From an uncultured Dehalococcoidia bacterium (GTDB lineage: Bacteria > Chloroflexota > Dehalococcoidia > Lucifugimonadales > GCA-2712585), in contig CAYQLZ010000002.1 of the NCBI GenBank assembly GCA_964418665.1, positions 33,615-97,614 on the forward strand: 64,000 nt of DNA, in the 5' to 3' direction. Below are positions 1 to 64,000 of this stretch, one piece after another. Each line of letters starts with the position of its first letter. Position 1 is the stretch's first letter. A program made the translations under genes and the position numbers. The notes under the pieces are model-generated. The model was given only the letters and a program-made list of their open reading frames with translations. It was not told the origin of the DNA and ran no database searches.

Positions 1-1
1 G

Positions 2-394
2 GCGGCCTTCGGTCTGACCGAGACGCTGCGTGGCTTCCCCGGCGGCCCGGCGTGGGCGAAGGTGCAGAATTTCATGCCCGCCAAGTTGACAACGGAGATG
101 CTGCTGACGGGGCAGCCGCAGACGGCGGAGATGCTTCTACGCCACGGCATGATCAACCGGGTGACGCCGAAGGGGGAGCACGTGGAGGGGGCGTTGTTGT
201 TGGCGGAGGAGATACTGAAGGCGCCGCCGCTGGCCGTTCGCGCCGGGGTGCGGGTGACGCGCTGGCCGTGGGTACGGGCAGCTGCCGAGGCCGACTACTA
301 CCAGGCGGCGCTACGGCTGCACAACAGCGCGGACTTCGAGGAGTCGGCGAGAGCTTTCGTCGAGAAGCGGGAGCCCAAGTACATGGGGCATTAG
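2..394 (+). CDS. enoyl-CoA hydratase/isomerase (crotonase) family protein, C-terminal part; 5' end lies outside the window
   Basis: The frame is open from the window edge to TAG 392-394. AAFGLTETLRGFPGG...EMLLTGQP...FEESARAFVEKREPKY resembles crotonase-fold C-termini. Confidence 0.7.
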   Translation, partial: AAFGLTETLRGFPGGPAWAKVQNFMPAKLTTEMLLTGQPQTAEMLLRHGMINRVTPKGEHVEGALLLAEEILKAPPLAVRAGVRVTRWPWVRAAAEADYYQAALRLHNSADFEESARAFVEKREPKYMGH

Positions 395-436
395 CGCACC
401 GGGCTTGGGGAGATCATGGAGAACCATTAGCGGAAG

Positions 437-1423
437 ATGCCAGCCAATCTAACCCCCCAGTACAAGGAAGCGGAACAGCGTTACCGACAGGCGAGGACGC
501 TGCCGGCGAAGGTCGCGGCGCTGCAGGAGATGATGGCCGTCATCCCGAAGCACAAGGGGACGGACCATCTGAGGGCGGACCTTCGGGCGCGGATGTCTCG
601 GCACATGGAGGAGTTGGAGAAGCCCAAGAGCACCAGCGGCGGGCCACAGCCCTTCAGCATTCGCAAGGAGGGCGCGGGGCAGGTGCTGATAGTCGGCCTG
701 CCCAACGCGGGAAAGTCGGAGGTGTTGAACGCGCTGACCCGCGCGCCCGCCAAGGTGGGGGACTACCCCTTTACGACGCAGATCCCGATGGTTGGGATGC
801 TGCCATACGAAAACATCAAGTTTCAGTTGGTGGACACCCCGGCCCTCAACGCCCTGGACGTACAGACGCGTTTGTTCGGCCTGCTGCGGAACACGGACTT
901 GCTGCTGGTGACGGTGAACCTGGAGTCGGACCCGCTGGAGGAGATGGAGCAGATCAACGCCCTTCTCCACGAGTGGGGTTACTCCCTGCTGGAAGCGGGG
1001 GAGGCCATCGACCTGGAAGGTTCCCGGATTCAGAAGCTGTCCATCATTCTGGCCAACAAGGTCGACGCTGAGGACGGGGAGGAGAAGTTCGCGGCGCTGG
1101 AGAGGGCTTACGGAGAGAAATTCACCATCATCAAGCTTTCGTGCCTGGATGGGACGGGATTGGACGACGTTGGCCAGCAGGTATTCAGGAGCCTGGAGAA
1201 GGTGCGGGTGTACACGAAGAGTCCCAGCGGGGAGCCGGACTTTGAAAAGCCCATTGTCATAGCCAGGGGGAGCACGGCGTCGGACGCGGCCCAGAGGCTG
1301 CATAAGGAGTGGCGGGAGAAGCTGAAATACGCGCTGCTATGGGGCTCGGCTAAGTTTGACGGTCAGAGGGTGGGCCGGGACTACGTGCTGGCCGACGGGG
1401 ACGTGATAGAGCTGCACGGCTAA
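437..1423 (+). CDS. Obg/DRG-type GTP-binding protein with C-terminal TGS domain
   Basis: 328 aa. G1 GLPNAGKS, G3 DTPA, G4 NKVD. The C-terminal VYTK...GRDYVLADGDVIEL segment is TGS-like. Confidence 0.8.
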   Translation: MPANLTPQYKEAEQRYRQARTLPAKVAALQEMMAVIPKHKGTDHLRADLRARMSRHMEELEKPKSTSGGPQPFSIRKEGAGQVLIVGLPNAGKSEVLNALTRAPAKVGDYPFTTQIPMVGMLPYENIKFQLVDTPALNALDVQTRLFGLLRNTDLLLVTVNLESDPLEEMEQINALLHEWGYSLLEAGEAIDLEGSRIQKLSIILANKVDAEDGEEKFAALERAYGEKFTIIKLSCLDGTGLDDVGQQVFRSLEKVRVYTKSPSGEPDFEKPIVIARGSTASDAAQRLHKEWREKLKYALLWGSAKFDGQRVGRDYVLADGDVIELHG

Positions 1424-1427
1424 GGGG

Positions 1428-2258
1428 CTACCGCGCTCCGCCGGGCCGGATTTCGCGCAGATGGACGGGAGCGCCGGTTTCGATTTCGCAGGTGGCAGCG
1501 GCGCCCTCGTTGACCTCGATGGCGTAGCGGGCCGGCGCAGCGGAGGTGTGGACGGGCAGGGAGTCGCCTGTGGCCTCGTGCTCCGGTCGCATGGTCTGGA
1601 CGTCGACGACGGCGAGGTTCTCGTCGACGAAGATTATGTCCAGGGGGATGAGGGTGTTCTTCATCCAGAAGCTGAGGACCTGGGCTTTCTCGAAAACGAA
1701 GAGCATGCCGCGGTCCTGTCCCAGGGATTCGCGCCCCATGAGTCCTCGCGCCCGTTCCTGGGAAGTGTCCGCGACTTCCAGGTAGAAGGTGCAGCCGGCG
1801 ATGGCGGCCGATGCTTCTATCTCCGGTCCCAGGGTGGGTGTGGGAGTGGGGGTTGGCGTAGACGTAGGCGTTGGGGTTGAGGTGGGGGTTGAAACCGGGG
1901 TGGGCGTGGGTGTTGGGGTGGGTGTGGGTCTTGGTGTAGGTGACGCCGTTGGGGTTGGAGGGGTTGATGTGGTGGTGGCAGTGGGGACGGGTGTGGCGCG
2001 AGAGGGCGCCGTTGGCGGGGGCGTTGTGACGGTGGTGGTTGGTGGTGACGTGGGTGTGCGGGCAGGTGTTGGTGACGGGGTGGTGGTTGAGGGGGGAATG
2101 GTGGGGGTGATGGAGGGCGCGGCGGTAGGGGTGGTCGAGTCTGGAGTCGACGTCGCAACATCGTCGGCGGCGCAGGCGACTAGGAGGAGGAGGAGCGCAG
2201 TGAGGGAGGCGAGGGCGATGCGGAGGAGGGTGTGGGATTGGGGCGCGGCTATGGTCAA
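1428..2258 (-). CDS. DUF192-domain lipoprotein with long Pro/Thr-rich linker
   Basis: Signal peptide ends in LLLVAC (lipobox-like), followed by an approximately 105 aa P/T/S linker. The C-terminal GLMGRESL...GMLFVF...FWMKNTLIPLDIIFVD is typical of DUF192. Confidence 0.7.
   Translation of the reverse strand: MTIAAPQSHTLLRIALASLTALLLLLVACAADDVATSTPDSTTPTAAPSITPTIPPSTTTPSPTPARTPTSPPTTTVTTPPPTAPSRATPVPTATTTSTPPTPTASPTPRPTPTPTPTPTPVSTPTSTPTPTSTPTPTPTPTLGPEIEASAAIAGCTFYLEVADTSQERARGLMGRESLGQDRGMLFVFEKAQVLSFWMKNTLIPLDIIFVDENLAVVDVQTMRPEHEATGDSLPVHTSAAPARYAIEVNEGAAATCEIETGAPVHLREIRPGGAR
1833..2153 (-). repeat. low-complexity Pro/Thr-coding tract (imperfect PT/PTPT short tandem repeats) inside the DUF192 gene
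   Basis: Translation reads TPTPTPTPTPVSTPTSTPTPTSTPTPTPTPT. The nucleotide sequence shows ggtgtgggt/ggtgttggg periodicity. Confidence 0.8.
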
Positions 2259-2368
2259 TCACCTATCGTCGGCAAGTTGAGGTTAGATTTCGGTCGAGTA
2301 GAGCATAACTTGTACCACCAACGGGCAGTTTAGACAACGTGGTTTTCGGCCCGGTAGGACTGTTAGCC

Positions 2369-3766
2369 TTAGACGATTGCAAACTGGCGGGGGCGGGCGT
2401 GGCCTCGGGCGACGCGGGGAAGGTATTTGCCCGCTTCCACCAGCAGGGCCAGGCTGTTCAGGTAGTCGTCGTGGCCCTGGGACTCGTCCACGTAGAAGTT
2501 CATCGTTTTGTCCATCCGGTACTGGACCCGCGCTGAGGCGACCTGGCGCCAGAATTCGGCCCACTCGTCTGAGCCGTCGCGGGCGTACATCTTCAGCCGA
2601 CCGGAATTCACCGCCGACATGAGATCGTAGCCGAGGCGGGACTTGCTCTGGGCGCTGTATCGTAGGGACGTGACGGCGCCGGAGCCGAGGGACTTCTCCA
2701 ACACGCTCGCGATGCCTTCGCCCATGCCTGTTGCGTCGACGGCCACGCGGCGGCAGCGCCACACGTTTTTGAGCAGGTCCACCAGCCGGGGATAAAGGGT
2801 GTGGTGGGGGATGCCCTGCCACTCGCGGTGCTCCACCACCCGGATGGCCGGGTCCCGGCTGAAGGAATCGACGGTTGAGAAGTCGAGCTCGCCGATGGTG
2901 AGAACGGTGGAGTCGGGACGCCGTCCAGCGGAAGCGGTTGCGTCAGCATCGTTGAGTCCGCCGCCCACGTCCAGGCCGGCCACGTAGATGCGGTTTCTGG
3001 AGGGCGAGTGGAGGCGGGGGTGTCGACCCTGAAGCTGGCCGGTGTCTCCGGCGGAGAAGAGGCCGCCCCGGCCTGAGACGGGCAGCAACAGGTACTGGGT
3101 GCGGAACAGGGGGTGGTTCTCACCCATTCGACGGCGCTCCGCCTCCACGTAGCTGCGGTAGCGCGGGCTGTGCTGCGCCACCTGTTCCCAGGGAACGGAA
3201 AAGTGTCTCTTGATGCCGTCCTTTCGCTCCAACTCGCGGTTGGATTCGGCCTGTTCCTCCAGCAGGGAGCGGCCATCCCAGGGGGTGCCCCATAGGACCG
3301 TTGTGACGTTGGTGGAGGCGCCCATGGGGCGGAATTCCTTGTGGTACTTGTCCGCAGCGATGTCCTGAGCCTCGTCCATTTCGAGCAGGATGTGGGCGGT
3401 GTTGCCCACCACGTTGGCGTCGGGTTCGGCGCTGAGGAAGAGCTGGCGGGCGTTCCCGAGGGCGATAGCGTTACCCGTTTCCGTGTGCCAATGGCCGGCG
3501 TAGCCGGCGTCGTTCAGCCGTTGCTTGAGCCGGTGCATGCTGATGTGGGCCTGGGGGAGAAAGGTGGGCGCGGCCTTGATCATGTTGCCGCCGTCGAGCA
3601 TATTCATGGTCAGGAGCAGGGTGGCCAGCTGGGCGGAGAGCTCGTTCTTGCCACCCTGCCGGGCGATTTCTACGGTGAATGTGAGGCCCTTTCCGTGCCT
3701 CACGCTCAGCATGACGGCGTGGCCTATCTCCATTTGGTACTTTCTCAGCGGGTACCTGGCGGACAT
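2369..3766 (-). CDS. phage terminase large subunit-like protein (ATPase plus RNaseH-like nuclease)
   Basis: 465 aa. P-loop-like ARQGGKNE, Walker B ILLEMDEAQ, nuclease-type acidic motifs VAGLDVGGG and GHDDYLNSL. The overall layout matches the TerL family. Confidence 0.7.
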   Translation of the reverse strand: MSARYPLRKYQMEIGHAVMLSVRHGKGLTFTVEIARQGGKNELSAQLATLLLTMNMLDGGNMIKAAPTFLPQAHISMHRLKQRLNDAGYAGHWHTETGNAIALGNARQLFLSAEPDANVVGNTAHILLEMDEAQDIAADKYHKEFRPMGASTNVTTVLWGTPWDGRSLLEEQAESNRELERKDGIKRHFSVPWEQVAQHSPRYRSYVEAERRRMGENHPLFRTQYLLLPVSGRGGLFSAGDTGQLQGRHPRLHSPSRNRIYVAGLDVGGGLNDADATASAGRRPDSTVLTIGELDFSTVDSFSRDPAIRVVEHREWQGIPHHTLYPRLVDLLKNVWRCRRVAVDATGMGEGIASVLEKSLGSGAVTSLRYSAQSKSRLGYDLMSAVNSGRLKMYARDGSDEWAEFWRQVASARVQYRMDKTMNFYVDESQGHDDYLNSLALLVEAGKYLPRVARGHARPRQFAIV

Positions 3767-3778
3767 TGTCGCCTCCTT

Positions 3779-4000
3779 TCAGGTGACGGCACGCATTACC
3801 ACGTCGGTAATGACGGCGGCCAGAATTATCAGCATTAGGGCGTTGACGCGCCCCTTCACTTCGTCCATCTGCTTCTCCAGTAGCTGCATGCGAAGTTCCA
3901 GCAGGGCCTCCGGGGGGAGATTGCCCGGCATGGGCTGAGGGCGTCTACCCAACCTGGCGGAGAGCTTTCGCAGGGCGTTGCCTATGCTGTTTCGACTCAC
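3779..4000 (-). CDS. small tail-anchored membrane protein (coiled segment plus C-terminal TM helix)
   Basis: 73 aa. The GTG start overlaps the upstream stop (GTGA). LELRMQLLEKQMDEVKGRVNALMLIILAAVITDVV. Ends 12 nt upstream of the terminase start. Confidence 0.45.
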   Translation of the reverse strand: MSRNSIGNALRKLSARLGRRPQPMPGNLPPEALLELRMQLLEKQMDEVKGRVNALMLIILAAVITDVVMRAVT

Positions 4001-4317
4001 GGCTCGTCCTCCGGAAAGAGCTCCCTGCCGATGCCATTGATGACCCCAGCGATGCTTTCGGTCAGGTCGTCGGTGGACCTGGGGGAGAGCTTGTAGCGGG
4101 TTGTCACTGCCCTGGTGAGTGTGTTCATACTCTTGAATAGGAGGTCTATCTTTTCCGGGTTTTTCATCATCTGGTCACGCAGTCTGAGGCGGAGAACGGC
4201 AAGTTCTTCGTCTATGCCCTCCATGCCTCGAGCCGCTTCCAACCGGGCGCGTTCGGCCTCGGAGAAGACGTTGGCGTAGAACTCCTCGGGGGTTATTTTT
4301 GTGGACTTGCTACTCAT
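3997..4317 (-). CDS. hypothetical helical protein; position is compatible with a small-terminase-like partner, but this is unproven
   Basis: 106 aa, charged and helical (EELAVLRLRLRDQMMKNPEKIDLLFKSMNTL). Translationally coupled to both neighbouring genes. Confidence 0.5.
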   Translation of the reverse strand: MSSKSTKITPEEFYANVFSEAERARLEAARGMEGIDEELAVLRLRLRDQMMKNPEKIDLLFKSMNTLTRAVTTRYKLSPRSTDDLTESIAGVINGIGRELFPEDEP

Positions 4318-4456
4318 CCAGACCGTCCTCCAAGACCTCCATGAGTTCCGTGAGGGCGTCTTCCGGCACGACGAGGGATGACCTGAGCATGCCCAGGAGC
4401 AGGCACAGGGACATCAACTCCCATTCTTCTTCGGCAATAATACGGTCCAGGGTCAT
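4310..4456 (-). CDS. 48-aa acidic small protein; below the ORF-track size cut-off
   Basis: ATG 4454-4456 preceded by GGAG. Translation MTLDRIIAEEEWELMSLCLLLGMLRSSLVVPEDALTELMEVLEDGLDE. Its TAG overlaps the next gene's start (ATGAGTAG). Confidence 0.35.
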   Translation of the reverse strand: MTLDRIIAEEEWELMSLCLLLGMLRSSLVVPEDALTELMEVLEDGLDE

Positions 4457-4460
4457 TACG

Positions 4461-4823
4461 TTATCTCCTCCGTCTCCAACGGCGCAGAATGAAACTCAGC
4501 ACCAGGACGGAAGCGAGCATGGGGAGGGCACCCACGATGAAGCGGAGCCTGGGCGTGGCCAGGAATGCGGCGTCGAGGCCCGCGAGCCAGGGCAGGAGTC
4601 CGAGATTCAGGCTCTGGACCAGGAAGGCGAGGCTGACGACGAGGAGCGTAAAGGCGCCCCAGCGTCGCCGGCGATGATTGCCGGGGTATGCGAGGAAGTG
4701 CAGGCCGTTGACGCCGCTGGCGAGGGCGGTCACGCAGCTCTGAAAGACCAGGGCCAACTCCCATCCGAAGCTCAAGGAATGCCTCCATCCGTCGTCACCT
4801 GATAGCTGAGATGTTCTAAGCAT
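4461..4823 (-). CDS. small multi-pass membrane protein with poly-Arg C-terminus (holin-like features)
   Basis: 120 aa, about 3 hydrophobic helices, C-terminal RRWRRRR. First gene of the terminase cassette. Confidence 0.5.
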   Translation of the reverse strand: MLRTSQLSGDDGWRHSLSFGWELALVFQSCVTALASGVNGLHFLAYPGNHRRRRWGAFTLLVVSLAFLVQSLNLGLLPWLAGLDAAFLATPRLRFIVGALPMLASVLVLSFILRRWRRRR

Positions 4824-4991
4824 AGAACAGACGTACCTTCAAGTCAAGGATGGGGTGGCACATATGATACGTTTGGGGGGTGGGAAACAGTTTTGTGGGG
4901 GGGCGGGAGATAATGAAGTTTTGCGCACCAGGGGAATGCTATGGTCGTTAATGATGTCTGATACAATTGCAGGCCGCATCGAGGGAAATCC

Positions 4992-7505
4992 ATGCAACTA
5001 TCAAAGATATTACTCGTCGGTTGTTTCCTGTTCACAGCTCTTTTGGCCTTTTCTTGCAGGGGTACAAGCACCCCCGCCCCGGCGCCAACGACCATTCCCA
5101 CTCCTAGTCCCACGGCTATGCCGACTCCCATTCCCGTCTCCTCACCTCCTCCCTTGGGCACAACGGTGGACCGTCCCTACGAAGCAGGCGATGTTCTTGT
5201 TGGCTCCAACGGGCTTCAGGTGCAGGTGGCAGGAGTCATGCAAGACGCCCAGGAGTTTCTCATTCAGAATTTCCCGGACAATTCCCCGGCGCCGCCCGGC
5301 TATCGGTATTACATGGTCGCTCTACGCATCTTCAACCTCACCGCCGCCGCGAGTGTCAGCGTCAGCCACACTCATTTTCACCTGGTGGGAAGCAGCCGCA
5401 GCGACTACAGTCCGGTGATCCACTCGTGCGGGTCCATACCCGACCCGCTGGAGGGGGAGATTCCGAAGGGCGGCCAGATAGAGGGCAAGGTGTGCTTCCA
5501 GGTGCCCATCGACGAGGACGAACTTGTCCTGGTCTACGCTGCCCCTGGCTCAACCCCCGAGGAGCGGCGCTATCTGAGCCTGGACTATCCCGGCGTCACC
5601 GAGCCGCCCATCGTCGTTGCTGCCGTACCCACGCCAACTCCCACGGCCGAACCCACGCCTATTCCGACGCCAACGGCAACGCCTGCGCCCGTTGCCATGC
5701 CTACGTCGACACCTACGCCAATACCAACGCCGGTTCCAACGCCTGAACCTACTCCTGTTCCTACACCGGAGCCAACCCCTGAGCCTACCCCGGAGCCGAC
5801 GCCGGAGCCTACTCTGGAACCGACGCCCGAACCCACGCCTGAACCGACGCCGGAACCCACACCGGAGCCGACGCCGACCATCACTGCAATGATTGAGAAT
5901 GTGCGTCCCTCCGTTGTCAGGATTCGCACGGACCAGGGATCCGGTTCCGGCGTGGTCTTCGAGGTCGACGGTCTCAACGGTCTTGTGCTTACGAACCAGC
6001 ACGTCATCGAGGACGCAAGGAGCGTCCAGGTGGAGGTGGATGACTCGTCAACGTTCAATGCTGTGGTTCTGGGCACGGATTCCGTGCGGGACCTGGCGGT
6101 TCTGCGGATCTGCTGTGGGACCTTCCGCGCCCTGGGGTTCGGGAACATATCCGAACTGAAACCGGGCGACGAGGTGTTCGCCATGGGCTATCCCCTGGGG
6201 CTTCCCGGGGAGGCCACGGTGACCAGGGGCATAGTTTCGGCCATCCGCAGCGACGAAAGCAATCGGAGGCTGGTGATTCAAACGGATGCGGCTATCAATC
6301 CAGGCAACAGCGGAGGCCCCATGCTTTCCGAGACGGGAGAGATTCTGGGGATCAACACTTTTCGGCGGGAAGAGACGGAAAGCGGCCGGCCGGTGGACAA
6401 CGTGGGGTTCGCAATTGCGGTTCCCACCATCCAGGAACAGTTGCCCACCCTCAAGACCGCCGCGCCTTCACCAACGCCAACTGCTACGCCGACGTCGACG
6501 CCGCGACCAACGCCTACGCCCAGCGGCAATTATGCCTTCGGCCCGCTTGGTGGTGTTATAGAGCATCAACCCGACGATGGCAGAATCGAGGTCAATTGGG
6601 CACGGGTTAGGGTTGACGATATGATGGTGGAAGCTACCTTCACTAACCCCTACGCCGCCTCTGAACACAACTGGGACTACGGCTTCTTCCTAAGATATGA
6701 CCGAGAGCAAGATGATCCCTCGTTCCTGCAGGTGGTTGTCGATAGCCGAGGTCGGTGGGCCGTTCAGTCCGGTAGTGATGCTCCGTACACCCAAGTTGCT
6801 GCAGGAAGTGTTTCCAACTTGAAACTACAGGCTGGACAGAAAAACCATGTCATGGTGGTGGCACTTGAAGACCGGGGATGGCTCTTTGTCAATCGAGTCT
6901 TCAATGCCTCTTTTGACCTGAGCGACGTTACGGTCAGCGGCGATGTGGCCATCATAACCGGGGCTTATGCTGGCAGCGAAAGGGCCGGTGCTTCGACGGA
7001 ATACGAAAACTTCCGGGGATATGACCTACGGCGTCGGTATGGGCCAGCAAGCGGAACCATTGAGCACGCAGACGAGATTATTGGAGGGCACAGCAGCGGT
7101 GTAAATTCGCGTGACTTTATTGCGGAAGCCGAATTCATGAATCCATCGGTCGGCAATTGGGACTACGGGTTCGTGTTTCGCAATCCCCAATATGCCCATC
7201 TTGATGTAATCTCAACTCACGAAAATGGAAATTGGTACCATCACACTAGTAGTGCTGATGACAATGAATACACAGAATTGGGTTCAGGGAGGTTGTCGAA
7301 CTGGAGGCAAGGTCCGCTGGCTCGGAACCATCTGCTCTTAGTTGCAATGGGGGATTCTGGCTGGTTCTTCGTCAACGGCCACCTTGAAGCGACCCTAATA
7401 CTCGATTTCAACCTGGAATCCGGCTACATCTCCGCTATGGCTGGGTTCTATAACAACAGCGATCAGGATGTAGAGTTTGGAGACTTCACCGTGTGGGCGC
7501 CGTAG
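4992..7505 (+). CDS. secreted multidomain trypsin-like (S1C/HtrA-type) serine protease
   Basis: 837 aa with a signal/lipobox-like N-terminus (LLAFSC) and a DUF4352-like N-domain. After a PEPT linker comes the protease core (LTNQHV...DLAVLRI...[13 protein letters not shown]), then a second PT linker and two related C-terminal modules. Confidence 0.85.
5617..5880 (+). repeat. Pro/Thr/Glu-coding tandem repeat (PTPEPT units, 6-12 nt periodicity) forming an interdomain linker
   Basis: Translation [47 protein letters not shown]. The unit ccggagccgacg is reiterated. Confidence 0.85.
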
Positions 7506-7564
7506 AAAAACGGGCGGGTTTCAATCACGCGCCTACGTGATTACGATGGGGGAGAGGGGGTTGG

Positions 7565-8155
7565 TTATAGGGTGAAGGTGAGGCCCTGGGAGAGGAGTTC
7601 GTTGCGGGCCTCGATGGCGGAGGGATGGACCATCTGGCCACGCTTCAGCATGGCGCTGATCTCACGGCTGAGGAATTCCAGCACGGCTGCGTCCAGGTTT
7701 TTCAGGGCGCGGTTCTTCAGGGCTTCTGACGAGTAGGCGTATCTTCCTGCCTTGTTCGGCTCCAGCTTGTCGGCGAGGAACACGGCCTTGGCTATGGGAT
7801 GAAGGCCCGGATATGCCGTGCTGTGATGGTATACGCCGTCGTAAACTGCCTGGTCGTCGAGCCCCTTGTGCCGGAGCATCTCCGCCGCTACCTGCCCGTG
7901 GAGGAGGATGGGGTTGTGCTCCTCCACCACGTGGATGGGAATGCCGAATTCCTTCGCCCTGGCGAGCAGCTCCTCGCCGCGCATCCAACGGCAAAGGTCG
8001 TGGGCCTGGGCGCAGAGCCGTACCCGCTCCGCCTCCAGCCGGTGTGCGGTGGCGAACTCCTCGGCCAGGGCTTCGACCCTCCCGATGTGGCTGGCGAGGC
8101 CCCTCGGAAGGGTCTCCACCCACTCCTCGACAATCCGGTGTATAGCGTCGCTCAT
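7565..8155 (-). CDS. HD-domain phosphohydrolase (YqeK-like)
   Basis: Start taken at internal ATG 8153-8155 (MSDAIHRIV...). The longer ORF to 8383 would overlap the HIT gene. H...HD...H...D pattern: SHIGRV, AHDLCR, LLHG, FLADKLEP. Confidence 0.7.
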   Translation of the reverse strand: MSDAIHRIVEEWVETLPRGLASHIGRVEALAEEFATAHRLEAERVRLCAQAHDLCRWMRGEELLARAKEFGIPIHVVEEHNPILLHGQVAAEMLRHKGLDDQAVYDGVYHHSTAYPGLHPIAKAVFLADKLEPNKAGRYAYSSEALKNRALKNLDAAVLEFLSREISAMLKRGQMVHPSAIEARNELLSQGLTFTL

Positions 8156-8234
8156 TTTTCTTTCCCTGTGCAAACCCGAATTCCGTCGGCGCCTGTACGC
8201 ACGAGCCAAGTTTCTGGCTTCAACGGCGCAGCTT

Positions 8235-8582
8235 CTAGCCCATGGCGCCCATTGCCCTGCCGGCGAGCAGGTGCATGTGGACGTGCTCAATTTCCTGGCC
8301 GGAATCGGACCCCTGGTTGACGACGAGACGATAGCCGCTGACAGTGACGCCTTCGCGGCGGGCCATCTCCTCGGCGATGACAAACATCTGCCCCAGCACG
8401 GCGGAGGTGCGCCCTGCGGCGTAGGTGAGCCCCTTAACGTGCCGACGCGGGATTATGAGCAGGTGGGTCGGCGCCGTGGGGTTGATGTCCCGGATCACCA
8501 TCAGCTGATGGTCCAGGTAGAGAAAGTCCGTCTCCACTGTGCCCCTGGAGATTCCGCAGAATATGCAATCGCTGCCGCTCAT
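8235..8582 (-). CDS. HIT-family (histidine triad) nucleotide hydrolase
   Basis: 115 aa. CIFCGI N-terminus and histidine triad HVHMHLL. Confidence 0.85.
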   Translation of the reverse strand: MSGSDCIFCGISRGTVETDFLYLDHQLMVIRDINPTAPTHLLIIPRRHVKGLTYAAGRTSAVLGQMFVIAEEMARREGVTVSGYRLVVNQGSDSGQEIEHVHMHLLAGRAMGAMG

Positions 8583-8642
8583 GGGTCCTCCTACATTTGC
8601 CTATGATGGTGTGGTGGTTATCCTGATTTGGGGTCGGCCCGT

Positions 8643-9416
8643 CTACACCGCCATGATGTGATATCCGGCGTCGACGGGGATGACGGCGCCGGTGACGCCG
8701 CTGGAGAGATCGCTGCAGAGGTAGAGGGCGGTGTCGCCCACTTCGCGGTGGGTGATGTTGCGTTGGAGGGGGGCCTTCTCCGCGTGCATGCGACGCATGT
8801 CGCGAAAGCCGGTGATTCCGCGTCCGGCCAGGGTTTCCAGCGGGCCGGCGTAGATGGCGTTGACGCGGATGTTGCGTGGACCGTACTCGGCGGCCAGCTG
8901 GCGGACTTCGTTTTCGAGGGCCGCCTTGGCGATGCCCATAACGTTGTAGCCGGGGTACACCCGCTCCGAGGCGTTGAAGGTCATGGTGACGACGCTGCCG
9001 CCGTCGGACATGAGCTCCGAGGCGTGCCGGACCAGGGGGATCAGGGAATAGGCGCTGATTTCCAGGGCGTCGCGAAACCCCTCGCGGGTGAGGCCGGAGA
9101 AGTCGCCGCCCAGGTCGCCGCGGTGGGCGAAGGCGATGCTGTGGACCAGATAGTCGAGACTGCCGAATTCCGCTGCCGCCTGTTGAAACGCCGCTTGGAT
9201 CTCATCCTCCGAGGTGACGTCGCACTGCAGCAGGAGGGTGTCATCCATGTCCTTGACGAGACGCTCGGCGCGGCTGCGCAGTCGCTCGTTCTGGTAGACG
9301 ACGCCGAGGCGGACGCCCGCGCGGTGGAGGGACTGGCAGATGGCCCAGGCGATGCTGCTCTGGTTGGCAACGCCGAAGACCAGCGCCTTCTTCTTCGACA
9401 GGTCTATGGAAAACAA
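8643..9416 (-). CDS. fabI: enoyl-[acyl-carrier-protein] reductase (NADH)
   Basis: 257 aa. GVANQSSIAW, YNVMGIAKAALE and AGP motifs are typical of FabI. Confidence 0.9.
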   Translation of the reverse strand: MFSIDLSKKKALVFGVANQSSIAWAICQSLHRAGVRLGVVYQNERLRSRAERLVKDMDDTLLLQCDVTSEDEIQAAFQQAAAEFGSLDYLVHSIAFAHRGDLGGDFSGLTREGFRDALEISAYSLIPLVRHASELMSDGGSVVTMTFNASERVYPGYNVMGIAKAALENEVRQLAAEYGPRNIRVNAIYAGPLETLAGRGITGFRDMRRMHAEKAPLQRNITHREVGDTALYLCSDLSSGVTGAVIPVDAGYHIMAV

Positions 9417-9468
9417 GGTGTGCTCCTTAGTATTGTGTTCCGTTTGCTCCTGCGGTTATTGACCGGCG

Positions 9469-9981
9469 TCAGGGCCGCCACATGCCGCGTTCGTGCTGCC
9501 TGGCCTCTTCCATGAGGGCGTCGAAGCAGCTGGTGAACCTTGTGTCGGGTTCGTACGTCTTGGCTTCGGCCAGTCCCTCCCGCACCAGTTCTGCGTTGAC
9601 CAGTATATCACCTGCGAACACGTACCGGAGCAGGCGCCCGTGACGGTCCCGGTCCGACCGGTCCTTGAGGAGGCGTACCCGTCGGCCTTCGACCAGTTGG
9701 CGGTTGTAATCTGCAGTTTCCCGGTAGAAGGGTTCGTCCAGTTCCGGGGTATCGATGCCAATGTAGCGCAACCTCCGGCCGTTGGCCAGTTCGATGGTGT
9801 CGCCGTCGATTACGCGCCGTACGAGGTCGCCGGTGATGGAGTTAGACGCAGATGCTCCGCCGCGGCTGGTGGCCAAGGAGATGTCTTCGCAGGTTTGCGG
9901 GGTGGGGACGTTGCCGCAGGACAACAGCAGAACAGCGAAGAAGGTGGCAGCCAGGGCGGTGAGTCCTTGACGATAGGGCAT
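9469..9981 (-). CDS. thermonuclease (staphylococcal nuclease homologue) lipoprotein
   Basis: Signal peptide with LLSCG lipobox. VIDGDTIEL...RLRYIGIDTPE...GRLLRYV SNase motifs. Confidence 0.8.
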   Translation of the reverse strand: MPYRQGLTALAATFFAVLLLSCGNVPTPQTCEDISLATSRGGASASNSITGDLVRRVIDGDTIELANGRRLRYIGIDTPELDEPFYRETADYNRQLVEGRRVRLLKDRSDRDRHGRLLRYVFAGDILVNAELVREGLAEAKTYEPDTRFTSCFDALMEEARQHERGMWRP

Positions 9982-10136
9982 GGGGGCACGCTGATGGTTG
10001 GGACGTGGCTGACGCAGGGCGTGTTAGCGGGGAATTGGGGGCGGGACTTGGAGGTTGGGTTGGACTATGTCCGGGAATAGGGGGAGTCTACTCTAATTTT
10101 GGTTCGGTGGGTACCGAGATGATGAGAGGCCAGGCG

Positions 10137-10310
10137 CTAGCCCAAGAGATTCGTTGCGAGGATTACAATGGAGATTCCGACACCTACGACGGCGATGGTC
10201 CATCGCATCGCTCGAACCTCGCCACGGACCTCAGCCACGTCCGCCTTCGTCGCCAGAGAATCCAACTTACCTTCAATGTAGCTGATACGTTGTTCAGGCG
10301 TCACCGCCAT
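10137..10310 (-). CDS. 57-aa tail-anchored coiled-coil mini-protein (DUF1640-like C-terminal half); not in the ORF track
   Basis: ATG 10308-10310 with a G-rich SD 7 nt upstream. Translation MAVTPEQRISYIEGKLDSLATKADVAEVRGEVRAMRWTIAVVGVGISIVILATNLLG. Resembles the 36697-36960 protein. Confidence 0.4.
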   Translation of the reverse strand: MAVTPEQRISYIEGKLDSLATKADVAEVRGEVRAMRWTIAVVGVGISIVILATNLLG

Positions 10311-10390
10311 GGGTTAACCCCCTGCGGATTCGGATAAGACCAGTATATAGATTGTGGAGCGAAAGCACAAGTGTTGTAAGCAGACCGCCG

Positions 10391-11356
10391 CTACCTCAAC
10401 ATAGGCAGCACCTTGTCGACGAAGGTCTGAAACTGTTCCAGCGGGCTGAAGGAGGCGAACCGGACGATAACCGTCGTAGCGCCCGCCGCCTTGTAGGCGA
10501 GAATGGACTTCTCCAACTCTTCCGGAGGTCCCCAGGGCCCCCAGAGGTCTCGCCAGAAGTTCAGGCTGTAATAGAGACGGATCCACCGGTCGGCCTCGCT
10601 TTCGGCCTCGGCGGGGTCCTCGTTCAGGTTGACCGTCATGTAGAAGACACGCTGCATCCGGGACGGGTCGCGGCCATACTCTTCCGTGTATTTCGTAACC
10701 CGCTGTCCGACCTCGGCGAACTCCGACGGCGGCTCCGAGATGGAGATGAAGCCGTCGCCCAGCCGCGCGGCCCGCCGGAACTGTGCGTCTCTTTTGGCTC
10801 GGAGGTGACAGGCGAACAGGACGGGGACTCCGCCTTCCTGAACGGACACGGGCCGCATCTGCAGGTCTTCCAGCTGGAAGTGGCGGCCCTGGTGGGACCC
10901 CAAATGTCCTGTGCCAAGGGCTTTGACAACCTGCATCACCTCCTCCATGCGCCGGCCACGCCTGCGTGGGTCTACGCCGGCGATGTGCCATTCCCGCTGC
11001 TGGGCCTCGTTGAAGGCGCCACCCGCTCCGACGGCCAGCACGGTGCGTCCGCCGGAGATCAGGTCGAGGGTGCCAACCATCTGGGCCAGCAGCACGGGAT
11101 GTCGAAGCGCGGGCAGCAGCACGGCGGTCCCCAACCGGACTCGTTGGGTTTGGGTGGCGATCGCGGCCAGGGTGGTGAGGGGTTCCAATCGCGGCTTGGC
11201 AGTAAGGCTGTCTCCGACCCACACCGAGTCGAGGCCCGCGGCTTCCGCCCGCTGTGCCATCTCCAAGACCAGGTTGGCGTTCTCCGGCTGCTCGTCGCGC
11301 ATCACCAGCCCGCGGGTCGGCAGCAGCACGCCCAGTTTCAGCGGTGATTCCGTCAT
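10391..11356 (-). CDS. LLM-class (luciferase-like) F420-dependent oxidoreductase
   Basis: 321 aa. N-terminus is typical of the family: LGVLLPTRG...AQRAEAAGLDSVWVGDSL...RLGTAVLLPALRHP. Adjacent to cof genes. Confidence 0.8.
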   Translation of the reverse strand: MTESPLKLGVLLPTRGLVMRDEQPENANLVLEMAQRAEAAGLDSVWVGDSLTAKPRLEPLTTLAAIATQTQRVRLGTAVLLPALRHPVLLAQMVGTLDLISGGRTVLAVGAGGAFNEAQQREWHIAGVDPRRRGRRMEEVMQVVKALGTGHLGSHQGRHFQLEDLQMRPVSVQEGGVPVLFACHLRAKRDAQFRRAARLGDGFISISEPPSEFAEVGQRVTKYTEEYGRDPSRMQRVFYMTVNLNEDPAEAESEADRWIRLYYSLNFWRDLWGPWGPPEELEKSILAYKAAGATTVIVRFASFSPLEQFQTFVDKVLPMLR

Positions 11357-11401
11357 GTTGAGGCTCCGTGTTTCGTTTTGTGGTTGTGCATTGGGTCAAT
11401 T

Positions 11402-12052
11402 CTACTCTTGGATGAGTCGGGTGAGAAAGCCAGGATGCTGCGTCTCATATTCCTGTAAGTCTTCGTTTGTGTCCAGGTCCCTGGCGAGGCCGGGACTTTC
11501 GTAGATTGACGGCTGCAGGCCAAGACGGTTCGCCTCCGCCAGGTGGCGAGCAAAGCTCCTCTGCCCAAGCTGCAATCGAAAATCTAGCCGGCGCGGGATG
11601 AAGACGGCGTTGGTGCCGCCGCCCTTTCGCGCGGGGGAGAGAATGACCATCGTGTGAGGGGTTGATTCAGGGGCGGGCCCTGTTGAGGGATTTGAGGTTG
11701 CGATTGAAATAAGGCCCCGCAGGTCTTCGCTCGTGATGAAGGGAAGGTCGCCGGGCAGGAACAGGGGGGCCTTGCCTGCGTCCCAAGCCTGCTCGAAGAC
11801 CAGGCGCAGGCTTTCGTTGATGTTTGGGCCTGCCTCCCGACGCCACTGGGCGCCCTCCTGGCTGGAGATGCCCCGAGTTGATTCGTCGGCGCCCAGCACC
11901 CACACCTCCGCGCAAGCGCTGCGGGCCGTCCGAATGACTCGACGCAGCATGGACGTCACCAGCTGACGACGCCGGTAGCTGTCCAGGTAGGGGGCGAGGC
12001 GCGATTTAGCCTGTGCCAGGGGCTTCATGGGTATGACCGCCACCACCTCCAC
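11402..12052 (-). CDS. cofC: 2-phospho-L-lactate (or PEP) guanylyltransferase
   Basis: 216 aa. VIPMKPLAQAKSRL...PGDLPFI CofC/FbiD pattern. Lies in the cof cluster. Confidence 0.8.
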   Translation of the reverse strand: MEVVAVIPMKPLAQAKSRLAPYLDSYRRRQLVTSMLRRVIRTARSACAEVWVLGADESTRGISSQEGAQWRREAGPNINESLRLVFEQAWDAGKAPLFLPGDLPFITSEDLRGLISIATSNPSTGPAPESTPHTMVILSPARKGGGTNAVFIPRRLDFRLQLGQRSFARHLAEANRLGLQPSIYESPGLARDLDTNEDLQEYETQHPGFLTRLIQE

Positions 12053-12060
12053 CGGCGCGT

Positions 12061-13014
12061 CTACCCGTCGTTCGTGCCGATGATGCGCAGGATGTACCGG
12101 GCCAGAGTTTTCTTATCCCTAGTGGTGTTCATGACGGTGTTGGTGACGTGAGCAGTCATGCCGAGAGAGTTTATTTTGGCGGCCTCATCGACGTCGGCGT
12201 TGTCGAGGATGAAGTGGTCGCAGAGCCCAGCGTATTTCCGGGCCACGCCTGCGCTGGAGACGGGATGGCCAAGTTCGCGCATCATTTTGGCGGCGGGACC
12301 GCGAATGGCCGCACCGCCGACGATGGGGCTGACCACCGCGCGAGGGCCGACGAAGCGACAAATGCGCTCTCGAACGTCCCCGACGGCCAGGATGGGGTCT
12401 ATGCTCAGTAAGGGGTTCGAGGGACAGAAGACGATAGCGCGGGCGTTGTTCAGGGCATCGTCGAAGGTGGGAGAAGGTTGGGCATCGTCAGCGCCTTCGA
12501 AGCGGACCGACTTCGCTTCAGGTTCGCACCGAAGGCGGACGAAATAGTCCTGGAAGGCCAGAACGCCCTCTGAGGTCTCTATCTTCGTCCGAACGGGGCC
12601 GTCGGCCATAGGCGCTACCGTGTGTGCTATGTCGACGCGCCGGCAGAGTTCTTGCGTCACGGCGGATAGCGACCGTCCTTCCCGGAGTAGCTGAGTGCGG
12701 CGGATATGGGTGGCGAGGTCACGGTCGCCGAGGTTGAACCAGGTGGGGACGCCGTAGCCGGAGAGCATCTCCAGGGCTTGAAATGTCTCGCCGGAGAGTC
12801 CCCAGCCGCGCTCGGAGTCGGCGAGGCCGCTCAGGGTGTACATCACGGTGTCGAGGTCCGGGGAAACGTGGAGGCCGTGGAACTCCTCGTCGTCGCCGGT
12901 GTTCACGACGATAACGAGGTCTTCCGTGGGCAGCACGCGGGCCAAACCGAGGGCCAGCTTTGCGCCACCCACGCCTCCCGCCAAGGCCAGCACGGGCCCC
13001 GGTTGCGTTCCCAT
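12061..13014 (-). CDS. cofD: 2-phospho-L-lactate transferase
   Basis: 317 aa. LAGGVGGAKL, VNTGDD, DTVMYTL motifs. Confidence 0.9.
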   Translation of the reverse strand: MGTQPGPVLALAGGVGGAKLALGLARVLPTEDLVIVVNTGDDEEFHGLHVSPDLDTVMYTLSGLADSERGWGLSGETFQALEMLSGYGVPTWFNLGDRDLATHIRRTQLLREGRSLSAVTQELCRRVDIAHTVAPMADGPVRTKIETSEGVLAFQDYFVRLRCEPEAKSVRFEGADDAQPSPTFDDALNNARAIVFCPSNPLLSIDPILAVGDVRERICRFVGPRAVVSPIVGGAAIRGPAAKMMRELGHPVSSAGVARKYAGLCDHFILDNADVDEAAKINSLGMTAHVTNTVMNTTRDKKTLARYILRIIGTNDG

Positions 13015-13020
13015 GAGACG

Positions 13021-14340
13021 CTAAAGCGGGGTGGGGGACGTGGCTTTGTCCCGGCGTTTGGGATGGATGAAGCGGAAGCCCTCCATCTGGACCATGCGCT
13101 GGTAGGAACCGAACCGCTCTTCCAGGTTACCCTCCAGCAGATCCAGGGGGTCTTGAGGGTCGTCGTCATCGTCGAAGATGCGCTTGATCTTGTAGGTGGT
13201 GTAGCGCTCGGCGGGTATGCGGCCGACATCGCGGATTGTCCGCCGAAACTCGGAGGGTCGCACCAGCTGTCCGTGCTGGGCGCCGGCCGCGGTGGAGATG
13301 CTCTCGTTGATGAGGCTGCCGCCGAGGTCGTTGACGCCGGCCAGCAGGAGAAGCTGGGACAGCCGCAGCCCCTCCTTGACCCAGGACGCCTGGATGTTTG
13401 GGATCCAGTTGTTGAGCATGATGCGGGCGATGGCGTGGACCTTCAGCACTTCGGAGCCTGTCGCCCCACTGCGGAGGCCGTCCACAGTCTGCTGAAAGTG
13501 CATAGGCGCTTCCGCGTGAACGAAGCTGAGGGGCACGAACTCGGTGATGCCTCCGCTCTGCTTCTGTACGTCCCGGATCAGGTCTATGTGGCGGGCCTTC
13601 TGCTCGTTGGTCTCCACGTGGCCGAACATGATGGTGGAGGTGGTGGGGATGCCGAGGGAATGGGCGGTGGTGATGACCTCGATCCAGCTCTCCGTGGTGA
13701 TCCTGCCGGGGGCAATGCGGTCGCGAAGACCCTGGTCCAGTATCTCGGCGGACGTCCCAGGAAGGCTGCCCACCCCGGCGTCCTTCAGGGACTGAAGGTA
13801 CTCCCGGATACTGCACCGGGAGCGGATGGAACCGTAGAGGACTTCCTCGGGAGAGAAGCCGTGAATGTGGATGTCCGGCAGTTCTTCCTTTATGGCCTCG
13901 CAGATGCGGATATACAGGTCGCCCTCCATCTGGGGAGGGAGGCCCGCCTGGATGCAGACCTCCGTAGCGCCCAGGTCCCACGCCTCTTTCGCCCGCCTGA
14001 TCACCTCGGCAATGGGGAGGAAGTAGCCCTCCTCCTGGCGGTGGTCGCGGCTGAAGGCGCAGAAGCCGCAGCGCTTGATGCAGACGTTTGTGAAGTTTAT
14101 GTTGCGGTTGACGACGTAGGTGACCAGGTCGCCGACGGTACGACGTCGGAGTTCGTCCGCCACCATCTGGATGGCGTTCAACTCGAGCCCTGAAGCCTCG
14201 AAGAGAGTCACCGCCTGCTCGACGGTTATGTCCCTACCCTCCAGGGCGTCGGTAAGGGCGCGGGCTACGTTGGGTTCGACGGCGCGGACAAGGGCTTCCA
14301 GCGAACGTGGGGATGGAGTCTCAGCCTGGCGGATTGACAT
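13021..14340 (-). CDS. cofH: FO synthase subunit 2 (radical SAM)
   Basis: Radical-SAM CIKRCGFCAF. The start is set at ATG 14338-14340 (MSIRQ...). The alternative at 14418 would overlap cofG by 98 nt. Confidence 0.85.
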   Translation of the reverse strand: MSIRQAETPSPRSLEALVRAVEPNVARALTDALEGRDITVEQAVTLFEASGLELNAIQMVADELRRRTVGDLVTYVVNRNINFTNVCIKRCGFCAFSRDHRQEEGYFLPIAEVIRRAKEAWDLGATEVCIQAGLPPQMEGDLYIRICEAIKEELPDIHIHGFSPEEVLYGSIRSRCSIREYLQSLKDAGVGSLPGTSAEILDQGLRDRIAPGRITTESWIEVITTAHSLGIPTTSTIMFGHVETNEQKARHIDLIRDVQKQSGGITEFVPLSFVHAEAPMHFQQTVDGLRSGATGSEVLKVHAIARIMLNNWIPNIQASWVKEGLRLSQLLLLAGVNDLGGSLINESISTAAGAQHGQLVRPSEFRRTIRDVGRIPAERYTTYKIKRIFDDDDDPQDPLDLLEGNLEERFGSYQRMVQMEGFRFIHPKRRDKATSPTPL

Positions 14341-15613
14341 ATCTTTCGACACCCCCCTTAACGTATCCGTCGGCGTCTGCCATATCCAGAAGGCGCTCCC
14401 GCACGGCCGGGTCGGCAAAGTCGTCCCGCTCCATGAAGAACTCCGGGTAGATGGGCAGACGTGGCTTCAGTTGGAAGCCCATGGTCTCGGTGCGCCGGCG
14501 CAGCTGAGAAATCTGCGGCCAGGGCGCTTCCGGGTTAACATAGTCGATGGTGAGGGGCGAAACCCCGCCCCAGTCGTTGATGCCCGCGTTGAGGAACAGC
14601 GGGTAGTCGGAATGGTTCAGGTTTGGCGGCACCTGCAGGTTGACGGAGGGGCCCAGGATGAGGCGGGACGCCGCCACCGTCCAGAGCAGGTCCTCCGTGG
14701 CGGCGTCGGGGTGGTTACCCATGGCCGTGTCCACCTTGGCGCGGAAATTCTGCACTATCACTTCCTGCACGTGACCGTATCGCCGATGGGAGTCTCTTAT
14801 GGCCAGCAGCGTTTCGATGCGCTCCTTGCGGGTCTCGCCGATGCCGATGAGGATGCCGGTGGTGAAGGGGACCTTCAGCTGGCCCGCCAGGTCCAGGGTC
14901 TTCAGACGTACGGAGGGACGCTTGCTGGGGGCCAGGTGGTGGGGGCCGCCTTCGAGGCAGAGCCTCTCGCTGAGGATCTCCAGCATTACCCCCATCGAGG
15001 CATTCACGGGCCGCAGGGCCGCCAACTCGCGGCGGCTCATGATGCCCGGGTTGGCGTGGGGCAGCATGGACGTGTGGGCCAGGGTTTCGGCGGAAACGTG
15101 GGTCAGGTAGGAAAGCGTCGACTGGAATCCGGCGGCTTTCAGCCACTCCCGGGCCTCCGGGTAGCGCTGCTCCGGGTGCTCGCCCAGGGTGAAGAGAGCC
15201 TCGGTGCAGCCCAACTTCTGCCCGGCTCGCGCCACTGCGAGCGCCTCCTCCGTAGTCATGTACATCGTTGCCGCCTCTGATGGCGATTGGCGGAAGGTGC
15301 AGTAGCCGCAGAAGTCCCGACAGAGGCGGGTCAGGGGGATGAACACCTTGGGCGAGAAGGTGACCGTTCGTCCTTTGCCTCTATCTCGAGTAATCGAGGC
15401 GGCCCGGCACAGTCCCTGCAGGTCCCGATGGGAGCCGTGGACGAGCGATGCGGCCTCGTCTGCAGAAAGCTCCCACTGTTGCTCCACGGCGCGATGGAGG
15501 AGAGGTTTAAGCCACTCGCTCACGCCGTCCAGGTAGTCGTCGTTAGTCTCCAGGACCGTCGGACGTTGAAGGACTTGCGTTGCCGAAGGGGAGGGAATCT
15601 GCGTTTGAACCAT
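14321..15613 (-). CDS. cofG: FO synthase subunit 1 (radical SAM)
   Basis: 430 aa. CRDFCGYCTF cluster motif. CofG-like throughout. Overlaps cofH by 20 nt. Confidence 0.85.
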   Translation of the reverse strand: MVQTQIPSPSATQVLQRPTVLETNDDYLDGVSEWLKPLLHRAVEQQWELSADEAASLVHGSHRDLQGLCRAASITRDRGKGRTVTFSPKVFIPLTRLCRDFCGYCTFRQSPSEAATMYMTTEEALAVARAGQKLGCTEALFTLGEHPEQRYPEAREWLKAAGFQSTLSYLTHVSAETLAHTSMLPHANPGIMSRRELAALRPVNASMGVMLEILSERLCLEGGPHHLAPSKRPSVRLKTLDLAGQLKVPFTTGILIGIGETRKERIETLLAIRDSHRRYGHVQEVIVQNFRAKVDTAMGNHPDAATEDLLWTVAASRLILGPSVNLQVPPNLNHSDYPLFLNAGINDWGGVSPLTIDYVNPEAPWPQISQLRRRTETMGFQLKPRLPIYPEFFMERDDFADPAVRERLLDMADADGYVKGGVERYVNPPG

Positions 15614-15694
15614 GGGGCTATTGTAGACCCTGGCCGGAATAGAGGCAACGAAGGGGGGAGCCGTTAGGGCGGAAGTACCTGGAGGGTCTGGGGG

Positions 15695-16102
15695 TCAGGC
15701 TGCCGGTTCCAGCAGTGCTTCAACCTTGTCTACAGACCGCTCCACCTGAAGTAGGAGGGCACTAATGTAATGCGATGGGTATTCCAGATCGTAGAAGTTG
15801 ACGTGAAGGTTTGAGGCAGCGCTGAACAGGCCGGAAAGCTCGTCATCACCGGTTTCCCGCACCATCTCCCAAACGGCCTGGTTGATGTCTCTATGCTTAG
15901 AGTTGCTCCAGCCTCGTTCCAAGGCGATCTCCTTCAACACCTGCGCCGCGGCGCCCCACCCTTTTTCCGAGGCTTGGGGCAGGTCACCCCTTGCCAATTC
16001 CTCATACGCTTGAGCCAGGAATAACCGGCTCTGTTCCCTGTGTGTAGCTATCTTTTCCCAGAAGAGGAGGCTGGTGGTATGGTCAGGCTTGAGCCCCTCC
16101 AT
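15695..16102 (-). CDS. PaREP1-family (HEPN-related) protein
   Basis: 135 aa. SRLFLAQAYEELARGDLPQASEKGWGAAAQVLK...KHRD...NLHVNFYDLEY. Paralogue of the adjacent gene. Confidence 0.5.
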   Translation of the reverse strand: MEGLKPDHTTSLLFWEKIATHREQSRLFLAQAYEELARGDLPQASEKGWGAAAQVLKEIALERGWSNSKHRDINQAVWEMVRETGDDELSGLFSAASNLHVNFYDLEYPSHYISALLLQVERSVDKVEALLEPAA

Positions 16103-16454
16103 TCAACAGTTGTTCGATCTTCCCCACTAGCCTATCGACCTGCCGGAGATAATCTTCTACAGTGTCGAACCCAAGTTGGATTTCATAGAAGTTTCCGTGA
16201 AGCGATTCTGCGGCGCTGAAATCAGCTGAGATTTCAGGGTCGTCAGTTTCGCGGCGCAAGTTTCTCATGACTGTATATACGTCACGATGATTCTTGTGAC
16301 TCCAACCCCGTTCCTCCGCGATAGCCTTAAGCATTTGTGTTGCGGCTCCCCATCCTTTTTCCGAGGCTTGAGGAACATCACCTTCAGCAAGTTCCTCAAA
16401 TGCCTGGGCCAGATAGATTCGGCTCTGTTCCCTGTGTCTTGTTGTTTGCAGCAA
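16083..16454 (-). CDS. PaREP1-family (HEPN-related) protein
   Basis: 123 aa. SRIYLAQAFEELAEGDVPQASEKGWGAATQMLK...NHRD...SLHGNFYEIQ. Confidence 0.55.
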   Translation of the reverse strand: MLQTTRHREQSRIYLAQAFEELAEGDVPQASEKGWGAATQMLKAIAEERGWSHKNHRDVYTVMRNLRRETDDPEISADFSAAESLHGNFYEIQLGFDTVEDYLRQVDRLVGKIEQLLNGGAQA

Positions 16455-16581
16455 TTTCGATTTCCCTTAAAGGCTTTCAGCGTATTAGCTTCTCATTTAT
16501 GGCTATTGTTTGTTGCTTGAGATTTGTCCACACAGTCTACCATCTTTTGTTCGCTTGGGACAAAGACTGCGCCGGGTTTCG

Positions 16582-16611
16582 TTGACGCCCCGCGCTTCGC
16601 CTGACTATTAT
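16582..16611 (+). promoter_or_regulatory. sigma70-like promoter of ruvB (TTGACG-18-TATTAT)
   Basis: -35 at 16582-16587 and -10 at 16606-16611. ATG 16620 lies 8 nt after the -10, and no SD is present. Confidence 0.45.
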
Positions 16612-16619
16612 GGTTGGGT

Positions 16620-17678
16620 ATGCAGAAACAGCCCCCCGACCGCAGCGCACCGAACCCCCGGCTGGTCTCCGGCAAGCCGCGGCAGGAAGACGCCGGGCTG
16701 GACACTTCCCTCCGGCCTCGCCTGCTTAACGAGTTTGTCGGCCAGGAACGGGTGAAGGACAACCTGCTCATCGCCATTCGCGCCGCGCTCATGCGGGAGG
16801 AGCCGCTGGACCACGTGCTGCTCTATGGACCGCCGGGGCTGGGGAAGACCACCCTGGGCCACATCATCGCCCAGGAGATGAACGTGAATATCCGCGTCAC
16901 CTCCGGTCCGGCCATCGAGCGGCCCGGAGACATGGCGGCCATCCTCACCAGCCTGGGGAAGGGCGACGTGCTGTTCATCGACGAGATCCATCGCCTGAGC
17001 CGGGTGGTGGAGGAGGTGCTCTATCCAGCCATGGAGGACTTTTTCCTGTCCTGGATGATGGGCAAGGGGCTGGCGGCGAGGGCAATGAACCTGCGGGTGA
17101 ACCCCTTCACCCTCATAGGCGCGACCACCCGATACGCGATGATAAGCCCGCCTCTAAGGGACAGGTTCGGATCCATTTACCGGCTGGACTTCTACGACAA
17201 CAAGGCGATGGGGCAGATAGTCAAACGCTCGGCGGACATCCTTGAGGTGTCGGTGGACGGCAAGGGGGTGGGGGAGATTGCCAGCCGCGCCCGTGGCACG
17301 CCGCGGGTGGCCAACCGGCTGCTGAAGCGCACCCGGGACTACGCCCAGGTCATGGCCGACGGGAGGATCACCGGCAAGGTGTGCCTGCAGGCGCTGGACA
17401 AATTGGAAATCGACAGCCTGGGGTTGGACGACGTGGACCACCGGCTGCTGCGCGGGCTGGTGGAGAAATTCTCCGGCGGGCCGGTGGGTCTGCACACGCT
17501 GGCGGCTTCCATAAGCGAAGAGGCGGACACCATCATGGACATCTACGAGCCCTACCTGATGCAGTTGGGGTTTCTGGAGCGTACACCCCGGGGCCGGACG
17601 GCCACCCCTCGCGCCTACGCGCACCTGGGCGTGGAATATGCGCCGGGAGGAATCGACGCCCAGCGGCGGATGCTCTAG
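16620..17678 (+). CDS. ruvB: Holliday junction branch migration helicase RuvB
   Basis: [34 protein letters not shown]. An alternative TTG start is at 16614. Confidence 0.9.
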
Positions 17679-19486
17679 ACCGCCGTTTCACTCACCCCGT
17701 TGTCGCCGAAGTTCATGCGGTACAGCTTGGAGTAGACCCCACCCCGCTTCAGCAGTTCCAGGTGGTTCCCCTCCTCCACAATCTCCCCCTCGTGCATGAC
17801 AATCACCCGGTCGGCGTTGCGCACCGTCGAGAGGCGGTGGGCTATCACAAGGGCGGTCCTGCCCTCCAACACCTGTCCCAGGGCTTCCTGGATCAGCGTC
17901 TCCGTCTGGCTGTCGACGGAAGCGGTTGCTTCGTCGAGGATGATGATGCGGGGGTTGAAGACCAGCGCTCTTGCGAGGGCGATGAGCTGGCGCTGACCGG
18001 CGCTCAGGTTCATGCCCCGCTCTTCCACGGGGGAGTCGTAGCCGTGTTCCGTCTTCATGATGAACTCGTGGGCGCCGACGGTCCTGGCAGCCCGCTCAAT
18101 CTGCTTGTCGGTGACGCGGGGATGGTTGAAGCGGATGTTGTCCCTGATACTCCCGGAAAACAGGAACGGCTCCTGCACCACCGTGCCGATCTGGTCCACA
18201 AGTGAGGAACGTTGAACGTCCCGGACGTCGTATCCGTCCACCCGGATGCTGCCGCCGGTAACGTCGTAGAGGCGGAGGATCAGGGACGATAGCGTGGTCT
18301 TTCCAGCTCCGGTGGCTCCCACGACGGCGATGGTGTCCCCGGGGTTCATGGTCAGGTTTATCCCCTTTATCACCTCCACGTCGGGCGTGTAGCTGAAGCG
18401 GACGTTGTCGAATTCCACCTTGCCCTGAATCTGGGGCATGCGAGTGGCGTTTGGCTTGTCCACAATTTCCGGTTCTTCGTCGATGAGCTCGAAGATGTGG
18501 GATGCGGAGGTCATGGCCCGCTGCATCTGGGTGTACTGCATGGTCAGGTTGCGGACGGGTTCGAAGAAGCGCTGCACGTAGAGGGCGAAGGCGACCACCA
18601 CACCCACAGCCAGGGCGCCGTTGAGGGTCATGAGGCCGCCGAATATGACGATGAGGGCCATGGCGGTGCCACTGAGTATCTCCACGGTGGGCATAAGGGA
18701 AGCGGCGAACCTCTGGGAACTCAGCTGGGCCTCCCGGTGGTCGCGGTTGAGACGCTTGAAATGCTGGTAGTTCTTCTCCTCCCGGTTCATGCTCTGGATG
18801 ACTCGCATCCCGGAGATGTTCTCCTGCAGGTTGCCGTTCACAATTGCCAGGGCGGTGCGAACCCGCATGAAGCGGGGCCAGGAGAGGTTTTGCCAGATTA
18901 GCATGATGATCAGCAGAGGCGGGACCACAGTCAGGGTAATGAGCGCCAGTTGCCAGTCGATGAAGCACATGGTAATGACGATGGCGCCCAGGGTCAGAAT
19001 GTCTCCGATGGTCATGGAGAACTGGGTCAGAAATTCCTGAATCTGGAAGACGTCGTTCTGAAGCCGGGACATAATCCGCCCCATCTGCGACTTGTCGTAG
19101 TAGGACATTGAGAGGGACTGCAGATGGTTGAACATGTCGTCCCGCACGTCCAGGAGCAGGTTCTGAGACACGCGGGCCATGGCGACCTGGTGAATATAGT
19201 GGGTGAGATACTGGATGCCGGCGTTGACGAAGAACAGGACCACCAGCCAAGTCAGCCGTGTCATGCTCTGGTCCGGGGGCACGATTGCTTCGATTGCCAG
19301 CAGGACGATAATTGGCATTGCGACCATGGTCACCGTGTAGATAACCATGGTAATCATGCCCAGCGCCACCAGGCCCCGGTAGGGGGTGGTGTAGTGCATG
19401 AGTCGCAGCAGTATTTTGAAGTCCTTAAGCCCGCCTCGACGGTGGTCGAAGGCGTCTACGCTGGTGGCGCCCTTCCAACCAACCAT
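17675..19486 (-). CDS. ABC exporter, fused permease/ATPase subunit
   Basis: 603 aa. Six-helix TMD, Walker [10 protein letters not shown], signature LSAGQRQ, Walker B IILDEATA. Confidence 0.9.
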
Positions 19487-19514
19487 CTAGTTCTCCCGCC
19501 TTTTCGTAATTGAT

Positions 19515-21275
19515 CTAGTCACGGCTCACCGCCGATTCCAGGAATACCTCTTCGCCCGGCAGCAGCTGGAGTTCATAGATGCTCTTGTAGAAGCCGTCCC
19601 TGGCGATGAGTTCGTCGTGGGTGCCCTGGGCGGCAATCTCGCCGTCTTTCAGCACCAGAATCAGGTCCGCTCCCTTAACGCTGCTGACCCGGTGAGCGAT
19701 GATGAAGGTGGTGCGGTTCTCCATAACCTGGTGCAGGGCCATCTGGATCTGCCGCTCCGTCTCCACGTCGACGCTGGAAGTGGAGTCGTCCAGAATCAAA
19801 ACCGGCGGGTTGATCAACAGGGTGCGGGCGATGGCGAGTCGCTGGCGCTGGCCGCCGGAAAGGGTCACGCCGCGCTCACCGACCTCGGTATCGTACCCAT
19901 TGGGCAGAGTCATGATGAAATCGTGGAGATTGGCAGCTTTGGCAGCCTCTTCCACGTCCTCGGCGGTCACGCCGTTTGCGCCGTAGCTGATGTTCTCCCT
20001 TATGGTTGTCTGGAAGAGGAACACGTCCTGAAACACGATGCCCACGTTGTGACGCAACGAATTCAAAGTCACGTCTCTCACGTTGATCCCGTCGATGGTA
20101 ACTGTGCCCACGGTGGGATCGTAGAAGCGAGGAATGAGGTTGCAGATGGTGGTCTTGCCGCTCCCGGCGGCTCCGAGCACGGCGACCCTCTGTCCGGGCT
20201 TGATGTGGAAGCTCACGTCGGCGAGGGTGGGGGTGATTGCGTTGTAGGAGAAGGAAACATTGTCGAAGACCACTTCGCCCCGGGCGTGGCCCATCTCCCT
20301 GGCGTTTTCTTTGTCTTCCACGGGGGAGGGGGAATCGAGGATCTGGAAGATGCGCTCGCCGGAGGAAACGGCGCGGGTGAATACGTTAACGGCCCAGCCC
20401 AGCATTCGCACGGGCATCACCAGTAGGCCAAGGAAGAGCAGGAAGGTGGCGAGTTCGCCCGCTGTGAGGCTGCCATCCAGGACCCAGCGTCCGCCGAAAA
20501 GGACGACAAGGCCGGTGGCGCCGACGTACATAAAAGTGAGGAAGGCGGTATTCGCCACCCGCAGCCGGTTGGCGGCGAAGGTCTGCTCAGACACCTGGAA
20601 GGAGTGGCCGTGAAACAGCTTCTTCTGCGCCTCCTCGGCTCCCAGGGACTTCACCACCCTCATGCCGACGAGGTTCTCCTGGAGAACGGTGGTTAGCACT
20701 CCCATCCTTCGCTGAACCGAGCGCCAGATTTGGCGCATTCGGCGGCTGATTGTCATGGTGGTGTAAAGGGTTATGGGCACGCCGGCAAGGCTGATCAGCG
20801 CTAGCTGCCAGTGAATGATGAAAAGCAGGGGCGCAATGCCCAGAATCAGGAAAGTCAACTGGAGGGAGCGCACCATGCCGAAGTTGATGAACATGCGGGT
20901 GCTCTCCACGTCGTAAGTGACCACCGACATCAGGTCGCCGGTGTTTCGTTTGTCGTGGAATGCGAAGCTGAGGCCCTGCATTCTCTGGAGCAGGGCGTTC
21001 TTCAGGGAGTAGGTAACCCTGGAGGAGACGTTTTCGGCGAAGTAGGTCTGTCCATAGCTGAAAGCGCCCCGAACAACGCTGATGAGGACCAGGGAGACGC
21101 CGAGGAGAATCAGGCCCCTTCGATCACCGTCGGTGAGGACCTGGTCGACGGCGTCGCCGATGAGCCAGGGGACGGCAAGGGCCAGGGCGTTGGCTCCCAG
21201 TATGGAAATCCAGGCAAGGAACAGGTACCGCTTGTATCGAAGGCCGTGTCGCGCGAGGCGAAGAAGAATCCGCAT
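19515..21275 (-). CDS. ABC exporter, fused permease/ATPase subunit (partner of the downstream gene)
   Basis: 586 aa. Walker A GAAGSGKTT, signature LSGGQRQR, Walker B LILDDSTS. Confidence 0.9.
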   Translation of the reverse strand: MRILLRLARHGLRYKRYLFLAWISILGANALALAVPWLIGDAVDQVLTDGDRRGLILLGVSLVLISVVRGAFSYGQTYFAENVSSRVTYSLKNALLQRMQGLSFAFHDKRNTGDLMSVVTYDVESTRMFINFGMVRSLQLTFLILGIAPLLFIIHWQLALISLAGVPITLYTTMTISRRMRQIWRSVQRRMGVLTTVLQENLVGMRVVKSLGAEEAQKKLFHGHSFQVSEQTFAANRLRVANTAFLTFMYVGATGLVVLFGGRWVLDGSLTAGELATFLLFLGLLVMPVRMLGWAVNVFTRAVSSGERIFQILDSPSPVEDKENAREMGHARGEVVFDNVSFSYNAITPTLADVSFHIKPGQRVAVLGAAGSGKTTICNLIPRFYDPTVGTVTIDGINVRDVTLNSLRHNVGIVFQDVFLFQTTIRENISYGANGVTAEDVEEAAKAANLHDFIMTLPNGYDTEVGERGVTLSGGQRQRLAIARTLLINPPVLILDDSTSSVDVETERQIQMALHQVMENRTTFIIAHRVSSVKGADLILVLKDGEIAAQGTHDELIARDGFYKSIYELQLLPGEEVFLESAVSRD

Positions 21276-21282
21276 TCAACGT

Positions 21283-21311
21283 ATTATAGAACTATCACGG
21301 CGTTATGCCAA
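21283..21311 (-). promoter_or_regulatory. near-consensus promoter of the ABC exporter operon (TTGGCA-17-TATAAT)
   Basis: On the minus strand, TATAAT is at 21283-21288 and TTGGCA at 21306-21311. The ATG (21273-21275) lies only 7 nt after the -10, and no SD is present. Confidence 0.5.
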
Positions 21312-21571
21312 CTAGAATAATTGCCCAAAAAACGGAATTCCGCAGGGTCGATGCGTATCCAGCTTCGAGTTCATCGGGAGAAGGCGGGCGAAACGTTACG
21401 TAAATACGATGCCGAAAGGCTTATCGTTTTGCCGAAAAACGGATTCCTTGAGATTGGCTGGGACGTGTTAGAATGTAAACAGAGTCCGAATAGAGATTTC
21501 CTTCTCGCGATTCAATGGCCATTAATCACTTTGGCCGATTTTCACTCTTTTCACGATCTCTCAAACACGTC

Positions 21572-22231
21572 ATGTCGTATATTCTGCGAAAACTCCACAG
21601 TTCAGACCTCTCGCCCGTCAGCGAAATCGAGCGGGAAGCCTTCCCCTCCCTCTGGCCGAGCAGCGCCTTCAAGAGCGAGTTGGACAACCCCAAGATCAAA
21701 CACCTGGTGGCAGCGCTGCCTTCCGGAGAGAAGCCTGACGACGAGCCGGTCGGCGATTCCCCCCCAGACCCCATTCCCCAAAGGTTGATCCACAGCGTCC
21801 GTGAGCTGCTCAGGATGCGGGCTACGGGGCGGTCCATGGGCGATTACCCGGTTGGCTATGTTTCCACCTGGCTCGTTTTCGAAGAGGCGCACATCACGGC
21901 CATCGCTGTTCGCGAGGCGTATCGAGGAAAGGGCGTGGGTGAACTGCTGTTGGGCGGGGCCATCGAATTCGCGATGCAGGAGAAGAGCCGCGTGGTTACC
22001 CTGGAGGTGCGGGTCTCCAACCGGAGCGCCATCGCCTTATACCACAAGTACGGGTTCAAGAAGGTGGGACTGCGCAAGGCTTACTACTCGGACAACCGGG
22101 AAGACGCCGACATCATGACCACGGACCCCATCCTGAGCCTGTCCTATCAGAGACGGTTCATGGAGTTGCGTCACGCCTATCTGAAGCGACACGGCACCCA
22201 GGGAGCGCCGCAACCCTACGCCCGGGTGTGA
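21572..22231 (+). CDS. rimI: ribosomal-protein-alanine N-acetyltransferase (GNAT)
   Basis: LSPVSEIEREAFPSLW...ITAIAVREAYRGKGVGELLL...LEVRVSNRSAIALYHKYGF. The start is set at ATG 21572; the ORF extends up to 21515. Confidence 0.8.
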   Translation: MSYILRKLHSSDLSPVSEIEREAFPSLWPSSAFKSELDNPKIKHLVAALPSGEKPDDEPVGDSPPDPIPQRLIHSVRELLRMRATGRSMGDYPVGYVSTWLVFEEAHITAIAVREAYRGKGVGELLLGGAIEFAMQEKSRVVTLEVRVSNRSAIALYHKYGFKKVGLRKAYYSDNREDADIMTTDPILSLSYQRRFMELRHAYLKRHGTQGAPQPYARV

Positions 22232-22250
22232 GGGGCGCAGGTTCCCCTGC

Positions 22251-22541
22251 CTATTTCACCGCCGACGCAGTGGGGAGTTTTCTCACAGCTTCTCCAATCA
22301 GTTCATGGGCCTTGGCGAGATCAAATTGGGCTTGAAGGTTCAGCCAAAACTGAGGATCAACGCCAAACCAGTGGCCGAAACGTAGGGCGGTGTCCCCCGC
22401 AATCGAACGCTTTTTGGAGATTATCTGGCTGATGCGATTCGGCGGCACCCGAATCTGACGGGCGAATTCCGTTGGCGAAACGCCAAATTCCGCCAGTTCG
22501 TCCCTGAGTATTTCGCCTGGGTGGACTGTGCGCTTGAACAT
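22251..22541 (-). CDS. higA: HigA-family antitoxin (XRE-type HTH)
   Basis: ATG 22539-22541 with AGGAG 7 nt upstream. Translation MFKRTVHPGEILRDELAEFGVSPTEFARQIRVPPNRISQII...LRFGHWFGVDPQFWLNLQ. Confidence 0.8.
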   Translation of the reverse strand: MFKRTVHPGEILRDELAEFGVSPTEFARQIRVPPNRISQIISKKRSIAGDTALRFGHWFGVDPQFWLNLQAQFDLAKAHELIGEAVRKLPTASAVK

Positions 22542-22728
22542 GCTGCATCTCCTGATAGCTTCTAAGGATGGGCAACTATTCAACTTGATATTTCTCGTAA
22601 CATCCGCTACTGTAAAGGATACATCGACCCTTAGCAGTACGCCCGGCTCCCGGAAAGTCCGTATAGGGTTTTCTGGCAATCGTGAGCTTGGCCGAGCCTC
22701 TGGGTCTTTTCTTTATAGGAGATGATAA

Positions 22729-22896
22729 TTGAATATAGCGCCAAGGGCGGCAATTCTCATCGACGGCGGGTACTTGCTAAAGCGACTGCCAAAAGTTTGC
22801 CCACATATTGATTCCTCTAACCTTAGGAGCGTCGCAGGTGAGATTGTGAAGCTGGTTCGTAGTCATCTTCAACAATTGACAACCCATTACGCCTAA
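22729..22896 (+). pseudogene. 55-codon fragment resembling the N-terminus of an NYN/LabA-like (PIN-related) domain protein
   Basis: TTG with AGGAG 7 nt upstream. The translation LNIAPRAAILIDGGYLLKRLP... terminates after 55 codons. The rpsP promoter sits inside it. Confidence 0.3.
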
Positions 22897-22904
22897 ACTA
22901 AAAT
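22876..22904 (+). promoter_or_regulatory. consensus-like promoter of rpsP (TTGACA-17-TAAAAT)
   Basis: -35 at 22876-22881 and -10 at 22899-22904. Confidence 0.55.
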
Positions 22905-22962
22905 TTGACCCTGAATCAACCAAGAATCAACGAATCAACCAACTGCGCAGGTACGAAACTGA

Positions 22963-23298
22963 ATGCTTAGGATAAGACTCCGGAGGGTCGGCAAAAAGAA
23001 GCAGCCCTCATACCGAATTGTGGTGGCCGATTCCCGCTCGCCCCGGGACGGCGCCTTCGTGGAACGCATAGGCCACTACGACCCGCTTATTGACCCTCCG
23101 GCGGTAACCCTGGACAAGGATCGCGCCCGCATGTGGCTCAGCCGGGGGGCCCAGCCCTCCGACGCCGTGCAGCGCATATTCAAGTGGCAACGGTTGTTTG
23201 AGGAGGACGCTCCCGAGGACGATCCGGTTACCGCAGTCGCGGCCCCGCCCGAGGTAGTTGCCGCGGAAGAAGCTACTGAAGAAGAGACCGCACAATGA
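22963..23298 (+). CDS. rpsP: 30S ribosomal protein S16 with acidic C-terminal extension
   Basis: [41 protein letters not shown]. Confidence 0.9.
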
Positions 23299-23525
23299 TG
23301 CAGGAACTCATCGAGTACATCGCCAGGAACCTGGCCAGCAAGCCGGAAGAGGTGAAGGTCACCTCCGAAATGGAGGACGACAGGGTGATTCTCCGTCTGG
23401 AAGTCGCCGCAGAGGACAAGGGCAAGATCATCGGTCGACAGGGACGCGTGGCCCAGGCCATGCGGACCATTCTACGCGTAGCCGCCATCAAGGAAGGCTC
23501 CCGCGTAGTCCTCGAAATCGTCTGA
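23295..23525 (+). CDS. KH-domain RNA-binding protein (YlqC/UPF0109 family)
   Basis: 76 aa. [24 protein letters not shown] motif. ATGA overlap with rpsP. Confidence 0.85.
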
Positions 23526-23616
23526 CCTTCCCGTCTCCCGCCCGACCCTCTTCGGTTTTCTCATTAGACCCGCTCTAGGCGGCCTGCGTTTTCGATGTTC
23601 CCAAACGCCGCCGGTT

Positions 23617-23645
23617 TTGACCCTCATTGGGGCCGGTGATACAAT
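23617..23645 (+). promoter_or_regulatory. promoter upstream of the yebC-ruvC-ruvA operon (TTGACC-17-TACAAT)
   Basis: -35 at 23617-23622 and -10 at 23640-23645. Confidence 0.5.
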
Positions 23646-23777
23646 TCCATGGCGTATTCCGAAGACAGTTACATGGTAGTCTCGGAGTTTGTCGTTCGTC
23701 TCGAACAGCTTGTGAGGAGAGTCGAACGGCGAGGCTCCTGCATCTGTCTACAACGGAAGAATAGCCCAGTTTTCGCG

Positions 23778-23799
23778 CCCTGCGGGCGCCGCAGGGAGG
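23778..23799 (+). promoter_or_regulatory. GC-rich hairpin overlapping the yebC Shine-Dalgarno sequence
   Basis: ccctgcgg-gcg-ccgcaggg is a perfect 8-bp stem (23778-23796). The SD GGGAGG is at 23794-23799 and the TTG start at 23807. Confidence 0.35.
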
Positions 23800-23806
23800 T
23801 TTAACT

Positions 23807-24571
23807 TTGTCTGGTCACTCAAAATGGAAGACCATCAAGCACCAGAAGGGCGCCGCCGACGCCAAGCGCGGCCAGCTCTTCACGAAGCTCACGCGTGAGC
23901 TTTCCATCGCCGCCCGGGAAGGCGCCGGCGGCGGCGATCCCGACATGAACTACCAGCTTCGGCTGGCCATCGACCGCGCCAAGGCGGCCAACATGCCCGC
24001 CGACACCATCGACCGCGCCATCAAGCGGGGCACCGGGGAAGGCGGCGAGCAGGTCCAGCTTGAGGAGATCACCTACGAAGGGTACGGGCCGGGCGGGGTG
24101 GCGATCCTGCTGCAGACGGTCACGGACAATCGCAATCGAACCGCCTCCGAAGTGCGGGCAACGTTCTCCAAAATCGGCGCCAGCCTGGGCTCCTCGGGCT
24201 GTGTCGCATGGAACTTCGACAGCATGGGTCTCATCACCATGGAGATGCCCTCTGACGAGGCGGAAGACATGGCCCTGCTGGCCATCGACGCCGGAGCGGA
24301 GGACGTGAAGGTGGAGGACAGCTATGTGGAGGTGTTCACGCTGCCGGAGAACCTGACCCAGGTGAAGCAGCAGCTGGAAGAGGAAAACGTCGACATCGCC
24401 ACTGCGGAAGTAGCCATGGTGCCGAAGGCCACCGTCGCCCTCGGGCCCAGGGAAGCGGAGCAGACTCTGCGCCTGCTGGACCTGTTGGAGGACCTGCAGG
24501 ACTCCCAGAAGGTCTACACCAACGCGGACTTTCCTGAGGAGACCCTGGAAAAGTACAGCCGCGAGAACTAG
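23807..24571 (+). CDS. YebC/PmpR-family transcriptional regulator
   Basis: (M)SGHSKWKTIKHQKGAADAKRGQLFTKL... TTG start. Confidence 0.9.
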   Translation: MSGHSKWKTIKHQKGAADAKRGQLFTKLTRELSIAAREGAGGGDPDMNYQLRLAIDRAKAANMPADTIDRAIKRGTGEGGEQVQLEEITYEGYGPGGVAILLQTVTDNRNRTASEVRATFSKIGASLGSSGCVAWNFDSMGLITMEMPSDEAEDMALLAIDAGAEDVKVEDSYVEVFTLPENLTQVKQQLEEENVDIATAEVAMVPKATVALGPREAEQTLRLLDLLEDLQDSQKVYTNADFPEETLEKYSREN

Positions 24572-24576
24572 CGTCG

Positions 24577-25092
24577 ATGGTCAAGATCCTCGGCATAGAC
24601 CCCGGCACGCTTCACCTGGGCTACGGCCTGATAGAGGAGTCCGATGGTGACCTCCAGGCGCTGGACTACGGGGCTCTGCACTTCAAGTCGGCGCTGCCGG
24701 TGGAGGAGCGGCTATACCAGGTTCACTCCCACCTGATGAACATGATAGGCATGTTCCGCCCGGACGAGCTTGCCATCGAGAGTCCCTTCATGGGCCAGGG
24801 GCAAAGCCGCTTCGTCGGTCCCGCCTTCGCGGTGGGACAGGCCCAGGCGGCGGTGCTGATTGCTTCCGTGTCCCAGGGCGTACCCGTCTTCCGATACCCT
24901 CCGGCGCAGATAAAGTCGTCCGTGGCCGACCACGGAGCTGCCTCCAAGGAACAGGTGCTGACCATGGTGAGCATCACCCTGAATCTCAACGAAATACCCC
25001 TGAGCTACGATGCCTCAGACGCGCTGGCCATCGCCCTGTGCCACCTGCGGCAGCGGGAACTCTCGGATATGGCGGCCCTTTCGGAATGGTGA
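24577..25092 (+). CDS. ruvC: crossover junction endodeoxyribonuclease RuvC
   Basis: ILGIDPGTLHLGYGLIE... with catalytic acidic residues. 171 aa. Confidence 0.9.
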   Translation: MVKILGIDPGTLHLGYGLIEESDGDLQALDYGALHFKSALPVEERLYQVHSHLMNMIGMFRPDELAIESPFMGQGQSRFVGPAFAVGQAQAAVLIASVSQGVPVFRYPPAQIKSSVADHGAASKEQVLTMVSITLNLNEIPLSYDASDALAIALCHLRQRELSDMAALSEW

Positions 25093-25120
25093 CCGTCATG
25101 CCCTGCTCCGGCGGCCAGAA

Positions 25121-25708
25121 TTGATAGCCTTCATTACCGGGGTTCTGCGTGCCCGCGGCGCCGACTGGGTGCAGTTGGATGTGGGTGGCGTGGGCTTCCA
25201 CGTCTCCGTCCCGGCTTCGCTGGCCCTCTCCGTGGGCGAGGAGGGACAGCAGGTGACTCTTCACACCCGGCTGATAATCCGCGACGACGAACCGCAGCTG
25301 TACGGGTTTCCGAGTCCGGCGGCGTTGAAGTTCTTCTACATGCTCACCGGGGTTTCCGGCATCGGCCCGCGCTCCGCGTTGAACCTGCTGTCGGCCCGGC
25401 CGCCGGAAGCCCTCGCGACGGCCATCATGGCGGGCGACCTGGACGCGTTTACCGCGGTACCCGGCATTGGGAAGCGTACTGCCACGCGCATCGTGCTGGA
25501 GCTCAAGGACCGGCTGGAGAAGGAGGGGCTGCCCATCACGGACTCGCCGATGGCTGACGACGCAGATGCTGTGGCGGCGCTGACAGCCCTGGGGTACACG
25601 GCGGGGGAGGTGCGCCAGGCCCTTCGAAGCCTGGGCCCGGAGTCAGCGACGCTGGAGTTGGAAGAACGCATCCGCCGGGCGCTGACGCAGCTGGCCGGAG
25701 GGGGTTGA
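25121..25708 (+). CDS. ruvA: Holliday junction DNA helicase subunit RuvA
   Basis: The TTG at 25121 gives (M)IAFITGVLRARGADWVQLDVGGVGFHVSVP..., the canonical RuvA N-terminus. The longer ORF from 25010 overlaps ruvC. Confidence 0.85.
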   Translation: MIAFITGVLRARGADWVQLDVGGVGFHVSVPASLALSVGEEGQQVTLHTRLIIRDDEPQLYGFPSPAALKFFYMLTGVSGIGPRSALNLLSARPPEALATAIMAGDLDAFTAVPGIGKRTATRIVLELKDRLEKEGLPITDSPMADDADAVAALTALGYTAGEVRQALRSLGPESATLELEERIRRALTQLAGGG

Positions 25709-26199
25709 GGAGGTGGCCTACGGTAAGGCCCTGGGCTTCTACTTTGGGTGCCAAGATTAGGGTCTAAGCGACTAGGCTGTCGCATACCCTAGCAGCATCG
25801 CGAGATAGTCACAGTTGGGGAAGGTGTTAGGCCTCACGGTTATGTTTTTGACATCTCATAGGCATCAGCGAATCGTCGTAAGCTGCCCCTTACACGACAG
25901 GCTATCTTGCTGTTTTTTCGATAGGACGATGAGTGGCCGAAGAGATTCGAAGATCTGACCAACTTGCTTAGGGTTCGTCATCATCGTTTGAATGGGCGCG
26001 GCCCCAAAGTAGTCACCAATATTTGGTTTTGCCGTAGACGCCGCTTGTCTCAAGAGAGAAGATACTAAATTCGGATGCTGCTATTGACTCTGAGGGACAG
26101 TCTTATCCGGTCACCGTTTCCCTCGAGACGGAAATTTCTAGCTGCAAATTCAATTGGGACCTAAGCCTTATGCCAAGTATAGATTGGGTCATCCGGTGC

Positions 26200-26538
26200 C
26201 TATTCCCACTCCGTCGCTCTCTCAACAGCGGCAGTCAACCAGGCGTTTAGACTCTTGCCTTCTGTGCGAGCGGCGACGCTGGCCCTTCCGTGGAGCTCGG
26301 AAGGAATTCTCAGCGCAATCCTACCTGAATACGGCTTCTCAGGTTCTCGGCCGCGTTCTATGCAGAACTTCATGTATTCGTCCACGGAGTCCTTGAACGC
26401 TGTCCTGATCTCTTCAACGGACCTTCCCTGAAAGGTAATCACGTCCCTGGTATTGACCACTGTCCCGTGGAATATGTCCGCTTCTTCGTCGAAAGTAACC
26501 GTTCCCGCATAACCCTTGTAAATCATCGAATTCTCCAA
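26200..26538 (-). CDS. hicB: HicB-family antitoxin
   Basis: YKGYAGTVTFDEEADIFHGTVVNTRDVITFQG HicB fold, plus a C-terminal RHH-like segment (GRIALRIPSELHGRASVAA). The start may be at 26524. Confidence 0.8.
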   Translation of the reverse strand: MENSMIYKGYAGTVTFDEEADIFHGTVVNTRDVITFQGRSVEEIRTAFKDSVDEYMKFCIERGREPEKPYSGRIALRIPSELHGRASVAARTEGKSLNAWLTAAVERATEWE

Positions 26539-26578
26539 ATCGAAAAAATAACGCGACCCTTGCTGCCAAATTCCAAGA

Positions 26579-26836
26579 CTATTTTGTCTTCACCCCGGCT
26601 GCTTCTAGGAACTTTCTAAGGTCCGCCACCATGCCCTTGTCGATGGTGCTATGTGGATGTGGACGATGCAATATGGCGGTGGTTTCCCCAATTTCCACTG
26701 CTACTCTTGAGCCTTTTCTCTCTTCCATATATGCCCCGCAAGCATTCAATAACGACACGATGTCTTCCCATCTTATCCCTGTAGCCGTCGGTCTTCTAAA
26801 AATCGCCTCTAAAGTCCTGCGATGCTTGCGCCTCAC
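26579..26836 (-). CDS. hicA: HicA-like toxin (YcfA/HicA family variant)
   Basis: RRKHRRTLEAIFRRPTATGIRWEDIVSLLNACGA...GSRVAV...HRPHP...KGMVADLRKFLEAAGV. The GTG start at 26834-26836 was chosen; the ORF is open up to 26935. Confidence 0.6.
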   Translation of the reverse strand: MRRKHRRTLEAIFRRPTATGIRWEDIVSLLNACGAYMEERKGSRVAVEIGETTAILHRPHPHSTIDKGMVADLRKFLEAAGVKTK

Positions 26837-26982
26837 CAGGACAACCTTGCTCCACGCAATTGATTCCGTGCCATTCCAGCACCTCCTTTTGGCTCTTCTT
26901 GTAATGATATCAGAAAATGATATTAGTTGCAACATCAGCTCTCCGTAGAATCTACCAAAGAACTCACTCCCACCCCCTCCCG

Positions 26983-26991
26983 TGGTATCAT
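26983..26991 (+). promoter_or_regulatory. extended -10 element (TGgTATCAT) directly upstream of uvrB
   Basis: TATCAT is at 26986-26991 with TG at 26983-26984. ATG 27001 lies 9 nt downstream, and no SD is present. Confidence 0.4.
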
Positions 26992-27000
26992 TTATCCGTT

Positions 27001-29007
27001 ATGGTTAGCACTGCGGAGCGCACCTTCCAGATAACAGCCGAGTTCCAGCCTACCGGGGACCAGCCCGCCGCCGTCGACAGCTTGGTAGTTGGCGCAAACG
27101 CGGGCCATCGATACCAGACCCTCATGGGCGTCACCGGCAGCGGCAAGACCTTCACCATGGCAAACATCGTTCAACGCCTGCAGCGCCCCACTCTTGTCAT
27201 CGCCCATAACAAGACCCTCGCCGCCCAGCTGGCTACCGAGTTCAAGGAGTTCTTCCCCAAGAACGCCGTCGAATACTTCGTTTCCTATTACGACTACTAC
27301 CAGCCGGAGGCCTACGTCCCCCAGACTGACACCTACATCGAGAAGGACGCGGATATTAACGAGGAGATAGACAAGCTGCGTCACTCCGCCACCCGTTCGC
27401 TGCTCACCCGTCGCGATGTGTTGATAGTCGCTTCCGTGTCTTGCATCTACGGTCTGGGGGACCCGGATGAATACTATTCCTTCGTCGCACCCCTACGCGT
27501 GGGCGAGACGCGCTCCCGCACCAGCCTGGTGCGAGACCTGGTGGCCATGCAGTACGAACGTAACGACGTCAGCCTCGTTCGGGGCCGCTTCCGTGTACGG
27601 GGAGACACCCTGGAGATGCTGCCCGCCTACGAGGATGTCGCCGTCCGCGTCCAATTCTGGGGCGACGAGGTCGAGCGCATCGTGGAGATCGACCCCCTCA
27701 CCGGCGAGATCCTGGCCGAACGACAGGAGATGGAGATCTACCCCGCCAAGCACTTCGTCACCTCGGAAGAGAAGATGCGCCTCGCCATAGAAGACATCCA
27801 GGGCGAGCTGACCGAATGGCTCGCCCACTTGCGCGGGCAGGGGAAGATTCTGGAGGCCGCCCGGCTGGAGTCGCGAACCCGCTACGACGTGGAGATGATG
27901 ACCCAGGTGGGCTACTGCTCCGGCATCGAGAACTACTCCCGGCACATCGGCCGCCGTGCCGCCGGCAGCACCCCCTGGACGCTGATGGACTACTTCCCCA
28001 AAGACTTTCTCATGTTCATCGACGAGTCCCACATGACGCTTCCCCAGCTTCGCGGTATGTACCACGGCGACATCTCCCGCAAGAACACGCTGGTGGAGTT
28101 CGGCTTCCGTCTTCCTTCGGCCTTGGACAACCGCCCCCTGAACTTCCGCGAGTTCGAGGACCACGTGAACCAGGTAGTCTTCGTTTCGGCCACTCCCGGC
28201 CCCTACGAAATGGAGGTCAGCAACCAGGTGGTGGAGCAGATTATTCGCCCCACGGGACTGCTGGACCCCGTCATCACCGTCAAACCTACCCGCGGTCAGA
28301 TAGACGACCTGATGGAGCAGATACAGGCCCGGGTGGAGAAGGGCGAACGGAGCCTCGTCACCACCCTGACGAAGCGTATGGCGGAGGAGCTCGCCGACTA
28401 CCTGCAGGAGATGGGCATCCGGGTCCACTACCTGCATTCGGAGATTCAAACGCTGGAACGAAGCGAAATTCTTCGGGACCTGCGGCTGGGCGTCTACGAC
28501 GTGGTCGTGGGCATCAACCTGCTGCGGGAGGGTCTGGACCTGCCGGAGGTGAGCTTCGTGGCCATCCTGGACGCGGACAAAGAAGGCTACCTGAGATCAT
28601 CGTCGTCGTTGATTCAGACCGTGGGCCGCGCCGCCCGCCACGTGGATGGCCAGGTCATCATGTACGCCGACAACGTCACCAAGTCCATGCACTTCGCCAT
28701 CAACGAGACGAATCGCCGCCGCCAGATTCAGGACGACTACAACCGGAAGCATGGCGTGGAGCCGCAGGGTATCCAGAAGGCGGTGCGTGACATAACGGAG
28801 CGGGTCAAGGCTGTCGCGGAGGAGAAGGCGCCCTACAAGGCGGAGCGGAAGCTGATGTCCCAGGACGAACTCTTCCGTGTGGTCAAGGACCTGGAGGCGC
28901 AGATGAAGCGCGCGGCCAAGAGTCTGGAGTTCGAGAAGGCGGCCATGTTCCGAGACGAGGTGCTGGAAATCCGCCGCCTGTTGGCCATGGCCAAGAAGGA
29001 CGCCTGA
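27001..29007 (+). CDS. uvrB: excinuclease ABC subunit B
   Basis: [19 protein letters not shown], helicase motifs and the C-terminal UVR domain ([10 protein letters not shown]). Start at ATG 27001. Confidence 0.95.
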
Positions 29008-29086
29008 CGGCCCTTCTCTTTGACTCCAAACCCCCTCAGGTGCTAGCATTCAGTATCGCGACGTAGAAAACGTCTGGAGGTATGAG

Positions 29087-29398
29087 ATGACCGAAGAGAC
29101 GGTTACTCGACAAGCAGTTATCGACATCATGAAGAATGTTTACGACCCGGAGATTCCGGTTAACGTGGTGGACCTCGGCTTGGTCTACGGTGTCCACGTG
29201 GACGAGGGGGACGTGCACGTCCTCATGACCCTCACCGCCCCCGGCTGCGGCATGGGCCCCATGATTGCCCAGCAGGCGGAGTGGGCCATTTCCGAATTGG
29301 AGGGCGTCGAAGACGTGGAGGTCGAAATGACCTTCGACCCGCCCTGGAACCCCGACTTGATTTCGGAAGACGGCAAGAAGCTGCTCGGCATCGACTAG
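29087..29398 (+). CDS. DUF59/MIP18-family Fe-S assembly protein (SufT-like)
   Basis: 103 aa. VYDPEIPVNVVDLGLVY...MTLTAPGCGMG. Confidence 0.8.
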   Translation: MTEETVTRQAVIDIMKNVYDPEIPVNVVDLGLVYGVHVDEGDVHVLMTLTAPGCGMGPMIAQQAEWAISELEGVEDVEVEMTFDPPWNPDLISEDGKKLLGID

Positions 29399-29438
29399 AC
29401 CAGAGCAACAACCCTAAAGGACCGGTGCGCAACTTAAA

Positions 29439-30263
29439 TTGACCACGCCTCAGAGGCTCCCCACGCCACAGGAAAAGGCCCGACTTGAAGCTATCCGGAA
29501 GACCTGGCAGCAACGTCGCGCCATTACGCAGAACCTTTCCGAGATTAAGAAAAAGGTCGCCGTCTATAGCGGCAAGGGAGGCGTAGGCAAGACCACCGTG
29601 GCCGTCAATCTCGCCGTTACCCTGGCCCAGCAGGGCCATTCCGTCGGACTCCTCGACGTGGATATCGACTGTCCCAACGTCACCAAAGTTCTGGGAATCA
29701 CCGAGCCACCATCCCAGGTCAACGGGAAGTTGGTACCCTCAGAACGATTCGGCGTTAAAGTGGTCTCAATGGGGTTCTTCCAGCAGAAGGAAGACGAAGC
29801 CATTATCTGGCGCGGCCCCATGGTCCACAACGCCATTAACCAGTTCCTCCAGTTGACGCAATGGGGCCAGTTGGACTACCTGGTGGTGGATCTGCCGCCG
29901 GGAACCTCGGATTCCCCGTTGACGGTGATGCAGACGCTTCCCCTGGACGGCTTTGTCATGGTGACGACTCCCCAGGCGCTGGCCCAGTTGGATGCTAAAC
30001 GCTCCATCAACATGGTGCGCAAGCTGAATGTGAAGGTGCTGGGCGTGGTGGAGAACTACACCGGGGAGATATTCGGAGAAGGCGCGGGAATCGCCCTGGC
30101 CGAAGATTTGGAGGTGCCCTTCCTGGGCACAATGGCCCTCCGGGCCGATTACCGCGATGGCAGCAAACCGACGGTGCTCACCAGCAAAGTGGTCCGTCGC
30201 GAATACGAAGAGCTGGCCGGGAACCTCGAGGCGAGCCTGAAAGCCAACGCCGAGGAAGAGTAG
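29439..30263 (+). CDS. apbC: Mrp/NBP35-family Fe-S cluster carrier ATPase
   Basis: VAVYSGKGGVGKTTVAVNLA deviant Walker A. DLPPGTSD. Confidence 0.9.
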   Translation: MTTPQRLPTPQEKARLEAIRKTWQQRRAITQNLSEIKKKVAVYSGKGGVGKTTVAVNLAVTLAQQGHSVGLLDVDIDCPNVTKVLGITEPPSQVNGKLVPSERFGVKVVSMGFFQQKEDEAIIWRGPMVHNAINQFLQLTQWGQLDYLVVDLPPGTSDSPLTVMQTLPLDGFVMVTTPQALAQLDAKRSINMVRKLNVKVLGVVENYTGEIFGEGAGIALAEDLEVPFLGTMALRADYRDGSKPTVLTSKVVRREYEELAGNLEASLKANAEEE

Positions 30264-30272
30264 CGCCGACTC

Positions 30273-31274
30273 CTAGGCAGGTTCAGCGCTGGCTGCCGCT
30301 GGTCTCTCAAGCTCCCTGAGAATATCCCTTGTCTTCTCCCCCATGTGGTCGCCAACGGCCGCGATTTTCCTCATCCTGCCCTCAGCAATCCGAAGAGCCA
30401 CTGTAGTTGGTACCGCAACTGGTCCGATTGGAGTTGCCATTAGAGCAGTGCCAACTGTGGAATAGGCACCGGCTCTGACCACACGCCCCCTACCCCGCGT
30501 GATAGCGTTCTGAAGGGATGAGCGTCCCATCAGGACCATGCCGCCTTCCGTCGCTGCGATGACAACCGCTGAAGCTAAGGGTATCGCGTCAAGGCCGAAT
30601 TCGGCGCTCTTGTCGGCGAGGTCTTTCAAAGCTCCTTCGCTCAATTCACTCAATTGTCCATCCGTCTCTTGTTCCAGGTGCTCATTGGTTATGCTGCTGG
30701 CTGTCACATTATCCCGCAGGGATGCTCGGGCATCTAATTCATCCGGAACGACAACCCGAACGGTTGGATATTTTTCTAAGGCTCTATTGACGTAAGACAT
30801 CGACTCTGTAGCCTTAAGCTGGAGGTCTTCAACGATCTCCCCGTTGCCATCTTCGATTCTCAAATCCCAGCCTGGCTGATTTGCATCCTTTGCAATTCGG
30901 GCCACTTGTCCGGACTCTAACTGGATGTCTCCCACACTTTCACCCGCATTTAACTTTTTGCAAACGAGGACTTCGAAGTATTTGCCTTTCACTCCGTTGG
31001 CCAATCCCTCTTGACGCTCCTCGGTGGCTCCCCTTAGTGAATCCAAGCTAACTCTTCGATACTGCAGTCGAAAAGCTTCCAGAAATTGTGGATTGGCCTC
31101 CGGCTCCAGTCCCAGGCCTATAACGTCGTCAATGGATACGTCAGTGGCAATCGCGGCCAATTCCAGCACTTCGCGCTCTTGCCGTCGACGGTATTTTTCC
31201 GCGAATTTCGCCAGTTCTCCCCTGCTTTGAACGGGATATGTCGCTGCCAGGTTCTTCAGTTTATCGTAGGCCAT
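30273..31274 (-). CDS. hypothetical protein: possible PD-(D/E)xK-like nuclease core plus a Gly/Ala-rich hydrophobic C-terminal region
   Basis: 333 aa. GKYFEVLVCKKL...PGWDLRIEDGNGEIVEDLQLKAT, then IPLASAVVIAATEGGMVLMG and GAYSTVGTALMATPIGPVAVPTTVAL. GC looks lower than in the flanks. Confidence 0.55.
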   Translation of the reverse strand: MAYDKLKNLAATYPVQSRGELAKFAEKYRRRQEREVLELAAIATDVSIDDVIGLGLEPEANPQFLEAFRLQYRRVSLDSLRGATEERQEGLANGVKGKYFEVLVCKKLNAGESVGDIQLESGQVARIAKDANQPGWDLRIEDGNGEIVEDLQLKATESMSYVNRALEKYPTVRVVVPDELDARASLRDNVTASSITNEHLEQETDGQLSELSEGALKDLADKSAEFGLDAIPLASAVVIAATEGGMVLMGRSSLQNAITRGRGRVVRAGAYSTVGTALMATPIGPVAVPTTVALRIAEGRMRKIAAVGDHMGEKTRDILRELERPAAASAEPA

Positions 31275-31310
31275 GACTTCTTCTACCCCTTAACATGAGA
31301 TTTGGCCTGC

Positions 31311-31787
31311 TCATATCCATCGCCACTGCCAGAACATCCACCAGGGACTCCTAGTCTGTCGTTCCTGACGGGCGAGGCTTGTCTGCACTTGCGCAAGTGT
31401 CTCCTCCATGTCGGACTGTGCTTGCTGAATCTGCGCCAGTTGCTGCTCTAAAGCGTCTTGGTTCTGTTGCGCTTGCGCCAGGGCTTCCTTCATTGCGCCT
31501 TGCTCCACCTGCACCTCATGTAGCGACAACTTGATGCTTGTCTGCTGTACCCTCAATTCGGTAAGCGAGTCTCTGACTTTTTGCTGGTCATTATGAACCC
31601 CGATTACCGCAGTGGAAACAGTGTCGGTAAAGTCTTCAAGCTGCTCCTGAAGCTTCTTGCCGGTAACCATGTCGGCCGTGCCACCGACCCTTTCTTTGGT
31701 GGAGTCCAATAGCTTTCGAAACCCTCCAACCAACCCTCCCGATTCTTGTGATTCTCCTTCTTTAGTCCCTTCATCTTGTCGGTTCAA
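31311..31787 (-). CDS. hypothetical Gln-rich coiled-coil protein with Trp-rich C-terminus
   Basis: 158 aa. Heptad-like LAQAQQNQDALEQQLAQIQQAQSDMEETLAQVQ. Ends in SPWWMFWQWRWI. The start is a TTG and is uncertain. Confidence 0.55.
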   Translation of the reverse strand: MNRQDEGTKEGESQESGGLVGGFRKLLDSTKERVGGTADMVTGKKLQEQLEDFTDTVSTAVIGVHNDQQKVRDSLTELRVQQTSIKLSLHEVQVEQGAMKEALAQAQQNQDALEQQLAQIQQAQSDMEETLAQVQTSLARQERQTRSPWWMFWQWRWI

Positions 31788-31987
31788 TGGTCGCGTCGCT
31801 CCTCGTATATTTGTAGCGACTCTATCACCAATGATGAGGAATAACTAGGTGACGGGGCCCCAATGATTGACGTCGTAGCCGCATGAAGGACGCAGTGGTA
31901 CCGCAAGAGAAAAAGATTTGATGTAATGGGCGAAATGAAAAGTCCGCCGAGCACCAATTGAGGCTGGATTTTGGCGGGAGCGCGTTC

Positions 31988-34123
31988 CTAGCCTCCCGTC
32001 TTCACCACCTGGCGGGATTTGCCGGGGTCTCCGGCGGCCACCAGCCCCTCCTCCTCAAGGACCTCGAGAAGCTGCATCGCCCGTGTGTAACCCACCTGCA
32101 GGCGGCGCTGCAGCATGGCCGGCGACACGTGGTGGTACTTCTCGCACATTTCCCGCGCCTTAATCAGCAACTCATCATCGTCCGGCACACCGCCACGCTC
32201 GAACTGTTCCTCCTCGTCCGGCTCCGTTAGAGGCATGTCCGGCAGCGGCGGCCCCTTCTGTTCCTTCCAGAAGTCTATGACGGAATCGAACTCCGAATCG
32301 GCCACGAAAGTGCCCTGAATCCGCTGCGGAGTGGGCGACTGGGCGGAGAGGTAGAGCATATCCCCCTTTCCCAATAGCTTGTCGGCGCCGGAGCCGTCCA
32401 GGATGACCCTGGAGTCCACCTGGGACGCCACGGCAAAGGCTATGCGGCCCGGAATGTTGGCCTTCAGAAGGCCAGTGACCACCTTCACCGAGGGACGCTG
32501 GGTGCACAGGATCAGGTGTATGCCCGTGGCCCGTCCCAGCTGGGCCAGCCGGACCAGCGACTGCTCCACCTCGAAGCCCGACGTCATCATCAGGTCGGCC
32601 AATTCGTCGATTATCAAGAGAGCGTAGGGCATCTTCTCTTCACTCTTGTCGTTATAGCCGACAATGTTTCGAACGCCGATGTCCTCCATTAGCTTGTACC
32701 GGTGGAACATCTCTCGCAGCAGGGCGGCGAGCACCTCCAGCACCTCTTCGGGGTCGACGATGACCGGGGCATACAGATGCGGTATGCCGTTGAAGGGGGT
32801 CAACTCCACCCGCTTGGGGTCCACCATTAGCATCCTGAGCCGGTCGGGCCGGTTCGAAAGCAGGAGAGACATGACCACTGAGTTGATGCACACGCTCTTT
32901 CCGCTGCCCGTTGAGCCGGCCACGAGGAGATGGGGGAGGCTCAAGAGGTTCGCCACCACCGGTTCCCCCGCTGAATCTTGGCCAAGGGCGATGGGCAGCC
33001 CGCCATGCTTCACAATCTTCTGGAATTCAGGGTTGGTCACAACTGATTTCAGAGGAACGACGCTGGGATTCGGGTTGGGCACTTCCAATCCGACAAAACC
33101 CTCTCCCGGGACCTGTGGCTGAATCCGCAGCGAGGATGTCTTCAGCGCGAGCGCCAGGTCCGCTTCCCGCGCAACGATGCTCTGCACCTTCACCCGCCCC
33201 CTGTCCGTGGGAGGCTTGTCGTCCTGCCCCTTGGATTCTCTGTTGTTCTTGACCCGACCGGGGACCAGGCCGAACCGGATGATTCTCGGCCCCGTCTTCA
33301 CGTCTCCGACGGAAACTTCCACTCCGTAGTCGGCCATGGTGGACTCGATACACTCGGACATTTCGGCCAATGTCTCCGGGGACGCCTTGGTGACTGCCAA
33401 ATCCTCCAGCAGGTCCAGGCTGGGCAGCTTCCATTCCGACGCCGACTTGCCGTCATCGAAGGATGCTCCGTTGACGTGGACGGCTTCCTTATGGACGGGT
33501 TCCGGCATTTCCTCCGTGGCCATGAGCTTCTCTATACGCCCCGTGGCTTCCTGGGCCGAACCTTCCTCTTCGATGGTCTCCTTGCCTTTGAACATTCCTC
33601 CTACCATGCTGAACAGGGCCCCAATGCCCCGCCCAATGGCCAGAAGACCGAGCCAGCCATATCGCGCGAAGGATGCGGCCCCGTTTTCGGATCCCGTAAC
33701 GTGCCACCGGTACAGGAAAACTAGGGCGACCAGCGCCATCAAGCCGACTATTTTCGGGATGCCGGTGAGAAGCGGGTATCCACCGAAGTAGCTGCCCCAG
33801 CTTCCAGACATTCCCACCTCATCCAGTGCACCGAATTCGGGATAGAAGAGGGACAACCCACCAAGCACGGCCATTACAAACACCGCCGAGCCGACCCAAT
33901 AGTGAGGGTGCTCCCGGAAGCTGTGCCGAGCGAAAACAACGGATGCAACAAAGGCCGCCAGCCACATCCCAACGGGCAGGTAACCGTAGCCCAGGTAGGT
34001 CCAGAAACGCTCCCGCAGGTCCACCATGAAGTAGAGGGTGGCGGCGGGGGCGATTACCAGGACGAGAAAAGCCAGCGCCCAGATTCCGTAGCGCGTGGAC
34101 AGGAAGAAGAGGATCCGTTTCAC
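31988..34123 (-). CDS. ftsK: DNA translocase FtsK/SpoIIIE
   Basis: 711 aa. N-terminal TM helices, Walker A VAGSTGSGKSV, IIDELADLM, and a C-terminal winged-helix gamma domain. Confidence 0.9.
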   Translation of the reverse strand: MKRILFFLSTRYGIWALAFLVLVIAPAATLYFMVDLRERFWTYLGYGYLPVGMWLAAFVASVVFARHSFREHPHYWVGSAVFVMAVLGGLSLFYPEFGALDEVGMSGSWGSYFGGYPLLTGIPKIVGLMALVALVFLYRWHVTGSENGAASFARYGWLGLLAIGRGIGALFSMVGGMFKGKETIEEEGSAQEATGRIEKLMATEEMPEPVHKEAVHVNGASFDDGKSASEWKLPSLDLLEDLAVTKASPETLAEMSECIESTMADYGVEVSVGDVKTGPRIIRFGLVPGRVKNNRESKGQDDKPPTDRGRVKVQSIVAREADLALALKTSSLRIQPQVPGEGFVGLEVPNPNPSVVPLKSVVTNPEFQKIVKHGGLPIALGQDSAGEPVVANLLSLPHLLVAGSTGSGKSVCINSVVMSLLLSNRPDRLRMLMVDPKRVELTPFNGIPHLYAPVIVDPEEVLEVLAALLREMFHRYKLMEDIGVRNIVGYNDKSEEKMPYALLIIDELADLMMTSGFEVEQSLVRLAQLGRATGIHLILCTQRPSVKVVTGLLKANIPGRIAFAVASQVDSRVILDGSGADKLLGKGDMLYLSAQSPTPQRIQGTFVADSEFDSVIDFWKEQKGPPLPDMPLTEPDEEEQFERGGVPDDDELLIKAREMCEKYHHVSPAMLQRRLQVGYTRAMQLLEVLEEEGLVAAGDPGKSRQVVKTGG

Positions 34124-34167
34124 CAGGCTTGTACCGAGCCTTTCCGAGGCTTCCGCTATGCGTGCAG

Positions 34168-35826
34168 TCAGACCTCCAGGGTCACGGGTACAATCATAGG
34201 GCGTCGGCCCATGTCCTTGTAAAGGAGCCTGCGGGCGATTTTCTCCACCTTTTGGTTTATGTAACCCACGTCAATGGGATAGACAACCCTGCGATCCAGG
34301 GTGTCGAACACCTCCGCCGCCAATCGTCTGAACGCCTGACCTCGTGCCGCGTCGTCGGTGAAACCGCTGGAAACCACCACGGGGTCCTCCAGGGGCACGC
34401 CGGAATCCCGGTCCAGGCTGATCACTATGATAACGACACCATCGTTTCCCAGCGTGCGACGGTCCTCCAGCACTGTGCTGTTTGGGTCCATGGGGTTGCT
34501 TCTGTCCAGGTACACGTTGCCTGCCGGGATGCGCTTCAGCCTGCGCCCGCCGGAATCTGAAATCTCCGTCACGTCTCCGTCCTGCATCAGGAAGACGTTT
34601 TCGCCCTTCACGCCCATCTGCGTGGCCAGCGCGGCGTGGGCGGCCAGTCCCCGGAACTCCCCGTGGATGGGGACGAAGTAGCGGGGTTTGGTCAGCGTCA
34701 ATACCGTCTTCAGCTCTTCTCGAGCTGCGTGGCCATGAACGTGGACGGTTGCGATCCGATCGTAGAGGACGCGGGATCCTTTGCGCACCAGGTTGTTGAT
34801 GGTGCGGTTGACCACCTTTTCGTTCCCTGGAATAGCGGAAGCGGATATTATCACCGTGTCATTGGGCAGGATGCGAATCTGCCGGTGGTCGTCCCTGGCT
34901 ATGCGCACCAACGCCGAAGAAGGCTCGCCCTGGCTGCCGGTGGTTATCAGCACCACCTGTTCCGGAGGCAGCTGGTTGGCCCTCTGAAGAGAGACTAGCA
35001 CCCCCGGCGGCTGCTTGATGTATCCCATCTGTGACGCCATGGCCACGTTGTCCACCATGCGTCGTCCTGCCACCGCCACCTTGCGTCCGTGGGCCGCTGC
35101 GGCGTCCAGGACCAGCTGAATGCGTGAAATGAGGGAGGCGAAGGTCGCCACCAGCACCCGGGCCGGAGCTTCGCCGATGGCCTGCATCAGAGAGTCTCCC
35201 ACCACCTGCTCGGAAGGGGTGTACCCTTCCGTCTCCGCGTAGGTGGAGTCGGAGAGCAACGCGAGGACGCCCTCTTCGCCGAAGCGGCCCAGGGCGCGCA
35301 GGTCCGTCGTCGTGCCGTCAACCGGGGTGTAATCGATCTTGAAATCGCCCGTGTGGACAACCAACCCGGCTGGCGTTCTGATGGCCAGGCCGAAAGCGTC
35401 CGGGATGCTGTGGCTCACGCGGAACCCCTCAATCTCGAAGGGCCCTACACGGAAGCGCAAGCCCTCTTCAATCAGTCGAAGGTCCGCCTTGTCGAGGAGA
35501 CCGTAGTCTCGCAGCTTGACGCGTATGAGACCCAGGGCCAGCCTGGGTGCATACACCGGGACATTCAGCTGCGGAAGTACGAAGGGCAGGGCGCCGGTGT
35601 GGTCCTCGTGACCGTGGGTAATGAGGATTGCCCGGACCTTGTGACGACGCTCCAACAGGTAGGATATGTTGGGGATCGCCAGGTCCACTCCCGGCGCGTC
35701 CTCGCCCGGAAAGAGTATGCCGCAGTCGACGACGACAATGTCGTCCTCCCACTCCAGCGCCATCATATTCTTGCCGATCTCCCCCAGGCCGCCCAGGGGA
35801 ACCAGCTTCAACGGAGTGGTCGTCAA
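34168..35826 (-). CDS. rnj: ribonuclease J
   Basis: 552 aa. Metallo-beta-lactamase motif ITHGHEDHTGALP and beta-CASP architecture. Confidence 0.9.
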   Translation of the reverse strand: MTTTPLKLVPLGGLGEIGKNMMALEWEDDIVVVDCGILFPGEDAPGVDLAIPNISYLLERRHKVRAILITHGHEDHTGALPFVLPQLNVPVYAPRLALGLIRVKLRDYGLLDKADLRLIEEGLRFRVGPFEIEGFRVSHSIPDAFGLAIRTPAGLVVHTGDFKIDYTPVDGTTTDLRALGRFGEEGVLALLSDSTYAETEGYTPSEQVVGDSLMQAIGEAPARVLVATFASLISRIQLVLDAAAAHGRKVAVAGRRMVDNVAMASQMGYIKQPPGVLVSLQRANQLPPEQVVLITTGSQGEPSSALVRIARDDHRQIRILPNDTVIISASAIPGNEKVVNRTINNLVRKGSRVLYDRIATVHVHGHAAREELKTVLTLTKPRYFVPIHGEFRGLAAHAALATQMGVKGENVFLMQDGDVTEISDSGGRRLKRIPAGNVYLDRSNPMDPNSTVLEDRRTLGNDGVVIIVISLDRDSGVPLEDPVVVSSGFTDDAARGQAFRRLAAEVFDTLDRRVVYPIDVGYINQKVEKIARRLLYKDMGRRPMIVPVTLEV

Positions 35827-36441
35827 CTATCGGCCCTGCGAGAACATATCGAGCTGCTGCGGGGGAGGTTTGGGTTCTTCGGGTGGCATATTCTGCTGAA
35901 CAAGGCTGGGAATTGCCCGGAAGTCATCCTCGATGACGCTCCGAAGACTCCCGTTGTGCAGCGCCGCTGCGGGGTGGTACATCGGGTAGATGGTCCGTCC
36001 TTCCACCTGCCGCGCCTTGGCCCTCACCCGCCCGATGGTCTGGCCGGGGATGAACCGGGCCATGGAGAAGCGCCCAAGGGTGACAATAACCTTTGGGTTG
36101 ATGATTGCAATCTGCTCGTCCAGATGCTTCCGGCAGGCCTGAATCTCCCCCGGCATCGGGTCGCGATTATTCGGGGGCCTGCATTTGACCACGTTGGTGA
36201 TGAAGACTTCCTCCCTCTTCAGTTCGGCGGACGTGATGAGCTCGTTCAGGAACTTTCCTGCGGGGCCAACGAAGGGCAGCCCCTGCCGGTCTTCGTGGAA
36301 CCCTGGGCCTTCGCCGATCATCATTATGTCGGCGGTCGCTGGGCCGTCTCCCGGCACGGCATTTGTCCTGGTCCGGCTGAGGGGACAGTCTGTACATTGC
36401 TTTATTCGATTGGTCAGTTCTTCAAAGGCGCTCATGGCCAA
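35827..36441 (-). CDS. udg: uracil-DNA glycosylase, family 4
   Basis: CTDCPL...MMIGEGPGFHEDRQGLPFVGPAGKFL...HPAAAL. Confidence 0.85.
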   Translation of the reverse strand: MAMSAFEELTNRIKQCTDCPLSRTRTNAVPGDGPATADIMMIGEGPGFHEDRQGLPFVGPAGKFLNELITSAELKREEVFITNVVKCRPPNNRDPMPGEIQACRKHLDEQIAIINPKVIVTLGRFSMARFIPGQTIGRVRAKARQVEGRTIYPMYHPAAALHNGSLRSVIEDDFRAIPSLVQQNMPPEEPKPPPQQLDMFSQGR

Positions 36442-36608
36442 GTGGCTCCCGATAATCGATGCCTTCCAAGTTTATCACAGAACCCCGCCTCTTTTCCGAC
36501 GACCCCGCTCCAGTAACCCTGTTTCTCAGACCGCCATCTCTGTAATGACTGGCTGTGGGTTTAACGGGTACCGGGCCTGGAAGCACCTGGTTCGAATGGT
36601 TCTCCGGT

Positions 36609-36638
36609 TTGCATCTGCCCTCACTGCTAATGTACAAT
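36609..36638 (+). promoter_or_regulatory. candidate promoter (TTGCAT-18-TACAAT) for the DUF1640 gene
   Basis: -35 at 36609-36614 and -10 at 36633-36638. The SD GAGGAG lies 8 nt before ATG 36697. Confidence 0.4.
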
Positions 36639-36696
36639 AGTTTCAGCCGGGGAGGGAAGTCCCTGCACAAATTGAGGGAGAAGAGGAGCGAACCCG

Positions 36697-36960
36697 ATGG
36701 CCATTGGCGACACCCTGGAAGCGGTCCGAAAGCTCCGGAACGCGGGCATGGACGAGTCACAGGCGGAAGCCATAGTTGACATCATACAGGACGCGTCTAC
36801 CAGCCTTATGACCAAGGACGATGCGTTGTTGCTTGAAGCCAAGGTGCGAGTTGATATCCTTGGTCTCAAGGCCGATGTCTATCGCGCCCTGTGGATTCAG
36901 GGCATCGGAATAGTCGCCATCGTGGGGACATTCATCGCCATAGCCACGGCCCTGGGCTGA
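36697..36960 (+). CDS. DUF1640-family tail-anchored coiled-coil protein
   Basis: 87 aa. DTLEAVRKLRNAGMDESQAEAIVDIIQDA...TKDD...C-terminal TM IQGIGIVAIVGTFIAIATALG. Confidence 0.7.
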   Translation: MAIGDTLEAVRKLRNAGMDESQAEAIVDIIQDASTSLMTKDDALLLEAKVRVDILGLKADVYRALWIQGIGIVAIVGTFIAIATALG

Positions 36961-36998
36961 ACCCCAGCCGAGGGGGGAGGTGGACCTGACCGCCTCGT

Positions 36999-37268
36999 CT
37001 ATTCGTCCGCGACGCCCTGTCCCTTCAGATAGTCTATGGCGTCCTGCACCGTGATAATCTTCTCTGATTCCTCGTCGGAGATGGAAATCTCATTGTCGTC
37101 TGTGCTGAATTCTTCCTCGAAGGCCATAATGAGCTCCACCTGGTCCAGCGAGTCGGCGTTGAAAGTCTCGGTGAAGGAGGCTTCGGGAAGCACCTCCTCC
37201 TCTTCGACGCCGAGCTTGTCTACCACGATGGCAGTGACTCGTTCCTCAATTGTTGCCATGCTCTTCAC
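36999..37268 (-). CDS. acpP: acyl carrier protein
   Basis: [20 protein letters not shown]...[19 protein letters not shown] (DSL phosphopantetheine site). Acidic C-terminal extension. Confidence 0.85.
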
Positions 37269-37719
37269 CCTTTCGACGAGTGCTTGTTGCCTGTGCCGGC
37301 TTGTCCAGTTCCATCAGTGACCCTAACACGCCGTTTATGAATCTGGGAGAGCTTCCGCTCCCGTAGGTCTTTGCCAGTTCCACGGCCTCGTTGATTGCCA
37401 CCTTGGGAGGAGTTTCGGTCTCGAATCTCATTTCGTAGATGGCAATCCTCAAAACGTTGCGGTCGATAATCGGAATGTGGGCGACCGGCCAGGCAGGGGC
37501 AAGTTCCCCTATAGCACCGTCTATCTCTTTCATGTTGTCAGCTATCCCCTGCACCAGGTCCAGGGCGAAGACGCTGCCCGAAGCTCCAAGGGATGCTTCC
37601 AGGAGCAGCCTTTCGGCCGTCGCCTGTGGCGAATGCTCGGAGGCATCCCCCTCGTACAGAGCTTGCAGCGCTACTCCCCTGGCCCTTCTGCGAAGGGGTG
37701 CAGCTTGTTTCGTAGCCAT
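37246..37719 (-). CDS. nusB: transcription antitermination factor NusB
   Basis: [14 protein letters not shown]...[13 protein letters not shown]...[14 protein letters not shown]...FINGVLG. Confidence 0.85.
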
Positions 37720-37741
37720 GGGATCAGGTCTCCAGCTTTGG

Positions 37742-38635
37742 CTACAGCAGTGGAAACTGCTCGGCGACTTTTTGCGCCGAACTGGAATCGCCCACGCTTG
37801 CCGTCCTTGCCTGACGGTCGATGCGCTTCACCAGTCCCGAAAGGACCCGGCCGGGGCCGAACTCCACAAAGGTTGTCACACCCATGTCAATCATGAATTC
37901 CACGGACTGCTTCCACTGTACGCAGTTGCAGATCTGGTCCTCCAACTCCTGCTTAATCTCCTCACCGGTGGTTATCTGTTGACCGGAGAGGTTTGCCACT
38001 ATGGGCGCTTTCGGGGAGTTGAATGTGCTCCCATCCAGGGCCTTGTTCAGGCCGTCCTGAGCCGGGGCCATCAGGTGGGAGTGGAATGCTCCGGCCACCG
38101 CAAGAGGAATCACCCTCCTGGCACCTGCGGCCTTGGCCGAGTCCATGGCCACCTGCAAGGCGACCTTGTCTCCGCTGATGACTATCTGGTCATGGGAGTT
38201 GACGTTGGCTATCTCAACGCCTGCATCCCGGCAAACTTCTGCCAGGGTTTCCTCATCCAGTCCTAACACCGCGGCCATGCCGCCTGAACGGCTCTCTGCC
38301 GCCATCTGCATCAGGCTTCCTCGACGCTGCACCAGCTGGATCCCGTCTACCAGGTCCAGCGCGCCGGAGGCAACCAGGGATGTGTACTCACCCAAGCTGT
38401 GTCCCGCAAACGCCACCGGCGCGGCGGGTTCGCACAAATCAAGCTCCTCGAAGGCGGCTAGAGACGCCAGAGAGGTCGCCATTATGGCGGGCTGAGAGTT
38501 CACGGTCTTCTCCAAGTCGCAGGAAGGCCCGTCGAACATCAGCTTGGTTAGGGAAAAGGATAAGGACTCGTCTACGGTATCAAAGACTTCTCTTGCCCGC
38601 CGGGAGGTCTTGTAGAGTTCCTGACCCATCCCCAC
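37742..38635 (-). CDS. fabD: malonyl CoA-ACP transacylase; the true start probably lies upstream of the first canonical start codon (see findings)
   Basis: [16 protein letters not shown] active site. The first canonical start is GTG 38633-38635, but the conserved IAFIFPGQGSQF is in frame just upstream. Confidence 0.9.
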
Positions 38636-38773
38636 GAACTGAGAACCCTGGCCTGGGAATATAAAAGCTATTCCAGGCTTGCTTTGTGTTTTCGTAACGT
38701 CCCCCTTAACGAATTTGATGTAGTAAGACTCAAAAAATGGTTTTCCAAGTTAGAGAGGGTTGCTGGGATTCCG

Positions 38774-38971
38774 TTATATTTCTTCGTCTTCACCTCCTAC
38801 TCTGAATACTTGCCGACCCTTGTAGAACCCACACTTGGGGCAGGCCCGGTGGGGAAGTTTGGCCGCGCGGCATTGCGGACAAAGGGAAAGATTTGGCGGG
38901 GTGAGTCGGTACGCCTGATGTTTCCGGCCACTTCTGGCTCGGCTCAGTTTTCTGGTTGGTAGGGCTCCCAT
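38774..38971 (-). CDS. rpmF: 50S ribosomal protein L32
   Basis: MGALPTRKLSRARSGRKHQAYRLTPPNLSLCPQCRAAKLPHRACPKCGFY. The start overlaps the yceD-like stop (TAATG). Confidence 0.9.
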   Translation of the reverse strand: MGALPTRKLSRARSGRKHQAYRLTPPNLSLCPQCRAAKLPHRACPKCGFYKGRQVFRVGGEDEEI

Positions 38972-39492
38972 TAGCGGTCTCTCTCTCCGGTAGATCCCAG
39001 GGCCGCCAGCTCTCCCCAACGTGGGTCCGGCTGAAATTCCAGGTCCTGGGTCCGGCAATAGTGATTTTGTTTGTCTACGAAGATTCCGCAGTGGGAGCAA
39101 ATGCCCACGCATTGCGGACTGCACAGCAGCTTTGCGGGTAGGTTCAGAATGAGATGTTGTCGAAAAACCTCGCCCAAGTCAAGAATTCCGCCGATGTCAA
39201 CGTACAGTTCGGCGCTGTCTGCGTCGTCTGAATTCGGCTCTTCCGTCCGGCACAGCTCGGTGAATTCTGCGGAAACTGGTTGTCGATAGGTCCGGAGGCA
39301 CCTGTCGCAAAGCTGCAACATTTCCGTGTTCAAGCGAGCCTCGGCCCAAACGCCGCGGTTGAAACGGGTCAACCGCAAATGTCCCCGAATCCGCTCGCCC
39401 CACACCGGCTCCGCGGTTCCCACCTCGTCTACCTCCACCCCCCAGCGGCTGCCCACGGGTTCCCGTAAGAGATAAGAAACGTCGTATTTCAT
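38971..39492 (-). CDS. YceD/DUF177-family protein
   Basis: Start at ATG 39490-39492 (MKYDVSYLLRE...). CDRCL...CSPQCVGICSHCG metal-binding pattern. Conserved pairing with rpmF. Confidence 0.85.
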   Translation of the reverse strand: MKYDVSYLLREPVGSRWGVEVDEVGTAEPVWGERIRGHLRLTRFNRGVWAEARLNTEMLQLCDRCLRTYRQPVSAEFTELCRTEEPNSDDADSAELYVDIGGILDLGEVFRQHLILNLPAKLLCSPQCVGICSHCGIFVDKQNHYCRTQDLEFQPDPRWGELAALGSTGERDR

Positions 39493-39624
39493 AAAGTACT
39501 GGACGCCTTGTGAAAGACGGCACATTATAGGTTTACAAATAATCTTCTGTCAAGGATTCCCGATGTTTCAGGTAGGAATTGTTGGTTTGTTCATCGGAGC
39601 AAGGTTCCTGCAGTCAGAACCAAT

Positions 39625-39906
39625 TTACCCAGAGGTTTGACCGTTTAAGAATGCCAGTAGCAAAATGTAGCCATGGCGATGGACTGTTGCGTTGCGGAAT
39701 CCAGGTCGTAGCCAAGGTTGGTTGCTATTGATCTTCAGGGTGAGGGTTGTGGCATGCTCCTCAGCCGTAATCCGGTTCAGGCCCTGGGCGTCCACAATTC
39801 CGGTTTCGGAGTTGATGACCGCTATCGTCGTAGTCGCTGCCGCCACAAGTGCCATCATTAAAACCAGCCGATAGGATAGCCTCAGAGATCCAGCAACAAG
39901 GCCCAC
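39625..39906 (-). CDS. hypothetical small secreted protein (weak call)
   Basis: 93 aa with an N-terminal hydrophobic segment. Lies in a lower-GC spacer. No recognisable motif. Confidence 0.3.
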   Translation of the reverse strand: MGLVAGSLRLSYRLVLMMALVAAATTTIAVINSETGIVDAQGLNRITAEEHATTLTLKINSNQPWLRPGFRNATVHRHGYILLLAFLNGQTSG

Positions 39907-39933
39907 AGATTCTCTGCGGGTGATGCTTCAAGC

Positions 39934-40338
39934 CTAGTCCTCGAAATTCTCCCTGATGAACCTCACAATATCCCTCGTGGATGCCCCCGGCCCGAATATT
40001 CCGCGCAGTCCCATTTCACGCAGTTTCGGGTGGTCTTCCAGGGGAATGATGCCCCCGGCCAGCACCACCACGTCATCCATGCCGTTCTCCCTGAGGCCCG
40101 ACAGAATCTCTGGAAATAGCTCCATGTGCGCGCCGGATAGAATACTCAGGCCGATTACGTCCACGTCTTCCTGGAGTGCCGTCTCCACGATCATCTGAGG
40201 CGTCTGGCGAATTCCGGTGTACACCACCTCCATGCCCGCGTCCCGCAGCGCCCGGGCGATGACCTTTGCCCCCCGGTCGTGACCGTCCAGCCCCGGTTTC
40301 GCTACCAGCACTCGTATTATTCGTTCCGCTTCAGCCAT
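39934..40338 (-). CDS. methylmalonyl-CoA mutase, cobalamin-binding small subunit
   Basis: [34 protein letters not shown] (DxHxxG B12 motif). Confidence 0.9.
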
Positions 40339-40340
40339 AA

Positions 40341-40775
40341 CTATTCCTGCTCCTCCACACTCTGCACCAGTTCCGTCAGCACCCCGTGTGTCGACTTGGG
40401 GTGGATGAAAGCGATGATTCCCGAAAGCCCCTCCCGGGGCGCTTCGTCTATCATCTGCAACCCCTGTGACTTTGCTGCCTCAATCCCCTCTGCCACGTTC
40501 TTCACGTTGAACGCCAGGTGATGCAGGCCCTCCCCGCGACGCTCAATGAACCGACCCACCGAGGTATCCGGCCCGGTGGGCTGCAGCAGCTCCAGCCGCG
40601 TCTGCCCCACTTCAATCAAGCAGGCCTTGACCCCCTGGTCTTCCAGCTCCTCAATCGGTGCAGGTGGCACGCCGAACGTCTCAACGAAGAAAGCCATGGC
40701 CACGTCGATGTCGGATACCGCCACTCCTACGTGGTCCATGTAATCGACCACGCATGTCCTCTTTGCATCCATCAT
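40341..40775 (-). CDS. mce: methylmalonyl-CoA epimerase (VOC/glyoxalase fold)
   Basis: [17 protein letters not shown]...[11 protein letters not shown]...[15 protein letters not shown]. The ATG overlaps the upstream stop (ATGA). Confidence 0.85.
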
Positions 40776-41926
40776 AACTGGAACTTCTTCAACATCTGGC
40801 GCGCAATCACGATTCGCTGCACTTCCGAAGTCCCTTCGTAGATGCTCGTGACTCGCGCGTCCCGGAAGTATCGTTCCACGTCCGCCTCCTTGAAGTAGCC
40901 GTAGCCGCCGTGAATCTGAAGGGCGTTGCTGCACACCCGGAAGCAGGCCTCGGATGCGTACAGCTTGGCCATGGACGCCGCGTCCAGGTACGGCTCGTTC
41001 CGGTCCTTCAGCGTGGCGGCGTGCATCGTCATCGTCTGGCTGGCGTAGATGTCCGTGGCCATGTCTGCGAGCATGAACTGGATGGCCTGGTGCTCGGCGA
41101 TGGGCTTGCCGAAGGTGTGACGCTGCTGGGCATACTTTACCGCCGCCTCGAAGGCCGCCATGGCTATGCCAATGCACTGGGCCGCTATAACTATCCGGCT
41201 GGAATCCAGGATCTGCATGGCGTATCGGAAACCCTGTCCCACCTGTCCCAGCAGGTTCTCTCGGGGCACCTCCAAGTCTTCGAAGGTCATCTCCACAGTG
41301 TTGGACCCCCGCATCCCCATCTTCCCGTGCTGCTTGTTCGTCTGAAGTCCGTCCGACTCCCCGTCGACGACAAAGGCAGTCACCCCCCGGTGTCGCAGGC
41401 TCTTGTCCACGGTGGCGAACACCACCGTGGCGTTGGCCACGTCGCCGTTGGTGATGAAAATCTTGCTGCCGTTGAGCACAAACGCCCCGTTGCGCTCGGA
41501 AGCCGTCGTCTGCAAGGCGGCAGCGTCCGATCCCGATCCCGGCTCCGTCAACGCCCACGCGATGAGCTTGGAGCCGTCCACTCCTCCCGGAACGTACCGG
41601 GACCTCTGCTCTTCGTTGCCAAACTGGTTGATCGTCTCCAGTCCCAACGAACGGTGTGCCAGCAGGTTCACTGCAGACGCGGCGTCGCCCCGGGACACTT
41701 CCTGGATGGCGATGACCATCTGACGGTGGGTGCCACCGCTGCCGCCGAAGGCCGGGTCTACGCCGAGGCCCGCCAGTCCCAACCCGGTCATCCCGCGCCA
41801 CACGTCCCAGTCGAACTGCTCCTCCTCGTCCATTCGCTGCGCCCGGGGTTTGAGTTCGTTGTCGGCGAACTCCCTCACTGCGGCCTGCAGCATCCGTTCC
41901 TCTTCAGTCAATAACAGGTCTACCAT
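40772..41926 (-). CDS. acyl-CoA dehydrogenase
   Basis: 384 aa. Canonical ACAD layout (ALTEPGSGSD, ...IHGGYGY..., EGTSEVQR). Confidence 0.9.
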   Translation of the reverse strand: MVDLLLTEEERMLQAAVREFADNELKPRAQRMDEEEQFDWDVWRGMTGLGLAGLGVDPAFGGSGGTHRQMVIAIQEVSRGDAASAVNLLAHRSLGLETINQFGNEEQRSRYVPGGVDGSKLIAWALTEPGSGSDAAALQTTASERNGAFVLNGSKIFITNGDVANATVVFATVDKSLRHRGVTAFVVDGESDGLQTNKQHGKMGMRGSNTVEMTFEDLEVPRENLLGQVGQGFRYAMQILDSSRIVIAAQCIGIAMAAFEAAVKYAQQRHTFGKPIAEHQAIQFMLADMATDIYASQTMTMHAATLKDRNEPYLDAASMAKLYASEACFRVCSNALQIHGGYGYFKEADVERYFRDARVTSIYEGTSEVQRIVIARQMLKKFQL

Positions 41927-42071
41927 AGTGGTCCTCTTGATTCTTGAATTGGCGATGGCCGAATGCGCCGCCGCCGTTCATCTATAATTTATAACAGAAT
42001 ACGGCCCGTTCAGGACAATTTGACCTCCGGCCATCCCATTATCGAGAGACTGTGTGCCGAAACCCCTGGGG

Positions 42072-43847
42072 CTACAGACCCACCATCTCCCGCTGTTCCC
42101 CGAATACGCCGCGAAACACGTCGCAGATCTCTCCCAGGGTGCAGTAGCTCTGAACACACTCCAGAATCGCTTCTACCGTGTTCTCGTCGGATCTGGCCAC
42201 TGCTTCCAATCGCGCCAGCGACGCCGACACCGCCGAACCGTCCCGCTCCCGGCGTACTCTGGCTAGCCGCTCCGTCTGCTGGCGAGCCGCCTCTTCGTCC
42301 ACCTTCAGCAGCCCGCCCGTGGGCGCGTCCTCCGTCCGGTACTTGTTCACCCCCACGATAACCCGGCCGCCTGACTCGACCTCCATCTGGTGCCGATACG
42401 CCGCTTGGTGGATCTCCCCGGTCTGGAACCCGTTCTCCAGCGCAGTAACCGCACCACCCATGTCGTCGATGCTGCGGATATACTCCCACGCCTCCTCCTC
42501 CAGCCGCCGTGTCAGGTCCTCAACGTAATAGGAGCCCCCCAGCGGGTCCACCACGTCGGCGATGCCCGTCTCGTGAGCGAGAATCTGCTGTGTCCGCAGG
42601 GAGATCTGCACCGACTCCTCCGAGGGCAGCGAAAGCGCCTCGTCCCTGGAGTTCACGTGCAATGACTGAGTCCCTCCCAGCACCGCAGCCAAAGCCTGCA
42701 GGGTCGTCCGCACCACGTTGTTGTCCGGCTGCTGCGCCGTAAGCGTCACCCCCGCGGTCTGCGTGTGGAATCGCAGCCGCATGGACCGGGGGTTCTTCGC
42801 CCCGAAACGGTCCTTCATTATGCGGGCCCACGTCCGACGGGCGGCCCGAAACTTCGCCGCCTCCTCGAAGATGTTGTTGTGCGACACGAAGAAGAAAGAC
42901 ACTCGCCCGGCGAATTCGTCCACGTCCAGACCCGCGTCCACCGCCGCCTGCACGTACTCGATGGCGTTGGCGAAGGTGAACGCCAACTCCTGCGCCGCCG
43001 TGGCCCCCGCCTCCCGCATGTGGTAACCGCTGACGCTGATGGTGTTCCAACGCGGAATGTGCTCGGAGCAGTATTTGAAAACGTCCACTACCAGCCGCAT
43101 GGAAGGCTTTGGCGGGTAGATGTAGGTGCCGCGGGCGATGTACTCCTTCAGAATGTCGTTCTGCAGGGTGCCGCTGATCCTGAAAAGCGGAACTCCCCGC
43201 TTCTTCGCAACCGCCGAGTACAGGCACAGAAGCACCGATGCCGTCGCGTTGATTGTCATGGACGTGCTGACCTTGTCGAGAGGGATGCCCTCCAGCAGGG
43301 TCTCCATGTCCTCCAGGTGGCAGATGGGAACCCCCACCTTGCCCACCTCTCCTCGCGCCAGCGGATGGTCGGAGTCGTAGCCAATCTGCGTGGGCAGATC
43401 GAACGCCACGGAAAGCCCCGTCTGGCCCTGGTCCAGCAGGTACCGATATCGACGATTCGACTCCTCCGCCGTCGCGTATCCCGAATACTGGCGCATGGTC
43501 CACAGCCGGCCCCGGTACATGGTGGGCTGGACGCCGCGAGTGAAGGGATACTCGCCGGGGTTGCCCAGGTCTCGTTGGTGGTCGAAGCCGCGGGTGGAAA
43601 GATCGTCTTCCGTGTAGACCGCGTCCACCTCCAGCCCCGACTCTGTGACGAAATCGTCGCGACGCTGAGACCGAGCTTTCAAAGCCGGGTCAAGCGTCTG
43701 CCGCCGCCACTGTTCTTTGTCGCTGCTCCCCAAGCCTATCGTTCCTCCATCACTGGCTACCCCAATTCTAACCCCCACCCTCCATCCCCTCAACCATCCC
43801 GACTCCTCCGCTGCTGAAGACACCCGAAGAAAGTGGACATTCCCCAT
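42072..43847 (-). CDS. methylmalonyl-CoA mutase, large (catalytic) subunit
   Basis: [35 protein letters not shown]...[13 protein letters not shown]. The start is uncertain; the N-terminal approximately 40 aa may not be translated. Confidence 0.9.
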
Positions 43848-44094
43848 GACAATGACAATATCAATGTCACGAAAACTTAGCTATAATTCACGCCCAGCAA
43901 AACCGTTTCATGGTCACGGTCAGTGGCACCCCAGTGGCAGGCAACAAGCGGGGTAGACCTCCGAGTGATCTTTGTAGTCAATTGTGTCAAAGGGGAGAAG
44001 ATGCTTTACTAGGCTTGATGTCGTTGCGGTGCAGTGGGGAACCTTGTTAAACACATTTGGTTGAAGTTGTCTCCTCTATCAGATACCCTTTACA

Positions 44095-44565
44095 TTGCAA
44101 AGGCTACTGGGGAGACAGACGCCACTGGAACAGAATAATTCGGAAAGGGAGTCGATCTGGAGTGTACCTAGAGCAACAAAAGCTTGGTATTTTGGGATCT
44201 TTTCTCTCCAGTTCTTGGTTGGAGCCGCTGTGCTGCTCGCGAGGACAGCTTCTGAATCCTATAACTTATCCGAGTTCGTCATTAGGTCGACTGGCTACCT
44301 GGCGCCATTGGCTGTCGCAGATGCCGCGTTGTCGTTAGTTATTGTTGAGGTATGGGGGATAATTGGTGCTACAATTAGTTTGGTCAGGAGGTTGCTGATG
44401 GTACTCGGCGAGTACATTAGGAAGAAGTTCAATTTAGACGAAAAGAAAGATGAGTCTGGTCACGCTAAGCCGGTCCCTCAGGATGCCCATCGCGTTGACC
44501 GTCCTCCTAGGGCATTTCGCAGTACTCCCCCGGGCAAAGTAAGGATTGAGGATAGCGAAGAATAG
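44095..44565 (+). CDS. hypothetical membrane protein (2-3 predicted TM helices)
   Basis: 156 aa, TTG start, in a lower-GC cassette. WYFGIFSLQFLVGAAVLLA and LAPLAVADAALSLVIVEVWGIIGATISLV. Confidence 0.4.
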   Translation: MQRLLGRQTPLEQNNSERESIWSVPRATKAWYFGIFSLQFLVGAAVLLARTASESYNLSEFVIRSTGYLAPLAVADAALSLVIVEVWGIIGATISLVRRLLMVLGEYIRKKFNLDEKKDESGHAKPVPQDAHRVDRPPRAFRSTPPGKVRIEDSEE

Positions 44566-44566
44566 C

Positions 44567-44908
44567 ATGGTAGTCTCTTGGGTCAAGTGTCAGGGAGGCC
44601 AATTCTGTCCACTAGAGACAGTCGATCTTTCTGGTGTTAACGGTAATGGAGTCTATATCATATGGCACAACCTGTCGGCCAAAGTAATCTATGTTGGTCA
44701 AGGCAACATTGCTGATCGTCTAAACGCTCACCAGTCGTCCGCGGAGATTCTAGCCCACAGAGGGTCTGGCCTTTTGTTGGTTACCTGGGCTGAAATTGAA
44801 AATCACTCTCATCGGCTAGGCATCGAGCGGTACCTGCATCGCGTATTTTCGCCGTTGAATTCGACCTGCAACCCTGGACAAGAGATAGAAGTCAATTTAC
44901 CCGAATAG
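44567..44908 (+). CDS. GIY-YIG nuclease-superfamily domain protein
   Basis: GVYIIWHNLSAKVIYVGQGNIADRLNAH...GIERYL fits the GIY-x10-YIG, Arg and Glu signature. The ATG is 1 nt after the upstream stop. Confidence 0.6.
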   Translation: MVVSWVKCQGGQFCPLETVDLSGVNGNGVYIIWHNLSAKVIYVGQGNIADRLNAHQSSAEILAHRGSGLLLVTWAEIENHSHRLGIERYLHRVFSPLNSTCNPGQEIEVNLPE

Positions 44909-44977
44909 GGGGCTTTAGTGCCCGGTGTTCATTGTGACTCTGGGCTGAGCATTGGTTCATGCCGCCAATCTAGGGCC

Positions 44978-46111
44978 CTACCCCCGCAACCCCGCCGCCA
45001 GCCGTCGCCGGTGGAATCCGGCGTCCCCGTACAGCTGCTCCTGGACACGCGCTCGGCGCACAAACAACTGTAAATCGTGCTCTGCCGTAAACCCCACCGC
45101 CCCATGGCACTGCACCGCCTTTTCGCACACCCGCATATACGCATCGCTCACCCACGCCTTCCCCACCGACACCTCCCGGCTCGCCGGCAGCCCCTCGGAT
45201 ATCCGGGACGCCGCCTGGTACACCGCGTACCGGCTCCCCTCCAGGTCTATCGCCATATTAGCGCAGTGGTGCTGCAATGCCTGAAACGTCCCCACCGGAC
45301 GTCCAAACTGCACCCGGTCCTTCACATAGTCCAGCGTCATCTCCAGTACCGCCTCCGCGCCCCCCACCATCTCCAGCCCCTTGGCCGTCGCCGCCCGTTC
45401 CAACGCCCTTTCCAACACCGGCCATCCCTCGCCGATTTCTCCCAAAACCGAATCAGCCGATATTCGAACTCCGTCGAAATCCACTTGCGACTGCTTCTCC
45501 AACGTCATCGTCGCGTGGGGCGAAACAACAATCCCCTTCTCTTCCATAGGCACGACGAACAACGTAATCCCCTCCCTACCGTCCGACCCTGCCGAAGTCC
45601 GAGCCGCAACGATGGCGTAATCCGCTACGTGAGCGTCAGGCATGAAAAACTTCCGACCCGAAAGCACGAACTCCTCCCCTTCACGACGCGCCTCCATCCG
45701 GATCCCCTCTGCTTCGAATCCGCCCCGCTCCTCCGTCACCGCCAGCGTCATTCGCGTCTCTCCGCTGGCGATTCCCGGCAACAGCTTCGACTGCAACGCC
45801 TCGTCCCCGCCGTCCATCACCGTCAGAGCACCTAGCACCACCGTCGAGAAAAACGGCCCTGGAGTCAGGCCCCTTCCCATCTCCTCCAGCAGCACCCCCA
45901 GGTCGAGGAAGGACCCTCCCGCGCCGCCGAACTTCTCCGGCACGACCAGCCCCAGCCACCCCAAATCCGTCATGGACCCCCACAACTCCGGCGTGTAGCC
46001 CCGGTCGTCCAACTCCATCGCCCGCACCACCTCGAAGGAACACTCCTGGGCCAGCACCTCCCGGGCGCTGGTCTTCAACATCTGCTGAATTTCGTTTAAG
46101 GCTAAGTCCAC
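44978..46111 (-). CDS. acyl-CoA dehydrogenase family protein
   Basis: 377 aa. ACAD fold without some canonical catalytic motifs. Paired with the upstream ACAD gene. Confidence 0.85.
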   Translation of the reverse strand: MDLALNEIQQMLKTSAREVLAQECSFEVVRAMELDDRGYTPELWGSMTDLGWLGLVVPEKFGGAGGSFLDLGVLLEEMGRGLTPGPFFSTVVLGALTVMDGGDEALQSKLLPGIASGETRMTLAVTEERGGFEAEGIRMEARREGEEFVLSGRKFFMPDAHVADYAIVAARTSAGSDGREGITLFVVPMEEKGIVVSPHATMTLEKQSQVDFDGVRISADSVLGEIGEGWPVLERALERAATAKGLEMVGGAEAVLEMTLDYVKDRVQFGRPVGTFQALQHHCANMAIDLEGSRYAVYQAASRISEGLPASREVSVGKAWVSDAYMRVCEKAVQCHGAVGFTAEHDLQLFVRRARVQEQLYGDAGFHRRRLAAGLRG

Positions 46112-46136
46112 GCTAAAACCGTCCTGGCCATTAGTC

Positions 46137-46190
46137 CCTTCCCCTTCGATGGGGGAAGGTCAGGATGGGGGCGACTCCCCCTCGTCACCG
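46137..46190 (-). repeat. REP-like palindromic element, copy A
   Basis: Hairpin ccttcccc-ttcgatg-ggggaagg (46137-46159). The 20-nt core cgatgggggaaggtcaggat (46147-46166) is identical to 60671-60690. Confidence 0.7.
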
Positions 46191-47342
46191 GGGCAGGCCC
46201 AGCCCCCGGCTGGCAATAATATTCCGCTGTATCTCGGATGTTCCCGCGGCGATCGTATTCGAAAAACTGTGACGCCAAGCGTCCTGCACCCGGCCCGCCA
46301 GCGGCGCCCACCTGTCCTCCTCCGTCAACTGCCCGTACAACCCCAGCACCTTCATTCCCGTGTCCGCCACTCGCTGGAACGTCTCGCTGCCAAATACCTT
46401 GCTCATGGAAGCTTCCCGGTTGGGCACCATCCCCTGGCTCTGCATCCACGCCACCCGGTACGCCATCAGCCGCGCCACCTCCGCCTCCACGTACCGCTCC
46501 GTCAGCAAGTCCGCTACCCAATCCTCCATCCGTCCCCTCGACTCCCTGATGAACGCCGAAAGGTCGTCCAGCAACCTTCGACTGGTTGCGGCGTATTCGA
46601 TGCCGGACCGTTCGAAGTCCAACAGCGTCACCGCAACGTACCAGCCCCGGTCCTGCTCTCCCACCAGGTTCGTCTTCGGCACCTGCACGTCGTCGAAGAA
46701 CACCTCGTTGAACTCGTGGGTGCCCGCCATGTTCATTATCGGACGGACCTCCACGCCGGGCGACTTCATGTCCACCAGCAGGAAGCTGATTCCCCGGTGC
46801 TTGGACGCGTCCGGGTCCGTGCGGACCAGCACCATCATCCAGTCGGCGCGGTGGGCAAGCGAGGTCCAGACCTTGCTGCCGTTGACACGATAGTAGTCTC
46901 CCTCATCGTCAGCACGGGTGCTCAACGAGGCCAGGTCGGACCCCGACTGCGGTTCGCTGTAACCCTGGCACCACTGCACCTCACCCCGGGCGACGGGAGG
47001 CAGAAACCTGCGTTTCTGCTCCTCAGTGCCGTAAATCATCAACGTGGGACCCAGCATTCGCGCCCCAAAGGCGTCCCGGCCGGGCGCGCCCCGGTAGGAC
47101 ATCTCTTCATTGAATATCAGGCTGAGAATGGTCGAAGCCCCCTGGCCCCCGTATTCTTCCGGCCAGTGCATCGTCAACCAGCCCCGCTCGGCGAGTTTGC
47201 GACGCATCCTCAGGGTTTCTGCCCACTCCTCGTCGGGGGACGCAGGGGGGCCTCCGTCCCATCCCGCGGAATGCTCCGCGTCTAGAAATTCAAGCAGCTC
47301 CTGACGAAACCGCTCCTCGCTTTCACTAAAGCGAAAATCCAT
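46185..47342 (-). CDS. acyl-CoA dehydrogenase family protein
   Basis: 385 aa. GYSEPQSGSD...TSEIQRNII ACAD motifs. Confidence 0.85.
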   Translation of the reverse strand: MDFRFSESEERFRQELLEFLDAEHSAGWDGGPPASPDEEWAETLRMRRKLAERGWLTMHWPEEYGGQGASTILSLIFNEEMSYRGAPGRDAFGARMLGPTLMIYGTEEQKRRFLPPVARGEVQWCQGYSEPQSGSDLASLSTRADDEGDYYRVNGSKVWTSLAHRADWMMVLVRTDPDASKHRGISFLLVDMKSPGVEVRPIMNMAGTHEFNEVFFDDVQVPKTNLVGEQDRGWYVAVTLLDFERSGIEYAATSRRLLDDLSAFIRESRGRMEDWVADLLTERYVEAEVARLMAYRVAWMQSQGMVPNREASMSKVFGSETFQRVADTGMKVLGLYGQLTEEDRWAPLAGRVQDAWRHSFSNTIAAGTSEIQRNIIASRGLGLPR

Positions 47343-47368
47343 CTCCTGCTCTCACGCGAACCTTGAGG

Positions 47369-47412
47369 TCCCCTGAAGCGGGGAAATCAGGATCGCAGGC
47401 TTGAGCCGGTCC
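47369..47412 (-). repeat. REP-like palindromic element, degenerate copy C
   Basis: tcccc-tgaagc-gggga hairpin followed by aatcaggat. Sits directly 3' of the 47412 stop codon. Confidence 0.45.
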
Positions 47413-47648
47413 TAGCCGATTCCGACGGATATGCAGGTAACCGTTCTCACCACGCCCGTAAAGTGCACGTGGTCGGTTACCAGGTCGCCCACTGCGGCAA
47501 TGTCCCGTGCTTCAAGCAGGGCGATGATATCGTAGGGACCCGTCACCACGTCCACAGATATCATACCCTCCACTTCGCGTAGGGCCTGGGCCACCTCCCT
47601 GGTGCGCCCCACGGCCGTTTCTATGAGGATATACGCTTTGGTTCTCAC
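47412..47648 (-). CDS. stand-alone Lrp/AsnC ligand-binding (RAM) domain protein
   Basis: 78 aa. KAYILIETAVGRTREVAQALREVEGMISVDVVTGPYDIIALLEA. Confidence 0.75.
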   Translation of the reverse strand: MRTKAYILIETAVGRTREVAQALREVEGMISVDVVTGPYDIIALLEARDIAAVGDLVTDHVHFTGVVRTVTCISVGIG

Positions 47649-48055
47649 TTCAGACCCCCATCGATATAATCAGAATAATTGCATCCCCCCCACCGGCACT
47701 CGCCCAAAAGCCAATTCTATCTTTACCCCAATACAAGCGTCAAATAACCGACCCCCCGTCATTTCAGCCTTCGCTGGAATCCAACACCCCAATGTGACAT
47801 CCGGCCCATTGCCCCACCTCCTCCTCCCCTGCTACCCTCAATCCATGAAATCCCCCAGTTCTTCCCGTAGACATCCATGTTTGGAGACCGCATTCGGTTG
47901 CCGTGCTTCTTTCGAAACGAATCTCACGCCTGAATCCCTCCCTCTCAGGCACGGATTCGATTTCCCAAACGAAGCAAGTCCACGCCTGACCCCGCTAAAA
48001 CGAATACCCGAAAATCCCACCAAAACGCCTTCATTTCAGTGAACGAATCCCCGCG

Positions 48056-48790
48056 ATGAAGTCCCCACATTCACTAACCTCCACATTCCGAGAGGGCCTG
48101 ACCCAACTCGGCCTCACCCTGTCCGATGTACAGGTCCGCAAATTCCTGCTCCATGAGCGCGAACTGGAAGTCTGGAACCGGCGCATGAACCTCACCAGTA
48201 TCACTGGACATGAGCAGGTCCACACCTTCCATTTCCTCGACTCCCTCTCCGTCCTCCTGGCCATCCCTCCCGAAATCAGGGCCGGTGGCAGCGTCATTGA
48301 CGTAGGCGCCGGCGCCGGCTTCCCAGGCATATCCCTGAAAATCGTTCTCCCCGGCCTGCGCCTGACCTTGCTGGAGTCCGTCGGTAAAAAGGTAACCTTC
48401 CTCCAGCACCTCCTCGATCCCCTAGGACTCAACGACGTTCAACTGCACAATACCCGAGCCGAGACCCTCGCCCAACAGCCCGACCACCGAGAATCCTACG
48501 ACGTTGCCCTTGCCCGCGGCGTTGCCCGCCTCCCAGTCCTGGCGGAACTCACCCTCCCTTTCTGCAAGCCCGGAGGCATCGTTGTCGCCCACAAGAAGGG
48601 CGATATCTCCCAGGAACTCGACGATGCCCAGAACGCCATCTCGACGCTGGGCGGACGCCTCGATCAGGTCCTACCCATCAACCTTCCCGGCCTCCAGGAC
48701 AACCGCTGCCTCGTCGTTCTCGAAAAGGTCTCCCCAACCCCTGCCCGCTACCCCCGCCGCCCCGGCATCCCCAAAAGGCGCCCGCTGTAA
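48056..48790 (+). CDS. rsmG: 16S rRNA (guanine527-N7)-methyltransferase
   Basis: NLTSITGHEQVHTFHFLDSL...VIDVGAGAGFPGISLKIV. Confidence 0.9.
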   Translation: MKSPHSLTSTFREGLTQLGLTLSDVQVRKFLLHERELEVWNRRMNLTSITGHEQVHTFHFLDSLSVLLAIPPEIRAGGSVIDVGAGAGFPGISLKIVLPGLRLTLLESVGKKVTFLQHLLDPLGLNDVQLHNTRAETLAQQPDHRESYDVALARGVARLPVLAELTLPFCKPGGIVVAHKKGDISQELDDAQNAISTLGGRLDQVLPINLPGLQDNRCLVVLEKVSPTPARYPRRPGIPKRRPL

Positions 48791-48866
48791 AGCAGCCGAT
48801 GTCGCAAATGTCCGGTTGTGACCTTTGAGAACGATTGCGTTATAATGGGCAAACTAGGAGGGTGTG

Positions 48867-49049
48867 ATGGCCAGAGAAGAACAACCCATTACCAGGTCGG
48901 AACTCAGGGAATAATTAAAACACTATGCAACCAAGGCGGACCTTGCCCATATGGAGACCCGTCTGACCAGATGGATGGTGGGAATGATGCTTGGGGCAAT
49001 CGTTGCGGCATCCTCCGCATCGTTGGTGATTCAGAGGTTGCTCGGTTGA
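48867..49049 (+). pseudogene. DUF1640-like tail-anchored mini-protein gene interrupted by an in-frame TAA
   Basis: AGGAGG-5 nt-ATG 48867. Translation MAREEQPITRSELRE-TAA(48912)-LKHYATKADLAHMETRLTRWMVGMMLGAIVAASSASLVIQRLLG, ending at TGA 49047. Confidence 0.4.
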
Positions 49050-49181
49050 CCCCTGGGTGACAACCAACGGCTCGGCTTCTACCCAGGTCGAAGCCGTCTC
49101 AGGCATCCGTTTCCTCGTATCGGATGTGGTTGGCGAAATGCTGGGCAGCGGCGAATTCCCACCCGCGCCCACCTGCTCAAG

Positions 49182-49211
49182 TTGACACACTTTTATGCCC
49201 AATGATAGAAT
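49182..49211 (+). promoter_or_regulatory. promoter of the citrate synthase gene (TTGACA-18-TAGAAT)
   Basis: -35 at 49182-49187 and -10 at 49206-49211. The SD GAAGGAG lies before ATG 49308. Confidence 0.5.
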
Positions 49212-49307
49212 CGCCAAGCGTCGCCGCTGGCATACAACAGGCGTTTCAACACGTCCTGAAATGCTATCGACGGCCCCCTACCCCTGCTGTTAGAAGGAGT
49301 CCTGTCT

Positions 49308-50450
49308 ATGGCAGAGCAGTCCCCGCAGATATTTCGTGGCCTTCGTGGCGTCTATGCGGACACCACCACCTCCAGCTTCATCGACGGCGAAGTCGGCAAG
49401 CTCCTCTATCGGGGCTACAATATCCATGACCTGGCGGAGAAGTCCACCTTCGAAGAGATTGTCTATCTCCTTCTCTACGGCGAGCTTCCCACCAGGGCCC
49501 AGCTTGAGGAGATTGACGCCACCCTGAGGAAGAGCAGAAGTCTCCCTTCGGAAGTAATGGAAGTGCTCAAGGTGGTGAAGGACAGCCACCCCATGGACGC
49601 CCTCCGCACCGCCGTTTCCGTTCTCGGCTGTGTTGACCCTGAGCGTGAGGACAACTCCGTCGAAGCCACCCGGCGCAAGGGCATCCGCATCACCGCCCAG
49701 GTTCCCACCATCGTCACCGCCCACCACAGGATCCGGACAGGACAGGACCCCGTGGAGCCGGATCCCGAGTTGAACCACGCCGGGAATTTCCTCTATATGC
49801 TCTTTGGGGAACGGCCCACAGAGGAAGAGATGAAGCTGATGGACGTGGACTTCATCGTCCACGCCGAGCACGGCTCCAACGCCTCCTCATTCGCCGCCAG
49901 GGTGGCAGCTTCTACCGTCTCCGACCTGCACTCCGCCGTTGTCACCGGCATAGGCGTCCTCAAGGGCCCCTGGCACGGTGGCGCCGCCGAAGCCGTCATG
50001 AAGATGGCCCAGGACATCGGCACCCCTGAAAATGCCGAAGCCTACGCCCGCAATATCATCGACAACGGCGGACGCATCATGGGCTTTGGCCACCGCGTCT
50101 ATAGGGCGGAGGACCCCAGGGCCGGTCACATGCGTGACCGCTCCGAGGTTCTCAGCAAGCAGAAGGGTCAGCCCCAGTGGTTCCAGATTCTCCTCCACCT
50201 GGAGCAGAAGGTGATGCGACCCTACCAGGCCAAGGGGATCTACGTGAACGTGGACTTCTACGCAGGCTCTATCTACTACCTGCTGGACATCCCCGACGAC
50301 CTGTTTGTGCCTATTTTCGCCATGGGACGCATCCCCGGTTGGACCCTCCAGTGCATGGAGCAGTACGAGAACAACATAATCATCCGACCCCTCACCGAGT
50401 ACGTCGGCCCCATGGACCTGGAGTACGTCCCCATAGAAGAGCGCGGCTAG
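49308..50450 (+). CDS. gltA: citrate synthase (short, type II-like/2-methylcitrate synthase family)
   Basis: GLRGVYADTT...GKLLYRGY...GFGHRVYRAEDPRA...DFYAG. Confidence 0.9.
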   Translation: MAEQSPQIFRGLRGVYADTTTSSFIDGEVGKLLYRGYNIHDLAEKSTFEEIVYLLLYGELPTRAQLEEIDATLRKSRSLPSEVMEVLKVVKDSHPMDALRTAVSVLGCVDPEREDNSVEATRRKGIRITAQVPTIVTAHHRIRTGQDPVEPDPELNHAGNFLYMLFGERPTEEEMKLMDVDFIVHAEHGSNASSFAARVAASTVSDLHSAVVTGIGVLKGPWHGGAAEAVMKMAQDIGTPENAEAYARNIIDNGGRIMGFGHRVYRAEDPRAGHMRDRSEVLSKQKGQPQWFQILLHLEQKVMRPYQAKGIYVNVDFYAGSIYYLLDIPDDLFVPIFAMGRIPGWTLQCMEQYENNIIIRPLTEYVGPMDLEYVPIEERG

Positions 50451-50507
50451 CCTGCAGCGGCCCACTCCCCTTTCGTTCCTGCTGCTGGAGATCCGTGAGC
50501 AATCGTC

Positions 50508-50527
50508 ATTCCGGCGAAGGCCGGAAT
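50508..50527. repeat. palindromic element ATTCCGGC-GAAG-GCCGGAAT
   Basis: 8-bp stem with a tetraloop, 58 nt after the citrate synthase stop, followed by a second hairpin gccac-gcagcag-gtggc (50541-50557). Confidence 0.6.
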
Positions 50528-50750
50528 CCAGCATGGGTAGGCCACGCAGCAGGTGGCTGCCACCATCCCGTTATTGCGCTGTTGGTGGATCTACTGAAAG
50601 GTCTCCATAAGCAAGCTCATTTTTCTCTAAACCTTTCGGAGCGTTAGCCTTGCGGCTCTCCCGCTCCCACTGATACCACTTACGACGCGCAACCCGGTAT
50701 GTGGTAAGGTGGCGGTCAACGGGGGCAACCTTCACCCAGGAGCGATAATC

Positions 50751-51383
50751 ATGATTGACAACGGGCCCAAGCTCAACGACAAGCCGGTTCGCGCCATAGT
50801 CTGGTCTGACTACATCTGACCCTGGTGCTACATCGGGGCGGCCAGCCTCGAAAAGCTCGCCACTGAATACAACATCACTATTGAACGACGCCCGTTTCTC
50901 CTTCGCCCCGACATCGGGCCCGAGGGCATCGCCCGCGAGCCCCGCCCGGGCGAAAATGGTGACCGTCTAGGCGAACCCGTCGGAAGCCGGGCCGAGGCTG
51001 AGGGTCTCGTCATGCGCCGGCCCTCCCTCACCCCCTTTACAATGCCCTCCCTGGAAGCCACCGAATTCGCCCGCGAGGTCGGCATGGACCAGGCCTTCTT
51101 CGACCAGACTATGAAGGCCTATTGGGAAGAAGGCCTCAACCTCGGCGACATGGCCGTCCTGGAGTCCCTGGCCAGCAGATCCGGCCTCGACTGGACAGTC
51201 CTGCAGCCACGACTCGAATCCGGCCACTATCGCGAGCAGGTGTTGGCGCAGCACCGCGAGGCCATCAGTTTGGGCATCCGGGGAATACCAGCCTTCCTCA
51301 TCGGAAACATGCTCTTCACCGGCACCCAGCCCTACGAGGTCTTCAAGAGTGTCATCGACCGTGTTCTGAGCGAACCGGCCTGA
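50751..51383 (+). CDS. DsbA/FrnE-family thiol:disulfide oxidoreductase with in-frame TGA at the first CxxC position (candidate selenoprotein, U-P-W-C)
   Basis: AGGAG-8 nt-ATG 50751. The frame has a single interruption, TGA 50817-50819, in VWSDYI-TGA-PWCYIG. It is otherwise open to the stop at 51381-51383. The ORF track reports only 51012-51383. Confidence 0.6.
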
Positions 51384-51427
51384 CTCACACACTTCGTAGT
51401 CGATAGTCCAGCCCACAGGAGGTCACG

Positions 51428-52513
51428 TTGTCCACTGACCAGCAGACCCGTCGACGCTCCACATCTACCGGTGTCACCCTCCACAACCCGGAGAAAGCCT
51501 GCCCAGGCTACGTGCTGTACACTCCCATGTACGGCATCGGCCACGTCGACCTCATAGACCTCAAGGGCCACGTGGTCCATCGCTGGGAGATGCCCCATCC
51601 CCCCGGCCTATATGGCTACTTCCTTCCCAATGGCAACCTCTTCTACCTTGGTAAAACCAAAGACCACACCTGGGACCGCTTCCCTTCATGGAATCGTTTC
51701 AAGGGGGGTGTGATAATGGAGGTCGACTGGGAGGGCAACCTGGTCTGGGAACACCGCGACATAGATCACCATCACGACGCCCGCCGCACCGAGTCCGGCG
51801 GCGCCATCTACCTCACCGTGGAGAGAGTCCCCGGCGCCATCGCCTCCCAGGTCAAAGGCGGTCTGCCTAATGAAGGCGGTATGTGGTCCGACACCATCGT
51901 AGAAGTCGACGCCTCCGGCAACCGCATCTGGGAGTGGCGATCTCACGAACACCTCGACACCGAAACTGACGTCATCACCTACTGCGATTTCCGCGACGAG
52001 TGGGCCCACGGTAACACCATCGTCCCTCTCTCCGGTGACTGCGTCATGGTCAGCTTCCGCAACATCTCCACCGTCGGCATCATAGACAAGAATTCCGGCC
52101 GGTGGACCTGGAAGATTGACTACGACACCCTGGCCCAGCAGCACGACCCGAGTATGCTCGACAACGGCAACGTCCTCATCTTCGACAACGGCGCCCACCG
52201 CAAGAACCATCCTCTGCCCCACTCACGCGTCATAGAAGTATCCACCTCCACCGGCCAAATCGTCTGGTCCTACACCGATACTCCTCTTTACAACTTCTTC
52301 AGCCCCTACATCTCCGGCGCCCGCCGCTTACCTAACGGCAATACACTCATCACGGAGGGAATGTTCGGACGCATTTTTCAGGTCACCACTGAAGGGGAGG
52401 TCGTCTGGGAGTACATCAATCCCCATTTCTTCGAAGCCCCTGACGGCGCCATCACCAACGCTGTCTTCCGATCCACCCATTACCTCCCCGAGCAAGTGCC
52501 GCACCTCCGTTGA
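51428..52513 (+). CDS. arylsulfotransferase (ASST)-family beta-propeller protein
   Basis: 361 aa. Repeated WE/W-x-W strand motifs, HHHDARR, HGNTIVPL, QHDPSMLDNGNVLIFDNG. Confidence 0.7.
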   Translation: MSTDQQTRRRSTSTGVTLHNPEKACPGYVLYTPMYGIGHVDLIDLKGHVVHRWEMPHPPGLYGYFLPNGNLFYLGKTKDHTWDRFPSWNRFKGGVIMEVDWEGNLVWEHRDIDHHHDARRTESGGAIYLTVERVPGAIASQVKGGLPNEGGMWSDTIVEVDASGNRIWEWRSHEHLDTETDVITYCDFRDEWAHGNTIVPLSGDCVMVSFRNISTVGIIDKNSGRWTWKIDYDTLAQQHDPSMLDNGNVLIFDNGAHRKNHPLPHSRVIEVSTSTGQIVWSYTDTPLYNFFSPYISGARRLPNGNTLITEGMFGRIFQVTTEGEVVWEYINPHFFEAPDGAITNAVFRSTHYLPEQVPHLR

Positions 52514-52542
52514 CGTTCCCACCAACCTGGTTGCCCAACCCC

Positions 52543-53367
52543 CTAACCCCGCTGCGCCGTCACCCACATTCGGAAGTCATCCGGCCTTAACGGAGCAGCC
52601 CGCGTCCCGTCGCCGGTCAGGGTGAAGCTGCTCACTGGCTCCCACCCTGCCCGCGCCAGCAATTCCCGCATCTCGTGCAGGCTGTATGCCCGCAGTTCCA
52701 GGTCGACCCGCGGACGCAGCCTCAGGTTGTCACCGCTTCTCTCATAGAAGCTCCACTCGCTGTGGACCGACGATGTCTCCAGGTCGAAGCTGCGATGGTC
52801 ATACCTGGAGATGCTTCCTGCCTCCTCGAACCCGATGGGAGTGAAGTTGCGCAGGATGTAGTCCCGGTTCAGCGTCTCGATCACCAGCACCGCTCCGGGT
52901 TCGGACAGGCCGTGCAGGTCGCGAAAGAAACGTAGGTCGTCGTCCTTCCGATGGTATCCGTGGGAGGTAAACATGTTCACCACGGCCTGAAACGGCACTT
53001 CATCCCCCAGCGCGCTCGCCACATCCAGCATATCTCCCCGGATGAACCTGGTATCCACCCCCGCCTCGTCCGCCGCACGACGAGATTCCTCCAGGTACGC
53101 AGGCGAGAAGTCCAACCCCACCACCTCGTACCCACGCGACGCCAATGGAATGCTGTGACGCCCTATGCCGCAGCCCGCATCCAATACCCGCGCCCCGTCC
53201 GGGACCCCGATCTTCCTCAACTGCTGGGCGATCACCCCCACCTCCGCCTCGGCGCGGGGCTTGGCCACCTCCAGGAACGGCAGATACAGGTGAGCGTTGT
53301 CTACAAAAAGCCGCTGTGTCCAGTGACGGCTTCCTATACCCTCCTCGTCGCTGCTCATGGACGCCAA
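52543..53367 (-). CDS. class I SAM-dependent methyltransferase
   Basis: VLDAGCGIGRHSIPLASRGYEVVGLDFS motif I/II. Confidence 0.8.
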   Translation of the reverse strand: MASMSSDEEGIGSRHWTQRLFVDNAHLYLPFLEVAKPRAEAEVGVIAQQLRKIGVPDGARVLDAGCGIGRHSIPLASRGYEVVGLDFSPAYLEESRRAADEAGVDTRFIRGDMLDVASALGDEVPFQAVVNMFTSHGYHRKDDDLRFFRDLHGLSEPGAVLVIETLNRDYILRNFTPIGFEEAGSISRYDHRSFDLETSSVHSEWSFYERSGDNLRLRPRVDLELRAYSLHEMRELLARAGWEPVSSFTLTGDGTRAAPLRPDDFRMWVTAQRG

Positions 53368-53373
53368 AGCCCC

Positions 53374-55329
<1,956 letters not shown>

Positions 55330-55460
55330 GGGAAACCTCCGGCGTTAGATGGACTTGCAGAATTATTAACACAAAGCCCCCTGGTAGTAAACACGAACCA
55401 CCTGCGGTGGTATCATGCACCCTGAAACCTCAAGTATTACGCTAAAAACAGGAGCATTGC

Positions 55461-56147
55461 ATGATAACCGTCAATCCCTCTCCCTCGCCCATAGATCCGG
55501 CTTTGGTAGACGCTTACAAGAAGCTCGCCCCCGCCACCCTCGGCCATATCCTGGAAACGGCAATGGAGTCCGCCATCCAGCCCGTCTACAGGCCCATTAA
55601 GCTGGTGGGGACGGCGATCACCGTCCAGACATACCCGCAGATAACCTCCGCCGTCGCCGAGGCATTGAAGATCGCCCGGCCCGGCGATGTCCTCGTCATC
55701 GCCCGCGGTGACGAGTATCGACACGCCACCACCGGCGAAATCGGGTGTCTCGGATATATGGAGGTGGGCATCGCCGGCATGGTCACGGACGGCCCCATCG
55801 CCGACCGGGTCGCCATCGAGCGGATGCAGTTCCCCGTCTTCTCCCGCGGCGCCGTGGCCATGACCGGCAAAACCGGCGGCTGGGGCATCGAGTGGGGCGG
55901 GGTCAACGTGCCGGTCAACGTGGGAGGCGTGGTCGTCAAACCCGGCGACATGGTCTTCGGTGATGACGACGGCGTCCTCGTAGCCTCCCCACAGGAAGCC
56001 CGACAGCACCTCGCCTTCGTGCAGGAAAAAGAGGCTTGGGAGGAATGGGTCCGCGGCGAAATCGCAAAGGGTCGGACCATTTCCCAGTGCCGCGCCGAAC
56101 GCCCCGACCCCATGACGAAGGTCACCATCGGCACCATCAACCGTTGA
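55461..56147 (+). CDS. RraA-family protein (HMG/CHA aldolase or oxaloacetate decarboxylase-like)
   Basis: 228 aa. ATTGEIGCLGYMEVGIAGMVTDGPIAD...GDMVFGDDDGVLV. Confidence 0.85.
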   Translation: MITVNPSPSPIDPALVDAYKKLAPATLGHILETAMESAIQPVYRPIKLVGTAITVQTYPQITSAVAEALKIARPGDVLVIARGDEYRHATTGEIGCLGYMEVGIAGMVTDGPIADRVAIERMQFPVFSRGAVAMTGKTGGWGIEWGGVNVPVNVGGVVVKPGDMVFGDDDGVLVASPQEARQHLAFVQEKEAWEEWVRGEIAKGRTISQCRAERPDPMTKVTIGTINR

Positions 56148-56195
56148 CCGCTTGGGAGCCTCTTTCGCGCGGTAAGGGGGAAAGTGGGAGGCTTG

Positions 56196-56284
56196 CGCGT
56201 AACCCATTTGGGGATGACGGCGACAAGGACAGCCAATCCCGAGATATACGTTTGGCAAAACGTACAGGAAGGGAAAGAAGATAG
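56196..56284 (+). pseudogene. C-terminal remnant of a RelE/ParE-type addiction-module killer protein
   Basis: The frame reads ...RNPFGDDGDKDSQSRDIRLAKRTGRERR*. This resembles the conserved ...LLLCGGDKSTQ..DI..AK tail, but no intact N-terminal part is present. Confidence 0.3.
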
Positions 56285-56288
56285 CTCT

Positions 56289-56480
56289 ATGGGAGAGACT
56301 TTTGCAAAGTGGGACGCAGCAGATTCTCTGAAGACTGAAGAGGACGCCCTGTACAAAGCCCAGTCTGAGGGTAAGCTGCCCGGTTTTTCCATTGTGTTGC
56401 GAATCATAAAGACTCTCGGATTTGAGCTGATGCTGAAGCGTAGAGTGAGGGTGGAGGAAGAGGAACCCGTTTCTGCCTGA
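56289..56480 (+). pseudogene. truncated addiction-module antidote (HTH) protein remnant
   Basis: MGETFAKWDAADSLKTEEDA then directly LYKAQSEGKLPGFSIVLRIIKTLGFELMLK. The central HTH segment of the family appears to be deleted (63 aa against about 95 aa). Confidence 0.4.
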
Positions 56481-56640
56481 AGGAAAGATCCACTCGCCAC
56501 GGCATTTGCGCTTCTACCCGTAGGTCCTGACCGCAAGACCCTTTCCCCCTTCTTCTCCGCTCCCCGGATGACGTCCCAGCCCCGGGGCTGGTAGAATTGA
56601 GGTTCATCCCCTAAGCTGCACACACTCGCCAACGCAAGAA

Positions 56641-57882
56641 ATGGACATCTCAAACCCAGCCCTTTTAGTCATCCTGGCCACCCTGGTGCTGACGGCGCTC
56701 ATGCTCGCCGTCTCCCACTTCGTGGTCCCGCGCTACCTCCTCGGCTTCCTCCAGTGGATGGACGACATCATCCCCGCCGACCAGTCCAGCTTCGTCAAGC
56801 CCATAGCCCGCTTCGTCGAGATGGTCCTCGGCCTCATGATCGTGACCGCCGCCGCCTTTACCGTCGCCAGCCAGCTTGGCGCCGACATGAGCGGCGTGCT
56901 GGACAATGCCGAAACGGGCGGCGCCGCGGTGGGCCGGTGGCTTCTGGGCAGAACCCTCACTGTCAGCATCATCGTCATTGTCGCCTTCCTTGGCATCCGC
57001 TTCGTCAGCCGTATCACCTCCCCCATCATTGAGCAATACCTCTCCCACCGCGCCCACGAGGACAAGGAATCGGACGAGGTACAACGTCGAACGAAGACCC
57101 TTCAGAATGTTATCTCCAACACCCTCTCCACCATTATCTTCGCCATGGCCTTCTTCATGGTGCTGTCGGAGCTGGGCGTCAACATCACGCCCATCCTGGC
57201 TGGGGCCGGCGTGGCCGGCATCGCCATTGGATTCGGTGCACAGAACATCATCAAGGACATTTTCGCCGGCGTGTTCATCATGCTGGAAGACCAGTTCCGA
57301 GTTGGTGATGTGGCCGAATTAGCGGGAGTCGTCGGAACGGTGGAGGATATCAACCTTCGGCGCACCACCCTTCGCGACTTCCACATGAACCAGCACATCA
57401 TCCCAAACGGCGAAATCGGCATAGCCAGCAACTTCACCAAGGAGAAGTCCCGGGTAAATCTGGATATCGAAGTCGCATATAAGGAAGATCTGGACCGGGT
57501 GATGGAGATCATCACCCGCGTGGGTGCGGAGATTTCCGACGACCCTGAATGGCAGCCTGTGATAACGGACTCGCTGAAGGCAGTTCGGGTACAGAATTTC
57601 GGGGCTTCCGGAATTGCGATAAAGGTCATGGGTGAGACCGTGCCGATGCAGCAGTGGGCCGTCGCCGGCGAATTCCGACGGCGCATCAAGCGCGTTTTCG
57701 ATGACGAGGGCATCGAAATCCCCTTCCCCCACATGACAGTTTACTGGGGCCCGGGAGAGAACCCCTCCTACCCGGCAGCCGTCACTCGAAACCAAACGGC
57801 AGCCCCGGCAGTCCCCAAGCCCGAAGACACCTCCCCTCGAAACTCGGCTGGCCCCGGCGACGGAGATGGCGTTGGCGAGTGA
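56641..57882 (+). CDS. mechanosensitive ion channel (MscS family)
   Basis: 413 aa. TM helices, then GFGAQNIIKDIFAGVFIMLEDQFRVGDV...GTVEDINLRRTTLRD. Confidence 0.85.
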   Translation: MDISNPALLVILATLVLTALMLAVSHFVVPRYLLGFLQWMDDIIPADQSSFVKPIARFVEMVLGLMIVTAAAFTVASQLGADMSGVLDNAETGGAAVGRWLLGRTLTVSIIVIVAFLGIRFVSRITSPIIEQYLSHRAHEDKESDEVQRRTKTLQNVISNTLSTIIFAMAFFMVLSELGVNITPILAGAGVAGIAIGFGAQNIIKDIFAGVFIMLEDQFRVGDVAELAGVVGTVEDINLRRTTLRDFHMNQHIIPNGEIGIASNFTKEKSRVNLDIEVAYKEDLDRVMEIITRVGAEISDDPEWQPVITDSLKAVRVQNFGASGIAIKVMGETVPMQQWAVAGEFRRRIKRVFDDEGIEIPFPHMTVYWGPGENPSYPAAVTRNQTAAPAVPKPEDTSPRNSAGPGDGDGVGE

Positions 57883-58444
57883 TTCAGGCTCCATGCAAGA
57901 CTTCATCCGCGCCCTTCTTTCGTCTGAGCGGCCCGATCCCTTCGAGCTACTGACCCGCATACCCATCGACCCCTACCACCACGTGGCCGACGTGGGCTGT
58001 GGTCCCGGCTATTTTTCCCTGCCGCTGGCCAAGTATCTTTCCCACGGCCGCCTCTACGCCGTCGACGTGGACGATGAAATGCTGGACGCCCTCAAACGTC
58101 GCGTCGACGCCGTCCCTCTCGGCAACGTGGAGGCAATCAAGTCCGACGGCGTGGATCTGGGCCTCACCACCAGCTCGCTGGATGGGATGCTTCTGGCCTA
58201 CGTGGTCCACCACCCGGACGACCGCGCCGCCTTCCTGAAGACCGCAGTTGAAGCCCTCAAGCCCGCCGGGTGGTGCTGCATCCTCGAATGGCATCGAGTC
58301 GAGACGGAGCACGGCCCGCCCCTGGAAAACCGAATTGACCTGGAAGAGATGGTAGATTTGGCCAGGAAGGCCGGACTATCTTTGCAGCGGCGGTGGGAAT
58401 TGCCCGGCTCCCAGTACATGCTCCTGCTGAAGAGGCGGCCGTGA
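57866..58444 (+). CDS. class I SAM-dependent methyltransferase
   Basis: VADVGCGPGYFSLPLAK...LYAVDVD. An alternative ATG at 57893 avoids the overlap with mscS. Confidence 0.75.
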   Translation: MALASDSGSMQDFIRALLSSERPDPFELLTRIPIDPYHHVADVGCGPGYFSLPLAKYLSHGRLYAVDVDDEMLDALKRRVDAVPLGNVEAIKSDGVDLGLTTSSLDGMLLAYVVHHPDDRAAFLKTAVEALKPAGWCCILEWHRVETEHGPPLENRIDLEEMVDLARKAGLSLQRRWELPGSQYMLLLKRRP

Positions 58445-58450
58445 ATTTCC

Positions 58451-59236
58451 ATGCTGACTAAGCGCATCATCCCCTGCCTGGACGTTAAGGCGGGCCGTGT
58501 GGTAAAGGGCGTGAAGTTCCTGGACCACGTGGACGCCGGAGACCCCGTGGCTCTTGCCGCCTTCTACGACGCCGAGGGCGCCGACGAGCTGGTCTTCTAC
58601 GACATCACCGCCTCCGCCGAGGGTCGAAGCATCATGCTGAACGTGGTCTCCCGCACCGCCGACCAGGTCTTCATTCCCCTAACGGTCGGCGGGGGGCTCC
58701 GCACCGTTGAGGACATGCGCCTCATGCTGAAGGCGGGCGCAGACAAGGTCTCCATCAACACCGCTGCCGTGGAGAACCCCCGCCTGATCTCCGACGGCGC
58801 ATGGGCATTCGGAAGCCAGTGCATAGTCCTGGGCCTGGACGCCCTTCGTGTCCCCGGAAGCTCCCCTCCACGCTGGAAAGTCCGCGTCCGTACCGGCCAC
58901 GACGGCGGGGACGACGCGGGCCTGGACGCCATCGAGTGGGCCGTCCGCGCCACCGAGCTGGGCGCCGGCGAAATCGTCGTCAACAGCATGGACAGCGACG
59001 GCACACGAGGGGGCTACGACCTGGAACTCAACCGCGCCATCTCCCAGGCGGCCTCCGTGCCCGTCGTCGCCAGCGGCGGCGCCGGCACCCCGGGGCATCT
59101 CTACGACGCCATCCACGAGGGCAAGGCCGACGCGGTCCTTGCCGCCAGCATATTTCATTTCGGCGAGTACTCCATCGCTCACGTCAAGGAGTACTTGGCC
59201 GAACGCGGTGTCCCCATACGACCGGTTACTACGTGA
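58451..59236 (+). CDS. hisF: imidazole glycerol phosphate synthase, cyclase subunit
   Basis: [22 protein letters not shown]...TVGGGLR...NSMDSDGT. Confidence 0.95.
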
Positions 59237-59260
59237 TACTTCTGACGTAAGGAGAGCATA

Positions 59261-59977
59261 TTGGCCAAGATAAAGGCCGTCGTTTTCGACATGTATGAGA
59301 CCCTGGTCTCCAATCCCATTGAGGGCTGGATGGACGTTTTCGAGGGCGTCTGCCGCTCCCAGAATCTGCCCATCGATCACCACACCCTCTACGAGGAGTG
59401 GAAGGCCCTCGAAGTCCAGTTTCGAAAGGAGCGGCTGAACATGAAAGACCCCTACAACAGCCCGCCCTTTAAAAGCTACGAGGAGGCCTGGCGCGACTGC
59501 TTCGCCGCGGTCTTCGCCCATCGTGGCCTGGACGGCGACGCTTTCCTCGCCGGCAGGGAGTCCATCATCTCCATGGGGCGCCGAGACGCCTACCCCGAAG
59601 TCGCCGAAACCATTGCCACCCTGCAGAGTCGCTGGGCCACCGCCATCTTGTCCAACGCCGACGACGATTATCTGCTTCCCCAACTCCAGCGCATCAGCCT
59701 CACCTTTCCCGTCGTCCTCTCCTCGGAGACGGTTCGCGCCTACAAGCCCCACCCGCTCCCCTTCCTCCGCGTTCTGGAGGCCCTCAACGTTGAACCCCAG
59801 GAGGCAGTCTACGTGGGTGACAACCCCTTCGACGACGTTCTTGGCGCCAGGGGAGTGGGCATGAACGCCGTGTGGATCAACCGCGACGGCAAGAGCATAG
59901 AGAAAGGCCAACCCCAGCCTGATCACCAGATAACCAGCCTGGCCCAGCTTCCAGCAATACTGGAAAACTGGGCTTAG
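59261..59977 (+). CDS. HAD-superfamily hydrolase with haloacid-dehalogenase-type motif I (DxYxT)
   Basis: VVFDMYETLV (motif I), SNADDD, YKPHP, YVGDNPFDDVLGA (motif IV). Confidence 0.8.
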   Translation: MAKIKAVVFDMYETLVSNPIEGWMDVFEGVCRSQNLPIDHHTLYEEWKALEVQFRKERLNMKDPYNSPPFKSYEEAWRDCFAAVFAHRGLDGDAFLAGRESIISMGRRDAYPEVAETIATLQSRWATAILSNADDDYLLPQLQRISLTFPVVLSSETVRAYKPHPLPFLRVLEALNVEPQEAVYVGDNPFDDVLGARGVGMNAVWINRDGKSIEKGQPQPDHQITSLAQLPAILENWA

Positions 59978-60007
59978 AGATCCAATAACCCATTCGGAGG
60001 CAATCAA

Positions 60008-60634
60008 TTGACGCTCAAACTAGACAAGCAGGGGCTCATCCCCGCCATAGCCCAGGATATAAACACGGGCAAGGTGCTCATGCTCGGTTACATGAACCCC
60101 GGCTCCCTCAAGCGCACTGTCGACGGCGTCCAGGTCTGGTTCTACAGCCGTAGCCGGGAGGACCTGTGGCACAAGGGAGAGGTCTCCGGCAACTACCTGA
60201 ATCTGCGCGAGGCATGGGTGGACTGCGACGGCGATACCCTGCTGCTGAAGGTGGTCCCCGACGGTCCGGCCTGCCACACCCAAAACGAGTCGTGCTTCTT
60301 CACTCCTCTGGAAGGCGTGCCGGAACCGGCCGAATTCACCCGCTCCGATCCCGGCTCCGGCGTCCTGGACGAGCTATACGCCGTCATCCAGGACAGGAAG
60401 CAGCAAATGCCGGAAGGCAGCTACACCGCGAAGCTTCTCTCCGAAGGGATCGGCCGGGTGGCCCAGAAGGTCACTGAAGAGGCGGGTGAGACGGCCATTG
60501 CCGCCGCCCAGGGTAACGTGGAGAACCTGCCTGAAGAGGTCGCCGATCTGCTCTACCATACCCTCTTGCTGATGGCCGCCTCCGACGTGAAGCCCCAGCA
60601 GGTGTGGGACGTGCTCCAGAAACGACGGAGCTAG
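60008..60634 (+). CDS. hisI: bifunctional phosphoribosyl-AMP cyclohydrolase / phosphoribosyl-ATP pyrophosphatase
   Basis: TTG start. GLIPAIAQD...SRSREDLWHKGEVSGN...CDGDTLL, then the HisE part SYTAKLL...EEAGE. Confidence 0.9.
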   Translation: MTLKLDKQGLIPAIAQDINTGKVLMLGYMNPGSLKRTVDGVQVWFYSRSREDLWHKGEVSGNYLNLREAWVDCDGDTLLLKVVPDGPACHTQNESCFFTPLEGVPEPAEFTRSDPGSGVLDELYAVIQDRKQQMPEGSYTAKLLSEGIGRVAQKVTEEAGETAIAAAQGNVENLPEEVADLLYHTLLLMAASDVKPQQVWDVLQKRRS

Positions 60635-60643
60635 CCGGTTCCC

Positions 60644-61630
60644 CTATACTTCTTCCCTCTCCGATGGGGGAAGGTCAGGATTAGGAGACACCCCGTTACC
60701 GGCAACGCTTACACCCGTCGCTGGCTCTAACTGCCGTCCTTCGTCCGCTTCCAGCGCGGCGTTCATCGCTTCGATCGCCACTTCAATCTGGTCGTCGTCT
60801 GGCCGACGCGTCGTCAACCGTTGCAGCGCCATCCCGGGCGCCGACAGGATGGTGGAGATGGGGTTGCCCTGGCGCAGACCGGCGAACCGGATGACCTCGT
60901 AGCTGGCGCCCGCAATCACGGGAATCAGCAGAATCCGGGATAGAATCGCCCACTGGATGTCGGGCCGCCCCAGCAGGGAAAAGATGAATATGGCCACCAC
61001 CGCAACAGTGAGCAGAAACGCCGTACCGCAGCGGGGGTGGGCCGTCGAGAAGGGCCGGATGTTGTCCACCTTCAGCGGCAGCCCCCGTTCGTAGGCGTGG
61101 ATGGTCATGTGCTCCGCACCGTGATAGGCGAAAACTCGCTTGATGTCCTTCATCAATCCAATCAAAGCGATGTATCCAACTAGCAGACCCAGCCGTAGCA
61201 GCCCCTCCACCATGTTGCTGATAAAGTCGCCCAGCGCACCGGGGGCGATCCAGATGTCCAGCGAACGGGCGGCGAAGAGGGGCATCAGGAAGAAAATGCC
61301 GACGCCTATCAGCAGCGATAGCCCCAGCGAAAGGAACAGCACCCAGCCGCCAAGCTCCTTCTGCTCTCCCTCCGTCTGGTCCTCCACGGCGATGTTCGCC
61401 GACCGGCTCAGCACCTTCATCCCCAGCACCAGCGTCTCCGCCAGCACAACCACGCCGCGCAGCAGGGGGATGCTCCGCAGCTTGCCCGTGTAGAACGTAC
61501 TCAGGGGCTCGGCGGTGCTGTAGATGGACCCATCCAGGCGTCGCACCGCCAGGCTGAAGAACCGCTGACCGCGGATCATCACGCCTTCAATGACGGCCTG
61601 TCCGCCGTAAACGTGTCGCGGCTCAGCCAA
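60644..61630 (-). CDS. DUF1385-family membrane protein
   Basis: YGGQAVIEGVMIRG...YHGAEHM...HPRCGT motifs. The C-terminal tail is encoded by REP-like copy B. Confidence 0.85.
   Translation of the reverse strand: MAEPRHVYGGQAVIEGVMIRGQRFFSLAVRRLDGSIYSTAEPLSTFYTGKLRSIPLLRGVVVLAETLVLGMKVLSRSANIAVEDQTEGEQKELGGWVLFLSLGLSLLIGVGIFFLMPLFAARSLDIWIAPGALGDFISNMVEGLLRLGLLVGYIALIGLMKDIKRVFAYHGAEHMTIHAYERGLPLKVDNIRPFSTAHPRCGTAFLLTVAVVAIFIFSLLGRPDIQWAILSRILLIPVIAGASYEVIRFAGLRQGNPISTILSAPGMALQRLTTRRPDDDQIEVAIEAMNAALEADEGRQLEPATGVSVAGNGVSPNPDLPPSEREEV
60661..60710 (-). repeat. REP-like palindromic element, copy B (inside the 3' end of the DUF1385 gene)
   Basis: Hairpin cttccc-tctccgatgg-gggaag. The core 60671-60690 is identical to 46147-46166. 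Confidence 0.7.
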
Positions 61631-61692
61631 GGTCCAACTCGCGGTTAACCAAAGAGCGGGTACCGACTTGGGAAAGGGCCGGCAGCGTGAAG

Positions 61693-61899
61693 CTAGGCCT
61701 TGAGGCCAAACCGACGTCGGAGCCGCTCAACGCGACCCTCCGTGTCCACGATGCGCTGCTCGCCCGTGTAGAAGGGGTGGCATTTGTTGCAAAGCTCCAC
61801 CCTCAGCGTCCGCTTGGTGGCACCGGTGGTGAACACGTTCCCGCAGGAGCAGGTGACCACCGTGTCTCGGTAGAAGGTGGGGTGAATATCTTTCTTCAT
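61693..61899 (-). CDS. rpmE: 50S ribosomal protein L31
   Basis: [26 protein letters not shown]...[10 protein letters not shown]. Confidence 0.9.
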
Positions 61900-61908
61900 C
61901 TGTTTGCC

Positions 61909-62172
61909 CTATGCAACTTCGAGGGGATAGACGCTGGCTCGGCGCTTGCCCTTGGAGGCCCATTCGAACTTGACGGCGCCGTCGATGAGGGAGAAGAGGG
62001 TGTGGTCCTTGCCCATTCCCACGTTGCGACCCGGCATAATCTTGGTGCCGCGCTGGCGCATGATGATGTTGCCGGCGATGACCCTTTCGCCGCCGAACTT
62101 CTTGACGCCCAAACGCTGGCCCGGGCTGTTCCGGCCGTTGCGGGAGCTTCCTCCCGCCTTCTTATGAGCCAT
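61909..62172 (-). CDS. rpmA: 50S ribosomal protein L27
   Basis: [28 protein letters not shown]. Confidence 0.95.
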
Positions 62173-62500
62173 CGGTATCCTCCTGGTACTGGGCTAATTC
62201 GACAATCTGCAGTCTCGTGTAGGGCTGACGGTGCCCCCGCATCCTTCGATAGCGAGTCTTAGACTTGTACTTGAACACCCGGATCTTCTTGTCCCGGTAC
62301 TGCTCCTGCACGTGGGCAATGACCTTTACGCCGTTGAGGAGGGGCCTGCCGATGCTGACTTCGCCGTCTTTGCTGAAGGCGAGCACCTCGTCAAGCTCAA
62401 TCTCCGCGCCGGGTTCCACGGCCAGCTTGTCCACGTCTATGACGTCGCCGGGCGAGACCCGGTACTGTTTGCCGCCAGTTTTGAAAATTGCGTATTCCAT
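62162..62500 (-). CDS. rplU: 50S ribosomal protein L21
   Basis: [26 protein letters not shown]. Confidence 0.95.
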
Positions 62501-62509
62501 AACCTATAA

Positions 62510-62539
62510 ATTTTATGTTGGGCAGCTTGCGGGTGTCAA
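62510..62539 (-). promoter_or_regulatory. promoter of rplU-rpmA-rpmE (TTGACA-18-TAAAAT)
   Basis: On the minus strand, TAAAAT is at 62510-62515 and TTGACA at 62534-62539. The ATG lies 9 nt after the -10, and no SD is present. Confidence 0.45.
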
Positions 62540-62627
62540 TGGCATGGGGGATGGATGTGCAAATGGTCAATGATATAGTCTGTGGGTAAGGGTGTCGCTC
62601 ATCTGGATCGGATAGACCATTCCCTGG

Positions 62628-63533
62628 ATGCCATGCTACGATTCAATCGCAAACAAACGAAAGAAATTGGAGGATGTCTTGGGCGTGAGGATAGTAAGCT
62701 GGAACATCGCGAAGATGCACGAGCCGTGGCGGCAGCTGCTGAACATGGACGTGGACGTTGCATTGCTTCAAGAGGCGGGAATGCCCCCTGAAGATGTTGC
62801 CGGCAAAGTGGACACCGGCCCGGCTGAACATTGGGACTCCCACCATTGGAATTCCCGCTGGTACGAAGGGCGTTTCAAGAATCTGCTAGAACGATGGCCA
62901 AAAGTGGTAAAACTGTCGGACCGCGTCGAAATCGAATGGTTCAAGCAGGTGAGTCCCATTAGCCAGGTGAACCAGGACGAGCTGGCCGTTAGCGGAATAG
63001 GCACCATCGCCGCTGCGCGGGTCCTCTCTCGTGAAGTCTCACCCTTCATAGTTGTGTCGATGTATGCTCGCTGGTTGTCTCCACACCCCTCCGTCGACAG
63101 CAACTGGATTATTTCTGATGCTTCCGCCCATCGCATAATCTCCGACCTTTCAATGTTTATTGGAAGGGAGAATGGTCACCGCATCCTGGCTTCTGGAGAC
63201 CTGAACCTTCTATATGGAACTGCTGAGGGCAGAAATGAATATTGGGCCCAGCGTTACGCAACGGTATTCGATCGAATGGAGACGATAGGGCTCCCACTCG
63301 TTGGCCCCCGCGCTCCACATGGACAGCAGGCAGACCCGTGGCCAAGTGAATTACCATCCGACAGCAGGAATGTTCCAACGTTCCGCTCAATACGCAATCC
63401 ACCGACTAGGCAATTGGACTTCGTCTTCGCTTCCAAGGAGATGGTGGATAACGTGCGAGTCAAAGCACTTAACGGACCAGAAGAATGGGGACCCAGCGAC
63501 CACTGTAGAGTTCTGATAGAAGTGATTGGATAG
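62628..63533 (+). CDS. endonuclease/exonuclease/phosphatase (EEP) family protein
   Basis: RIVSWNI...DVALLQE...SGDLN...GPSDHCRV. An alternative GTG start at 62685 has GGAGG upstream. GC looks lower than the flanks. Confidence 0.75.
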   Translation: MPCYDSIANKRKKLEDVLGVRIVSWNIAKMHEPWRQLLNMDVDVALLQEAGMPPEDVAGKVDTGPAEHWDSHHWNSRWYEGRFKNLLERWPKVVKLSDRVEIEWFKQVSPISQVNQDELAVSGIGTIAAARVLSREVSPFIVVSMYARWLSPHPSVDSNWIISDASAHRIISDLSMFIGRENGHRILASGDLNLLYGTAEGRNEYWAQRYATVFDRMETIGLPLVGPRAPHGQQADPWPSELPSDSRNVPTFRSIRNPPTRQLDFVFASKEMVDNVRVKALNGPEEWGPSDHCRVLIEVIG

Positions 63534-63572
63534 CTGGCTGGAGCCAACCCACCCCTCCAAGGAGCGCCCCCA

Positions 63573-64000
63573 ATGGAAATCGGCCAAACCCTCTACGTCA
63601 CCGAAAGAAAACCCTGGCGGGAGTGGCTGGCGGCCAATTTCGATACCGCCAGGGAAATCTGGCTCGTCTATCCCAACAAGGTCTCCGGCGAACCCCGCAT
63701 CCTCTACAACGACGCCGTCGAAGAAGCCCTCTGCTTTGGCTGGATTGATAGCATCATCAAGAAGCTCGACCCCCTCCGCGCCGTCCAGCGATTCACCCCC
63801 AGAAACCCCAAGAGCGGCTACTCCCAGCAGAACAAGGAGCGACTCCGCTGGCTCGCCGACCATGCCCAACTGCACCCCTCCGTCCTGGAATCTGTACAGG
63901 ATATCCTGACCGAAGAGTTCGTCTTCCCCCAGGACATCCTCGACGCCATCCGCGCCAACAAATCCGCCTGGAAGCGCTATCAGACCTTCTCACCTGCCTA
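63573..64000 (+). CDS. YdeI/OmpD-associated family protein; 3' end lies outside the window
   Basis: AAGGAG-8 nt-ATG 63573. WREWLAANFDTAREIWLVYPNK...NDAVEEALCFGWIDSIIKKLD...QRFTPRNPKSGYSQQN. The frame is open to the window end, so it is absent from the ORF track. Confidence 0.7.
   Translation, partial: MEIGQTLYVTERKPWREWLAANFDTAREIWLVYPNKVSGEPRILYNDAVEEALCFGWIDSIIKKLDPLRAVQRFTPRNPKSGYSQQNKERLRWLADHAQLHPSVLESVQDILTEEFVFPQDILDAIRANKSAWKRYQTFSPA

Follow-up and report, generated by a model that had tools for sequence, protein, structure and literature searches.

A FrnE/DsbA-type gene of Dehalococcoidia with a conserved TGA at its catalytic cysteine codon is very probably a selenoprotein gene truncated by gene callers

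Introduction

Does an in-frame TGA at the active site of a FrnE/DsbA-type gene end translation, or is it read as selenocysteine (Sec)? The question is raised by a locus in the DNA of an uncultured Dehalococcoidia bacterium, within a stretch of 64 kb that was analysed as a whole and is called the window throughout. A "DsbA-like protein" with a UxxC motif, assigned to COG2761 (the FrnE-type COG), was introduced as a new selenoprotein family in 2005 by Zhang, Fomenko & Gladyshev on the basis of nine sequences from the Sargasso Sea (PMC1088965), and this UxxC family bears out the remark, in the original prediction for this locus, that DsbA-like selenoproteins had been reported from marine metagenomes. 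The DsbA-like selenoprotein was counted in 41 organisms by Peng et al. in 2016 (PMC5029168) and is listed as "DsbA-like protein form 1, PF01323, UxxC" in a 2026 review (PMC13188914). Furthermore, the Dehalococcoidia are documented as selenoprotein-rich (PMC13326102). For the window locus, we put the probability of a genuine selenoprotein gene of the FrnE/DsbA type, truncated by gene callers, at roughly 0.92.

Results

A full-length frame with one in-frame TGA

Translation from ATG 50751 yields a frame of 211 codons including the stop, with the TGA at codon 23 as its sole interruption. The codons CCC TGG TGC follow directly, and the Cys that the last of them encodes, C26, is the single Cys of the window protein. 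Our analysis reproduced both the coordinates and the translation that had been predicted, from the AGGAG and the ATG through the 211-codon frame with its one TGA (Table 1). An alternative in-frame start, GTG 50709, is kept in the nearest relative, and we regard ATG 50751 with its Shine-Dalgarno-like sequence as the more likely of the two. The mechanical ORF list, as had been pointed out, contains the 3′ piece alone.

Table 1. Features of the FrnE/DsbA-like locus, in window coordinates.
Feature	Position	Strand	Remarks
FrnE/DsbA-like selenoprotein CDS (very probable)	50751..51383	+	210 aa, U at position 23; stop TGA 51381-51383
Shine-Dalgarno-like AGGAG	50738..50742	+	8 nt 5′ of ATG 50751; read from sequence
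In-frame TGA, probable Sec codon (U23), at the nucleophilic Cys position of CPWC	50817..50819	+	Orthologue conservation; FrnE alignment
TGC, resolving Cys C26 of U-P-W-C	50826..50828	+	TGC or TGT in 80/80 orthologues
Candidate bacterial SECIS hairpin UCGGGGC-GGCCA-GCCUCGA	50833..50851	+	5′ arm 50833-50839, apical loop 50840-50844, 3′ arm 50845-50851
3′ fragment in the mechanical ORF list and in public gene calls (P0011)	51012..51383	+	123 aa; replaces the full gene
CCA, Pro180 of G-I-P, presumed cis-Pro loop opposite the active site	51288..51290	+	Invariant alignment column

Family, fold and cellular location of the protein

With U23 entered as Cys, the translation matched the PF01323 (DSBA) profile with an E value of 1.2e-28 and 100.7 bits, where the cut-off is 25.6, aa 17-202 aligning to positions 4-190 of the 191 in the profile. 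FrnE from D. radiodurans (5CNW) was the best solved relative (E=4.6e-19 over aa 8-207), and Streptomyces SCO1869 was also among the closest solved structures. In the alignment to 5CNW, the segment WSDYI[U]PWCYIG of the window protein falls on WSDIACPWCYIG of FrnE, and the U23 column corresponds to Cys22, the first Cys of 22-CPWC-25. The family alignment that the original prediction had proposed as a check is thus full-length, and the alignment to FrnE places the TGA on the nucleophilic Cys of CPWC.

As a structural model we used P0041, a full-length Cys homologue 49% identical to the window protein, for which the AlphaFold model has a mean pLDDT of 94.7. Its CPWC motif starts at Cys24, between a strand at 13-20 and a helix at 25-40, and helices across residues 78-175 separate the thioredoxin halves as a DsbA-type helical insertion. 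Foldseek comparison of the model returned FrnE structures at the top (TM 0.77), with further cytoplasmic DsbA-like proteins ranked below them. Pro180 is invariant across the family alignments; in this fold a conserved proline loop precedes strand β3, and we presume Pro180 to be in the cis state.

A crude hydropathy test was used to assess location. Neither the window protein nor the orthologues examined possess a hydrophobic N-terminal segment (highest 15-residue Kyte-Doolittle mean ~1.07), the stretch ahead of strand β1 being short and hydrophilic, and the window protein is therefore probably cytoplasmic. At its other end, the protein stops at residue 210 and has no C-terminal CxxxxC tail. 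In D. radiodurans FrnE such a tail (239-CxxxxC-244) helps to regenerate the active site, and it is also missing in the FrnE proteins of S. roseofulvus and D. maricopensis (PMC8945050); since some true FrnE proteins lack it, its absence here is compatible with the FrnE subfamily.

Two other assignments were considered and rejected. The NF041057 model (Rcas_1661 thioredoxin-like (seleno)lipoprotein) scored 52 bits, below its cut-off of 190, with residues 99-204 alone matching the C-terminal part of the profile, and no lipoprotein signal was found in the window protein. A periplasmic DsbA identity was discarded for want of a signal peptide and because sequence and fold are much nearer to cytoplasmic FrnE.

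TGA is retained at codon 23 across 80 species

A search of 5.8 billion proteins returned 144 homologues, and we inspected the best 120. In all but four of these 120 (116), the gene call begins at an assorted Met 3′ of the active-site motif, with start points scattered over query positions 28-88. The prediction that standard gene callers would mishandle the gene therefore holds for the window locus and for 116 of its 120 best database homologues. The remaining four (P0041, P0049, P0063 and P0104) are full length and have Cys at the TGA column.

Scanning one genome per GTDB species gave 80 loci from 80 species, all of them Dehalococcoidia, SAR202 or Chloroflexota MAGs. These orthologous loci are 46-86% identical to the window gene, with tblastn matches that extend through the N-terminal region, and every one of them has TGA at codon 23, far beyond what is expected by chance. 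The codon lies between conserved flanks, VW[YS]DY[IV] on the 5′ side and PWCY[IV]G on the 3′ side, and a single locus of the 80 has U-A-W-C in place of U-P-W-C. As to whether relatives carry TGA or TGC at this codon, a comparison suggested at the outset, the answer is TGA in 80/80 orthologues, with Cys forms rare. Over the 12 codons 5′ of the TGA, entropy was 1.27 at the third codon position versus 0.58 and 0.41 at the first and second, and variation so biased towards third positions indicates that the segment is translated in this frame. Both 5′ and 3′ of the TGA, the codon-position pattern indicates purifying selection.

A covarying hairpin begins 13 nt downstream of the TGA

To examine the RNA downstream of the TGA, we used an alignment (A3) of the 60 nt from the TGA onward, which is free of gaps across the 80 sequences. 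RNAalifold folded these into a single hairpin that pairs columns 17-23 with columns 29-35 around a loop at columns 24-28. In a 9-bp version of the stem, 89.6% of cells are paired, compared with 23-47% in control registers that shift the 3′ arm by 1-3 columns. Compensatory changes occur at four pairs (16-36, 18-34, 21-31 and 22-30), and none of 500 shuffles matched the covariation score of the stem at 50833-50851. The clade of the window has G-C at two adjacent pairs where most clades have C-G, despite the differing peptide (IGAASLE versus [IV]GLERVD). Similarly, two loci (L022 and L027) have GC instead of CG at pair 18-34, owing to a synonymous Val change together with an Asp-to-His replacement, and at pair 22-30 two synonymous changes convert CG to UA in L027 and L047. 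The stem codons also have lowered entropy at third positions, that is, at synonymous sites.

The published bSECIS model specifies a loop of 3-9 nt with G in its first two positions, an upper stem of 4-16 bp, a distance from UGA to loop of 16-37 nt and an MFE no higher than -7.5 kcal/mol (PMC13188914). The window hairpin falls within these bounds: its 5-nt loop begins with GG and lies 20 nt from the UGA, its stem has 7 bp, and it folds at -11.2 kcal/mol. This stability corresponds to z=-2.8, and none of 200 shuffles was as stable. A strict test that demands a contiguous stem was passed by 64/80 orthologues, and the 16 that failed did so mostly for a 1-nt bulge.

Two other stem-loops had been drawn in the original prediction, and neither held up. 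The one at 50822-50845 is paired in 50% of cells and has no covariation, the one at 50837-50861 is paired in 37%, and both score no better than shuffled or slid controls. When the 60-nt window RNA is folded in isolation, its MFE structure is a different pair of hairpins (-18.8 kcal/mol) and not the conserved one. The second of the two original stems is present in this single-sequence fold, which illustrates the need for comparative data. A hairpin at 50820-50838, likewise from the MFE fold of the window, was rejected as well: it is pairable in 75% of cells, its covariation does not rise above shuffles, and by inference it would fall within the ribosome footprint and be unfolded with the UGA in the A site. 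Comparative evidence thus points to the hairpin at 50833-50851, and not to the two stems first drawn, as the candidate for a functional SECIS.

A caveat comes from the Cys homologues. One of them (L085, corresponding to P0063) retains the whole stem around a loop devoid of G, and the conserved peptide Y-[IV]-G-L-x-R-[IV]-[DE] may therefore account for part of the stem; another (L086) has lost the hairpin and keeps only 3/7 pairs. Remnant SECIS elements are known in Cys forms derived from Sec forms (PMC1794560). A search of the window against Rfam gave no match at gathering thresholds.

Selenocysteine machinery and related genomes

ARAGORN detected no tRNA genes in the 64-kb window and no tRNA-Sec in the window or in the 80 related loci. 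Similarly, neither tblastn for SelA and SelD nor motif scans located selA, selB or selD in the window or in 1.6 Mb of related loci. The approximate E. coli SelA and SelD queries gave one weak match, in locus L032, where the N-terminal sequence looks ThiL-like rather than SelD-like. Among the ~50 window ORFs with Pfam annotation there are housekeeping genes only, and no SelA, SelB or SelD. A codon-usage screen for a second TGA read-through gene found none in the window, its other returns being two ordinary adjacent gene pairs.

We therefore have to assume, from its relatives, that this particular genome encodes the Sec machinery. The genome that contributes locus L047 (OY761986.2, isolate 10f4566d-...) is in BSepDB with 46 selenoprotein genes, among the ten selenoprotein-richest bacteria, and a second Dehalococcoidia genome in the same database has 49 (PMC13326102). 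For a species to enter BSepDB, it must have two or more genes of the Sec pathway.

Discussion

Alternative explanations for the TGA

A lone in-frame stop resembles a fresh nonsense mutation in a Cys-type FrnE gene, with the rest of the frame not yet decayed, and relative L006 has a 1-nt insertion just 3′ of the motif. That indel, however, is one case in a long-read MAG, whereas the same codon is TGA in all 80 species, at identities down to 46%; purifying selection is evident on both sides and no further stops occur. Divergence of 46-86% also excludes the idea that the loci are copies of one recent contaminant. The contention of the original prediction that the gene is not a pseudogene is upheld by the sharing of the TGA and by this selection pattern, and decay has, in our estimate, a minimal chance of being the explanation. 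An error of sequencing or assembly is just as easily imagined, one base separating TGA from a true TGC, and TGT would serve as well. Against it, four independent Logan assemblies from four runs (SRR22586461, SRR8304783-5) are 100% identical to the window over 633 nt, TGA included, and the same TGA appears in 80 other genomes from different projects and technologies. With the codon carried by all four assemblies, a misread base, which had been singled out as a point to check, is vanishingly unlikely.

True termination at the UGA would produce a 22-residue peptide and a C-terminal fragment started separately, at ATG 51012 or elsewhere, and the ORF that gene callers give at 51012-51383 has this form. 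Such a fragment would nonetheless be without strand β1, the active site and helix α1. Moreover, no internal start is conserved, the positions between 28 and 88 varying by species, and the segment from the TGA to the internal starts is conserved as coding sequence, leaving termination only a very slight probability. The UGA might otherwise be translated without Sec, either as Trp, Cys or Gly by near-cognate or suppressor decoding or through read-through stimulated by the hairpin without SelB. Stem-loops 3′ of stops can in general stimulate read-through, and Sec machinery was not found in the window. Nevertheless, the UGA lies exactly at the redox-active Cys of a UxxC/CxxC pair, a pairing characteristic of almost all bacterial selenoproteins (PMC1088965); the hairpin fits a SelB-type bSECIS in loop size, in the GG that begins the loop and in spacing; and relatives within the lineage are documented Sec users. 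TGA is, in addition, an ordinary stop within the window. The 31 high-scoring window ORFs end in TAG (18), TGA (10) or TAA (3), with ruvC (24577-25092) among the genes that end in TGA. As TGA is a normal stop for 10/31 ORFs and for the end of this gene itself, the code is not reassigned, in keeping with what had been predicted from ruvC. Overall, decoding of the UGA without Sec is highly improbable.

A proposed path from UGA to a selenolate active site

On sequence grounds, the likely outcome at UGA 50817-50819 is SelB-dependent insertion of Sec under the direction of the hairpin. With the UGA at the ribosome, the hairpin, which starts 13 nt 3′ of the codon, would sit at the mRNA entrance. Its GGCCA loop would recruit SelB-GTP-Sec-tRNA(Sec), such that Sec is inserted and termination does not take place. 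The product would be a cytoplasmic FrnE-type oxidoreductase with a selenolate nucleophile in the motif U23-P-W-C26. The selenolate of U23, placed at the N-terminus of helix α1, would attack the disulfide of a substrate, giving a selenenylsulfide intermediate that C26 could then resolve with formation of an intramolecular Se-S bond. Because the window protein is without the C-terminal CxxxxC tail of FrnE, we propose that an external reductant, probably thioredoxin reductase/thioredoxin, would re-reduce the Se-S bond.

The direction of the redox reaction and the substrates may be suggested by analogy with D. radiodurans FrnE. That enzyme acts as a disulfide isomerase, reduces insulin, and reduces DTNB with NADPH and thioredoxin reductase (PMC8945050). 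It guards against cadmium, diamide and oxidative stress (PMC8945050).

Relation to known proteins and RNA elements

The window locus is best seen as one more, unexceptional member of the selenoprotein family known since 2005, and it has the testable defining features of that family. Like DsbA-like form 1, it combines PF01323 with a UxxC motif in which Sec takes the place of the first Cys, it has Cys homologues, and immediately 3′ of the UGA there is a SECIS-like hairpin whose small apical loop contains G. This assignment rests on domain and motif, the locus having been set beside AACY01178397 and NIP15863.1 by description, and we see no difference in kind. Closest in sequence and, as judged from the Cys-homologue model, in fold is FrnE of D. 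radiodurans (DR_0659; 5CNW, 5CO3, 5COH and 5XWH), which shares the x-P-W-C straight after strand β1, the absence of a signal peptide and the DsbA-type helical insertion. In contrast to the window protein, to which it is ~30% identical, D. radiodurans FrnE has Cys and not Sec at the active site. At the RNA level, the window hairpin resembles the E. coli fdhF-type SECIS and the consensus bSECIS in being located within the coding sequence just 3′ of the UGA, in having a small loop that starts with G, and in a spacing of 16-37 nt. It differs from the fdhF element in that the two have no sequence similarity, and binding by a Dehalococcoidia SelB is putative.

Implications for annotation and for the lineage

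The family, its UxxC motif and the richness of Dehalococcoidia in selenoproteins were known already, and the window locus changes none of this. What is affected is annotation: the gene and nearly all of its relatives are stored as N-terminally truncated fragments called "DsbA family protein" in which the active site is missing (116 of the best 120), and NCBIfam holds no model that would rescue the truncated relatives. Read correctly, the locus adds one selenoprotein to its genome and implies that the organism needs selenium and the SelA/SelB/SelD machinery. The alignment of 80 species furthermore provides a clean, covariation-supported bacterial SECIS inside coding sequence.

Within the Dehalococcoidia/SAR202 clade, nearly all members have the Sec form, as judged from 80/80 genome loci and from 116 of the best 120 database homologues. 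It is mildly notable that a Sec form near-universal in the clade is represented in public protein sets almost solely by truncated fragments. A more far-reaching reading, which we offer tentatively and consider unlikely as a whole, would make the FrnE-like protein a lineage-wide, essentially fixed selenoprotein of Dehalococcoidia and SAR202. The Cys forms would then be rare secondary reversions, some perhaps still with a fossil SECIS; the conserved peptide Y-[IV]-G-L-E-R-V-D would hold the SECIS fixed; and the adjacent arylsulfotransferase would be the client in the sub-clade of the window. If a lineage-wide fixed Sec form were true, it would offer a marker of, and an entry point to, selenium dependence in an abundant uncultured lineage of ocean and soil.

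Genomic surroundings

The arylsulfotransferase gene (51428-52513) begins 45 nt downstream of the FrnE-like gene. Its presence there is common only to the nearest relatives (L001-L007 of the 80 loci), and no conserved operon partner was found across the family in these 80 loci. In E. coli, the assT-dsbL-dsbI cluster encodes DsbL, a periplasmic DsbA-type oxidase. The window protein shares with periplasmic DsbA and DsbL the thioredoxin fold with a helical insertion, and its arylsulfotransferase neighbour recalls the pairing of DsbL with AssT. In contrast to these proteins, it has no signal peptide, no DsbB/DsbI partner was seen, and the adjacency to an arylsulfotransferase is restricted to its nearest relatives. 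Otherwise the window is an ordinary chromosomal region, with F420 biosynthesis genes, ruvABC, uvrB, ftsK and the gene for RNase J, as well as genes for methylmalonyl-CoA mutase, citrate synthase, acetyl-CoA synthetase and histidine biosynthesis.

Cysteine homologues and departures among the orthologues

At L085, the locus that encodes the Cys homologue P0063, a full hairpin (UCGGUCUG-UCA-CGGAUCGA) occupies the site homologous to that of the candidate SECIS, with a loop that carries no G, and may be a fossil SECIS remaining from a Sec-to-Cys change. Three of the seven hairpin pairs are kept at L086, the locus of the other Cys homologue.

Among the orthologues from 80 species, L077 alone lacks Pro as the second residue of the motif: its TGA-GCC-TGG-TGC (10043-10054) encodes U-A-W-C versus the usual U-P-W-C. 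The L006 orthologue (MAG contig CBDBED010000008.1, about 10067-10085) carries a 1-nt insertion 13 nt past the TGA that shifts the frame, with TACAATCGG in place of TACATCGG. Either the long-read assembly is in error here or that single genome has a genuine pseudogene.

Start codon and public annotation

Translation of the selenoprotein could start either at ATG 50751, which has an associated AGGAG, or at an in-frame GTG at window position 50709, which would add 14 residues (MAVNGGNLHPGAII; 50709-50750, + strand). A similar extension is also found in the orthologous locus L001.

NCBIfam release 20, compared with window 50751-51383, holds no model covering this FrnE/DsbA-like selenoprotein family. 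The sole match, partial and sub-threshold, was with NF041057 (Rcas_1661 family thioredoxin-like (seleno)lipoprotein). That model stands for a separate family of Chloroflexota selenoproteins, DsbA-like in their C-terminal half. The missing model may be the reason that public annotation keeps these genes truncated, as exemplified by MFQ5860553.1 (185 aa), labelled 'DsbA family protein'.

Genomic neighbourhood

An arylsulfotransferase (ASST) gene follows the selenoprotein gene after a gap of 45 nt (Table). Of the relatives, only the nearest (L001-L007) keep the two side by side, as do the Logan contigs. This order resembles the E. coli assT-dsbL-dsbI arrangement, and by that analogy the oxidoreductase could have the ASST as a client.

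Table. Coordinates of the Cys homologue, the ASST gene and large window ORFs lacking a Pfam match
Feature	Location	Strand	Details
Cys homologue P0063	L085 3001-3660		TGC at Sec position
ASST gene	window 51428-52513	+	PF05935 (E=1.7e-24), PF14269
ORF	window 1420-2262	-	
ORF	window 2369-3766	-	465 aa, strong coding score
ORF	window 30273-31787	-	
ORF	window 44095-44565	+	
ORF	window 61687-63533	+	

Elsewhere in the window, several large ORFs (Table) match nothing in Pfam at E≤1e-5. Genes of coenzyme F420 biosynthesis form a cluster (window 10391-15613, - strand) in which CofC and CofD are joined by a pair of radical-SAM genes resembling CofG/CofH; it adjoins a gene for a luciferase-like monooxygenase that is probably F420-dependent.
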